A stretch of DNA of 55,064 nucleotides, the filler included, from Basidiobolus ranarum (taxonomy: Eukaryota): assembly GCA_040143965.1 (NCBI GenBank). It is 5 parts of 5 records of this genome, joined end to end, with 100 filler letters (N's around TTAATTAATTAA, not from the genome) between each part and the next. Parts side by side here need not be neighbours in the genome. Positions count along the whole stretch, not along the records: positions 44,153 to 55,064 come from JASJQH010000655.1; 4 more parts are not named here. One strand, written 5' to 3'. Both the position numbers and the translations under genes were made by a program. Numbering within the stretch: the stretch's first letter is position 1; each line of letters opens with the position of its first letter. Positions 1-55,064 of this stretch are shown here, piece after piece. The notes under the pieces are model-generated. The model saw only the letters and a program-made list of their open reading frames with translations, made no database searches and was not told the origin of the DNA.

Positions 1-109
1 AGACGCGTTCACGATTGACCAAACAAGTCAAGCGTTCTGGCGAGAATGCTTGCACAGTCCACATGGCAAGAAGCATGAGGAAAATGGAGTGAATTGCAGT
101 TGGATTCAT
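1..109 (-). CDS. Secreted CAP/SCP-domain protein, 5' portion only (runs off window start)
   Basis: ATG at 109 gives MNPTAIHSIFLMLLAMWTVQA-FSPERLTCLVNRERV: a signal peptide ending VQA, then LxxLVNxER, which resembles the first helix of CAP/SCP (YkwD-like) domains. Not in ORF track. Confidence 0.65.
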   Translation of the reverse strand, partial: MNPTAIHSIFLMLLAMWTVQAFSPERLTCLVNRERV

Positions 110-992
110 TTTGTCTGGGTATAATTGATATTGATGCTGCTTGAAATAATAGGGATGACAAAAGTGCTGATGGTATTGCCTGTTGACTTTGTAATGGGAA
201 CTGATGAGCTTTCTAGGGACCAAAGTAACCTCATATATAGGATTGAGCAATTCTATGAATGAGTCTAACGCCACTAATCAGATATTTCCTTAGCAGATGT
301 CTCATTATTATCAATTCGGTTATATTTCACGAGTTGCATGAGTTCGTGCTGGCCGACAGAAGAAATGGGAGAGTGATAGATCCTAGTGCAAGTGCATTTA
401 GTTGATTTTTCCACATAGTAAATTCTATTGACAGCTTGAATACAGTTAACCTAACTGAGAACATATGCAACCGTTCAATTTGTATGCTAGAGTATTCATT
501 AATTATTGATGATAAAATTAACAATACTGTTAGTAAGTAGTAGTAAGCTCTAACCTGTTTACGTACTTAGTAGTGTTCAACGTATAATGCACCACTTTGT
601 TAGTATTTCTTTTTCTTAAGTTGAGCTTTAAATAAAAACAGCACATTCCTGTATCATCCACATCTCCTAGACATGAACGCATTTCAGGCAGAAATCCGAA
701 CTAAAATAGATTCATTTGATGGAAGATATGTCACCAGGTTGAACAATTCACGCATGAGAGCTGCGGGAATGTGTAGTCGGAGATATTAGGTGCGTTATTA
801 AGGGTTAGATAATAGAATGGCCTTACTTAGAGTAGATTCCTAATTTATTTAGAATACAATCCAATAAGACCTTCAACTCCGAATTCAAATATTTAAGTGA
901 AACTTTTTGTCTTTGATCTTTTCCTATTCTTTGAGTCTGTCAATTCACAAATTGTTCTTTGCATTTCATCACTTTTATTCTTCCATTCGTCA

Positions 993-1559
993 ATGAGTAC
1001 CATACTGGCCTTGTTAAATCCATTTCAATATCTCAGGAGCTCTTGGGCACTAACTCGAAATCTATTGATAATTATGTATATTAGAGTGTCAATTCTATTT
1101 GGACTAGAAGATAATGAAGGATCTAAAGGATACCAACCTATTCGTACGGTTCAATTTTCCGCCTTACTATTTGATAGAAGAGACAGTTGGGAGCCTGGAC
1201 TGAATTCCGCCGAAGTCTCACCATTACTGAATCGACGATCATTTGTATATGAAACATTTTTGGAAGATAGTAAAGATGGGTGTGAACATGTGAGTATACA
1301 AATGGATTCTAACGAGAAGATTCGAAAGGGTACACTATTAAAAGCAACCGCCAACACATGGATAGAATTACTCCATGAAATCTTTGGTAGTAGATACACT
1401 AGATTGAAGAGTCATCCCAGAGAAATCTATATGGAGAAACGGGGTAGTAGAAGCTTATTTCAACCTGGTTTAGGTCGCAATAGTATACACGTATCAGTAG
1501 TACCATTACCGCCACCTACTCGTGTATTCAGTAGTAATCCCAATTTATTGATGACTTGA
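993..1559 (+). CDS. Hypothetical protein (~188 aa)
   Basis: Long open frame 897-1559 in AT-rich DNA; first in-frame ATG at 993 (MSTILALLNPFQ...). No family recognised. Confidence 0.4.
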   Translation: MSTILALLNPFQYLRSSWALTRNLLIIMYIRVSILFGLEDNEGSKGYQPIRTVQFSALLFDRRDSWEPGLNSAEVSPLLNRRSFVYETFLEDSKDGCEHVSIQMDSNEKIRKGTLLKATANTWIELLHEIFGSRYTRLKSHPREIYMEKRGSRSLFQPGLGRNSIHVSVVPLPPPTRVFSSNPNLLMT

Positions 1560-2065
1560 TATCACATGATACCATTTACCCTTTATTCTCATCTATTTCG
1601 TTTTCACATTTAAGATTAATATGAAACTGCACATATTACATATCAGCTTAGTTCTTGAAATCTATATAACACGCAGTATTGATTACTCGCTAGTTCATTC
1701 TCATTGAATAAAATTTATTTACAAAACATACCAATTCCAGGAATATTATCCTAATTAATTGGATGTGATAAATATGGGCGAATAAAATCCCTCAAACAGA
1801 AAATTAGATAATTCTCATTCCAGCAGATGGATTTCATGATGAATCAATCAAAATCATAGTGCAGTGGCAGTGGCTTATATCATTATATCATCCAAATAGA
1901 GTGACATAGTAATTATGATTAGTTGTCTCTAGTAATGGAAGAGATTACCGATGAAATTACGAAATATGATGACTACGTCCCAAACTTTTCGCCAAACTTT
2001 TTCGATATAAGAATAGGAATCTATTCTCTCCACATACATCATCACCAGAACCTGAATAATTAACT

Positions 2066-3390
2066 ATGTCACTGATACTAGTACTAAATGCAGGAAGTTC
2101 AAGTCTAAAATTTCAATTGCTCAAAAAAGAAGATACGCTAAAGGTAGTGGCCAAAGGAAGTATTCAAGAGATTGGGAGTTCTTCTAAATCCACCATCACA
2201 TGTACGGTCAATACAAACGAATACAATCAAAATGTGAACGTTTCCGATCACAAAGATGCCATCAACCTATTAATAGACCATCTAGTGGATTCTGAGCCCA
2301 AAGTTGTCAATTGCAAAGAGGATATAGAGCTTATAGGACATCGTGTAGTCCATGGAGGAGATCAAACGACACCTTTAATCATCGATCCACAATCCCTCAA
2401 GAAAATTGACGAATTGACGGAACTAGCTCCCCTCCATAATCACAGTAGTGTTCAAGTGATTCGCCACTGTCTCAAAATCATGCCTCATGGAAAGAACATT
2501 GCTTGCTTTGATACTATGTTTCACAAATCACTTCCACCCCATGTATATACCTACCCGATTCCATACGAGAATACAGTGAAGCAAAGCATCCGAAAATATG
2601 GTTTCCACGGTTTGTCATATGGTCATATTATAAAAGTCGCTTCGAACCATCTTGAAGGAAAACCAGAGGATTTCAAGTTTATTGCCTTACATCTTGGTAG
2701 TGGTGCCTCTGCCTGTGCCATAAAATATGGTGCCAGTATAGATACATCTATGGGAATGACTCCTCTAGAAGGTGAGACTATGATTCCCATCAGTACGATT
2801 TGTCTGATAGACTAATGTTTCTTTATTGCATAGGCCTAATGATGGGAACCAGATCTGGTGATATCGACCCATCGCTGATATTCCATCTTCCTCATAGAGA
2901 AGAGATGGCTAATGAGGCACCAGGCATTGAAGGAGAGAAATTTCATTTAACCAAAGCAGAGTATATTCTAAACCATCAGAGTGGACTTAAAGGCGTAGCG
3001 GGCACTAACGATATTCGGGAGATAATCAAGCTAAGCTCCAGCTCTGACAAAGAGAAATCCAAACGTGCTAAATTAGCACTGGATATGTTTATCTACCGAA
3101 TACAGAAATATATTGGCGCTTATTACGTTGCACTGAACGGTGCAGACGCCATCATTCTTAGTGGTGGTATAGGTGAAAAATCCAAAGAAGTCAGAGACGG
3201 AATATGCCAAGGTTTAGAGTCTATAGGAATCAAATTAAACATGACTAAAAATGATGCAGTGGAAGAGCAATTTAAAAATGGTAAAACTGTAGTTGAAATT
3301 GGTGAGGGAAAAGTTCGTACCCTTGTCATTCAGACTGATGAAGAGATGGAAATAGCTCGTGCGGTGCTTGAAATAGAGAAACAATCGTAA
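2066..3390 (+). CDS. ackA: Acetate kinase, 2 exons (intron 2772-2833)
   Basis: Motifs VLNAGSSSLKF, GHRVVHGG, LAPLHN, FDTMFH, IRKYGFHGLS, HLGSGAS, TSMGMTPLEG|LMMGTRSGD, SGGIGE, TDEE. A GTGAG...ACTAAT...TAG intron joins the two track ORFs in frame. Confidence 0.97.
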
Positions 3391-4026
3391 ATAAATGTAC
3401 CTGATTAGGTGTACTCCGTACTGTTAATCGTAGTGTTACAATTTTAGTCAAGCCACTAAATATAAGATATGTTTCCTGCCATTTTTTAACCATGAAAAGT
3501 TATGTTGTAAATATATCATTAGCTTCATGTATTAGTTGTAAGTTAAGCTGGGGAAGTTTATTCTGGCATTCTGAATACACTCATATATATGACATGAAGA
3601 TTGGTAAAGCTTGTGCAATAAATTCAAATAATCACAATTGTCTTAGAAATATTCAATTTAGTAGACCATAGCAGTATTGTTACACAAGAACTTATCTTTT
3701 CCAAAGCGCATCAAATGAAATACAACATTAAGAATATGTATCTCAATCACATGGCATATGTCAACTCTCGCAAAAGGGTAGTATATACAAGACACGAACA
3801 GACATATAATACTCTGGGAAGAGACTATGTGGAATAAACAATCACATCATTGATGCTCCAAGTGACTAGAAGCAAACCGAAATGAACTCATCTCACACGT
3901 AATTCGACCATTCTATTGCTCATCGTCCTCTTCATCCAATCAAATATCCCGGTGAATAGTGATATAAGAAACTAGGCATTATCCGTTTCTTACTCTCAGT
4001 TCACTATCTGACTTGATTACTATTTC

Positions 4027-4729
4027 ATGAGATCATCGACATTGCCAACAACATCCCGTGGTTCTTTAGATTTAATGACCCCTACACCCACACCCACACA
4101 CTCTCACCATCGACTTTCTACTATCGTCAACCTGTATCAAGCGAATAATTCATCTAATCAAGACTATCTTGGCGAGAATCATCATGTACAGGAATCAATG
4201 AGGACAACGATCACGATAAAGGAAAAGCCTCCGATATCCATACATTACTGAACCGGGAGACCTCTTTCGACTATCAGCAAACCAAAAAGGGCACTAGCTC
4301 TGGTGTAACCTTGAATTGTATCAAAACGACCCATTCCAAATGGTCCTTACCCACAATTTCATATCGGATATCGATAAGGAATCTCTCAGTAGTAAAAATA
4401 GAGCACGTGGTGCTTCATTGAAATTCAATTTGCCTCAAGATGAGTCTCATCCTGAATCTTACACAGGACGACCTATGAGACAGATCAAGCCATATGTTCA
4501 GCATCGCTGGTCCATTCGATCTCCACCACCAGTACAATATCACCATTGTCAAGATTGTCCAATGAAATTTCGACGTTTTGAGCATCTGAAACGGCACGAA
4601 TGTACACATACTATGCAGAAACCATATGGTTGTCTCCATGATGGGTGCAGTAAAACCTTTTCAAGGTGAGATAATTTGTACCAGCATCTTCGCACTCATG
4701 GTAAAGGACTAGGGACGTTGATAAATTAG
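4027..4729 (+). pseudogene. C2H2 zinc-finger transcription factor gene, disrupted
   Basis: Finger 1 CQDCPMKFRRFEHLKRHECTH, linker TMQKPY, finger 2 CLHDGCSKTFSR*DNLYQHLRTH interrupted by TGA at 4667-4669; real stop TAG at 4727-4729. The 5' ORF (4027-4251) is out of frame with the finger ORF. Confidence 0.75.
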
Positions 4730-5074
4730 TTGATCGAAACACTCGCATCTGGCATCATGTAAATATAATGATGAGTGGTATAAGAATTTAATACTCACTG
4801 TCAAACCCGCTAGCCATATACAAATTAATTAGAAGTGAAGGTGAGTGATGTGTTTTAATCAATAAAATTCTTTCCGGAGTAATATATTCCTTGCTTGAAA
4901 GGCCACAAAATTCAATGGAATGATTATGATAAAAGCCAGCAACTGTGAATTATTGATGCTGCAGTGGGTGCTCTCTATATATCCGAAAATAAGGGATAGA
5001 GAAAGTGTACATAGTATATCATGGTTCGTTTGACTAGTCCTGCTTCTCGCTCTAAAAGGTGGTCACCATCTCTG

Positions 5075-5242
5075 CTAGCTTAGTAGACACAGAGAACGGT
5101 TTTTGTTGGATTTACGAGAGAAGTATGGGATGATAGAGGTTCGGTCGTACTCGCTCGAAGAGTGTGTCAAGTAAACCACTTTAAACCGACTAAAACGTAC
5201 CAGTTTTTTGGCTGGATTGATGGGTAGAAATTCATTATTCAT
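5075..5242 (-). CDS. 55-aa small ORF with PP1-docking-like motif (RVxF...THSxxEYDR)
   Basis: MNNEFLPINPAKKLVRFSRFKVVYLTHSSSEYDRTSIIPYFSRKSNKNRSLCLLS*. Below the ORF-track length cutoff; the motif string resembles the Bni4/neurabin PP1-binding segment. Confidence 0.6.
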   Translation of the reverse strand: MNNEFLPINPAKKLVRFSRFKVVYLTHSSSEYDRTSIIPYFSRKSNKNRSLCLLS

Positions 5243-5710
5243 TCTTACGAAGCAATCATAGACGTGCGATGAAAAGGATCTTCAATACAATGGCAAGATG
5301 TGATAAAAGGGAGCTGGAGTGAGAAAGGACTGTGGGTGGCAAAGATTGACTTTTACTGACTATTATATCAGTTTTCTTGAGATTAAGGCAACAGGTGAAT
5401 ATTGACTTCATAATGAAATACTGATTAAGGAAAACGTTGGGTAATTCGTGAATGATGGGTAGTTCCAAAAACGATCTCCACACTTTCATATTAACCAAAT
5501 ATAGAACCATTAACAAATTCCCTTCTGACATAACCATTTGGTCAACTTTATTCAGGTGACCAATAGGAAGCATGGGAATTCAGAAATTCTTATGATAATT
5601 GGCCATCACCGTACACCTTATTACATCGAGTGGTTGGGAGTGTTTGCGAAATGTAGGATACTAGGATATTACCATCAATTTATTAACTGTTTATATATGG
5701 CTTAGATGAA

Positions 5711-5992
5711 TTAGTTTGTGAATGTTTTATGTCTAGCTGGTAAAAAGGTGAATTCTTGAAAATTATCGAAATCACATATCACCTCTGATGCTCCTTCTGG
5801 CGGAGTAGACTTTCTTTGGCATACGGTACCCTCTGCGCATTCTCTTCTTACCCATTGATCATCATTACAGGTATAGAAACCAGGTGGGTCTGCAAAGTTG
5901 CATTTCATGGAGTTTTCTTGGCATTCCCCTCTAACAACCCTATTTCCATGAAAATGAACTAACCATAGAATGATGACAAATCCCTTCATCAT
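5711..5992 (-). CDS. Small secreted Cys-rich protein with CBM19-like carbohydrate-binding module
   Basis: Hydrophobic N-terminus, then C..NSMKC....PGFYTCNDDQWVRRECAEGTVC, matching the CBM19 pattern F-x-x-C-x(4)-W-V-x(3)-C-x-x-G-T-x-C. TATATAA on the minus strand near 6052. Confidence 0.7.
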   Translation of the reverse strand: MMKGFVIILWLVHFHGNRVVRGECQENSMKCNFADPPGFYTCNDDQWVRRECAEGTVCQRKSTPPEGASEVICDFDNFQEFTFLPARHKTFTN

Positions 5993-6342
5993 GTGACTCG
6001 ACAGTTTTCACCAACCAGCGCGGTAACCTTCCAAGAGAAATTTTCATTCTTTATATAGGAACCAAAGCTAAGATACTCAGTTGACAACGATGCAAGTCTC
6101 ATAATCAATCGTACGCTTAGATTGTAAGTGTTGTGTTCATAATAGAGTTGAGGTACATCCATTGCATATAGAATGGAAAGATAACAATCAGCTCCACGGA
6201 ATATTGAAGAGGGTGTGGATCCTTAGTAAAAGTAACTCTTATGCATGTTGAAGTATTGTATTATTAAGAACTGATATGACAATTCCATATGGTTATGAAC
6301 ATTAACTCACATTTACAAATTAATAAGGAATGAGGCATACGT

Positions 6343-7575
6343 TTAGATTTGAGAATGTGGTGATGATGGTGGTGGTGTTACAAAATTCTGAGGACTAGAT
6401 ATCGTATTCACTGGCCTGATACCATTCACCTGGCCATTTCTTACGTTCAGTTGCGAAGATACCTGTGGGTTGGGTGCCATTGAGTAAGGTGACAGTAGCC
6501 CATCACTATATCGTCTTTCAGTATGCTGAATATGTTCAGTTGGAAGTGGAGCTCCTATTGCAGCTGGAGGCAATAGAAATCCTGTTTCTGAAGGCCTTCT
6601 TGGACTGACTGGGGAATGTGCTGGGGAGTGAAATGGGGATGTTATCGGACTTCCCTGGGATGAGGATAACAAAGGAGTGTGAAGGGGAGAGCCTAATACA
6701 TTGCCATAACCTATTGGCCCATTTGCGTATGAAGGGGATACATTGACAACAGGGAAGCCAAAATTATCCTGTGGAGTCTTGACTTCCGTATCACGGTTGA
6801 TTACTGTGGTGTTGTTCGTAACTCTTGACTGATCATGGTTAATCGTAATCATAGGAGGTCGTTTAGCTGGATCTAATCGTGGCACTAGGTGTTCATGCTT
6901 CAAATTTTCATTCTCAAGTCTCAAACCTTGAATCTCTGTTTGCAAATCTTTAATATAGTCGATTGTTAACCTTAGGACATTGCCACGAGCATACTTAATC
7001 CCCTCCTCTTGTGCATTTGGAACGATTTCCGAGAGTTCTTCAATTGCGGTATTAATTAAATCTCGACGTTTTCGTTCCACACGATTATGCTGTTCCTTAC
7101 GTTTTTGAATTCTAGTGATCGCGGCTTGACTATCTATCTCATCTCGATTGAGTATATTCACTCCGTTTACTACGTACGACTCACGACGTCGGTTTTCCTT
7201 ATTTTTAAACAATTTATCGGGGGAAAATTCCCTAATGGAATCCTCAAAACGATATCCTTTTAAACGACGGTTAGCCATATGACTTGTCAAAGAAGGTTTC
7301 TTCTCCACAGGTGTTGGTTCCACCGGTTTTTTGATGGTTGAAGTGCCTTCACCGGGGTTGCTAGGTGGGCAGAAGGGATGGGAATTTAAAGGATATGACT
7401 GAGCTGCATGGGGAATTGTTGGTGATATAGACTGAGAAGTATATTGCATGACTGATACCGTAGGAGGCATCGGTCCAGGCATTAAGGTTGTTTGGGTTCT
7501 AGTTTGTGAAGTGGTAGAATTCTCATTGAAGTCTATTATTCGAAAAGGAGGTGCTTCTGGGTTTCCTTTATCCAT
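6343..7575 (-). CDS. bHLH(-zipper) transcription factor, 410 aa, intronless
   Basis: RKEQHNRVERKRRDLINTAIEELSEIVP...RGNVLRLTIDYIKDLQ followed by a heptad segment (LQTEIQGLRLENENLK); Pro/Ser-rich flanks. Confidence 0.92.
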   Translation of the reverse strand: MDKGNPEAPPFRIIDFNENSTTSQTRTQTTLMPGPMPPTVSVMQYTSQSISPTIPHAAQSYPLNSHPFCPPSNPGEGTSTIKKPVEPTPVEKKPSLTSHMANRRLKGYRFEDSIREFSPDKLFKNKENRRRESYVVNGVNILNRDEIDSQAAITRIQKRKEQHNRVERKRRDLINTAIEELSEIVPNAQEEGIKYARGNVLRLTIDYIKDLQTEIQGLRLENENLKHEHLVPRLDPAKRPPMITINHDQSRVTNNTTVINRDTEVKTPQDNFGFPVVNVSPSYANGPIGYGNVLGSPLHTPLLSSSQGSPITSPFHSPAHSPVSPRRPSETGFLLPPAAIGAPLPTEHIQHTERRYSDGLLSPYSMAPNPQVSSQLNVRNGQVNGIRPVNTISSPQNFVTPPPSSPHSQI

Positions 7576-8173
7576 TTAATCAACACCAAATGGAAATTCA
7601 ATAAATCAGCTTAAAGAAAGCTTTTCTCAAAGTGCTACGCTTTGGTTGATAAGTGTGTAAGAGAGTAAGAAAGGGGACCTTTTGAAGAGTAGAAAATTAA
7701 GGGGATATTAAGCTCACCAAGAGATACCAGTAAAAGATGAAGGTTATTGCATGGGGAAAAAGGAAGCTGATAGAGATGGATCAAATAGAAATATCAATTC
7801 GGAACATACCAGAGATATTTTACCAGGGCATATGTTCCCCTTGAATGATTCCCATTGGCCAATTGGATTGGTTTGATCAATGGTACAAGTGGCTTTTGTA
7901 TAGGAAATCAAGGATGTTTGCTTAGCAAAGGTTCGTGTTAATAGGTTCGGATTAGGATTAAGATTTGGATTAGGGTTCACCTGACTCTAAGTGGATTAAA
8001 GTTAAATTCCCTGCCTATTTGGGCTATTCTGCTCATTTGGTTTGTCTCCGTTTCTACTAATTTTCTAAAAAGAAGGGGATTTCTTTACTTGGGCAAAGTG
8101 ATACAAAGCTTGGCAACCGTTTAAATGGTCACCCTTACGGTTTCACAAATTTGGTTTTTGAAGAGATTTACGC

Positions 8174-8210
8174 CATAATGGTGCTCATAGTGGTGCTCAT
8201 AATGGTGCTC
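8174..8210. repeat. 12-bp tandem repeat x3 (CATARTGGTGCT)
   Basis: cataatggtgct catagtggtgct cataatggtgct read directly. Confidence 0.85.
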
Positions 8211-8459
8211 TTGTCTAATGAAATTAGAAAGTAGCCTTTTAAAGCGGTGGGGTCATAGCAATCACTATCCGTATTTATCCTACCATAGCCGTGCCAACAA
8301 CCCTTATTCCCTCGCTGTTCCTTATTTTCCGAATCATTTTCACAACTCACACGCTCTCAAGGGCATCTCTTATGATTCAGGAAACTTGACTAATCTAAAA
8401 TAGGGAATATGCATGGTAATTAAATGTAGTCTCATCAATCGAAAGCTAAATGCATATAA

Positions 8460-8528
8460 CCTAATACCTAATAAATCCATATAGCCTAATGCCTAATAAA
8501 TAGCCTAATCCCCAATCAATAGCCTAAT
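8460..8528. repeat. Cluster of six CCTAAT hexamers upstream of the bHLH gene
   Basis: CCTAAT at 8460, 8467, 8485, 8492, 8504 and 8523. Confidence 0.7.
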
Positions 8529-10416
8529 ACCAGTAGGTAATATGGATATACTAATCGCTGTAAAATGGAAATACAAATTGGTGCTTACTCCCGCTCAATT
8601 AATCAACTATCTGATCAAATATTGGTATCACCGCCACATCTGGGACTATATCCATCCCTTGACTCATTTAATCAAGCAGTCCCCGTATCGTGTCCTTTCC
8701 TTATGTATTGCCTAGTCAGGGCAATTCTGTTTCTCAGTTCCTAACCCTACTTGGAGAAGTGGCGACATTCGATATAGTGAAGAGGGGTGAATTAAGATCA
8801 TCTGGACCTTCCTTATTTAATGATAGTTACATCCTCTTTAATGCTACTTAATTGCTCTTATTTGGTTTCGCTAGTTTCTTGATAAACTATGTTCTCTCGT
8901 TACTAATTCATCTTGAGTGAAATACTTGTGTATCATCATTCGTTAGTAGACCACTGTAACCGAAGAGTCTGCTGAACCATTTCTAATAGTCAGACAGTAC
9001 CACATTGACTGGTAACACTGATTGCGAAAGGGAAACTTCCTGTATAGTAGTAGAGACCATTCGAAAGCGTCATTTGCTTTTACAAGTCAAATACTTGACA
9101 TAAATCTTGATAGTCTGTATAAGTCTTAGCAAATTGCTTAGCTTAGATTGTCAAATCAAGTTAAACAGTTGCTGAATGAGGAAGGTCATAAGCTATGCTT
9201 CATTGTATCTAAAAGAAGTATGAACGATTTCTTAAATTTGTTATGAAAATGAGGTAACTTCGTGTCTTAGTGCCAGTCAAAAATATCATGGTATACTTGA
9301 TTTTTCATAGTTTATATAACACTTAGACTGCCAACTACTCGATGGCAATTGCTGGTGAAATCTTGAACAACAAACTATCCCACTCATAAAATGATCAGCA
9401 CTATTATTGGTGCACCAACTCCTAAATCCATAAGTGGGTTTTATCTATTGGCGTACATTTGCTCTCTATCGTATAGAGAAATATAGGATCTCTGAATGGA
9501 ATACGGAGAATTTGATGGGTAGAAATCAGAGTCCTATGCTCGATAATTATGATGTTCGGTAGAAAGCTGCATAAATATGACAACTTACAAGGTTGTAATG
9601 TAAATGCATATACGAAATTTTGTGCGAGGTTTCATATGCTGTGAATGAGTATGCACCTTCTGACCTCATGCCTTAACCATTCATGCTAAAATATATCAAC
9701 ATTTTCTGATTAATGAAACTTGAGAAATTTAAAGTTCAAGCACTGCCAAAGATATCCCTAACCTTCAGAAATAATAGCAAGCCCATTGACTGTTTTTTGT
9801 CAATGCTTGAAAACGAAATGAAGAGTGTATATAGGGACTGGTAGCTGCTTGGTGGTCCGAGTACCTTGCTAGATTTACATGGTACTGGGGAAATTCTGAT
9901 TTTGGGAAGATGGGTTTAACGGAGTTGTTACAAAATTGTGAGGTGCTGTCCAGTTTACTTAAAACATATTGACTGTTTTGGCTGAAAATCCTGATAATAC
10001 TACTTGATGTTGTATTGCAGAAGAAGCAAATGCATACAGATGGAATTAGTGGTGCTATGGCTAAGTCCGCAGCAATTATTTTACCCTATGAATTGTAGAC
10101 TCAAGGGAGAATTTGGATTCGACACAGTCAGCTAAGAGTTGATAAAAATTACAGAATCCATTTCATTCACAAATAGGAATTATAAATGCCTATAGGGGCA
10201 GAAGCTATTATTGCATGGAATGTGTACTAAAGTTACATTTTCTTTTTAGCAGTTACTTTTTATTTAGTTCATAAGTTGTAATGACCAAAAATTGCCATTT
10301 TTTATATGGTTAGGGTGGGGATATTGAGTTCTTATTTTTTTTAAATAAGCAAAGGCTGTTCAAAGTAATATTATCATTTTTATAGGAACCATACTTACAA
10401 TATTTGATATATATTC

Positions 10417-10955
10417 TGTTGAAATTAGCATTGCCTAAACACCTATATAGTCATATATAGTTTAGCACTTAGTTATCTTATATTTCACTAAGATATCACC
10501 CATTATTCTCATGAGGAATTTACTTGGAATATTTTTTACCAACTTAGAAGTTCTCAGTTATATAGGTTTCTCAAACTTATACTAGAAGCCCCAAACTTTG
10601 CACACATTTTGATGGGACATTCCTTCACACATTCTGCATGTTAGTTTGCATATATCTTAACAAAACTATACATAGTAACTCAACAAGTGAAAAACACCAA
10701 TTTCTCTATTTCTCCAAATCACTTCCAACAGGCTCACAAATACTTTAACAGGTTATGAGCCCAAATTTTGCAATATCTGCAATGTCTACTTCTCAGATTT
10801 ATGGAATTTTTCCCTTTTCTGAAAAATTGGATGGAACCAATTATCAACTTTAGAAAATTAAAATTGAAATGCTGCTGCAAGACAAAGGACTTTGAGACAC
10901 TGTTGTAGGAGAAGAAAACAATGCATAACTATCTAAAACCAAAATTTTACTCCAG
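10417..10955 (+). mobile_element. Degenerate Ty1/Copia LTR retrotransposon 5' end (LTR, PBS, gag start); truncated by contig end
   Basis: ...TTTAACA (LTR 3' end, 10750) is immediately followed by the copia-type PBS GGTTATGAGCCC (10751-10762). ATG at 10782 gives MSTSQIYGIFPFSEKLDGTNYQL*KIKIEMLLQDKGL*DTVVG, matching the Copia gag N-terminal pattern KLDGxNYxxWxxxxxxxLxxxxLW. The LTR 5' boundary is uncertain (TGTT at 10417 or 10357). Confidence 0.88.
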
Positions 10956-11055
10956 NNNNNNNNNNNNNNNNNNNNNNNNNNNNNNNNNNNNNNNNNNNNT
11001 TAATTAATTAANNNNNNNNNNNNNNNNNNNNNNNNNNNNNNNNNNNNNNNNNNNN
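10956..11055. other. Artificial contig spacer (N44-TTAATTAATTAA-N44)
   Basis: Six-frame stop linker flanked by 44 N on each side. Confidence 0.98.
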
Positions 11056-11430
11056 CCCCCCCCCCCCCCCCCCCCACCCCCCGCCCCCCGGGGGGGCCAC
11101 GGCGAAGAATAGCAAGTAATTGAATGGTATAAGAACATCCGTATTTCAACATATACAGGCTCTATAAGTCAAAATTTCATGGGGTGTAAAGAACAAAGAT
11201 CACGGTGCATATTAAATCTGCGGTTCGATGGTTTGCACCTCGAGGTTTAGGATATTATTCCATAGAGAAGATGCACACAGTATTTACAAATAAAACAGAA
11301 TATCGATAAAGGAAAAATGAAGGAAAAGCAATAGGCGGCTGCTCAACAACAAGTGTTGATCAATTAGCAATGCACAAAACAGTGGCGTTAAGGAAATTTG
11401 CCCTTGTTCGTTGGGATATGACGGTTCCGC

Positions 11431-12854
11431 TTAGGAATGTGGGATATTTTGCTGGCGAAGATAATTGTCAAATAGTAGAGAGAACCCTTTATCCTCATGT
11501 CTGGTCAGCGAACCTCGAGTAAGCGGAGTATAATTGGAAGCGATCGTGGCCCGTTTGGAATTCGATTGGCCCTCAAGGATGTTGACCTGATCACTTTTGG
11601 AGGGATGCGAGTGAAAAAATGACGACTGTAGTTTGCTCATTGAGCCTTGGGGATGATCAACAACATCCATTGGGTAAAAGTTGGTATCTCGACGGAAATT
11701 TGGGCGGCGTTCATTAAAGCCATGATACTGTAGAGGAGAAGTGGCTATGCGGGTTGCTAAATGTGTAGGTTTTAATTGGCTAAACGACGATCTGTGTTGA
11801 GGTACAATCTCTTCCTCATCCAAGTCTTGTTCGAAGTCAGAGTTATGTCCAGAACTAGGCGATAGAGCAGTATATCTGCCCTCCACCCTTTCATTACTGC
11901 GGCTCATCTCCATCGAGCAAGGACTGTAATCCAGAGATGCAGGTGATGGGGCTTTTCGCTTTTTGAGAGGTGAATCGGTGAATTCTGAGTCTTCAGGGAT
12001 TTCTCCATTCCTGCGATTATGGTCAATACTACACAGCTAACATGGGTGAATAGGAAGACTACTTACTTCGGCCGGTCCTTACGAATGCGAATTCTAACTC
12101 CTTGATCTGAGAATGTTCTACTGAGTGCAGTCGACTCGGACATTCCAGGAAATAATTTGGGTGAATAAACGGTGAATACATCCGAAATGACTGAGCATAT
12201 ATGAACAGCAGATTGACTAAAAATGAGTAGAATCGGTAAGTTTTAAAGATTCAGTGAATACACCAAACTAATAAATATACTACGGACTCGATGATTTCAT
12301 AAAGATTGAAGCGTAAACGAAACTTTCCCTCCAATTTTACAGAAATATCTGGAAACACAAAAAATCCGTTCTCTATAAAAGTGTATGTTGAGCAACGAAG
12401 TTATTACGCATATATATTATCGAAATAAACCCTACCGCTTTGATCTATATCTTTTAATTTGTGCAAGGAAGACACCAACGTTCCAGCAAGTCTTCGGGGT
12501 GGCAGATGCTCAAGGTACTCATCTTGACCCGGTAGTAAGGAAACATACACCATGAAATTAGGGTTTTGTAGATACTCGTCATCATTGGGGCCATCATTGG
12601 TACATATCTGAACAATTGGAGGTGGATCGATTGGACGACGGTCTACCTTCTCTTTTGAACTACATAGTCGAGCCTGGCGTGGTTGCTGGCGCATAACGAG
12701 GCGATAAAGCCTATGGGTTTGTATCAACGATAAGCAACAACACTACAAACATCACTGATAGAATAAAAGTCTTGTATTACCTATTAGGACGGTAACCAAA
12801 ACGCTCTGAGCTTTGAATAAACTTGAAGCTTTGAGTTGGGTGGCCTTTCGTCAT
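11431..12854 (-). CDS. Velvet-domain transcription regulator, 5 exons (paralogue A)
   Basis: Spliced translation: MTKGHPTQ...[36 protein letters not shown]...[45 protein letters not shown]|...[36 protein letters not shown]|...QQNIPHS*. First intron 12711-12780. Confidence 0.95.
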
Positions 12855-15800
12855 TTGGGAAAGTATCAAGTTGCCAAGAAGTTGAAGATGATTGTCAAAA
12901 AACAAGGACTACTCTCGTCTAGGAGAAATGGTGAGGGAGCTGAATTACTGGTAAATACCACAGTTGTCAAGTAAAGAAAAAGCAAATGGGAGTGAGATGG
13001 CTGGGTCTTATATATGTACGTTTTCGGATCGTGAACTGGGATTTCGCCTCAAATAATTAGAGTAAATTATTTCCGTCAATTTATTGGATTTAGAACTCAG
13101 TATCAGAGGGCAAATAAAAAAAGCAAGCTCATGTTGAAGGTTATGGAACTGGATTATGATGACGACTAATAAGGCAAGTATCAGCTCCAGATTTGGATGT
13201 GTGAAGCTAATGCATCACCATGACTTGGCTCGCCTTGGAAATCCGATGATGATGCTCAGGATGGAAGAACATTCACATTAATTTTCAGACTTGCTGTACA
13301 TGCTCAGCAGCGATCTCTTTCACTACTGCTAGCGACGGTGCAGAGGTTTAGCCTTTATCTTTTCCATCAAATGCAGTCGATTGGAACCTTCCCGCCATCC
13401 CCTCTGCCTGAGCTATCGATTAAGGTATGGAACTGTAAGAGAGCCAAATCCAATCCGTTTGGTTGACTAATACACGAGACCTCCAATGCAATCTTCCCCC
13501 CAATCTGACCTACCAGAATCTACTCGTTCGGTTTGGATCATGAAACAAACATTTTGGGCCAATCAACATCCATTTGATTTCCACAAATGTGGATGGGTCG
13601 ATTGATACCAACCTAGCATCATTTCTCGTTCATTATTTTGCCTGAACTACATGCACAAGAAAAGAGATGGACAACTCCTGAGTTCTCGACAGTCTCAAAC
13701 CAAAAACCGCAGAAATACGGTGAGATCCTGTGACCTTGGGATTCTCTAAATTCTCCGACTGAGGAGCTACACGCCACCAAACTCTGGTCCTCCCACTATA
13801 TCACTTGAGTGATTAGTCATATAGATTCAGGTTTTTGGCAGGCATTTCTGTCCAGGAAGTAAAACATCGCCCCTACGATATCCGAATCACAATGGCATCG
13901 GTAAACAAAGGGAATATGAGGGGTTTTTCACATCCTGCAACCCCAGCTATCCAGAGTATAGGCTATATCGTTGTGAACACGACATACAAATCAATTGCAA
14001 TGTCTCAATCGCACTTGCGGAAAATCGGACAATTCATGATGTGATTTTCTTTCGATATATATCCCCGAAACCGATAAACCAACTTACGGTGATTAATCGT
14101 ATTTGAGGCTAGGGGATTTGGGTGATGACCCCAATGGCAGCCAATGAACTGACCTACGCTTCTGGTGGTACACGGAGGTCACTTGAATGCCATTCATGCC
14201 TTGACAAAATCTTACTCATCTCCAGTAGATGGAATCTTAGTAGCGAGAGTTGATCTGGGGATCAGAAAGCTTTTACAATACAGATCTAATTTGGAGCTAG
14301 CGGCTTGCCAAAGGCGATTCTTGAAATCTCATATTCATCTGATAACCTCATTGCGAATCACATCAAGATTCGATTGTAAGTGTAGCCAATTCTGGCTAAA
14401 TTCATATCCTTGTACGAGATACACTCAAGTAGAGGAATGCCATTTGTTCAACCCAGTCTCTCAGTTGATTTGGCTGCCAGTGAGACCTTGTTGACCTACC
14501 GCTGTTTTTATTGACAATATTTCCAGGAGCTTTACTCCGGTTGGCTTTGGCTTTGCGGTAGAAGCCGAGGCAGCATCATTTTCTGATAAAATCAACTAAT
14601 CGTATTCTAATCAGCACACCGATTCTGTTTGATAGAGCTTGGGAATTGGCACCACCTACCGCTGGATTACATAAGTCCCGAAGGTGTGAAACCTGATCTT
14701 AAAAGCGGAATTGGATCATACGAATAATAGTCAACTTAGACGCAAATGGGAAATATCTACCACAACGGTCAAGTGAACCGATGTAGACCATATGCTCTAG
14801 CAAGAGTTCCAATTCAATCGGAATTCCAATACACGCAGCGTATTTCCTACTGCTGCTACAGAAATGGGATAATTTCTAGAGTCGCATCTCCAATGAACTG
14901 CTGGAACTTGACATAAGTTTATGCTAGCACTACATTCTGTTTCTTTATTTAGTATATTGTGCTCATTGGCGGTCAACCATGATCAAGAGGGGCTTTGATC
15001 GATTCGGAGTCATCATACATGCATCGTATAATTGGTCTGTGCAATCTGAACATCATCAATATGCAGTTCCATGTTAATTGAATAGCCGACGCTTAACTTG
15101 GGGACATCGCCAAGTCACCCAATCACGGTACATGTAGTTCTTAACCAGACCAAGCTCACTAAATGTATAATGCGCCAAACATATCGGAGGATGAATGCCA
15201 AGTGTCTACTCCTTGTACATGATCAAACAGGGCAACAGACGGCAACTGGGGTTAGTGCTTCTAAGCCACTGCTGTTGGATACCAGGCCATCAAATCTTCA
15301 GCAACCAGATCACTCGATTCCTCAGACTCGGTGATTAGTTCTAAACCTGCACAATCTACACTCTGACTGTACGAGTACTGGAAGTGGTATTGATTGAGCG
15401 GATTAGTAAGCCAAGTGCAAATGAAATGCCAAGAATTTGCGTGTATAACCAAACAGATGATTTGATGACGTTCTATTATGGCATACTCCTTATCTACAAG
15501 ATTCCATTCATTTGCTAGCTCTACTAGTATTTCCTACACTTGACTATACCTTACCAGGCCTTGGGAGTTTCTTCAACGATTATTTGGTCACACCACATCT
15601 TTGTATATGTTAATATGTAGACTATACATACAAACATCCACAAAAGCTGCTCACGTTTGGTCAACAGTACAGGGCTGGTAGAATATCATTACAGACTGTG
15701 CCAAACAAATTGATGACTAATCTGATCCTTGTTGAGGACACTCCATGCTGAGCGGCTATTTGCCATTTCAATAATCCACCGCTCACAATGATATACAACC

Positions 15801-18800
15801 AAGGATGAATGGTCAAAGACCAAGGTACAATGAGGATCTATTGAAATCGAAGATTTACAATGGAATCATACACTGTGAATAGAATCCATGTTAATCTAAT
15901 AATTACCGAGGGTAATGATTTCTGGAATGCGATAATTCATTGAGCCAGTTAACGCTGTCTATTTAGTCAGGTTTCTAGAGACGCCTATCAACTTCAAATT
16001 ACTGGTTGGCATATTCGTCTAGGTTACCTTGTCATACATTCGATAGTGTATCAAGATACCTGATATGACTTAACAAGTGACTTTTGGTTAGAGAAATACA
16101 CCAGCGACACCATGGATTCCTATAGCCCCGATGTAGGACAAAGAAGCTCGGAAATACTTGGACTCCAAAATTGGTTGAAATTTGAAGTTAACAAATGATC
16201 ATGTGCTATCGCTCTAGCAACCAAATACAGATCACCTGTCTTGTTGTATTTGTATGTATATTGTAAGTTCCTTGTCGCATCAACCCAGCAAATTCTTGTT
16301 TCAAGGAAAATTGATGACAGTCTCGCTGGGAATCAATAATCAATCTAGATTATCTGTTTGGTACAAACCATCGTCATATGAAGGGAGCACAAAATTCGGC
16401 CCAGAAGAATTGATAGCCTTATTTTCACGCAACCCAAACACTTGACTTGCAGTATTGCACCGTACTAAACCAGTTGCAAGATTCGTTAGTGGTTCTTGGA
16501 TAAATGCATGTTACCTTGGTGAACATACAGCTCAAGCCATTTCTTGTCTATCTATGAACATCTCTTCTACCACTCACCGAATCTCTTGTCCCATTATGCA
16601 TCGGGCCAGCAGTTATCGTGCGTTGACTCGGAATATATAATAATAATACTGGTTGATATGGATCCGACCAGAGGGTGTTTTTTAATCCCTGAATCCAATA
16701 TCAAATATACATTGGTGGTACTATGAAATGAACCTAGTTGATTCATTGAAATCCAGTGCATCCTAATCAGTGAGTAGTTAACCTGTATGTTTGCAAAACT
16801 CATTTGAAACTGTTCAACAATTATAAGCTCTCACGCCCAGAAGCGACAATGGCAATGCTATTCTATGTATACATTAAGCGTCGTAAATACGCCAACATGG
16901 TAAGTAGATACCAAACACCTCAATTCTCCTCAGGACCTCTCATCTCGGTGCATAATGCAAAAATATGTAGGTTGAGTGAATAGTGCAAGACACCCGTCAG
17001 ACGCATATATATGGTTAGATGACCATTGTATAACCTGGGAAAATATAACTCTTACCATCAGAGTTCATTCAACACTACTCAAATTCTACTTCACCTCTAA
17101 ATCCCATATCGGGCCGAGAGCGAGTAGCTAATTTGATTAACTTGGTCGCATGTTATACAAATTGCGTATATTTTCATTTAGCCCGTACTGTTGAATCTCG
17201 GCGAACGCCAATCATTCCGAGGTTAAAGATCACACTCGAGTTGGAAATCTCGCAACTTGGTCGCATATCTATATTTTCATATTCTTATTAGGTTATTCGT
17301 TAGTACTCTTAAATCTACTTATTTATAGTAATGATATGACTTGTACTCACTGTGTGCACTCAAATCTCTTCTCCAATGGATTGTTTTCCCTTGTGACCTA
17401 TATAGATGGTCTAAACTGTTGAAAGGGGAATAGATGTGATTATCTACCAATGGTGCTTATTTCTATGGTATGACTGCCTGGAATTGTGGAGACTTAATCA
17501 AGTTGGAGAACTCTGTATAGGATATGCTTACTTTGACTGCCGATGGTGACATGAAAGTTCTGAATCCCACGTCAACTACCTGAATAAAGATACACAAGAA
17601 CCAGTCAACTGAGTTCAAGGAAGGTTACTACTATGGCACTCTTTATTATACAATAGACATCCTCACTATCGACATCCTTAATTAGTGGGGTACCTCCTTC
17701 TTACGTATTGATACGTAGGTCAAACCGGTTTTGCAAATGTGTCTTTCTCACGCTTTACGCCAGTCTGATAACTCATAATCTGTGAAAGTGTTTCGCTGCC
17801 AGTTACTGTTTGTACCTTTGAGCTGGTCAATCAAAATTGACACGTTTAACATACACTATTTACACATGGGATTGAAGGCGGTAGCTATGTATTCACATGA
17901 ATAAACCCTTATATTAGCAATTTCGAGCCTATGGCAGAGTCACCCTATGTTTTGCTCATATAGGTGAGTTTTGGGTTCGGGCTACATCATCAGTCCAAGA
18001 GAGGGTGCAGCCTTGACAGATTGAAATGGAAATGTGTGCCGGAATTTTTGGGGAACTGAGTTATTCTTAGCCAGCAACTCAAATATACTGTTACATCTCT
18101 GCGGCATCGCAGTATTGGGCAAGTCCTCGACCTTTCGCAGCCCATTTAACTGATTACCATTCTAATTAGCATTCTTTGGAACCTAGAATTCGGTACAAAA
18201 TACATTCAATATATCCAAGCATGCCTGTATTAAGAGGCCAACAGTAGGTGGACTCTGCAATCTCATGATCCATTATCCTCTCAAATGGCATTCGAGATTT
18301 TTAGTGGAACTCCAGCTGGCCAATACTCTTTGTGAACACGAAAGCTCTGACTTGGTCGAATATTAGAATCTCAGCCAATGGCACGCATAAAAGACAGCTA
18401 TATTTTTAACTTGTGGAGGTCTTATCCCTTTTTTTTCAGTCGGTCCAATCGGGAAAATTGTGTGTGACACTGAAGGGGTAACTCGGTACAACGGTTTCAT
18501 AAGAAGGATTCCGTTTTGAATTAAACAAACCTACTTTAAACAGTGCTCCATCATCCAATGGAAGCGCCATTACGCAAGTTGCACCGTTGGATTGACATGG
18601 TTGATTTCTCTAGCGATACCCGAACGAAACAAGCTAGAGCGGAGGAGAAGGTGCTATGATTCTTGGATGGCCAGTGGGACCAATACTGAACCCCAATACT
18701 AGACCCCTTGTCCAAGATTCAATTATCGAGTCATTATGTAATAGCCATTGGTGTTGCATCTCATCCCCTTAGACCCTGTTTAGGAAAGCATGATTTTCTC

Positions 18801-19173
18801 GTAAATCAACAATTCGATCACCTTTGCAGGAAATACCCATGAATTTGGAAAGATGAATTCCCATACTTGTCTATTCTGCGATATGGCCTTCATCACTTTC
18901 CCATCCATCGGGCACTATTCTCTAATACTTAATGGTAAATGAGAGGGATCATGATTGAATTCTAATTTATCCAATGATGTGAGTTTTTACTCACGGTGCA
19001 AAGAGATCTATAACTGAAATTGAAACCTACTCAACCATGTCAATGATAAATAAACCCGACATATTCCTCAAGTTTTGGGAATTTCATGTTTCTTTCTTTC
19101 TCTCGGCATTTATATCCATCCTTTCTTTCGCATCTCGGACTGTTTCGTACTAGACCAACTAGAAAATACTCTC

Positions 19174-20567
19174 ATGAATAACCCTGGCTGCATCCAACAG
19201 CCCCATTTCTTGACATCCACCCAGTGCTTTCGTCATTTTACTACAAAGTGAGTGTCTCTTGTCTCATTGAGAGTGCAGTTTCTCAACAACTCTCACCTTT
19301 TCTGGCTTACTTATCTGATTTTTATGCTCTAGAAACTGTCGACTAAAAGTTAGACAACAACCTATACATGCTCGTTTATGCAGTTCAAAAGAAAAAGTGG
19401 ACAGACGTCCTATCGACCCTCCACCTATTGTACAGATAGAATCCGGTGATGGTGACGAGTATGTGTGTTTCGTCTGCTCTATTTCAAGCGATACTCTAAT
19501 TTAACTTCTCTTTAATACACCACCTTAAAGTGATTTCTTCCAAAACCCCAATATCATTTTATTCGTCAGCTTAATATCAGCGGATATAGCTCAACCTGAA
19601 TATATACATCCTAAATGTCTGACTGGAACCACAGTCTCCTCTCTTTTCAAACTTAAAGACACCGATAACTCTGGTAAATATGTCATTAAATACTAGGAGT
19701 AGACTCATTATTCGGAACCAAGGTGGTTAACCTTATACAAATATCTAACCATCTGTCTACTCATTAATAGATGGAGGTTTCTTTGTTTTCCCCGATGTAT
19801 CCGTTCGTTTAGAAGGGCAGTTTCGGCTTCGGTTTAGTCTGTATGAGATCAATGGGTTCGTATAAATTTACTGCGGATCACTCTCAATCAACTTGACCAA
19901 CTAAATGCGATGATTTTTGTTTAAAGTGCAACTGTGGATTATCTCTCAACTACAATTTCAGATGTATTCACTGTTTATGCACCTAAACAATTTCCAGGAA
20001 TGTCGGAGTCTACCTTGCTATCTCGCTATTTCGCTGAACAGGGTGTGCGTATAAGAATCCGTAAAGAAAATCGAGTTCGAACCTCTTTGTATGCATTCAA
20101 TTCGTGTATATTTATATATCGGATCGTTCCTAACTTTGATGTATTTTAGTGATAGTAGTACCATAGCACGACATAAAAGAAAGTCTGAACGCGATTCCTC
20201 ACCATGTTTATCACAGGATAGTGAGCGGACGCGACGTGGCTTCAGCCCTTTCCCAATTGCATCGGCAAACTCCGGGCTTCAACCTTTACACGAAGTGCAA
20301 CGTCTATCACGTAACTCGGTCGAATTTGAAAATCGTTCATGGTATTCAGAAGCTGAGACAGTAAAACCAATGGTTGTGAACACCACCACCGAATTTAATC
20401 CATGCTTTCCTCACGATAGCAACTTTTATCCGCCCGTCAACACGGCGTCAACTCCACCACCAAGACGAGCAGGAGATGGATTTGCTAAGCTATTCAATAT
20501 GTATTTACAACAACGCAACATCCCTCATTCAAAGCCAACGCAGCATATGCGCCCACCAGAAGATTAA
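19174..20567 (+). CDS. Velvet-domain transcription regulator, 6 exons (paralogue B)
   Basis: Spliced translation: MNNPGCIQQ...|[34 protein letters not shown]|...[45 protein letters not shown]|...[37 protein letters not shown]|...[18 protein letters not shown]. Confidence 0.95.
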
Positions 20568-21894
20568 AATATTCTGTTTTCGATAACCATACAATATCAC
20601 ATTGACTATAACGCATATATATACGCACATACGACTCACTTGTTCTTGAACTCCTCTTGTCACTTTATTTAAGCATAAACTAGAATTTACCCCTTCATTT
20701 TCGCTAAATGAAGTAATCCATCTCTCAACAATCCCCCAATTTCTAGGTTAGAAGCTGTGAATGTGCAGTATCTCATGGGTTTCTTATTAGCTCCATCAAT
20801 TTTGTTAGCCCCATTGCAACATAGAAGGTTCACTTTTTAACAACAAACCTAGAGATACAATACTTTTCAAACCATCTTATTAGTTTCCTAAACTCTATGA
20901 ACACGATCCATTTTGTCTAATTTTCTTGATTTGTTGTAACATATCATTTATTTTGCGATTCAAGAGTTTTATGTAATTTTTTCTTTATTATCGTAGAATA
21001 AACTTTCTTCTCCCTTCATCGAATTACAATGAGGAACGAGATATTCTGATGTCAGCAGGAGTCGCTGGGATGAGACAGATCAGATTGGGAAGAAGTACGC
21101 TTCCCATGTACAAATGTATACAGCAGATATTGTAAATCTACGATACAGGAATGACAAATGTACCTTAACCACGTTAACCTAATGTGACACCGAATGTAAA
21201 ACGACCAATGGTAATATCGAGTTTGTTTCACGCAGCGCACCTATCAATGAATTAGTAGAAGGTCATCCAATTTATGGCGTGTAATCATATTTCCACTTTT
21301 CTAGAAATCAATATGAGGGTTGTTTCCGATCCAGATCGACAGGTCACCGAGGCATATATACACATCACTTTACCACATGGAGTTTGTATATCAAATGCAT
21401 ATTTCTTTTTAACTACTAATAGGCTAAAGTAGATCCCAGTGGCTTATCGAAATTCCATATTGGTATCAAATTAGTCCTGGGTAGTTTTTATCACGTCACG
21501 AATCTAGGCATTCCCAACCAATATTATACAGAAAATTGATTACACCAAACTTGGAATATTTGTTACAGGTACTGAGTTCCCACTAGATATTGCTTGATCG
21601 ATAAGCCTAGATTTGCTGATTAGTCATTCACCTCTTGAAAGTAGATCATTTACTATACCAATGCTAACTTTTTAGACCAGAACTGGATATTCTCTCCAAA
21701 AGTTTATTGAGTGTAATATATGTAATCATAAAAAGTCAAAACCTCACTTCATTTCAATAACTTAATAAACCAACAATGTAAGTAACATACCTTTCAACTA
21801 CTTGAGAATGACAAATAAACCAATTGTTGGGACCATGCTTTGACTCGAGTAAGAGGTAAGCAGTGCTATATTCAAGAATGTGATTGAGGTCACT

Positions 21895-22000
21895 TCACAT
21901 ACCCAACTCTTCAAGATCTTTGAGCATGTGATTGGGCCCAGATATCTTGTAGCTTGATGCTCCAGGCTGCTCAATGTTCAATACTTTGACCACTCCATCA
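21895..22000 (-). CDS. C-terminal end of a Prx5/AHP1-like peroxiredoxin (redoxin), truncated by contig end
   Basis: DGVVKVLNIEQPGASSYKISGxNHMLKDLEELGM* resembles the DGxVKxLNxE...VSxAxxIL C-terminus of type II peroxiredoxins. Only 34 codons are visible. Confidence 0.6.
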
Positions 22001-22100
22001 NNNNNNNNNNNNNNNNNNNNNNNNNNNNNNNNNNNNNNNNNNNNTTAATTAATTAANNNNNNNNNNNNNNNNNNNNNNNNNNNNNNNNNNNNNNNNNNNN
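22001..22100. other. Artificial contig spacer
   Basis: N44-TTAATTAATTAA-N44. Confidence 0.98.
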
Positions 22101-23178
22101 ATGCTACCCTTTATGCGACTTCAAGATCGAACAGTTAGCAATACATTGATGCTGATATGGATGCGTAGCTATCTAAGTTATAAGTACTCGTATAGTTCCT
22201 TTCTCAAGCCTCGAAAAATAACCCTGCGTTTTGGGTTAAAGCCAATTCTTACCTGTTTAATCCTGAGCTCGCTGGCAATAAACATTGTAGATGACGTACT
22301 TATATGTACGATTAAATACCGAGAAGGCTATGTTTTGAACGGCTCTTTAGCTCTTCCAAAGCCAAAAGAAGATTGGTCTCTAGAGTCTCGTAAGCTTCTC
22401 CCCATATGTGATGGTCTTTTGAGCGTCGTGTACGCTTTGTTTACCAGTTCATTGTTTCTGTTTCAAGCTATGTGGCATCATACATTGAAAGCTTATGTCA
22501 ACTTCTCCTTTCAAGGAAGTAAGGAACTCAAAGTTTATGTTGCTTACACTTTCCTTTCATGTATCTCATACTTGGTCCTACAGTTCGTCTTTCAAACACA
22601 CCCAGACACCAGCTCAGTAGGTTCAAACATTTTTATGGTGTGGTTAGGTTTGCATTACTGATTATTACAATTCCAGCTAGCACCTCAAATTCTCTTCACC
22701 GTTGGTAAATATTATCTTACACACTTTAGATCTTTCATTTTCAGATACTGAATTGTATCATTTAAATCTAGAGATGATGATCTTCCTTGGGCTATCAATC
22801 TTCAATCACATACGACTGTGTTACTTCTTTCAGAATCCTAGCTCCATACCATTTATTCGAAGATATACGCGATATATACTACGAACCCATCTATGCCTAA
22901 TATTTGCCTCGTGTCTAGCCGGACCACCATTGCTCATAGCAGACCTGGTGGATTACAATACACCACATACAGAGTTGAATCACGTTTGGTTGGATATGTT
23001 GTATTCCTTACACAACTATGGATACTCGTTAACATTAGGCATCATGTTACTGGCCATCCACCCACCGTACCATGTCATCACGAAGACATCACCGAATTCT
23101 GTGGTTGATGGCGAAATATACCTCAGAAACTATAAAATTGAGACTTGCGGAACATCCAGTATCCCAGAGACAGCCTAA
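22101..23178 (+). CDS. Uncharacterised multi-pass (6-7 TM) membrane protein, probably 5'-truncated
   Basis: Two track ORFs are joined by introns 22617-22676 and 22705-22771 (...TSS|LAPQILFTV|EMMIFLG...). At least six hydrophobic helices; loop motif KYREG...PKP..W. Confidence 0.7.
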
Positions 23179-23570
23179 AGATTCCCTGGAGAACCTTGCC
23201 ATGATCATATGTATAATACCATCCCATTTTTGCTATTATTACAGCCTCATGTCTGTTGTATATATCATTTTCATTAGTAAGATGCCGTTTATAGGAAAAG
23301 TAGGCCTATTTTTCCCTCACATTCATTTCATTTTCTGCTGTGTTTGCTTTGACTTTAGTCCCTACAATCAATAACTCCTGTGTATATTTCATTGCTCAAT
23401 TTGGTCAACTACTTGAAGTAAATTGTAGAATCAGTATATAAAGGAAACTGGAGAGCCTGGCAAGTTACGTACTAACACTTTGATTCTCACATTCGACATC
23501 CAATCGTCGAAGTATCCTCAATGATAGCCAGGTCAATATCTGTTATGATCGGCTACACATTCAATGGAAA

Positions 23571-24008
23571 TTGGTGAATTCATCTGCTTCGAACATACGT
23601 TTAAGGGGACATATGATACCATGGAATCTTGGTCTACATAAAATATTGACATATGAGAGGCTCACTTGTCTCTACGACATTATGATGCTGAATTTCACAC
23701 CATTCAGAGCTGCCATAAATTGGAGTGATAATTGTTTAACCAGAACCATTAGCACGCCGATGATACCAGATATGGAGCCTGCTTTCAGAATTGCATACCA
23801 CCTTAAATTGCAACTATTAAATCGATTGGCAATGTTTCAAGGAGCTCCAACATACCCCATCACTGATTTACAGTTTGAGCACATTCCGTTCTTTTCCATT
23901 TGGATCAAACATTTTTTAGACAATCACGCAGAGTATAATGTAAGGAGCAGGTGGAAAGAGGGGAGTTTCCCAACAGAAACGTCTAAGGGATCTCTACATG
24001 AGAAGTAG
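23571..24008 (+). CDS. Hypothetical protein or decayed gene remnant
   Basis: 145-codon open frame; the same frame continues past further stops with protein-like composition. No family recognised. Confidence 0.25.
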   Translation: MVNSSASNIRLRGHMIPWNLGLHKILTYERLTCLYDIMMLNFTPFRAAINWSDNCLTRTISTPMIPDMEPAFRIAYHLKLQLLNRLAMFQGAPTYPITDLQFEHIPFFSIWIKHFLDNHAEYNVRSRWKEGSFPTETSKGSLHEK

Positions 24009-24693
24009 CACATCCTTGCAGAGAATAACACCATACGCTATTAATAAATCGACAGCGGAATTTTGGAAAGCACACAACTCGTTTTCATAGACATACTCAC
24101 ACATCAAACTTTTCGAAGAAATCCGGTTTTTAATCAAACTGGTCCAAGTACATAGGGATTAGTCCACCCTGCGTTTCAAACCCCAACTGTTCTGTAAATA
24201 AATCATTTCTCGAGAAGGTAAATGGGTTTAACTACCACTCTACAACAGATTGTTCTTCCGAAACTAACTGAAGATTTCTGATTCATTGACGTGAAGCAAA
24301 TGGATTGAAAAGGATTATTCATTATGGCTAGACCGTTTCTGTAACTTTACGCGATGCGAATGTCCAAGTACTCTTCCCAAAACAGCCTAGTTTCAGAGTG
24401 CATTATTTAGGCATATCCAAATTTGCATTTAGCATCAACAGCGATGAGTATAATGAATAATTGGTTGTCAATTGATCTGAAAACTGGTAAAATATGCATT
24501 GACTATACTTGTTTATACCTGAGATTCCCTCTATATAAGGACACGGATCTCTTTCAGAAATGTGAGCAATACTTTTATTTGATCTATTTATTTATTTGAA
24601 TCATCAAGTGCTGTCTTTCCTTATAATCAAAGTTTCTCTTTATTGAAGTATCGATACAAGTCAGAGCTTGTGCGAGGTATTCTTTCATCTGTG

Positions 24694-25591
24694 ATGACAA
24701 GTTACGAAGATTGGGTAGCTCCGCTGGTTGGGCCAATCCGCCCACTTCAACCCACTACCTCGCCCGTGGAGATAAATAACAAGCCTACGCAGGAGTCTAA
24801 ATGTTACCATTACTCAAATATCTGTACTTGCTGGTCAGGATATACTGAGGCTAAAGATAACTCCACTAAACGCTTGGAGAAGTCCAAATTTAGCAAATTC
24901 ACATCGTATCTGCGTTCCATAAGCAGTAAGCTAATCCACGTAAACTAAGCCACAATCCTTGACGCCATACTAATCTTTCTAGACTTGCTAAAGGCGAATA
25001 AACGACCTGAAATCTCTTCGCCGTTCAATTTTCTACATTGTGAGCACGCTGGTGTGGATCCAGTTACCAAGGAGATTGTTGTAAGTGATATTTTATGCGG
25101 AGAGATTGACTAATCGTCTAAACCATTGATTTGCTTAGGATCTACCAATTCATTCGCCAAACTTAATCTCCGTCGAACAACTCACCCACACTCCTGACGA
25201 GATGATGACACCAAGGATCAGCACATTACCATCCAAGCTTCGTGGTCAAGTATGCAATAGGGAGCACTCAAGGAGAAAAACTACCATCCATATCGATGCC
25301 AACTTGATGAAGCAGGAATCCAATCAAATGCAGCGCTGGTCACTTCACTCGAATCATGAAGCACTTAGTCAGAAAAATTCGAACCATCGACCCAGCCTAC
25401 AACCATCAATAAATCGTAAAGTAAGTCTAAATCATTTCCTCATGAGATCATTAGCTAATCAGATTCTACAGAACCTGGAGATTTCTTCTCCCTTTAACCC
25501 AATCCACGTTGCGCATATTGCTTTCTCTAAGGATGGAGCGTTGATCGCCATGCCACAGAGCTGGAGGCAAAGCTTAGCCTTTGAACATTAA
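24694..25591 (+). CDS. Tandem CRIB/PBD-domain protein without kinase domain, 4 exons, ~243 aa
   Basis: Introns 24926-24982, 25081-25138 and 25421-25471 (all GTAAG...CTAAT...AG). CRIB1 EISSPFNFLHCEHAGVDPVTKEIV|DLP; CRIB2 EISSPFNPIHVAHIAFSKDGALIAMPQSW. TATATAA near 24533. Confidence 0.85.
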
Positions 25592-27267
25592 GTGCTCGTC
25601 ATGTGTGTCACGAGAAATCCAACGCAACAGCCATTTAAATCATTTGATCACTTGAATAGCATGTAAATTTCACTCATCCATTAGTGTATTGATTATCAAT
25701 TGGAATGATGCCAAGTGTTCACTCCATTTCAGCATGTATAAATAATAAACAAAGTCTGGTTGGCCCACAAAACTTTCAAGTGCTTGATTCTACGATTGCC
25801 TACAATTATTCCAGGGCATATCTGCTGCTTACTCACGATGAGAAAGTGCGTCATCATCGGATAATGAGCAGTGGACACACTCTCAGCATAATCATGGCTT
25901 TACTGATGTTTGCATCTATACTGTACAATTGAATCATAAATTATAGAATGCCTTAGGTACAAACCAATCACTTGATCAGAATTGACCCAGTCTTGTTAGC
26001 TTATTGATTTAAAATCAACTGTGATGACACCAGCGGCTTGGATCCAACATGTATGACCTACTTTTCAGATCGGTTGCACCACTGATGTTGCACACGTGCC
26101 CGATTAGTTCCATTCGATAGTTACGACATACAAGCCGGTCAATACCATTCGACATTCAAACGATATATCAAGCGTAATGGCAGGCAATATGTTTAGTTCA
26201 CATCAAATCATCGAGTCACTAATCACTTGAGATGCAACATTTACGTATATTCATGTTGGTTACAAAGAGAGCATGATACCTCCTGAGTTGAAGCACCATA
26301 AAATGCATATTCTGTCCTACTCCAATGGGCTACATTGTATGACGAGACAACAGGTACCAAGACTAATATAATCAATCGCGATTTCTTTCAATTCATTTAT
26401 TGTGTAGATGTCATTGATATCATAATACAAACTTTCTCGGTGACCACCCAAGTAACTTTAATCATGGGAATATGTATGGTACCGTGAGTCGATTGATTCC
26501 AGAGATTGAGGAATCAACCATTGCCCCAGCTTTAATGATGATTTGAAAGAACGAAGTTATGCATTGCTCGATATTTATCACGTTGCATATTCCTACTCAT
26601 GTGCGCTACTATTCCATGGATCCTGGCCACTAGAAGATTCATACGCGATCTCAAAGTATCTATAATGGGGTTTTCAAATAGGCGTACTGGTGAGAAGCCT
26701 CCTCAGAATGAATGGTAAACTTCAATATGAAGATCAGCAAACTCATCCGAGAGTGATAAACAGACACAACGTATACAAGAGCACAGTGATGTCAGCTGTA
26801 ATAACTATCTTCCTTCAGGCTATTTTCCAACCAAGATGCAAGTTCACCCAAGTTTTATATCCAAGCCTTTGTAATTGAAATAACTGCTTATTCTAAATCT
26901 GTTCGACTCCCTGATGAATCTTTTCAATTTAGACAAATCTACGAAGAAATTCAATTGACCCAACTTATACATCTCAAACAGTTTAACGAGTTGAATGCTA
27001 AAACTTCATCTATTAAGATCATCTTTTCTTGGAATGTAAATGAAAAAGTGACAAGCATGAGAGCGTCCAGCTGAGGAATTGATAGAACTACCATAGCTGA
27101 TAGACATTGGTACTGAGCAAAAACCTTTTGATGATTTCGTGTTTATAGATTTATTTACAGTGGGCAAATGATAATGGATAGAAAATGGGGTGGCAATTTC
27201 AATATTTTGACGTATTCTAATGTATGATACATAAATTTCTTAAAAAAAGTTCACTAATGTGGCTCAA

Positions 27268-28227
27268 CTAAAGGTTTTCCAACATCGCTTTGCAGTTATT
27301 CTCAACTTTATAATGGCGTTTCAAGCCATCTCCTCTGGCAAAACTCTTGCGACAAACCCTACAGGAATATGGCTTTTCCCCAGTATGAACCCGGATATGA
27401 CGATGGAGATCATGCTTACGTGAAAATGATCGTGCACATAGTTGGCACCTATAGGGACGAATATCCGAATGTGATTTTGTATGAGTTCTGAGAGTATTTT
27501 GCCGGGTAAATGTTCGAGTACATCCGGGGTAATCGCATTTAAATAAGTCGTGTTCCTTGGAGCCGTATGAGAAGCATTTGGTTGGTATATTGGTACGTGG
27601 TGAGACGGGAATCTCCATGTCTTCGATCTTGGAGATATCCTGTGGTGATTTTATCACTGTTAAATCTGTTAATGTACCAGATGGAACTAGTGGTTGCACC
27701 GGGGGAATTTCTTCGACGGGGAATTTCATCTTATCTGAATTAATGATGGAATCATCTATATATGTCAATGGATACCCACCACTTGGACTATTGGATGCAT
27801 ACAATTGCGGTCTGTAAGTGTACATTAGAGGATAATACTCCAGGGGGCCTTTGATACAGTGAGGGAGCCAAAAAGTTTTACGATAGAATGGGTGTAAGCT
27901 TTCATTAATACATGGTGAGTGAAATTCGCAAGGACAAGCCAACATATGCGGCTGTAGCGGTCTTATGTTCTGGGAGATTAAAGTCGTTGTTTGGTGAGAA
28001 AAACCCCCTGGGGTGCCAACTACTTCCGAGAAAATGCTAGGAGGGCTTGGAGAGTGACTAGTTGAGATGGGAAATGAGCTAGAAATAGGGATTTGCAAGA
28101 TGCTTTGAATATCGTTAATTGAGAATTCGTTTGCCGAGGCAGTATTGGCAGACTGTGCGGGATTGTAGCTCTCTGCTGTGGCATCAGTCGGCGGTAAAGA
28201 AAAGCACCAATTTTCAAAACAGTTCAT
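27268..28227 (-). CDS. C2H2 zinc-finger transcription factor (three C-terminal fingers)
   Basis: CDYPGCTRTFTRQNTLRTHTKSH, CQLCARSFSRKHDLHRHIRVH, TGEKPY linker, CRVCRKSFARGDGLKRH. First ATG at 28227. Confidence 0.92.
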   Translation of the reverse strand: MNCFENWCFSLPPTDATAESYNPAQSANTASANEFSINDIQSILQIPISSSFPISTSHSPSPPSIFSEVVGTPGGFSHQTTTLISQNIRPLQPHMLACPCEFHSPCINESLHPFYRKTFWLPHCIKGPLEYYPLMYTYRPQLYASNSPSGGYPLTYIDDSIINSDKMKFPVEEIPPVQPLVPSGTLTDLTVIKSPQDISKIEDMEIPVSPRTNIPTKCFSYGSKEHDLFKCDYPGCTRTFTRQNTLRTHTKSHSDIRPYRCQLCARSFSRKHDLHRHIRVHTGEKPYSCRVCRKSFARGDGLKRHYKVENNCKAMLENL

Positions 28228-30870
28228 ATCCAATGTGAATGATGAAAGATCGATTAGATATTGAAGTGAATGTTCCTATGTTGCTGGCTAGCCCTTGAAT
28301 TTATATTTTAATGTCAAACCAATCCAGATGATTAGGTATCGTGAAAAGATGGATTTCTGAATACTGTTTCAATGTAAACAAGATTGAAGTGCTGTTGAGT
28401 TGGTAGTTGTATGAAGCTTATTCAATGTTAAATACTCAAGCGTCATTGAGATATTCTATTTCTGTATCTTGACTGAAATCATATTAATCACTGATTGAAA
28501 TTGTTATATTAGAATGTGGTGACTTTCCTGTTTCGCAAACCAAAATTAACCTTTACTCGAGATCAACATAAAAATTCGGGGGCTCCCTCCCCCAAGAGAT
28601 GTGATTTGCCAACACGCATTTCCCATAGCAAGGTTACACACCGGTAATCCCCTACGTACTATTATGCCTTTCTGGCATAGAACTCATCAATAATCCAAAG
28701 AAGTCACAAGGAACCATCGTGTAAATTGGATAAAAGATAGGCTGTTTTGGATCCAAACATACCGATCATGTTAAGAGGATCATGGTAAAATCGAGATTCT
28801 TGATCAAGCATCCTGTGTTCTTAGTAGCACATTCTTGCTTAAAGACATCTAACCGAGCTACTGAATGGAGCTACCGAATGGTTTTGATTGACAAGCCCAA
28901 ATACGGACTCAAGTTCAATTTTTCCTATCTCTACTGGCGACATGACCAGATATTTGCAACAGGGTAAACTTAATTTGGAAACAATACTTGGCCAATTCAT
29001 CACTCAATATAAGCCCGATTTGGACGACGCACAGTTTGCCTATTGTAATGCTAAAGCTCAGCCTGTGAACATTGATGTCTTTGGAGGATAAACTGCTCAC
29101 TATTAAAGCTACTTGTTCAGATATCACACAACCCACAAAATCAATAATCTCACCTCTATTTTTGGAACGAATGAACTGGAATGTGGTGAAAATGGCATTA
29201 TACTCCATAGCCCCTAGCGCTGAAGTAACATTTTCTCAAAAAATCAGGTTGATTTCGGTGATAGTAAACTTGGCATTACCAGATGATTGTTGCAATATTT
29301 CGCATACCCTATTCTTTAACGGGTGCTACAGCTAGATAGATAAGCCACCAAGTAAGGGAAATATGGAGTGTAACAGAACTCCGTCCATAGCCGTATTTGA
29401 GGATAATCTCTCCTTTGGAATTGCCGTAATCCAAGCTAAATCTACCAGCTTGTATATGCCTCTCCCAATGGTGGTAATAATAGTAGGTTTCTTCCTGGTG
29501 TATGTTCTGGTAGGACTTCACTTGGTTAAGTGATACATCAATTTCGGGATGTGATGAGCATTGAATGTCAAGTTGATTACTCCTCATGCTAAGCCTAAAT
29601 CAATAGGCCATCTACTATTATCGTATCAAGTATCAATGGAAGTATACTTTTGAGATGCCTATCCAAGATAGGAAATCCAACAAATTGCCAAGACAATCTT
29701 TAGAATCGTCGTCCCAATTTTATGGTTGTTATAGGCATAACAGGAGTTTCATCCAGGCTGAGTTCAAGTCGGCATGAGAACTTACTTATATATTCTAGAT
29801 AATTTAAACCTCTAACTTACTTCTTAACGTGGTACACATCGCTTTGGAGGCGCGATGCATATACATCGATCATTCTACCATTGGGGGCTTTTGACTCAGG
29901 CTTTGTGAGATATATAACAAGTTCGATTTGGCGCTGAATGCATAGAAGGAAGATGTGTTATGCTGTTGACTTCTTCAAGCATAAATGATGTAAAGCAATT
30001 GAAAGTCGTACTTCATCAGATATCTGACATTACCGCTCAGTCTCAAAGTAAAGGCACAGGCCTCAACATATTCAACCAGCAAAGAAATCCTCCAAACAGT
30101 AGACAGTTATTTTGTTTTGGAAGATTACGTAGAGATTTTTGGTGTAACAAACGGAGACTTCCTTACCTATATTGATTACTCTTGTCTTTCTGAGGATGTA
30201 CGAGCTTTGTACACAGAAAGAGGAGAATGACCCGTTAAAATGGGAATATCACTCATACTGGCTGTTTCCTCGATTAAAAAAATGGTACAGATTCTGTTTT
30301 ATTGAAATGTCTTCAGGTGATATTTCAAATACCAAATTCTAATGTCTACACCATATACTAAGCATGAGATACTATTACAACTCATCAATTAGTAAGGTGC
30401 AGTTGAGAAAATTTCCCAAACCCATCGCCCAAATTGGTCTAGATTTATGTGTTTAGAAATTCTAACTTCAAGCAAGTTACCTACGCTATATAACTTACTC
30501 ACATCATTACAACATGATATTAGTAACCGTAATTAAAAGTGGCGTGTATGTATTACGCATAACTGACTGTGTCTTTTAGTATTACGAATGCAAATCTCCC
30601 ATGCCTGGTTGCAATGACACAAGCTTTAGCTGTGACTAGTTGCAAATTGCACTTACATTCACTACCCTAAAATCTCTTGTCCGGATGTTCAGGTAGAAGT
30701 AAATAATCACAGATAGTTTTTGCTGATTTAGAAAACAAGCCCATGAATGAACACTTAATGGCCTACACCAATCTATTCGGAATAATATCATGTGGACACA
30801 TTCGTCGGTTAGATTAGTTTATTGAGTGTAGCAACACTCCATAGCTTTAGTTAGAAGGATACATCCCGTC

Positions 30871-31780
30871 TTACATATCATGAAGTGTTCCTTCTTGTTC
30901 AATACTTCGTCCATAAATCACAAAAAGAGCAAGCTGTGATCCCGCCAATAGAGCCCCAAGAGCATTTGGAATAACAATGAAATGATCATTGAGAGCGTAG
31001 CCATAAGCGAACCATAAAACACAATTTATAAATGAAGTGGAGGATAACGGCAGTGATAAGGATGCTGTTGACCCAGTACTAATGACTTTGGACTTGTTTC
31101 ATCGAATATTAAAAATTGATTAAATTTCAGGTAGTTTCAACTAATGATTCAGATATACTTACTGTGGTGATAAGAGGTGCAGCGTACATACAAATCGAAG
31201 CCAAAGAAGAACTCAATCCCAGTACAGTCACCGCTCTCTCGGCTGTCAAGTGCTTTATATGAAGTAGGAAACCACATATAAATATTATCAAAAGAAGAAT
31301 GCGATTTTCAACGTGATCCTATTTTTATGTTTCATTCCATAAAAGTCAATAGATTTGGTAGCAGAATTTGTATATTAGAATCCCATTTCACCTTTTTAAC
31401 AGTATAGTGATGATATACTAGAGTGCATATTCCAGAAGTTAAAATGCCGACTGCATTAACTATTATCAGAACCACATCTTCCCTTAAAATACCGTACTGT
31501 AACCACAGTAGACAACTAAAATCTATCGATGTGAGCCCCTTGAGTACAGCAAATGAACAAGAAAACTTACTTGATAAATGTAGCGAGAAACGGATAGACA
31601 GAAATTGAACCTGTTTTTCTTTTTTTCACGAATCGCCAACCGATAGAGCTATAAGATTTCCAGAACAAACGGTTAGTATTAACTAAACTCTATCAAGTAA
31701 AATCAGGTAAAAGATTACAGGCTCGAGAAGAACATGGCCAGAGTAAATATTGTGGCAGAAACAGATAATATCAATAGCAT
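30871..31780 (-). CDS. SWEET (MtN3/saliva) sugar transporter, 5 exons, ~213 aa
   Basis: Spliced translation: MLLILSVSATIFTLAMFFSS|LSIGWRFVKKRKTGSISVYPFLATFI|NCLLWLQYGIL...VNAVG...|...MYAAPLITT|SKVISTGSTASLSLPLS...NCVLWFAYG...IPNALG...QLALFVIY. Two MtN3 repeats; absent from ORF track. Confidence 0.93.
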
Positions 31781-33032
31781 TTTAAGAGGATAACTAGCTC
31801 TAGCTTAGAATCCAAACAGGAGGTGAGAGTGAGGCAAGAAAACTTAAGTCACGCTTCAGAGGCCATATAAAGAAAATGATAAATAAAAAGAATCGCTACC
31901 ATTATCACGGATAGTAATGACTATTGAATGATCATAACTGATCAAGCAAAATTGTAAGTATCACTGGATTAATCCCAGATACTATATATATATTTTTACT
32001 GAACTCGATTATTTGATAATCATAAAACCAATTCGAAGTCAGATTCTCCTATATTGCTTAGCATCTCCTAGCTGAAGTTTAAGGATGTTTCCCAGGGTAG
32101 TGGTGCTCTAACTTCCTCTTTTGATAATTAAACTCCAATGACAAGGGTGGTTCTATTTCAGTTGTTCAGCAAAATTACCTTTACTGGCCGAATTGTCACA
32201 TATCAAGATACCTGGCATAATACAATGTGATAGATAAGTACTTGGTATCAGAGAGAAATAGCTTTAGAGTATTCCGGAACTTGACTTTTTCAGTACAAAC
32301 ACATTGCTATTGGATAATATGCTTCAATATGTGGCTCTGATCACAACTCACTCTCTAGGTCAATTTATACACAGATGCTCACTCGATACTGTGACCGAGT
32401 CTCTAAAGTATAGCGGAAAGTATCTACCAACATTATTGGGGAGCAATTGGGAGCTTGCTTTTCAGGATTGGATGCTGAGACCCAAGCTATAAGACACTAA
32501 CGTTGCTTGCTTCGACATTCTATATCTCCTCCTAACGCAATGTATATGATTAGAAACGAGATGAGAAACCTCCAACACGACTGGGCCATGGATGGAATAC
32601 GAGATTTACTTTATAGAGAAGTACTATTGTGGCCCAAGATAGTAAAATACTCATATATGTACGCCTGAACTCGATGACCCTACCAGAATCTTAGGCATTT
32701 GGCCACTACGAGGAGGTCCATGATTGTCGATTAACCAAAAAAGTGCACGTTCAATATTTGCTAATAGATTCCAAATGCAATCGTAACCATACAGTAGACC
32801 CCAGCCTCCTCACCTCATCATACCTTGATAAAAGCACTGGAATAATTCGACACAAGATCAAAATTTCTAAAATCAGCAACACAATGGGTTGGAAAATCAT
32901 CAGAAGCGATAAGCGTAATTCTAGATCACAGCGGCTCCCCTAGACAAGTATGTAACAAACAACTATGATGCAAGCTCCTGTTCTCATTGTCCTGGTACGA
33001 GTAGATGCTGCGATGCGTCTCTGTAAGTATGC

Positions 33033-33132
33033 NNNNNNNNNNNNNNNNNNNNNNNNNNNNNNNNNNNNNNNNNNNNTTAATTAATTAANNNNNNNNNNNN
33101 NNNNNNNNNNNNNNNNNNNNNNNNNNNNNNNN
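33033..33132. other. Artificial contig spacer
   Basis: N44-TTAATTAATTAA-N44. Confidence 0.98.
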
Positions 33133-33902
33133 AATATATCTTGTATCCTAGCCGCACTATTTACACTGATGGAGTGAAGGCTGGACTTTTGAAATCATTC
33201 GGTTTCGGCCAAGTTGGTGGTGAAGTCCTTGTTATTCATCCTGATTACGTTCTTGGTGCTTTGACTGAGTCTGAGTATAATACTTACAAACAAAAGACTC
33301 AAGATCGCCAAGCTAAGGCATATCGTTACTTGCACGACTCATTTGCCGGTGTTGCTGGCTTGGTCCAAGTTAAGAACGAACCCCCTTACTCACCTGAACA
33401 AGAATCCAAGGTCTACCTTAACCCCAAGGCTCGTGCCTCCTATGATGAAAAGAAGAAGACGTACACCTTTGCGAAGTCTGACCTTGATACTCCTCAAACT
33501 GATTGTGACCCTGCACTTACAAAGCAACTACTTTCTCTCACTGGCAATCAGAAAGGTGTAGGAGTAGATGTCGTCTTAGTCAACAGTATCAAGTTTGAGG
33601 AAGCAAAGCAGAAGTTAACTCAAGCCGAGTTCGAGTACTGCTCAGCTAAGCCTGATCCCAGCGCTTCCTTTGCTGGTAAACTTGCAGCTAAGGAGTCAAT
33701 CATCAAGGCTATCTCCAGTTTGGGTGGTGACGAAATCAGCAGTAAAGAAATTGAGATTGTTGTTGCCGACAGTGGAGCACCCAAAGCCGTTTTCTCTGGT
33801 AAAGCAAAGGAAGCTGTTAGTAGCACCGGATTGAAGGAAATCAAAATCTCCATCTCCCACTCAGGTAGCTATGCTGTTGCAGTAGCTGTTACCATTCTTT
33901 AA
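33133..33902 (+). CDS. FAS2: Fungal type I fatty acid synthase, 3' end (KS C-terminus + PPTase domain); 5'-truncated
   Basis: LYPSRTIYTDGVKAGLLKSFGFGQVGG, VIHPDY, VYLNPKAR, GVGVDV, SFAGKLAAKE, SISHS. Confidence 0.95.
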
Positions 33903-34571
33903 ACACACAAGTTTACATTTTCAGTAAATGCTAATATTAACTATCAATGAAATAAACCAAATAATTCAAAATCTACGCTTTTGTTCATAATATTTTGATT
34001 AAATAGATTTAGATTATTAACGTTTAAATGCCTCTGTTGAATGTTTTACCCTAAACAGTTGACTATCTATTTATACTCAAAATTATTACTTGTGTGGTAA
34101 TGCTAGCATTCAACGGACTATGATACTTTATATGGTAAGTGTTGCAGTAATACCAAGCATCTTCGGATTTACAATTAAATTAGCGGTATGGTACGATGTA
34201 CTTATTTGAGTATATGTATTACTAAACCTGTGGTTACAGAAAACCCAGTGGCTCAAGTTGACTCGAAGTACTACATGCAACGAAGAAACTAAGAATCGGC
34301 CAGATGATGAACTACAAACGGGAATGATTGAAATGCATACTTTATAACGACTTCATAAATCCAATATTCTATGATCTTACATGATGAAACAAGCAAGCAT
34401 TGAACTATTCATTCATTCTAAAAGCAACTAACACAACATGATCTGTACATACACACATATTGAGCGAATAAAAAAGCACCTCCTGTTTGGCTACTTGGGA
34501 TAATAGATGAATAGAAATCCACACAACAAGTTCTGATGGAAACGAGTAAAGTGCAGCATTAACTACTAAGA

Positions 34572-35238
34572 CTATAACCCCTCTCCTCTAAATATGGCAG
34601 TATTGTTATCAGTTTCGTGAACTTTCACCTCATAAAGCTGGCAAGATTTCAGTTGCTCTTGCATACTGATCCAAATGAAGATAGCCAAGTTTTCAGTGGT
34701 ACTTTGAATACATGATAAATTGTTATTATTCGGTCAATACAGAGACAAAAGGCTTTAACCATACCTTGGCTTATCTTGAAAATAATCTACATCTTTGTCC
34801 TGTAAAAGTTTACTCATGTTAGCAAATGAACCTGTACCAATCTTTCATCTTGATCAAATCTAACCAAATTTTTGTGATCAAGTACATCCATGATGGCGAC
34901 ATCCATAATCGCCTTCAAATCTGTGAGATTTATCACCATACCAGTACGTGGATCAACCTATATTTATATGTGAATGCTAAGCCTTCTAAACGAGGGAAAA
35001 TGGTTACTTACCTCGCCTTTGATGACGATTTCCACTAAAAAAAGGATGAGGGGAATGTTAGTTTGAGGCTAAATGCTGATTGAAGATGCTTCTGGTTACC
35101 TTTATAGTTGTGGCCATGACCATTAGGGTGGTTACACTTCCCATAAATCTCCTTATTCTCAGTTATAGATAAAAGTGGTGAGTGGAGACGATGAGCGGCA
35201 GAAAAGCGCGCAGTTCGACAAACGTAGGCAACTGTCAT
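34572..35238 (-). CDS. PTS: 6-pyruvoyl-tetrahydropterin synthase (animal-type PTPS), 5 exons
   Basis: FSAAHRLHS...[37 protein letters not shown]...LDHKNL|DKDVDYF...|[11 protein letters not shown]...[14 protein letters not shown]; catalytic Cys, Zn-binding His residues and the C-terminal ET motif are present. Confidence 0.95.
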
Positions 35239-37920
35239 GGTTGTATCTTATTACTTTAGGTAAAGAAGTCAAAGAAATAATATGCGAAAAAATAAATATG
35301 ATAAAGGTTTTCCAAACAAACCGAGGTCAAAAATGAATCAGTGGATTGAATCAGCAACTTAGTGTATTTTATATTGAGGACTATAAAATCAAACAGATTT
35401 CATATTTCTCACGCATATTTACATGTAATTACTACTTGCGTACCAATAGAGCCTCAGCTGTGAGGCCTACACTGATGTATATACATTAGATACTGACTAA
35501 GACACAATGGCCTGCCTTGAACGTGGGAAAAATGGGACCGTAGGGAAGAAAATTCTCAATCACCAATAGATTTCAGCCAATGCAGTTCCTGGAATGGTTC
35601 TGTTCCTCCGAATTCATTGGTTAGTAAACCCAATGTTTCTTTTTGACAGTACTGTTCCATTCGATAGTTTACGGAATGTGGCCTCAATCGGAGATCGTTG
35701 ATCTTGGTTATTCAAGGAGGGGAAGGGGTATGTTTGCGTATTCATTGGCAAATAGCCGCAGCTGAGTTAGATTACCAGATGTAAGGTAACACACATGGCA
35801 AGTCAAGTCCTCAAAGCTGAAAATGGTGCTATATATATATCTACATCTCAACAAGACGGCATACACGCTGGCTCTTCGGCTGTTGCTATTGAGTTCCTTG
35901 GGGTGAAGTTTCTCCATGACGCATCGATTCTAGAGAATTCTCTTCTGAAATAAGTCTGATGAATTATTCACGGGTTCAGAATCTGCTCCACTCCATGGAT
36001 AGTAACGTTATGACACTCAGTAACTACGTAAGGTTCTGAATAGTTAACTCATTATCGTGCCAATCATGCCAACCGGATCACAAAATCAAGTTAACCGAAA
36101 ATAGTTGAGATCAAATAAGTGCTTTTTGCCAATTACAGGTTAATAGCAAGCTGTTGCTGTAATGGTGAACGAGTATATTGCATATATCGCTTGAGTTGTA
36201 CGGTTTTGGATGGATTTATTAAAGTCGCCGTATATTTGGGGCTGTTACTTCGCCTCCTTGTAATTCAAAGTGACCTGGATGGCTTTCATCTCAGTGTAGA
36301 ATTTCTTTAAGTTACGAATGTCAACTTATCGATTTAGGCCGTTATTCACCAAGAAATTCAGTGCTCGGAATTCTTCACATGAGCAGCTCACAGTCAATCC
36401 AAATAAGAGGCCACAAGAGTCAAGTAGGAACTGTCCTTATGATTTCTTCAGTCAACAACGTGATGGTAGTAGTTGTATGCTAGAAATACCGCTTCCCAAT
36501 AATTGACAACCTAATATATACCCTAGGTACTACTTTGCCTATTTTTCTAAGTACTTGGGAAATAACACATCATGAAAATAATATCTTCAATCTCGTCTGG
36601 ATACATCCCTTTTGAGGACTGCTCAAGAAACAGGAAGTGTTTCTAAAGTAATGCGGGAGGAAGATTTATTTATGTGAAATATGGCTTTACCTAATATACT
36701 TCACGAACACAAGTATGGAAAGCTAGAAGCTAACCCTGAGACTGGAGGATGTTTCTATACTCTCCATAACGTTCCGTGACAACGATATCTTTCTGATACT
36801 TGAGGTGATAAGAAATATAAGAATTGGTCACGATAATTTCTTGTGCACACTCTGAGGTTGATTTTACGATAACAAAACTACTTCTAAAGTTGGTTAAGCT
36901 TACTCACAAACGTACAATGAGGTGTTCCTTCATTCCATCAGTAAGGTATCAAAGTGGTAGAGAGTTGGTAAGCACGATGTAGATATAAGAGCTCTTAATG
37001 TAGTGAGATTGTATCGTAATACAAGTATCAGCAAAAGGTTTATGGTTCATGTGCCAATAGTACATTCAATACTATCTTTTTGGACTAATCTCGCAACAAA
37101 CGTGCAGTGTCAGAATAGTCACCAATAAACCTCCTCATGACCAAATGACCTTTGTCTTCATATTATTTCCTCACAAGCAGTCCTGAACCCTTGATTATTC
37201 TGTTAACATTGCATATAAATGGCATCAAGCTATAAGCAGTTAACGCGCAAACATAATGTATATTCTTGGCATCTGAGTACTGTTGAATCTCGGCTCGTTT
37301 TTAGAATCAGTTCTGAAATGACGAATTGATCTAATCCGATTGGTTAATTTTTTTATTGGGCCGGGTTAAAGCTAATTCAGGGTAAGAGTAACATAAATGA
37401 GTAGACATGTTGAACCTTGAGGCAACTCGGATTGTCATAGAGTGGGAAATACAAAGCTGGAAGTTTGATATATGCAGAATTGGGTTAGTAAATGCAAACT
37501 GTTTGATTTTAGAGTAGGGAACACTACTTGAAACACTAGTACACGTTGCCTAGTAGTAAAAATGAAAACAAGTATTTGAGCCCAAGCCTGAGCTTGGTAT
37601 CTAAATAACATCCAAGTGACGGTAAACAAAAATTAATACTGCCATGCAGTCATCGATGCTGGTCAATCATTTGCTAGAAGCGCGTGAAAATCACTAGTTT
37701 ACATATGAATAGTAACTCCCAACCCCCTTCACTGGCTGCTGAAATTATAGTGGGACATGATAATCAATATGGTAAATTGATATTTATAATAATTCCAATT
37801 AATAGAGGCTTCAGATTGATTTAAAAACAAGGTGAAATACTTGTGAATCTCTTTCACTTGAACTGGACTTAAACACCAAACTTTACTGACGACTTCTCTA
37901 AAAATTTAAAAATCCTCACA

Positions 37921-39533
37921 ATGACCAATAAAAAAGTCATAGAGGAGAAAGAAACAGAATTTAATTTAACGAAAATTGTTTTTCCGGAGCATCTTTACGA
38001 TAGCATCCTTTCCCCTCGAAGAGCTGCGCTTAGGAACAAGTTTATCTCTTTTGTTCGGTCAGAAAGTGAACTCCTCGCTAAAATCCAGGTATTAACAGCA
38101 TGCATTTACATTCATACTTAATTTACTTTTCAGATTTAAGCTGACTTTTATTATAGGCTTTCTTAAGATGCTCTTTTCTTGATCAGTACTTTATTGCTTC
38201 AGCAGTTCTGGGTAATCACTTGACCTTTTTGTTGATTTTACCTCATCTGTTCATGTTTGGAATTCCTGTTCTGGCTCGAGAGTAAGTTGCTCAATACAGT
38301 AAAGTCTAGCCCATTTAAAAAAACTCACGTTGTCGCTACTTCACAGAATGGTTCATTTGCTTCTTTACGGAGTTGTAGTAACATCCATTGCCAAGGTAAC
38401 TTTCTGTTCAACTTCATCCTGTCTGCACACTCTTTTTAAAATTTTCTGCTATATAGGATTTTCTTTGTCTGCCACGACCAGCCTCACCACCTGTTCATCG
38501 TCTATCTATTAACAAAACTCACCATCTTGAGTATGGATTTCCATCTACACATACTACTTGTTGCGTTGGTGTCGGTCTTAGCCTTTTGTCCTACATTTGC
38601 GGTTCTGAAGTTCTTCCTTTTGAAATGAAATTGTTCTTCAGTGTCCTCTCAATGCTGTATATGTTCTCAGTATCGTTTGGTAGAATATACTGTGGTATGC
38701 ATAGTATAACTGACATACTTGGTGGCGTTTTCTTTGGGGTACTACTTTGGATAATTTTCCATATAGGACAGCCAATTGTTGAGGCGATTATTCTTTTCCC
38801 AAGTATATTCGTCTTGGTAGCTATCATCACCACACTAATTCTTGTCGTTCATTTCCAACCGGATCCTATTGACGCCTGTCCCTGTTTTGAAGACAGTGTT
38901 GCTTCATTAGGGGCGATTATCGGTGTTTATCTTGGATCATGGCAAGGAAAAAATGGATCATCTTTCTGGACTGAGCCTATCCAAGAAACTTTCCGGTACC
39001 ACTTTACTGAAGTTGGATTGTTACATAGCGCGACAAGAGTGTTGATTGGCTTTGTGATGATCATAGTCTGGAGAGTTGTTTCTAAGAAGCTGTGCTACTT
39101 CGTCTTGCCCAGTATTTATAAACTTTTCAACTTTCCTGTGAGAAAATTCCACAAATCAGCCAAGAAATACAAGACATTGAACCGTACTTCCATTTCTATG
39201 GTTCCATCGGTACTGAACCTCGATACATTTACAGAGACTGTGGGACCCAAATCTACCATTGACGTCAAAGAGTCGTTTGAGCTTAAGACAAATGCTAATG
39301 AGCTTTCAAACAACCATCTCCGGGGCCGTAAAGGACCGTCCTCCCAACAGAACTCACATTCTCCTCAAGAAATTCTCGAGTTTGAAAAAGAATTGATCGA
39401 GTTTAGAAAGGAACAGGAGTCAATCCTACCCCGTTACGACGTAGACATTCTCACCAAACTAATAGTATACAGCGGAATTGGTTGGTGGGCTACTTTAGGT
39501 AGTCCTGCTCTATGCTATTATTTTGGGGTTTAA
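37921..39533 (+). CDS. Sphingoid long-chain-base phosphate phosphatase (PAP2 family, LCB3/SGPP-like), 4 exons
   Basis: C1 K|DFLCLPRPASPP, C2 EYGFPSTH, C3 FGRIYCGMHSITD, plus PDPIDACPCFEDS and RYDVDILTKLIVYSGI. Confidence 0.93.
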
Positions 39534-39964
39534 AGTTCGATGCTTCGGACCTTGAATACATTTCTTTAACTGATAATTTATTGGGAGAGAAGTAGTTTAA
39601 TCCCCCACTTTTCTTATATTTCTAGACTTCTTCAACCAAATCATGTCGTTAATACAAGTTTAAATTTTACCTACTGTTCAGATCTAGAACTTCGTATCTC
39701 TCACTTAATCCTAATCCTTTCTAGTTGACTGCTTACTTTCAATCTTTTACTATACACATTGGGTTATGGTTTGAATCCACATTCCGTTGATTTTTTTCCG
39801 CAACGAAGTCGTCAGTCATCGTTTTATTAACATTAGCTAAAAGATTGAATTTGTTTTTCCTGTTTCACCATATTTGTACATGAGGAATGTAAGGAGTAAT
39901 ATAATGTGATGATTTATTGTGTTCTGTATGGTGTGTTCCATAACTACTGCTCATTTGGGTGTTT

Positions 39965-41995
39965 TTACCATGCGTTTACCATTAGCTTTTGAACAGTTAG
40001 CAATGCTTGATATCTAACTTCGGAATTTTCATGAGTCATTAGTTCCATGATACGTTGTTTGGTACCAATTTCTTGAATAACCCTATCAAGAAAGAATTGT
40101 GATGAATTAACCGTTTTTTTGAAAGGGCCGCAGGGAATGTCTGGATGTTACTTTTTGCCATTTGGGTAGTACTTGACATATTGACTAACGTCATGAGTAC
40201 CAACAGTAAGGACGACAGGGTCAGTCGAGGTACGAAGTAGACTGGATAGAACCCTGCGGGGGCGTAGAAACATGTTACGACCTCAGTCTCGCTGCGAAAA
40301 CCAAGTATCACTTACTTAAGAAGGGCATAATCATTCTCACTAAGGCGAGAGAAGTTCTGTTGCCAAAAATGCTCCGATTGATGAGTTGGAGTCCAGGAAA
40401 GTTTACCAGATTCCAATTCACTGACATATTCATCGAAGGTCCTGAAATCCAATTCCATTAGCTTGTTGAAGTCTAAAATTAATCATTAAAGGATTTACGT
40501 TAAACTTTGAAAATTCTTCTCAAGCTCGGTTTTAATATATTCGAGATCTTGTGGGATATCGGCATCCGACCATTTACGAGTTGTAAGACTTTCAACAAAA
40601 TGTAAGAGTTTATGGACTAGCATGGGTGCCATGTTTTGCTCAGGAGCTTTTTCAACGAAGTTCTGGTAAATAAAATGGGTCAAAACCATTCCTTTAACAG
40701 TCAGCATCACTAGAAACTCTACCCTAAAGGTACTGATCACAGCACGAATAACCTTCTCCTAAAGGTAGTTTTGGCGATATCCATGAAGATAGGGATAGCG
40801 TCATATTTACTAGTAGATATGCATAACTTTAGATAAACAAGAAAATAAACTATTTAACTTGAGCACCCCAACCTATTCATTTCCTCTGCGATGCTCTTTT
40901 CAAAAGATAACAGCCATTTGAGCTTGGGGATTTCCATTACTGCTTTTCAGCATATCAATCAAACTACATGTATAAAGAATCAGTAAAGTGTACTTGATAG
41001 CTAGCCATATAAAAGCCATATGTTGAGACTCCCTTAGTTTGATAGAAGGCGTGTCGACACTCGGGTATTGTAAGCAAGGATTCCAAGTTTTGAACTGCGA
41101 TATCAACGGTGCTAGTATTCTGACTTTGAAGTTGTGCAACAATCCAGCTAATAAATTCACTAAGATCCACTCCACTATGGCAGCTCTTATCAGTGCTAAG
41201 TGATGACATTCATATTAAGTTCACCTCATAGACATGAAGTATATGTTCATTGATGTTACCAAAGTAAAGAAGTCAAGATTTTGCTGGATTTCAATACAAG
41301 AAACTCATCATCTTCGGATAAACATCTAATCAGTTATACGATGGGTATTAATATTGGCTATATACGATACATTTGATGTGCAATGGAGCTCTTTTGTTGA
41401 AATTTTACCTGATAAAGAGGGCATAGGGGAAATCTGGGTTTTCCGCTTTGGTTTGATGGAATAGCGCCGCATGTTCACGACTCACTAGTTGAATTTCACG
41501 TGAAAAATTAGTTAATCATTCGGACTAGCTGGAGTCTGAAATATGGTTCTTCCTTTACTCTCCAGTATATCGTCAATCACTATCAAAAGGTGCTGAAGAG
41601 TATCCACATGTACAGATTTATCTAATAGGGTGATGAAAAGTATGGCGAAAAGATAGCCATCCTGAAAAAAAATGGGTTGGTACTACTGTATACATTGACT
41701 CAATCGCTACCATATTCTTCAGCGATACGTGTCCATACTTGAGAAAGGAGTTGAGAAGAACCCTGCTGCATTTTATATTCATATACTTTAAGCAAGTTTA
41801 ACTCATCCTTAGTAAGTAAAGATGCCTTTGGGTCCTGTTGAATATAGAAAATTGATGTGTTAATATTCGAGATAGGTGGTGACTATAGTTGACGACATGA
41901 TGCACCTCCCAAGAGATAGACCTTCCTTTGATGTTAGAAGTAAGCTCTTCAAGATAGGGGTTAGCAACAATACTCGTCGGAAATATGTCAGTCAT
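39965..41995 (-). pseudogene. VMA13: V-ATPase V1 subunit H gene with three disabling lesions
   Basis: Multi-exon gene with WLLSFE, (K)EKVIR, RKWSDADI, TFDEYVSELESGKLSWTPTHQSEHFW and EVRYQALLTVQKLM. Splice donor reads AT instead of GT at 41021; frameshifting deletion at ~40917; 1-nt deletion at ~40760. Confidence 0.8.
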
Positions 41996-43301
41996 TGGGA
42001 GAGAGGTCTACGAAGAGGTGCCAAAAATAAGAATTCAAAAGAGAGCAGTACAGAAGAGTAACTCCAGCTATCGTAGTATAATATGAATATTGATTGATTT
42101 TACGCTCGATAAGGATCTGTCACAATATATCCACAATATCTCAAGTAGTCCGATTTGTGGACAATCTTTAATGCAATTAAAGTGAACATCAACCTTTCTC
42201 GGGCACCATCTAAGATAGTCTTGAATGAAATACAAGTCCCATTCAATGCAGTCTAAAAGGGGATTGGATATGCAGGATCCAATCGCATCCCATTGGAGTA
42301 GATTTAAAGTTTGTATCTTGTAGATAAGAATATGCTAATTGGACCGTATGGTTACAAACTACAGGTAGTTTCTTATGCGTGTGTAGTCTGTGTGGCGATT
42401 TCTGTTCGGTTACAGCGTATGTATGGCCAGGTATATTGCAGCTCACAAAGGAAAGCCCTCCCTTTGATTTCTTCGGTATTGGATACCTACACTGTTTGAG
42501 ACGAGTTGATATTCCCACATCATCCAATAGCACTTCAAGTAGTAGCATCCTTCGCTAAAACTGGGCTTGAAGGTCGAGCTGAGATTTATTAGTGTGCTAC
42601 GGACGACTGAATGCTAATTCTTGATCCTGAGATACTCGTGCTCAATTATACACAGAGAAAACGGGAATTAATGTGCCACACTCTGCACCTATTAGGGGTA
42701 ATCGTGGCTGCTTATTTCAAGCGGGTCATTAATGAGACGGGCTTTTCCTATTACGACGAAGCTATTTAAGTGCCTCATAGGTGCAACTACCAGGCCTGTT
42801 ATTCGTAATACTAAATGCTGATATGTTCATGTACAAAATCTCTGACCAACGAAAGAGATAGATTCTGATAGTGGAGTGAGTTGTAGAAAATCTTATTCGG
42901 CTCGAGGACTTGGGATAAGTTGATATATTCACTGTTGGGTGCACCAACAAAGCAAAGCAAACGGTAAAATCTGGAGTCACGGAAATATATGTGAAGATGA
43001 CTGCTCATCTCAAAACATTACGTGAACAACTTATGTAAGCTAAGGTAGATGAGATGGTTGTAAGGGACCTCCTCTTTCTCTCAAGAAAAACATGGTCATT
43101 TTATTAGGGTGGTTTATGACATAAAATAAATACTAAAACATCAGACTCTGCAATCAATAATAGTCCGAAACAAATTGAGTAAAAAAAGTATTAATGACGA
43201 ATGTGTTATACAAAATTCCAATATAACTACGGTCTTCGCAAAGACAAACAAAATGGTTACGAACAATTATACAAACAATGGATGTAGGAGAAATGGTATA
43301 T

Positions 43302-44052
43302 CTACTTGAACAATCCGGCTACACTTAGCCGGTCCAATTTGGAAGTTGACAGCCGTTGGGAATTGGGATGCATGCAAGGTGTTGAAACCCTATTTTTTAA
43401 GGCTCTGCTTAATGCTTGTGAGGACGCGGTGTCGGCAGCCTTTTTCAAACTAGCGGATAACTTGGCCACTGCGGTAGATGAGCTCAAATCAGCTCCACTG
43501 ATATCATTCGAGTCGGCACCTTTCCCTAATAAATATCTGACAGCGAACAAATCTCCCTTGGATGCTACCAAATGTAAAGCGGAAACTCCATCTTTGGAAG
43601 ATCGAGAGTTAACATCTACTCCATTGTGAATTAAGAATTCTGGGATTGGGAAGGTGATACTTTCGTTGGGGATCTCTGATAAAGAAGATATGGACCCAGT
43701 CTCTGAGGAATCTAATGCCGAATACGAAGATGATAGTGACGGGGTCTTGTGTGATGGTAAGACTTGGATTGTGCGTCTACGTAGATGACCACTTTCCACA
43801 GCCCCAACAATCCCAGTATTAGGTGGCGCGTATTTTTGCTTAGTCAGAAAGTCAATTTCGCTTCTACCCAAATCCACACTAGACTCTACATTTACTTTGG
43901 GAAAGATATCCGAATGTAACAAGAGTGCAAACTGCAGTGGAGTTATTCCGCTATCTATTTTCTCATCTGGGTTGGCTTCGCATTCACCTAATGGTTCATT
44001 TAAATTGGCACCCATAACGAATGCTAGCATCACGCCGACTAAATCGTTACAA
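43302..44052 (-). CDS. Ankyrin-repeat protein, C-terminal part (possibly ArfGAP-ankyrin type); 5'-truncated
   Basis: GANLN, ITPLQFAL, PEFLIHNGVDVN, GVSALHLVASKGDLFAVRYLLGKGAD ankyrin-like repeats; frame open to the contig end. The ArfGAP suggestion is inference only. Confidence 0.75.
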
Positions 44053-44152
44053 NNNNNNNNNNNNNNNNNNNNNNNNNNNNNNNNNNNNNNNNNNNNTTAA
44101 TTAATTAANNNNNNNNNNNNNNNNNNNNNNNNNNNNNNNNNNNNNNNNNNNN
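44053..44152. other. Artificial contig spacer
   Basis: N44-TTAATTAATTAA-N44. Confidence 0.98.
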
Positions 44153-44598
44153 GATCAGGGAATCAGGAAAATATATACTAAATTGTGAAGATTAGCCGTT
44201 ATGTTGCGTTGCGTTCCGTATCCCGAAGTAGATTGATAATGCAATGGTGATTGCATAAGCAAGACTAGTGTATTTCCCATAAACGTGCATTTCGCATATA
44301 CCAATTCCCTATCCCACCAAGTAAATATCGAGTTTAATCATTGGATTGAATTAAATTATCCATTCCGGTAACTTTCTTACTCAATTTCCAATAACTACCC
44401 GTTTATCAACCAGAAAGCGTAAGAGGCCAGTACCAATTGCACGCTAAAGTAACCAATGTTTCCATCAAAACATTCTTCCAAGACCACGTATGAAACAGCT
44501 CTCGAATGGAAGATCAGTTGAGTCAGAATTCGATTATTAAGTCTGGCTGAATCTACTGCATATAGACGTCAGCTCATTCGTCATCTCTTCTGAAATAC

Positions 44599-44606
44599 TA
44601 TAAATA
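44599..44606 (+). promoter_or_regulatory. Candidate TATA box of GND1
   Basis: TATAAATA ~60 nt upstream of the ATG at 44666. Confidence 0.5.
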
Positions 44607-44665
44607 CAAGTCGTGGGCCCACTGGATAGACACGAAACATTCGTTTACTCATTAAATCTGTGAAT

Positions 44666-46250
44666 ATGTCAAAAGAAGCTGTGTTAGTCCTTTTAGATAC
44701 GTGATCTAATAATAACGAATGTCTTTGCTAACCTAACGATTACTTTTAGTGCCGATATTGCTGTTATTGGTCTTGCCGTGATGGGCCAAAATCTCATCCT
44801 CAACATGGACGACAATGGCTTTGTTGTGTGTGCCTTCAACCGAACCGTCTCCAAGGTTGACGATTTCTTGGCGAATGAAGCTAAGGGTACGCACCTTTGT
44901 ATGGAAATTTTATCATATGATCTTGTAACTTACCTATTTTCTTAACTAGGAACCAAGATCATTGGCGCCCATAGTATCGAAGAAATGTGCAAAAGCCTGA
45001 AGAGACCTAGAAGAGTCATGCTAATGGTCAAAGCTGGTTCTGCCGTTGATTCTTTTATTGATATGATCATTCCTCACTTGGAAAAGGGTGACATTATTAT
45101 CGATGGTGGTAACTCCCACTTCCCCGACACTATCCGTCGATGCAAGGATCTTGAATCCAAAGGATTTCTTTATGTCGGTTGTGGTGTTTCCGGTGGTGAG
45201 GAAGGCGCAAGATATGGTCCTAGTCTCATGCCTGGTGGTACCCACGCTGCCTGGGAGCATGTAAGACCCATTTTCCAAGCTATTGCTGCTAAGGTAGATG
45301 GGGAGCCTTGCTGTGAATGGGTTGGTGGTACCGGAGCTGGACACTATGTCAAGATGGTGCACAATGGAATCGAATATGGTGACATGCAATTGATCAGTGA
45401 GACTTACAATTTGATGAAAGATGGACTTGGTCTTAATCACGACGAAATTGGAGACGTCTTTGACGAATGGAACAAGGGTGAATTGGATTCCTACTTAATC
45501 GAGATTACTCGTGATATCGTTCGCTACAAGGACACCGATGGTAAACCTCTCGTACCAAAAATCCGTGATAGTGCTGGTCAAAAAGGAACGGGTAAATGGA
45601 CAGCTATTTCAGCCCTCGATATGGGAGTTCCTATTACTTTAATCGGGGAGGCCGTATTCTCGCGTTGTCTCTCGGCGTTGAAAGATGAGCGTGTTAGAGC
45701 AAGTAAAATCTTGGATGGTCCTACAGCCAAATTCACTGGTGATAAAAAGGAATTTACTAGACAACTCGGCAAGGCCTTGTACGCTTCCAAGATCATTTCA
45801 TATACTCAAGGCTTCATGTTGCTTAGAGACGCTGCCAAAGAAAATGACTGGGAACTCAACTATGGAGGTATCGCTCTTATGTGGCGTGGCGGTTGCATTA
45901 TTCGAAGCGCTTTCCTTGGTGATATTAGAAATGCCTATCAAAAAAATCCTAACCTTGAATCTCTATTATTTGATGATTTCTTCCGTAAAGCACTCTCAAC
46001 ATCTCACCAAGATTGGAGAGTAGTAGTCTCCCAGGCTGTCTTGCTTGGAATTACTGTCCCTGCCATATCTACTGCATTGGCTTTCTACGACGGTTATCGT
46101 ACTGAAACACTTCCCGCCAGTTTGGTGCAAGCACAGCGTGATTATTTCGGTGCTCATACCTACGAATTGCTAGACAAACCAGGAACCTATGTCCATACCA
46201 ATTGGACAGGTAAAGGAGGAAACGTAATTAGTTCCACTTACATTGTGTAA
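44666..46250 (+). CDS. GND1: 6-phosphogluconate dehydrogenase (decarboxylating), 3 exons
   Basis: MSKEAV|ADIAVIGLAVMGQNLILNM...FNRTVSKV...|IIIDGGNSHFPDT, GVSGGEEGARYGPSLMPGG, GHYVKMVHNGIEYGDMQ, QAQRDYFGAHTY. Confidence 0.99.
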
Positions 46251-46375
46251 ATTACTGCTGTTTCATTGTACACTGAATAAAAAATTGGATCATGCAGCTG
46301 AAATGTAAGATTTATTATTACGTGCATGGCTCTCACCAGGAGAGTTAGACACACTATTAAAGGGGAATTAGCAGT

Positions 46376-46717
46376 TTATAAAATAAGTATTATAGAAGGA
46401 GGCGTTCGAATTGAGGAATTAAAAGGGCCATTCTCTGGATAAATACTTCTATGAGAATACACAGAAGACCGAAAAATCCGCTTCCTATTAAGAAGGCGCG
46501 GAGTCCAGATTTTGGTCAAGATTGCGACATCCCTTCTTGACCTGTTTCCTTGGTGATTGTTACAAAGAATAGAGGATTGAGCGTCTTGGAGTTTACATTG
46601 ATGACTGCAATATATACCACCCTGTTTAGAATATGTCAATAGCAGTCACTTGGGTATTTCGATTTAGAAACATACCTGGGTGTGTTTGTCGCATATAATA
46701 CACCAGTTTGTATCCAT
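46376..46717 (-). CDS. Ecl1-family small zinc-binding protein, 2 exons, 95 aa
   Basis: MDTNWCIICDKHTQ|GGIYCSHQCKLQD (intron 46622-46675, GTATG...CAG) matches the Ecl1 pattern CxxCxK...YCSxxC+xxD. TATAAAA on the minus strand near 46800. Confidence 0.85.
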
Positions 46718-47281
46718 TGAATTGAGGAGGAAGGGTACTTTGGGAAGATATAAAAGGATCGCACAGTGAAGTGAACGCCAGACACGCGCATCTCTTTTAT
46801 ACCAGAGAGTTGATTGTATGAAACCACGCTCTACTGAGTAATTAAGGTACCTCCTTTGTAATTTCTCTATCGATGATGGCTACTCCCTAATGAGCTCCAA
46901 AGAAATCTACATGAGGAAGATCCCCTTACATAAGGTCATTTATGCACCAAAGTATCAATAAAACCATCAACCATGCATTAATTTATCTTATTTATAGCAC
47001 TTATTTAGCGTATTTTTAGAAGTGTGCGCAAGATGTGCTTAATTGGTGTATTTTTAGTATAGTTCGTGCGGACGCAACGCATACGTGGTTAAGCTTGCTC
47101 TTAATTCCAAAAAGATGATACCATTCAGATTCCAATATATAAATGATGTCATTACCAAAAATCGGATCACTTGTGTAATTATGAATAAGCCTTCTTTGCT
47201 ATGACGAAGCTTATTATTAATTTCAATTTTGACTCGACTAAAAAGAGTGAACTTGCTCAAGTAACGTTATACTAGCTAAAA

Positions 47282-47824
47282 ATGAGTTCAGATTTCGATT
47301 ATTTGACTTTCCTTCGGAAACGCTGCCAACACGACACAGAACTTATGAACGCTCCTAAGAAAGAGAGCGATACTGAAGACAAAAGTTTAGACTTTAAAGA
47401 TGATATCAAGCATTGTAATAATCCTGAGCTTGTAGACGAGATTCGTGCTAAACTCTTAAACTCTATAGAAGGCATGTTCTATATAAGTGAAGCCGACTAT
47501 CCTTTTACCTTCTTTTTCATCCCCTCCAGTAAAATATCTGAAAAGGGTCTCTCTACTTCCAAAGTACTCTCTGTAGAAGAATTTCGTCAAGTGATAAATC
47601 TTGATACTCCTCTTGCTGATTCTCAAATATCTTTGGAAGAATTTTTCCAACCTTTTGAAGACTCTTCAGAGTATCAGAGTCTCGAGAAAACTTTCAGGCA
47701 ATTCTTTGAACCAGACCATTTGAGCATTTACAGACTTGGCGAAATAGAGATTAGTGTTTGGATTACAGGACTGATAGAAGATGTCGGTCTCATTGGGGTT
47801 TCTACTCTAAGCATTGAATCTTAA
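47282..47824 (+). CDS. Nuclease A inhibitor (NuiA)-like protein, intronless
   Basis: EGMFYISEADYPF, SLEEFFQP, YQSLEKTF, IYRLGEIEISVWITG and terminal GVSTLSIES follow the NuiA family pattern (GLxYxSExDYPF...VYRxGxxEIxxYIxG...GLxTxxVET); acidic protein. Confidence 0.85.
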   Translation: MSSDFDYLTFLRKRCQHDTELMNAPKKESDTEDKSLDFKDDIKHCNNPELVDEIRAKLLNSIEGMFYISEADYPFTFFFIPSSKISEKGLSTSKVLSVEEFRQVINLDTPLADSQISLEEFFQPFEDSSEYQSLEKTFRQFFEPDHLSIYRLGEIEISVWITGLIEDVGLIGVSTLSIES

Positions 47825-47991
47825 CAATAAATGTAAACATCTCCAGGAACATGTTGGATACAAAATTTCCACCAAAATATAATTGTTATTAGTAAGTCAA
47901 TCTTTTCCTGCTTTATTTACACAATTGGTAACAATCCGGAGAAGCTGAGAACAATACTTTAATTATCAGACCAATCTTAAGAATCTATTGT

Positions 47992-48924
47992 TCAAACAGA
48001 TTTTCCAATCTTTTCTAAATATGCATTCCAACCAGCTTCGCGATAACGTTGAGCTTGGGCAACACGGTCTTTGCCAGGACCGTAAATGCCACGACCAACG
48101 ATAATAACATCAGATCCACACTCAAGGATTACATTGCGTGGGGTACGATATTGCTGTCCTAAACCATCACCAGTTGTATCCAAACCAACTCCAGGGGTAA
48201 AGTAAATGAAGTTTTCCGATTCTTCGGTCAAACGACGTCCAGCTACAAATCCAATAACAAATTCTTTGTGGCGGCGGGCCATTTCAACTGAGATCTTAGT
48301 ATATTCCCCAGTGGCTAAAGAACCAGCGGAAGACATTTCAGCCAACAAAAGCAAGCCTCGATTCAGTGGGAGTCCAACCTCCTTCAAACCACTAATGATA
48401 CCCTCTCCAGGAAGTGGATGGCAATTGGTTATATGAGACCAAGAGGCGATATGATAAACACCAGAAGAATATTGATGTTTAACGGTGTTGCCTGAACGAT
48501 TTAGCAGTTAGCGGCTGTATGAGGTAGGAATACTTGGGCTCAAAAAGTATTGTTGATATGCAAAAAATACCGACCAATATCTGCAAATTTGCGATCTTCA
48601 AAAATCATAAAGTCATGCTTTAATGCTAAAGCAGAGAGTTGTTCTACAAGATCTTCATCGAAATCTTCAACAATATCGATGTGGGTCTGAATAAAGTAGG
48701 AGTATTAGTTACTGCAACAACTCATTCAAACAAGACTGGTCACACACCTTGAAAAGACAAATATAAGGACCTAAAACATCTGCCAGTTCCAAAAGCTCTT
48801 TCTTGTTACAAACATCAGCAGCAATAGAAAGGTTAGTTTTTTTACGCTCCATAAGTTCTAGGAACTCCTTTGCCAAAGGATTAGGGTGGACGGCAGCACG
48901 TTCAGCATAAGATTCGGATGGCAT
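47992..48924 (-). CDS. URA3: Orotidine-5'-phosphate decarboxylase, 3 exons
   Basis: [81 protein letters not shown]. Confidence 0.99.
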
Positions 48925-49645
48925 GTTCAGTATGTCTCTTGGTATACCTCAAGTCGATTAATCCAGCACTCAAAAATTTTCAAACTTAAGTTAGAAAAAG
49001 GACTGGGATACAGAGGTGGATTAAGTTTACACAAAGCTAGCTACAAAGCTTAATTGAAATCAAGTTGAAGTAAAAACGAGTATTCAGCATAATAATAAAA
49101 AGATAACTAGGCATCTGATTAGTAAGTCCATATTAGGGCGATAATTTCCTGCAAACAAACTTGGAATCCGTATCGATCTCAGAGTAACTGTCACTCAGTT
49201 GTTATCTTACTCGTAACCTTGCAAATGAGGCTTCTGCGTAAAAAAAATTATCAGTGAGAGCCAATCGTGATGAGCGTGATATGAGCATATGCCCCAGTTC
49301 TTTTTAGTAAGTAATTCTTGTTGTTCTAATCTAAGATGAACCAATGGATTGCTTATTTTTTGCGGCAGAATGTTGCGATATGGGGTGTCCATCAACTTGA
49401 TCTTGGTAATTGTCCTTCGTCATAGTAAATGAAGGCGACTTGCAAGCTACACGTCCAATCACAAAAACATGAAAAAAAAATACTGGACCCCCTGGAATTT
49501 TTTCAGCTTTCAATGAATGTTCCCCCTTTTCATTACTGCTTCCTTTTAAGTGACATAGGGGTACCATATTTCCTTCTCCCTTCCTATCCTAAAGAGGATA
49601 ATTCAACTACTTTTCTCTGTTCAATAAGTTTATCCTATCATCATT

Positions 49646-51692
<2,047 letters not shown>

Positions 51693-52899
51693 AAAAACCA
51701 AGACTTGTAGAGCCTCCGGAGGGCAAGAGACATTCTCTTTGGAATATGTCTTATCCCAGGCGCATTATTGTATACTAGCTTCGTTCCTATATTCAATACC
51801 TTATACTTTTCCTTCTTGTTCATATTCGGACAAGTCCTTTTTGAAGACGACGACGATAAAATGATGTCACGCGGCCGCTATATCGAGAGAAATATTTAAT
51901 ATACTTAATGTGGGTGCAAACTCGAATACTCGATTTGTATGATACCATGTTATTATATGTGCATATAATCAATTCATAGTATTTTTGGATTTTTGCATAA
52001 TCTAGCTGTTACAATATAGAAGCCGCATTATCACATTATTTTGATTTCTCTTTGTGTCATTTTTTACTCCTTATATCCCATGTATTTTTATTTTCGTCAT
52101 CTTCTGTTCCTTTAATCTTTCCTTTTCCATGGCACTTCAACGAAGATAGAATCTAACAATTAGCCGTATTTTATTTTATTCTGTAATTTGCTTCTCCATC
52201 TACTAAACTCTAACATTACAAACACCTGCTTATATTTTTGTTACTTCTTGTCTGCTTATATCTCACTTTGGAGTATATATTCCTGATACTAGTCAAACAT
52301 TACACCAAACAGTTTCAATTTCATATTCTATCTTTATTTCTACTCCTGTTCTACATGTATAGCTTAAATCTACAAACTACTCAAACCTCTGCTTCAAAAA
52401 GACATCAATCCTTACGACGCACTTACCTGCACCACAGCATAGTGTTTCTTCTGTTGATAATGCTTTTAGTGGTGGTGCTGGAGTGATAAACAAGTCTGTA
52501 ACCAGTAATAACGTTAGACATTTGACCTGCCAAACAATCGGATAGTTACTTGGGACGATGATCAATAGTTCGTTGAATTTGTATAGTTTTGTAGTTAGAG
52601 TAAGCGTAAGTTTCTCTATATGTATTATAACCTCCGCAACAGTAACACTCACTTGGCATGTCTCTTCAATACCTTATAGTTCTTATCAACGGACAGTACA
52701 GGTTCATTACCACTTTAATATATTCGAAATTTTACTATCATTTGACATGCATTGATTGAAACAAAAGCGCAAAAGTGCATCAACAAAAACGCATCATACG
52801 GAATTGTTTATGAACATTTTCCACACGTCTCAGGCCAAAATCCCGCTTGCAATTGAGTTACAAAGTATGAAACTCTGGCAAATCCTGATGCTATAGCAG

Positions 52900-52907
52900 T
52901 ATATAAG
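52900..52907 (+). promoter_or_regulatory. Candidate TATA box of the MnxG-like gene
   Basis: TATATAAG ~50 nt upstream of CCAAAATG (ATG 52958). Confidence 0.55.
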
Positions 52908-52957
52908 ATGAGGCGAACTAACAATACTAATTAAGATACATACTGACATCATCCAAA

Positions 52958-55064
52958 ATGTTCAATAGTCGGCCATCGAAGCGGGGACTTCACCGAGGCC
53001 AAGTGTCCCATTCACTGATCTACTGGATGCTGGTGTTACTAGCGATAAGTTCATTACTTCAAGACGTCTCAGCCTACCAAAGTTACAGCTCTAATCCTAG
53101 TAGTTATAATTCGAAATGGAATCATCATAGTGATGTCGGTTCTCATTACAAAGAAAAGTCAGATATGCGCCAAAGACTTGTTCCTCAAACTCGTCTTTAT
53201 GAGGTTTCTGCAATTCCAATGCCAGTAGTGATGAACACATGGGGTGATTATGATGCCAACGGTACAATGTTTGCTTTGAAGGAGAATCTTGATTACCTTA
53301 GCGGCTACCGTGATTATATCTTAGGACAGCTGAGTTTAAATTCTAGTGATATACCTATGGATCCCTTAGTTAAGCCACTAGTGTTACGTTGTAATCAAGG
53401 TGATAAAATCCATGTCAAGTTCACAAACCAAATTCCAGGAGCTCAGGTAGGAATGCACCCATATCTTTATGGATATGATATCAAAAGTGACGGGACAGCC
53501 GTAGGAGGTAACCCTACCAGCTTAATAGGTCCAGGACAGGTGACTGAATATACTTGGCCTTGCTTGAGGGAAGGAACTTACTTAATCTCTGATGGTGGCT
53601 CTTATGATGGCTCTCCAGCTGGTACTGTAATCCATGGGTTATTCGGAGCCATTATTGTCGAGCCAAGAGGATCTCTCTGGACTGATCCGACTACAGGAAA
53701 ACCAACAGTCGATGGTATACATGCAGATATTCATCCCTACCCCCTTAATGGAGGATGTCCCAAGAAATACGATTTTTATGACGAGGAAGATCAGCATACT
53801 CACCCTGATTGTCCATTCAGAGAATTCACTCTATTCTTCCAAGATCGAGTTCAAGTACGGAATAACGCCCCACCTTCATTCGACCCTTGTACGGGAGCAA
53901 ATAATACAGGAGTACCTATCTTCTTGAATATCTTCAACTATCGCTCGGAGTCAATGACCAATCGTCGACAGGCATTATGGAAGATGATCAAAGATGGGAA
54001 AATATCGAATGTTAACGGTGAAGAGCAGCATCACTCTAGCTGGCTATTTGGTGATCCAGCAACCCCAGTCTTCCGTGCCTATGCTGGTGATCCAGTAAGA
54101 TACAGAGTCATTGACACCGGTGTAACTGAAACCCACGTATTCCATTTACATGGTCATCAATGGAGTTCGGGAAGAGGTGATCGTAGAAGTGACATTATCG
54201 ATTCCTTTTCATTGTCTCCTCTGACTACTTGGGATTTGGATATCCATTTCGGTGCTGGCTCTAGATTGAAGACGATCGGAGATGTCATTCTCCATTGCCA
54301 TTTGTATGTCCATTTCGAAACAGGAATGTGGAGTATGATGCGTGTCTTAGATCGCTATGAAGATGGCTACTCTACCTATCCCGATGGCACTCCTACCCCT
54401 AAGTTGATCCCATTGCCTGGTCGACCACATCCACCATACAAGACTGAACTTCAGCCAGGTTATCCCAACTTCATTCCCGGCACCCCTGGCCAGAAATCCC
54501 CTAGAGTTCCTTGGCCAGTAGAATTGTTGGGTGAGATTCCGGAAGGATCAGATTATCGTCCAGCAACTGAGGTTGAAGTAGCAAGTATGAATTCAGATCC
54601 TCAAGTCGGAAACCTCTTCACTTTGATTCCTACTCCTCGCAACTTAGAAACGCACTTTTTCAACGTCAGTATCATGTCACGTGCTATTGAGTATAACAAA
54701 TATGGATGGAATTATCCATATGGCCATATGTATGCTGCAGCAGAAACAGTGAAGCCAGACCCTGGACGTCCTGCCAAGTATGAGCCTTTTACGATGCGTG
54801 TTACTCAGAAGAGTGTCTCCGTGAGCCAATACACCAACAACCTTCCTCGCACGATTCCTGCTACTCCATTTGATGCAGCATTCCCCGAGTGTGCAGCAGT
54901 TGCTCATGAAGGTGAGGCAGGTATGCATGTACATCTCGTCAAGTTCGATGTACTATCCAGCGATGGTGCCTCCGTTGGTTGGAATTATATCAGTGGTGCA
55001 AGATTTGGAAAGTATCTGATTAATCGTTGGTGGATTGATGATGCTCTGGGCCATGTCTTCTTCC
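52958..55064 (+). CDS. mnxG: MnxG-type large multicopper oxidase (manganese-oxidase-like) with N-terminal signal-peptide-like segment; intronless, 3'-truncated
   Basis: 702 uninterrupted codons to the window end. Motifs: VVMNTWGDYDANG, PLVLRCNQGD, SDGTAVG, HGLFGAIIVEPRGSLWTDPTTG, FREF, NYRSESM, EEQHHSSWLFGDPATPVFRAYAGDP, ETHVFHLHGHQW (54134-), IGDVILHCHLYVHFETGMW (54293-54328), PGYPNFIPG, MHVHLVKFDVLSSDGASVGWNY (54923-). Confidence 0.9.
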   Translation, partial: MFNSRPSKRGLHRGQVSHSLIYWMLVLLAISSLLQDVSAYQSYSSNPSSYNSKWNHHSDVGSHYKEKSDMRQRLVPQTRLYEVSAIPMPVVMNTWGDYDANGTMFALKENLDYLSGYRDYILGQLSLNSSDIPMDPLVKPLVLRCNQGDKIHVKFTNQIPGAQVGMHPYLYGYDIKSDGTAVGGNPTSLIGPGQVTEYTWPCLREGTYLISDGGSYDGSPAGTVIHGLFGAIIVEPRGSLWTDPTTGKPTVDGIHADIHPYPLNGGCPKKYDFYDEEDQHTHPDCPFREFTLFFQDRVQVRNNAPPSFDPCTGANNTGVPIFLNIFNYRSESMTNRRQALWKMIKDGKISNVNGEEQHHSSWLFGDPATPVFRAYAGDPVRYRVIDTGVTETHVFHLHGHQWSSGRGDRRSDIIDSFSLSPLTTWDLDIHFGAGSRLKTIGDVILHCHLYVHFETGMWSMMRVLDRYEDGYSTYPDGTPTPKLIPLPGRPHPPYKTELQPGYPNFIPGTPGQKSPRVPWPVELLGEIPEGSDYRPATEVEVASMNSDPQVGNLFTLIPTPRNLETHFFNVSIMSRAIEYNKYGWNYPYGHMYAAAETVKPDPGRPAKYEPFTMRVTQKSVSVSQYTNNLPRTIPATPFDAAFPECAAVAHEGEAGMHVHLVKFDVLSSDGASVGWNYISGARFGKYLINRWWIDDALGHVFF

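What the first reader, a model, noticed from the sequence alone, without database searches (positions are those of the whole stretch)
52900..53400. Signs of eukaryotic domestication of the MnxG-like gene: TATA box, added signal peptide, sequons
Seen: TATATAAG, an A-rich start context (CCAAAATG), and a ~75-aa extension MFNSRPSKRGLHRGQVSHSLIYWMLVLLAISSLLQDVSA|YQSYSS... before the MnxG-like core (TRLYEVSAI...). It has a basic n-region, a hydrophobic core and a V-S-A cleavage-like site. The protein also has sequons NGT, NSS, NNT and NVS, and a Cys-bounded insert (GGCPKKY...HPDCPFREF). As I recall it, Bacillus MnxG starts almost directly at the core. Inference: the enzyme was rerouted into the ER secretory pathway, which argues for a long-resident functional gene rather than contamination.
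Basis: partly seen in the sequence, partly recalled or inferred. Interest (0 to 1): 0.7.

Follow-up and report, generated by a model that had tools for sequence, protein, structure and literature searches.

The report
Bacterial copper oxidase rebuilt for secretion
A fungus carries a family of large copper enzymes taken long ago from bacteria, whose relatives turn dissolved manganese into mineral; the fungal copies have gained a fungal-style promoter, an export signal and conserved likely sugar-attachment and disulfide sites, so they probably work outside the cell, on a substrate that has not been tested.

Summary
ORF 52958 encodes an MnxG-type multicopper oxidase with intact copper ligands, one of at least 7 intronless paralogues in a Basidiobolus genome.
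Holds:
- A TATA-like element lies 58-66 nt before the ATG in 7 of 7 paralogues.
- A signal-peptide-like leader is in 14 of 16 fungal N-termini and 0 of 22 sister-clade bacteria.
- Core dN/dS is 0.10-0.17, codon use is native, and the block with DED1 was duplicated long ago.
- All fungal copies (Basidiobolus and chytrids) form one clade (100/100) nested among leaderless bacteria.
Corrections:
- Four sequons are no more than chance (3.3 expected, p=0.42), and NGT is a one-off. What counts is that N569 is kept in 14 of 15 fungi and 0 of 38 sister bacteria.
- The insert came from the bacterial lineage; only its two Cys are Basidiobolus-specific.
- Other bacterial MnxG homologues have their own signal peptides.
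MnxE/F were not found. Expression, secretion and substrate are untested. The scan has reported this family before on other contigs of this genome; my literature searches did not find it in print.

The parts
52900..52907 (+). TATA box TATATAAG, 58 nt before the ATG
   Evidence: [CT]ATA[AT]AA[AG] at -58 to -66 in 7 of 7 paralogues; exact 8-mer in 4 of 7.
52953..52960 (+). Start context CCAAAATG, A at -3
   Evidence: A purine is at -3 of the first ATG in 5 of 7 paralogues; the other two have tandem ATGATG. A source's gene model P0122 uses the same start.
52958..53074 (+). Predicted cleavable signal peptide, aa 1-39 (n-region 1-19, h-region 20-34, cut after V-S-A39)
   Evidence: Hydropathy; helix 18-33 in the model; small residues at -3/-1 in the Basidiobolus paralogues read by eye (VSA, VSA, VSS, ASA, VSA, ISA, CSA). 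SignalP was not available.
53075..53167 (+). Fast-evolving Ser/His/Tyr/Arg-rich disordered linker, aa 40-70
   Evidence: pLDDT <50 over 35-66; 11-50% identity to paralogues; expanded by repeats in the C4116 copy.
53192..55063 (+). MnxG-type multicopper oxidase core, domains 1-3, cut by the contig end; the gene continues on C6687/C9885 or on C624
   Evidence: phmmer to 9bxa_A E=1e-147; Foldseek TMq 0.74, E=2e-53; end overlaps of 92 nt with 1 mismatch and 50 nt exact.
53258..53266 (+). Sequon N101 (NGT), not conserved
   Evidence: 1 of 8 Basidiobolus rows, 0 of 8 chytrids.
53339..53347 (+). Sequon N128 (NSS), conserved in this subfamily
   Evidence: 6 of 8 Basidiobolus rows (all six of subfamily A), 0 of 30 sister bacteria.
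53390..53563 (+). C145 (53390) and C202 (53561): inferred disulfide completed in fungi
   Evidence: C145 in 15 of 17 fungi and 0 of 37 sister bacteria; C202 in 16 of 17 and 30 of 37. Pairing is inferred; no coordinates were available.
53735..53815 (+). 27-aa insert with C267 (53756) and C285 (53810)
   Evidence: Insert of 24-40 aa in all 31 sister bacteria and 25-51 aa in all 8 chytrids, 6 aa in 43 of 45 other bacteria. The two Cys are in 7 of 8 Basidiobolus rows and 0 of 84 others. pLDDT 92-97.
53888..53908 (+). C311 (inferred partner C645 at 54890) and sequon N315 (NNT)
   Evidence: C311 and C645 already in 32 of 33 and 32 of 35 sister bacteria. A sequon within 2 residues in 6 of 8 Basidiobolus rows, none in chytrids or bacteria.
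54134..54328 (+). Domain-2 copper ligands H393, H396, H398, H446, C447, H448, H452, M457
   Evidence: Invariant in every covering row of a 92-row alignment.
54662..54670 (+). Sequon N569 (NVS), conserved across Basidiobolus and chytrids
   Evidence: 14 of 15 fungi, 0 of 38 sister bacteria, 0 of 19 actinomycete loci; middle residue varies and +2 is S 11 times, T 3 times.
54926..54934 (+). Domain-3 copper ligands H657, H659; the last pair (HDH) follows just past the contig end on either continuation
49914..51692 (+). Upstream native DEAD-box helicase (DED1-like); the same gene pair recurs on contig C188
   Evidence: pS 0.64 for the DED1 pair against 0.67 for the oxidase pair.

Best explanation
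A functional, secreted six-domain multicopper oxidase of bacterial MnxG ancestry, long resident in fungi. SHOWN from sequence: intact type-1 and trinuclear copper ligands across domains 2 and 3, purifying selection, a conserved TATA position, a leader that the nearest bacteria lack, and one fungal origin. INFERRED: RNA polymerase II transcribes it from the TATA promoter; the 39-aa leader takes the chain into the ER and is cut after A39; N128, N315 and N569 are glycosylated; C145-C202, C267-C285 and C311-C645 form disulfides; copper is loaded in the secretory pathway, as for fungal Fet3 and laccases (own knowledge). Outside the cell the single chain, without an MnxE3F3 cap, takes single electrons from a substrate at the type-1 copper and reduces O2 to water. 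The adaptation came in steps: a bacterial donor lineage with no leader but with the insert and C311/C645; a common fungal ancestor that gained secretory targeting, C145 and the N569 sequon; then Basidiobolus, which added two more Cys pairs, more sequons and gene duplications. My odds for the substrate: Mn(II) 0.3, Fe(II) or Cu(I) 0.25, phenolics for wall or pigment chemistry 0.3, other 0.15.
For: Homology and fold. Copper ligands. Leaders: 14 of 16 fungal rows with an N-terminus against 0 of 22 sister bacteria; genome loci. Tree: fungi 100/100, fungi plus sister clade 99/100, nested among leaderless actinomycetes (FastTree agrees). TATA 7 of 7, including copies whose synonymous sites are near saturation, dS 1.7-2.8. 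Core dN/dS 0.10-0.17. GC3s 0.35 against 0.36 for DED1 and GND1. N569. Cys gained in pairs: C267/C285 and C992/C1012 of P0002 in Basidiobolus only; overall Cys density is lower in fungi (7.3 per 1000) than in sister bacteria (12.3).
Against: No RNA, secretome or SignalP evidence. Sequons are not enriched overall (fungi observed/expected 1.00, sister bacteria 1.14). N569 is one of 39 fungus-specific conserved columns and has a single origin, so its Fisher p-value is inflated by relatedness; Bacillus PL-12 MnxG itself reads NVS there, as do 4 of 45 distant bacteria. The n-region is long, and the leaders of Basidiobolus and chytrids do not align, so one ancestral gain of targeting is inferred, not shown. 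The TATA pattern was chosen after seeing the sequences, and I did not compute a shuffled background for upstream identity. Native-like codon use is the rule for transferred genes in Basidiobolus (PMC7466969). Against Mn(II): no MnxE/F found, and this subfamily has lost acidic residues kept in 37-38 of 38 sister bacteria.
Confidence: 0.85

Rival explanations
1. The leader is an uncleaved type-II signal anchor, so the oxidase stays tethered to the ER, Golgi or plasma membrane with its catalytic part in the lumen or outside, working like Fet3 in metal uptake.
For: Long basic n-region of 19 aa. The Rhizophlyctis and Borealophlyctis homologues have a basic stretch plus a longer hydrophobic segment with no obvious cleavage site. 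Iron uptake matters to Basidiobolus (siderophore genes, PMC7466969).
Against: The h-region is only about 15 aa, followed by a conserved x-S-A/S motif, mostly with Pro at -5, in the subfamily A paralogues.
Confidence: 0.08
2. The main product starts at the conserved M71, about where bacterial homologues start, and is cytosolic; or the Arg/Ser-rich N-terminus is a mitochondrial presequence.
For: Met at this place in 6 of 6 subfamily A N-termini with a credible gene model. The window's n-region has no acidic residue.
Against: The TATA position is fixed relative to M1; the h-region and cleavage motif are conserved; paralogue n-regions contain Asp/Glu; subfamily B lacks M71; conserved sequons and paired Cys fit the ER.
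Confidence: 0.05
3. Bacterial contamination, or a recent non-functional insertion.
For: Intronless; the family is otherwise prokaryotic; the assembly is fragmented (13,754 contigs).
Against: Same contig as GND1 and DED1; at least 7 paralogues; orthologues named from B. meristosporus and chytrids of five genera; the best bacterial hits are only 35-46% identical; dN/dS 0.10-0.17; old duplication together with DED1.
Confidence: 0.01

Closest known systems
MnxG of Bacillus sp. PL-12 (Mnx complex MnxG-MnxE3F3, PDB 9bxa)
   Same: Six-domain multicopper oxidase layout, type-1 site in domain 2, trinuclear site between domains 2 and 3, all ligands kept; TMq 0.74 at 34% identity.
   Different: MnxG has no leader, sits in the exosporium and needs mnxEFG for activity (PMC5622069, PMC13689576 passages). 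The fungal protein has a 78-aa leader, a 27-aa insert and paired Cys, and no MnxE/F was found.
Uncharacterised leaderless MnxG-like oxidases of mixed bacteria (Actinomycetota, Roseomonas/Belnapia, Archangium, cyanobacteria, Pontibacter, Acidobacteriota)
   Same: Sister clade (99/100); share the insert, C202, C311 and C645; no mnxE/F match within 4 kb.
   Different: No hydrophobic leader, no N569 sequon, no C145, more Cys overall; substrate unknown.
Pseudomonas putida GB-1 MnxG (NCBIfam NF041487)
   Same: Secreted MnxG-family Mn oxidase with its own Sec signal peptide and no known MnxE/F-type cap (PMC13689576 passages).
   Different: The model is about 1900 aa; the fungal proteins score 137-215 bits against a cut-off of 3100.
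Secreted bacterial-origin genes (xenologs) of early-diverging fungi
   Same: 33% carry a signal peptide against 7.7% of the background, and over half lack introns (PMC11291939), so gaining an export signal is a known pattern.
   Different: That paper's text and its 2 held supplements do not mention multicopper oxidases under the terms searched.
Fungal laccases and Fet3; animal ceruloplasmin
   Same: Secreted, glycosylated copper oxidases; ceruloplasmin also has six domains (own knowledge; PMC3600357).
   Different: Laccases have three domains; ceruloplasmin's trinuclear site lies between domains 1 and 6, whereas green algal and some prokaryotic six-domain proteins have it between 2 and 3 (PMC3600357). 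Sequence and fold place this protein with MnxG.

Membership tests
Multicopper oxidase superfamily | Type-1 ligands (His, Cys, His, Met) and eight trinuclear His | tested here: met
   the last two His lie just beyond the contig end on both possible continuations and are present in the full-length paralogue P0002.
MnxG-type six-domain oxidases | Six cupredoxin domains, over 1200 aa, copper centre in domains 2-3, closest homology to MnxG | tested here: met
   Full-length paralogues of 1336-1341 aa; best sequence and fold hit 9bxa_A. The window's own copy is cut at 702 aa.
Bacillus Mnx complex | MnxE and MnxF partner subunits | tested here: inconclusive
   Verified MnxE and MnxF homologues gave no match in G000 at E<=1 and none in sister-clade loci. 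One query each, in a fragmented genome: not found with these queries.
NCBIfam copper_ox_MnxG equivalog (NF041487) | Score above the curated cut-off of 3100 bits | tested here: not met
   136.7 bits (P0001), 215 bits (P0002).
Mn(II) oxidase (functional) | Oxidises Mn(II) to Mn(III/IV) oxide | not testable with these tools
   Needs an assay. The structure paper naming the Mn-binding residues was not held.
ER-targeted glycoprotein | n/h/c signal peptide with small residues at -3/-1 | tested here: met
   Hydropathy and motif only; no trained predictor was run.
ER-targeted glycoprotein | More sequons than composition predicts | tested here: not met
   4 against 3.3, p=0.42; fungal set observed/expected 1.00.
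ER-targeted glycoprotein | Positionally conserved sequons with S/T exchange | tested here: met
   N569, N128, the N315 region.
ER-targeted glycoprotein | Occupied glycosites, cleaved N-terminus, presence in the secretome | not testable with these tools
   No read or proteome data were available.

The most novel reading that the evidence does not exclude
Basidiobolus and some soil chytrids secrete a single-chain, glycosylated MnxG-type enzyme that oxidises Mn(II) to mineral oxide without MnxE/F: a eukaryotic version of the bacterial biomineralisation enzyme, acquired once, perhaps passed from a chytrid lineage to Basidiobolus, and then split into two subfamilies with different substrate-site charge.
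Probability: 0.3. Interest if true: 0.8.

Novelty: new variant of a known kind. Interest (0 to 1): 0.5.

Why it matters
A 2013 survey found MnxG homologues only in bacteria and two archaea (PMC3600357), and Bacillus MnxG needs MnxE and MnxF for activity and overexpression (PMC5622069). A naturally secreted fungal version with no detectable partners makes two questions testable in a yeast expression host: whether the accessory ring is needed for Mn biomineralisation, and whether early-diverging fungi oxidise Mn by this route. The family also records, step by step, how a leaderless bacterial enzyme was refitted for the ER (leader, one ancestral sequon, paired cysteines). Gaining a signal peptide after transfer is in itself common, which caps the surprise.

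Tried and rejected
1. Sequon count as evidence: rejected (shuffle p=0.42; none of 8 other fungal proteins reached p<0.05, lowest 0.086).
2. The insert as a fungal invention: rejected.
3. Bacillus as the nearest relative or donor: rejected; Firmicutes fall outside the clade that holds the fungi, and the sister clade is too mixed to name a donor.
4. A Kex2 dibasic site in the linker: not conserved across paralogues, by eye.
5. A bacterial sigma-70 promoter: 3 matches against 1.9 +/- 1.7 in shuffles, not above chance.
6. ESM Atlas on residues 1-70: best score 0.79, uninformative.
7. Asn retention in sequons against other lineage-specific Asn, 0.74 v 0.59: points the expected way, but the counts are not independent, so its p-value is not used.
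8. Disulfide distances and glycan exposure could not be measured: the model's coordinates are not returned.
9. The mixture-model tree returned no answer; the tree used is LG+G4, and seven rows have an unusual composition. No AU test was run.
10. Transcript evidence could not be obtained, so the start site is untested.
11. Literature searches for this family in fungi listed nothing describing it, judged from titles and abstract openings. The library lacks most subscription papers, and the supplements of PMC7466969 (its table of transferred genes) could not be read and may list these genes.

Full report
Setting. The window is five contigs joined by N spacers. ORF 52958-55063 (P0001, 702 aa) runs off the contig. 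A source lists a 659-aa model with the same start, P0122, under Basidiobolus ranarum. The end of C655 overlaps C6687 (92 nt, 1 mismatch; C6687 overlaps C9885 exactly over 102 nt) and the right end of C624 (50 nt, exact). Both continuations are open and begin with the last copper motif, so the gene is probably whole, but which half follows is unresolved.

What the protein is. P0001 matches Bacillus PL-12 MnxG (9bxa_A) from residue 79 at E=1e-147. The AlphaFold model (mean pLDDT 87.8) has 9bxa_A as its best fold match (TMq 0.74). The ten ligand positions inside the window are invariant in every covering row of a 92-row alignment. It falls far below the NCBIfam MnxG cut-off. G000 holds at least seven distinct N-termini of this family (C655, C9885, C624, C188, C4116, C8115, C6840/C2303); the copies on C624 and C188 are uninterrupted frames of 1341 and 1336 aa. 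Named relatives: B. meristosporus (3), Borealophlyctis (2), Rhizophlyctis rosea (2), Powellomyces, Fimicolochytrium (2), Spizellomyces. Only the best 120, 120 and 150 hits of the three protein searches were seen, so other eukaryotes are not excluded.

Origin. FastTree on 78, 167 and 105 rows and IQ-TREE LG+G4 on 38 chosen rows all give one fungal clade (100/100). Basidiobolus is sister to one of two chytrid lineages (100/99). The fungi are sister (99/100) to a mixed group of bacteria and nested among further actinomycete sequences; Firmicutes lie outside. The 167-row tree used the 150 best-scoring of 196 clustered bacterial-set representatives drawn from 359 proteins, one of which (P0251) proved to be fungal. 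No donor can be named. Basidiobolus inside chytrid diversity fits either an old duplication with many losses or a fungus-to-fungus transfer; I did not test between them.

Leader. Of 18 fungal rows, 14 have an 11-residue hydropathy of 2.0 or more before the core. Two lack an N-terminus (C2303 fragment, P0251 partial), P0005 looks like a faulty gene model, and P0017 scores 1.11 but ends in a hydrophobic tail. Of 22 sister bacteria none does (leaders 0-26 aa; two rows truncated). In 63 bacterial genome loci (62 with the motif-bearing frame), read from the earliest possible start, only L070, outside the sister clade, reached 2.0; some loci were truncated or lacked the locator motif. But 23 of 127 more distant bacteria have hydrophobic leaders. 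In Basidiobolus the h-region and the -3/-1 residues are conserved while the linker behind them drifts (identity 11-50% against 61-88% for the core). Chytrid leaders do not resemble them: short signal peptides in Spizellomyces, Powellomyces and Fimicolochytrium P0023, anchor-like segments in Rhizophlyctis and Borealophlyctis.

Promoter. [CT]ATA[AT]AA[AG] sits at -58 to -66 in all seven paralogues, where the window's background rate gives 0.5% per 16-nt slot. The pattern was chosen after the fact and the copies are related. Still, it persists between copies with near-saturated synonymous sites whose upstream 130 nt share only 60-75 aligned bases, which points to selection.

Sequons. Their number is ordinary (4 against 3.3, p=0.42). 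Fungal proteins have more per residue (5.2 against 3.2 per 1000) mainly because they have more Asn. N101 is private to this copy. N128 is kept in all six subfamily A rows, and a sequon at 313-315 in 6 of 8 Basidiobolus rows. N569 is kept in 14 of 15 fungi from both phyla (the fifteenth has one a column earlier in the other alignment), with V/I/F/L in the middle and S or T at +2, against 0 of 38 sister bacteria and 0 of 19 actinomycetes. Control: 39 columns are fungus-specific, four of them Asn, and only this one forms a sequon. It is one evolutionary event, and PL-12 MnxG also reads NVS here, so it is suggestive, not proof.

Cysteines. The stretch between the IH motif and FRE is 6 aa in 43 of 45 distant bacteria but 24-40 aa in all 31 sister bacteria and 18-51 aa in all 16 fungi: a shared derived trait of donor lineage and fungi, which backs the tree. 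Only C267 and C285 are new, in Basidiobolus alone, as is a second pair, C992/C1012 of P0002. C145 is fungal (15 of 17 against 0 of 37) and C202 is older; C311 and C645 predate the transfer. The six non-ligand Cys of P0001 sort into three co-occurring pairs. The pairing is inference.

Residency. Core dN/dS against four paralogues is 0.17, 0.13, 0.10 and 0.12 (Nei-Gojobori; the last is near saturation). GC3s is 0.35, like DED1 and GND1 at 0.36; codon preferences correlate 0.75 with six pooled native genes. DED1 followed by the oxidase occurs on both C655 and C188 with similar synonymous divergence (pS 0.64 and 0.67), so the gene sat there before that duplication.

Partners and substrate. MnxE and MnxF homologues from Bacillus kwashiorkori, verified against 9bxa, found nothing in G000. 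Among the 63 bacterial loci they matched significantly only three Bacillota loci. The donor lineage thus seems to have been partnerless already. Of 78 Asp/Glu/His columns conserved in 18 Firmicute-side rows, 48 are kept in the fungi. Subfamily A, which includes this gene, specifically swaps H189/E191, E569 and E717 (L084 numbering) for Q, R/K, A and K, where subfamily B, most chytrids and 36-38 of 38 sister bacteria keep them. Whether these line the metal site is unknown, as the structure paper was not held. This is why I put Mn(II) at only 0.3.

Literature seen. Passages: PMC11291939 (2 supplements searched, no hit), PMC3600357, PMC5622069, PMC13689576, PMC7466969 (supplements unreadable), PMC6690862. 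Search listings only. The cryo-EM paper of Novikova et al. 2024 is known to me only as summarised in PMC13689576. No listing described MnxG-type oxidases in fungi. Earlier notes of this scan report the same family on six other pieces of this genome; they are not independent support.

Verdict. A real, old, domesticated gene family whose secretory adaptation is well supported by comparison but not yet observed. It is a new variant of a known kind. Interest 0.5; 0.8 if Mn oxidation without MnxE/F is shown.

Noticed in passing
L003 (G000:C4116), 1064-1618, minus strand: A paralogue whose linker is expanded into His/Arg/Ser-rich repeats and has an in-frame stop at codon 113; the source's gene model P0124 skips that part. 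Pseudogene, intron or assembly error.
   Followed up: partly
window 53168-53170: Met71 is conserved in 6 of 6 credible subfamily A N-termini, about where bacterial homologues start; a relic start or a second isoform is possible.
   Followed up: partly
window 53846-53854 and downstream contigs: Subfamily A has lost or reversed several acidic residues kept in sister bacteria, subfamily B and most chytrids; a possible substrate shift.
   Followed up: partly
L025 (C9885) and L026/L027 (C624): Tandem arrangement: each contig holds the end of one copy followed by the start of the next. P0003 and P0005 of B. meristosporus both list a longest contig of 83,466 bases, which suggests a tandem pair there too.
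   Followed up: partly
window 47282-47824: NuiA-like nuclease inhibitor ORF (PF07924, E=3e-12) between GND1 and DED1; origin not examined.
   Followed up: no
window 2066-3390: Acetate kinase (PF00871) in two frames, probably split by an intron; on a different contig.
   Followed up: no
P0017 (Fimicolochytrium): Homologue with a Cys-rich N-terminal domain of about 200 aa, a Ser/Thr-rich C-terminal stalk and a hydrophobic tail, like a GPI- or membrane-anchored wall protein.
   Followed up: no
L051, L055, L061, L063, L069, downstream of the oxidase: In five Actinomadura loci the MnxG-like gene is followed by a small ORF that looks like a Fur/PerR-type regulator (label from recall, not scanned).
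   Followed up: no
window 10956-11055, 22001-22100, 33033-33132, 44053-44152: N spacers with a 12-base insert join unrelated contigs; genes on either side are not neighbours.
   Followed up: yes

Follow-up and report, generated by a model that had tools for sequence, protein, structure and literature searches.

MnxG-type oxidases are the best-understood of the bacterial enzymes that make manganese oxides. In Bacillus sp. PL-12 the Mnx complex is an exosporium Mn(II)/Mn(III) oxidase, and Bacillus MnxG acts within an MnxE3F3 complex. The MnxG of Pseudomonas putida GB-1 is described, in the text of PMC13689576 available to us, as a manganese oxidase that works without MnxE and MnxF. As far as the accessible sections of a 2013 survey go, the MnxG-type family was placed in bacteria and two haloarchaea only (PMC3600357). 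The known fungal routes of Mn(II) oxidation, described for Dikarya in the available part of PMC10252929, comprise Mn peroxidase, laccase-like multicopper oxidases and superoxide from NADPH oxidase, which are unrelated to the MnxG family. Neither MnxG-type enzymes nor early-diverging fungi are mentioned in the available portions of the fungal Mn-oxidation literature surveyed. The earlier note on the DNA analysed here knew of no described fungal MnxG, and the literature that we searched likewise contained none.

The window, by which we mean the whole 55,064-nucleotide stretch from Basidiobolus ranarum that was analysed, ends within an intronless, stop-free frame of 702 codons, as the earlier note had stated and translation of the plus strand confirmed (frame 1; Table 1). 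The frame starts at an ATG at position 52958, contains zero stops and is open at its 3′ end, where the window stops inside cupredoxin domain 3. By our own estimate about 6% of random codons would be stops at the base composition of the window, so chance does not account for an open frame of this length, which among 16 ORFs of at least 150 aa is the longest, the next being 595 and 421 aa. The translation is colinear with a homologue of 1,341 aa (P0002), with 583 of 702 residues identical and 9 gap positions, and the closest homologues, of 1,336-1,342 aa, aligned to their ends. The 3′ half of the gene, with the HDH ligands and domains 4-6, lies beyond the window, and the gene is known here from its 5′ half. 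On balance we lean slightly towards the reading that this is the gene of a secreted, six-domain MnxG-family oxidase that came from an old bacterial transfer and has manganese as its most likely substrate. The window would then hold the 5′ portion, about half, of a gene resident in Basidiobolus, whose secreted product would have about 1,340 residues and six cupredoxin domains.

Table 1. Coordinates of the oxidase gene, its parts and its upstream neighbour in the window.
Feature	Position	Strand	Basis
DDX3/Ded1-type DEAD-box helicase, main exon	49905..51692	+	DEAD and Helicase_C; DDX3X E 2.9e-189
AT-rich intergenic spacer, 1,265 bp, DED1 to oxidase	51693..52957	.	without N
Partial CDS, MnxG-family multicopper oxidase	52958..55064	+	open frame; 9bxa_A match; residues 1-702 of expected ~1,340
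Intron absent from sequenced part of the CDS	52958..55064	+	
N-terminal leader, aa 1-39	52958..53074	+	basic n-region, hydrophobic core L20-L34, then VSA, YQ
Ser/Asn/His-rich low-complexity linker, aa 40-77	53075..53188	+	pLDDT <50 at residues 35-66; MnxG alignment begins at residue 79
Cupredoxin domain 1, ~aa 78-262	53189..53743	+	Cu-oxidase_3 at residues 143-237; beta strands 78-259 in model
Cupredoxin domain 2, ~aa 286-470	53813..54367	+	Cu-oxidase_2 at residues 364-463; copper motifs
HVFHLH motif (H393, H396, H398), HxxHxH	54134..54151	+	type-1 His and two trinuclear-cluster His, presumably
HCHLYVHFETGM motif (H446, C447, H448, H452, M457)	54293..54328	+	motif scan; invariant in both alignments
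Pro-rich inter-domain linker, ~aa 471-560, with PGYPNFIPG	54368..54637	+	aligns to MnxG; mostly coil in model
Cupredoxin domain 3, ~aa 561-702, truncated by window end	54638..55064	+	aligns to MnxG up to residue 574; strands 564-693
HVH motif (H657, H659)	54926..54934	+	first HxH of domain 3, presumably trinuclear-cluster ligands

The best PDB sequence match of the oxidase was Bacillus MnxG (9bxa_A; E 1.3e-147, query residues 79-702 against chain residues 3-574), followed by two-domain laccases at 7e-13. An AlphaFold model (pLDDT 84.3, pTM 0.84) gave the same first match in Foldseek (E 1.7e-59, TM 0.74, 35% identity). Both searches bear out the earlier assignment to the MnxG family rather than to the fungal laccases or Fet3, and we regard it as nearly certain that the oxidase belongs to this family and is resident in the fungus. 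The query, half a protein, reached 136.7 bits with the NCBIfam model of the Pseudomonas-type MnxG equivalog (NF041487), whose cut-off is 3100; by that model the oxidase is not an MnxG equivalog, and it belongs to a different sub-family. At E<=0.001 the family as a whole comprises 1,750 representative clusters, which are mostly uncharacterised.

Bacillus sp. PL-12 MnxG (MnxE3F3G) shares with the oxidase the fold and order of cupredoxin domains 1-3, the permuted motifs, and the placement of the type-1 site in domain 2 and of the trinuclear cluster between domains 2 and 3. Every canonical ligand is conserved, as is the His pair of EEQHHSSW. The motif order that had been noted, HxxHxH, then HCHxxxHxxxxM and only then HxH, was recovered by a motif scan, with the three starting at aa 393, 446 and 657. 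In HCHLYVHFETGM a Cys-bridged His pair leads to the trinuclear cluster and is joined by the type-1 Cys, His and axial Met; domain 2 provides the type-1 copper site together with half of the trinuclear-cluster ligands. We take these ligand roles, and those in HVFHLH and HVH, by analogy with canonical multicopper oxidases. The 10 copper ligands in the window were invariant in 35 of 35 aligned homologues, and 12 ligand columns were conserved in all of 74 rows having sequence there, the HVFHLH ligands in 74 of 74. A fourth motif, HDH, is expected to start at residue 703, one residue past the window end; it follows HVH by 46 residues in 11 of 12 fungal homologues, the exception being P0023, and in 7 of 7 bacterial rows scanned. 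H452 aligns to the residue changed in the solved 'Mnx H340A' PDB entry. Four sequence blocks previously recognised as typical of MnxG (EE.HH.SW.FGDPATP, GLFGA...WTDP.TG, PG.PNFIPG and H.H.VKFDVL..DG..VGWNY) all aligned to the PL-12 protein in HMMER.

The proposed resemblance to Bacillus MnxG therefore stands at the level of the family, but the nearest bacterial proteins form a mixed clade without MnxE/MnxF, and the oxidase lies in a different sub-clade from the Bacillus enzyme. The two also differ in host, in the lack of MnxE/MnxF nearby in the fungus, and in insertions in the oxidase, for example at aa 260-285 with two Cys. In addition, the fungal protein has about 78 extra N-terminal residues that include a leader, whereas Bacillus-type ORFs begin at domain 1. 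The Pseudomonas putida GB-1 MnxG (the NF041487 type) shares the super-family and the 12 ligand columns, although it has about 1,950 aa and is 22-25% identical to the fungal clade. The whole monomer of a two-domain laccase, Streptomyces SLAC, aligns to domains 1-2 (E ~1e-12; Foldseek TMt ~0.7), as would fit a MnxG made up of three two-domain units fused together. In domain 1 of the oxidase, however, the two HxH pairs of a trinuclear-site domain are missing, and one His is present where the two-domain laccase has HVH. The oxidase would be a single six-domain chain with one trinuclear site, whereas SLAC is a homotrimer with three.

The hydrophobic segment of the leader (aa 20-34, mean KD 2.39) was modelled by AlphaFold as a helix at residues 18-33 with disordered flanks, and our own reading by the -3/-1 rule placed a cleavage site between VSA and YQ. 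The leader is predicted to be a secretory signal peptide, or possibly an uncleaved signal anchor, and the oxidase is probably secreted. Leader columns in the alignment were occupied in Basidiobolus and chytrid rows and in no more than 10% of 47 bacterial rows. An N-terminal hydrophobic segment was scored in 7 of 13 fungal proteins and was weaker in 3 more, 2 of the gene models being N-terminally different; no such leader was present in the 16 bacterial ORFs examined. The Ser/Asn/His-rich linker that follows is also missing in bacterial relatives.

Every tree grouped the oxidase with MnxG-like proteins. The fungal rows formed one clade with support of 100 in FastTree (164 rows, 13 fungal), 99 in a quick IQ-TREE PMSF tree (59 rows) and 100/100 in a careful IQ-TREE analysis (41 rows, 11 fungal). 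The fungal clade and its bacterial sister were united at 99/99 in the 41-row tree. In a 74-row tree, aligned with a faster MAFFT mode and rooted on Pseudomonas MnxG as outgroup, the fungal clade lay four nodes deep inside bacterial clades. The nesting among bacterial MnxG-like proteins that the earlier note expected was thus found in the rooted, the 59-row and the 41-row trees, and the gene is very probably of bacterial origin. The sister oxidases are not the Bacillus Mnx clade but come from Actinomycetota, Acidobacteriota, Cyanobacteria (Leptolyngbya, Oculatella), Proteobacteria (the Alphaproteobacteria Belnapia, Roseomonas and Allosphingosinicella), Bacteroidota (Pontibacter) and Myxococcota (Archangium). 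These uncharacterised proteins resemble the oxidase in length (1,250-1,450 aa) and in having identical ligands; they differ in being 35-41% identical to it, which is the top bacterial identity, and in the absence of the leader from those of them that were among the 16 bacterial ORFs examined. In several of them domain 1 has, close to its N-terminus, an HDH or HNH pair that has been lost in Basidiobolus.

Eukaryotes among the named matches were only Basidiobolus and five chytrid species, including Borealophlyctis nickersoniae, Rhizophlyctis rosea, Powellomyces hirtus and Fimicolochytrium jonesii. The chytrids, of Spizellomycetales and Rhizophlyctidales, fell in the same fungal clade as Basidiobolus. 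Other candidates for eukaryotic members (P0226, P0254, P0240, P0302, P0382 and others, at 45-51% identity) were placed among bacteria. Two oxidase paralogue lineages were present in both B. ranarum and B. meristosporus and, because they form a common clade with the chytrid proteins, the transfer appears to be old. Horizontal transfer from bacteria, as first proposed, is therefore well supported, but it is not specific to this fungus, as chytrids share the clade. The history would be a single old transfer from a bacterium to a fungus, with or without later spread among fungi; once transferred, the gene would have adopted host codon usage and acquired a eukaryotic secretory leader.

It is quite possible, at somewhat below an even chance, that the genes of Basidiobolus and of the chytrids lack a common origin in a single ancient acquisition by fungi, and that they came instead from two closely related, unsampled bacterial donors or by passage from fungus to fungus. 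The eukaryotic distribution among named matches is very patchy, vertical inheritance since the common ancestor of Chytridiomycota and Zoopagomycota would imply that the gene was lost many times, and 2-5% of genes are reported as HGT candidates in Basidiobolus, where abundant acquisition of bacterial genes is already known (available text of PMC7466969). The words 'copper', 'oxidase' and 'manganese' are absent from the available main texts of PMC7466969 and PMC11291939, and the supplementary lists (Table S5, PMC7466969) may include the gene. Against separate origins stand the 100/100 support of the fungal clade, a leader at the equivalent position in both groups, and 13 residues found in all 8 of the full-length fungal rows compared and in no more than 5% of other rows. 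Moreover, 10 extra unnamed database representatives were all placed outside the fungal clade, and none adjacent to it, in the 74-row tree. Independent donation would require two donors more closely related to one another than either is to any of the bacterial species loci, at least 583, in which homologues were found; transfer between fungi is compatible with every one of these counterpoints.

MnxE and MnxF were identified by PDB sequence search at one bacterial locus (L063); NCBIfam returned no family for either protein or, at other bacterial loci, for the small ORFs upstream. Searches with tblastn and HMMs detected MnxE/F at 18-19 of 80 bacterial loci, these being of the Bacillales type, plus L020 and L039, at none of 16 non-Firmicute loci, those of the sister oxidases, and nowhere in the 55-kb window. 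No MnxE/MnxF-like ORF was present in the spacer between DED1 and the oxidase, whose small ORFs (51.7-52.9 kb) had no significant family match; a single match to Mfa1, at E 0.0054, was below the cut-off.

A mechanism can be inferred because the ligands are conserved and the Mnx structure has been solved. The leader would direct the protein along the Golgi route, where fungal multicopper oxidases acquire their copper. The type-1 copper of domain 2 (H393, C447, H452, M457) would accept single electrons from the substrate and pass them over the H446-C447-H448 bridge to the trinuclear copper cluster where domains 2 and 3 meet. This cluster (H396, H398, H446, H448, H657 and H659, with the HDH pair past the window) would reduce O2 to water. 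The enzyme would act without an MnxE3F3 cap, as its nearest bacterial relatives must manage to do. As to the substrate, we tentatively put Mn(II)/Mn(III) first, a choice that falls just short of an even call. Bacillus Mnx and Pseudomonas MnxG flank the fungal clade on either side in the 74-row tree, and both are manganese oxidases according to the available text of PMC13689576. This bracket consists of two enzymes, 35-40% and ~22-25% identical to the fungal clade; a Mn-biomineralising function of the fungal protein is inferred solely from its family and its intact copper ligands.

Multicopper oxidases are frequently promiscuous, and a different substrate, with the history of the gene unchanged, is a possibility of appreciable but lesser weight. 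The product might be a secreted general oxidase of phenol or laccase-like, ferroxidase or cuprous-oxidase type, which could serve, for example, to cross-link the spore wall, to make pigment or to handle iron or copper; producing Mn oxides would in that case not be what it does. This would suit a sub-family without MnxE/F, the likeness of domains 1-2 to two-domain laccases, and a family in which, so far as the sources available to us extend, just two members have been characterised among the 1,750 representative clusters. It is countered by the oxidation of Mn in both characterised branches, which bracket the fungal clade (PMC13689576, available text), and no ferroxidase- or laccase-specific feature was identified in the oxidase. 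If manganese is the substrate, the activity would resemble the known fungal routes in being extracellular and oxygen-dependent and in yielding Mn(III/IV). A broader proposal, which we consider rather doubtful, is that early-diverging fungi, namely Basidiobolus and soil chytrids such as Rhizophlyctis, Powellomyces and Fimicolochytrium, oxidise Mn(II) to Mn oxides by a secreted, bacterial-type MnxG that needs no MnxE/F cap, a single ancient gift from bacteria kept in a few soil and gut lineages; if true, it would add a fourth, so far unrecognised fungal route of manganese biomineralisation.

Of the neighbouring genes that the earlier note had named, GND1 and DED1 were confirmed. A 6-phosphogluconate dehydrogenase lies at 44985-46250, with its N-terminal exon upstream and an intervening stretch that contains an in-frame stop, and the DED1 exon, 1.27 kb upstream of the oxidase, matches at 100% identity a protein entered at NCBI as ded1 [Basidiobolus ranarum]. 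No N occurs among GND1, DED1 and the oxidase gene, so that the description 'gap-free' is right for this part, but eight runs of 44 N, paired and ~11 kb apart, occur elsewhere in the window, the last ending at 44152. The contigs that carry the DED1 homologues of B. meristosporus (89%) and of a second B. ranarum locus (84%) measure 83,466 and 22,323 bases; oxidase homologues (P0005/P0003 and P0004) lie on contigs of the same sizes, which indicates that the DED1-oxidase linkage recurs in other assemblies. GC3 of the oxidase (0.376) was within the range of eight host ORFs (0.32-0.42), as was its RSCU correlation (0.80 versus 0.35-0.82). An intronless frame beside intron-containing neighbours might suggest bacterial contamination or a chimeric join that set a bacterial gene beside fungal ones. 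We consider this highly improbable, given the unbroken sequence from DED1 to the oxidase, host-like codon usage and GC3, a top bacterial identity of just 35-41%, the linkage at two further loci and a eukaryote-type leader missing in bacteria. The nearest relatives, moreover, come from the annotation of other assemblies, both of Basidiobolus and of chytrids, and their contigs are as long as 795 kb. The gene is thus in genuine fungal DNA, as had been claimed.

A reading of the protein as one of the ordinary multicopper oxidases of fungi (laccase, Fet3 or ascorbate-oxidase type), with motifs that only seem permuted, has practically no probability, for although Pfam returned merely the generic Cu-oxidase_2 and Cu-oxidase_3, MnxG came first in the PDB search at 1.3e-147, no fungal laccase or Fet3 was among the best 60 of 70 PDB matches (E<=1), the order HxxHxH, HCH, HxH was verified, and placement was with MnxG-like proteins in all trees. 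A laccase or Fet3 would be expected to have about 550 aa and the order HxH, HxH, HxxHxH, HCH, with HCH near the C-terminus, which is not the order of the oxidase. A ceruloplasmin type was likewise rejected: ceruloplasmin matched at E 0.022 over domain 2 only, and its trinuclear cluster lies between domains 1 and 6, whereas the oxidase ligands are in domains 2 and 3.

A fungal clade in two early-diverging groups extends the MnxG-type family to eukaryotes, and makes it testable whether non-Dikarya fungi take part in the enzymatic cycling of Mn, in soil and in animal guts. The protein would represent a natural MnxE/F-free form, predicted to be fitted to the eukaryotic secretory pathway, that could be expressed in yeast. 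Because the acquisition is common to Chytridiomycota and Zoopagomycota, it makes a clean example on which gene transfer between bacteria and fungi can be dated. Fungal homologues of the oxidase are already in public databases, where they are labelled 'hypothetical' or 'cupredoxin'.

The longest ORF in the window, ahead of ORFs of 595 and 421 aa among the 16 of at least 150 aa, is the oxidase ORF, which an earlier note had described as a stop-free frame of 702 codons running off the window; its translation was indeed open throughout. A motif scan located three copper motifs in the order claimed there (Table). A fourth motif, HDH, lies 46 residues past HVH in every full-length homologue, and its expected start in the window protein is residue 703, one residue beyond the window end. 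The ten in-window ligands (H393, H396, H398, H446, C447, H448, H452, M457, H657 and H659) are invariant across all 35 aligned homologues, and all 12 ligand columns are conserved wherever sequence is present in a 74-row alignment. The type-1 site is complete, three quarters of the trinuclear ligands lie inside the window, and the remainder are present in all close homologues. HMMER alignment to the MnxG chain of Bacillus sp. PL-12 contained all of the MnxG sequence blocks named in the note, and domain 1 was without the HxH pairs of laccase domain 1, which means that the single trinuclear cluster must sit where it does in MnxG, between domains 2 and 3. A His pair within the block EEQHHSSW (H358-H359) is kept in all fungal rows, 6/6 Bacillales rows and 44/44 other bacterial rows, and is substituted in 6/6 Clostridia and 5/5 outgroup rows. 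Sub-families may thus differ by an additional metal site at this pair.

Table. Positions of the oxidase ORF, its motifs and other features of the window
Feature	Position	Strand	Details
Oxidase ORF	52958-55064	+	frame 1 translation, 702 residues, ATG start, no stop, open at window end
Copper motif HVFHLH	residue 393		motif scan
Copper motif HCHLYVHFETGM	residue 446		motif scan
Copper motif HVH	residue 657		motif scan
His pair H358-H359	54029-54034		in EEQHHSSW
DED1-oxidase spacer	51693-52957		AT-rich, zero N
DDX3X/Ded1-type helicase ORF (DED1)	49905-51692		1.27 kb upstream of oxidase ORF; E 2.9e-189
NuiA-like ORF	47282-47824	+	180 aa, between GND1 and DED1
GND1 main ORF	44985-46250		6-phosphogluconate dehydrogenase
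Acetate kinase	2066-2815 and 2800-3390	+	two overlapping ORFs
N runs	10956-11055, 22001-22100, 33033-33132, 44053-44152		paired

Pfam recognized only the generic domains Cu-oxidase_3 (residues 143-237) and Cu-oxidase_2 (364-463) in the window protein. Among solved structures the top sequence match was MnxG of the Bacillus Mnx complex (9bxa_A; E 1.3e-147, query 79-702 vs. chain 3-574), followed by two-domain laccases at E about 1e-12 and ceruloplasmin at 0.022; no fungal laccase or Fet3 appeared in the best 60 of 70 matches. An AlphaFold2 model from an alignment of 35 sequences (pLDDT 84.3, pTM 0.84) likewise returned 9bxa_A as the best Foldseek match (E 1.7e-59, TM 0.74, 35% identity), and the proposed MnxG-family assignment is thus borne out by sequence and by fold. 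The chain has Ala opposite the type-1 ligand His452 because the entry is that of “Mnx H340A”, as titled. The NCBIfam MnxG equivalog, a Pseudomonas-type profile of 1,894 positions, gave 136.7 bits, far below its cut-off of 3100, so that by this profile the window protein is not an equivalog of Pseudomonas MnxG. Taken together, these results make the window protein a member of the wider MnxG family.

A protein search limited to 1,230-3,510 aa gave 2,425 matches at E≤0.001. The closest homologue, P0002 (1,341 aa), aligns colinearly at 83% identity with 9 gap positions; homologues from Basidiobolus ranarum and B. meristosporus are 73-74% identical to the window protein, and a second paralogue type is 61% identical to it (54-56% with P0002 as query). 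Chytrid homologues from Borealophlyctis nickersoniae, Rhizophlyctis rosea, Powellomyces hirtus and Fimicolochytrium jonesii follow at 44-48%, and bacterial ones at 35-41%. Public databases already carry the fungal homologues, annotated as hypothetical or cupredoxin. Among 1.84 billion cluster representatives searched exhaustively, 1,750 matched at E≤0.001, 441 of them at E≤1e-30, and a third B. ranarum fragment was recovered. At least 583 prokaryote loci were found (one genome per species), none of them, among the matches listed, more than 37% identical to the fungal query.

All 13 fungal rows formed one clade in a 164-row FastTree tree (support 100), and a single fungal clade was again obtained with an IQ-TREE LG+C20 PMSF mixture model on 59 rows (SH-aLRT 99). 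A careful IQ-TREE analysis used 41 of these 59 rows and 1,151 columns; the 18 dropped rows included P0017, which is long-branched, and P0005, a duplicate gene model. Here the 11 fungal rows grouped at 100/100, as did Basidiobolus alone and the chytrids alone, and the fungi joined a mixed bacterial sister clade (Actinomycetota, Cyanobacteria, Alphaproteobacteria, Myxococcota, Bacteroidota and Acidobacteriota) at 99/99. In a 74-row FastTree tree rooted with Pseudomonas-type MnxG, Methanoperedens, Polyangium and Gimesia proteins, the fungal clade lay four nodes deep within bacterial clades, and the Bacillus/Clostridia clade diverged before the fungal lineage. Ten extra database representatives added to this tree all fell among bacteria, none in the fungal clade. 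In addition, 13 residues are common to all 8 full-length fungal rows compared and occur in at most 5% of other rows. The concordance of these trees with the fungal-specific residues provides good support for transfer from bacteria to fungi and for the fungal clade having arisen once. Of the earlier interpretation, the MnxG family, horizontal transfer and nesting within bacterial MnxG-like proteins therefore stand, while three of its points need qualifying: the recipient was not just “this fungus”, as homologues occur in B. meristosporus and chytrids; the gene is not closest to that of Bacillus, as the nearest bacteria are those of the mixed sister clade; and “Mn-biomineralising” is a possible function.

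The history of the fungal clade may have been one ancient acquisition with many later losses, or one acquisition followed by fungus-to-fungus transfer; two donations by related unsampled bacteria are less likely.

The fungal proteins differ from the bacterial ones at the N-terminus. Bacterial ORFs start straight at domain 1, and none of 16 MnxG-like ORFs (L001-L010, L013, L033, L021, L023, L063 and L067) from the sister clade, other Actinomycetota, Bacillales and Clostridia, diderm bacteria included, had a hydrophobic N-terminal segment. These leaderless bacterial copper oxidases are 1,250-1,800 aa long. The window protein has a leader with a basic n-region, a 15-residue hydrophobic core (L20-L34) and the sequence VSA|YQ, followed by a disordered Ser/Asn/His-rich linker to residue 77. 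The other Basidiobolus type-1 proteins have similar leaders, as do chytrids: a hydropathy threshold was exceeded in 7 of 13 fungal proteins, three more had weaker leaders by eye, and the remaining models comprise two with a different N-terminus and one long-branched chytrid model with a much longer one. At least 75% of each fungal group has residues in the leader columns, against at most 10% of 47 bacterial rows. We read the leader as a predicted secretory signal acquired after transfer, which fits the loading of eukaryotic multicopper oxidases with copper in the secretory pathway; in some chytrid homologues it may be a signal anchor.

In Bacillus, two small ORFs directly upstream of the mnxG homologue at locus L063 match the accessory subunits MnxE (6.6e-31) and MnxF (5.1e-29) of 9bxa. 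By tblastn and profile searches, MnxE/F were present in 18-19 of the 80 bacterial loci, which apart from L020 and L039 are all of Bacillales type, and were found neither in the 16 non-Firmicute loci examined nor in the 55-kb window. This points to derivation of the fungal enzyme from the MnxE/F-free majority of the family, and presumably it functions as that majority does. At L021 (Bacillus bruguierae), MnxE/MnxF-like ORFs (10716-11341) lie downstream of the mnxG homologue; in other Bacillales loci they are directly upstream.

As predicted from its leader and copper sites, the oxidase would be secreted or surface-bound; single electrons would enter at the domain-2 blue copper and reach the trinuclear cluster of domains 2/3 over the His-Cys-His bridge, and O2 would be reduced to water at that cluster. 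According to the available text of the review PMC13689576, Bacillus Mnx takes Mn(II) to MnO2 by way of Mn(III), and the MnxG of Pseudomonas is likewise a Mn oxidase. These enzymes flank the fungal clade in the rooted 74-row tree, so Mn oxidation may be ancestral. The chances that Mn is the substrate of the fungal oxidase seem about even, this phylogenetic bracket being the one argument for it; the main rival reading is a phenol, Fe(II) or Cu(I) oxidase. Mn oxidation by a fungal MnxG-family protein is a clear, testable functional hypothesis.

In the available text of a 2013 survey of six-domain copper proteins, MnxG relatives were limited to bacteria and two haloarchaea (PMC3600357), and that of a review of fungal Mn oxidation covers Mn peroxidase, superoxide and several secreted oxidases, from Dikarya (PMC10252929). 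The literature searched contained no report of MnxG in Basidiobolus, and the accessible portions of work on MnxG with fungi and HGT, or with eukaryotic homologues, held no description of a fungal MnxG, in agreement with the earlier note. The fungal proteins bring a known kind of enzyme into a new kingdom.

The oxidase ORF has typical eukaryotic neighbours. The window DED1 ORF matches NCBI protein ded1 [Basidiobolus ranarum] at 100% identity over 99% of its length; GND1 has an N-terminal exon upstream of its main ORF, with an in-frame stop in the intervening stretch; and the window also encodes an HLH factor, a C2H2 zinc-finger protein and an ankyrin-repeat protein. No credible ORF was found in the DED1-oxidase spacer. 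The description “gap-free” holds from GND1 through DED1 to the oxidase ORF, where there is no N, but not for the whole window, which has eight 44-N runs that come in pairs about every 11 kb, the last ending at 44152. GC3 of the oxidase ORF is 0.376 (0.32-0.42 in eight host ORFs), and its relative synonymous codon usage correlates with that of pooled host ORFs at r = 0.80 (host ORFs' own range 0.35-0.82). A B. meristosporus DED1 homologue (89% identical) is on an 83,466-base contig, the size also listed for oxidase homologues P0005 and P0003, and the contig that carries a second B. ranarum DED1 (84%) measures 22,323 bases, the size listed for P0004; from these exact matches we infer the same DED1-oxidase linkage in other assemblies and in a duplicated region. 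Given the host neighbours, host-like codon usage and recurrent linkage, it is very unlikely that contamination or a chimeric join placed the oxidase gene beside fungal genes. The gene fits the pattern of Basidiobolus HGT candidates in the available text of PMC7466969 (2-5% of genes, mostly intronless, composition host-like), and may already be among the Table S5 entries of that study.

B. ranarum and B. meristosporus each have at least four Ded1 paralogues (P0383-P0391, P0474; 66-100% identity to the window DED1) and several MnxG-like copies (P0002-P0006, P0122, P0242). At least two DED1-oxidase pairs are on shared contigs, which suggests large duplicated segments. Two Ded1-like entries (P0386 and P0407, 55-59% identical to the window's in local alignment), marked UNVERIFIED_CONTAM by NCBI under the sturgeon Acipenser sinensis, hint at fungal contamination in a fish assembly. 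The paired N runs are 12 bases apart with a period of about 11,040 bases, a regularity that looks like masking, not assembly gaps. The NuiA-like ORF has Pfam matches to NuiA_2 and to NuiA (E 3.1e-12), a nuclease A inhibitor-like family known mainly from bacteria, and it could be another acquired gene. The acetate kinase, matched to positions 1-236 of the 392 in the Pfam profile Acetate_kinase (E 8.9e-74), is split over its two ORFs in a manner that suggests an intron or a frame change.
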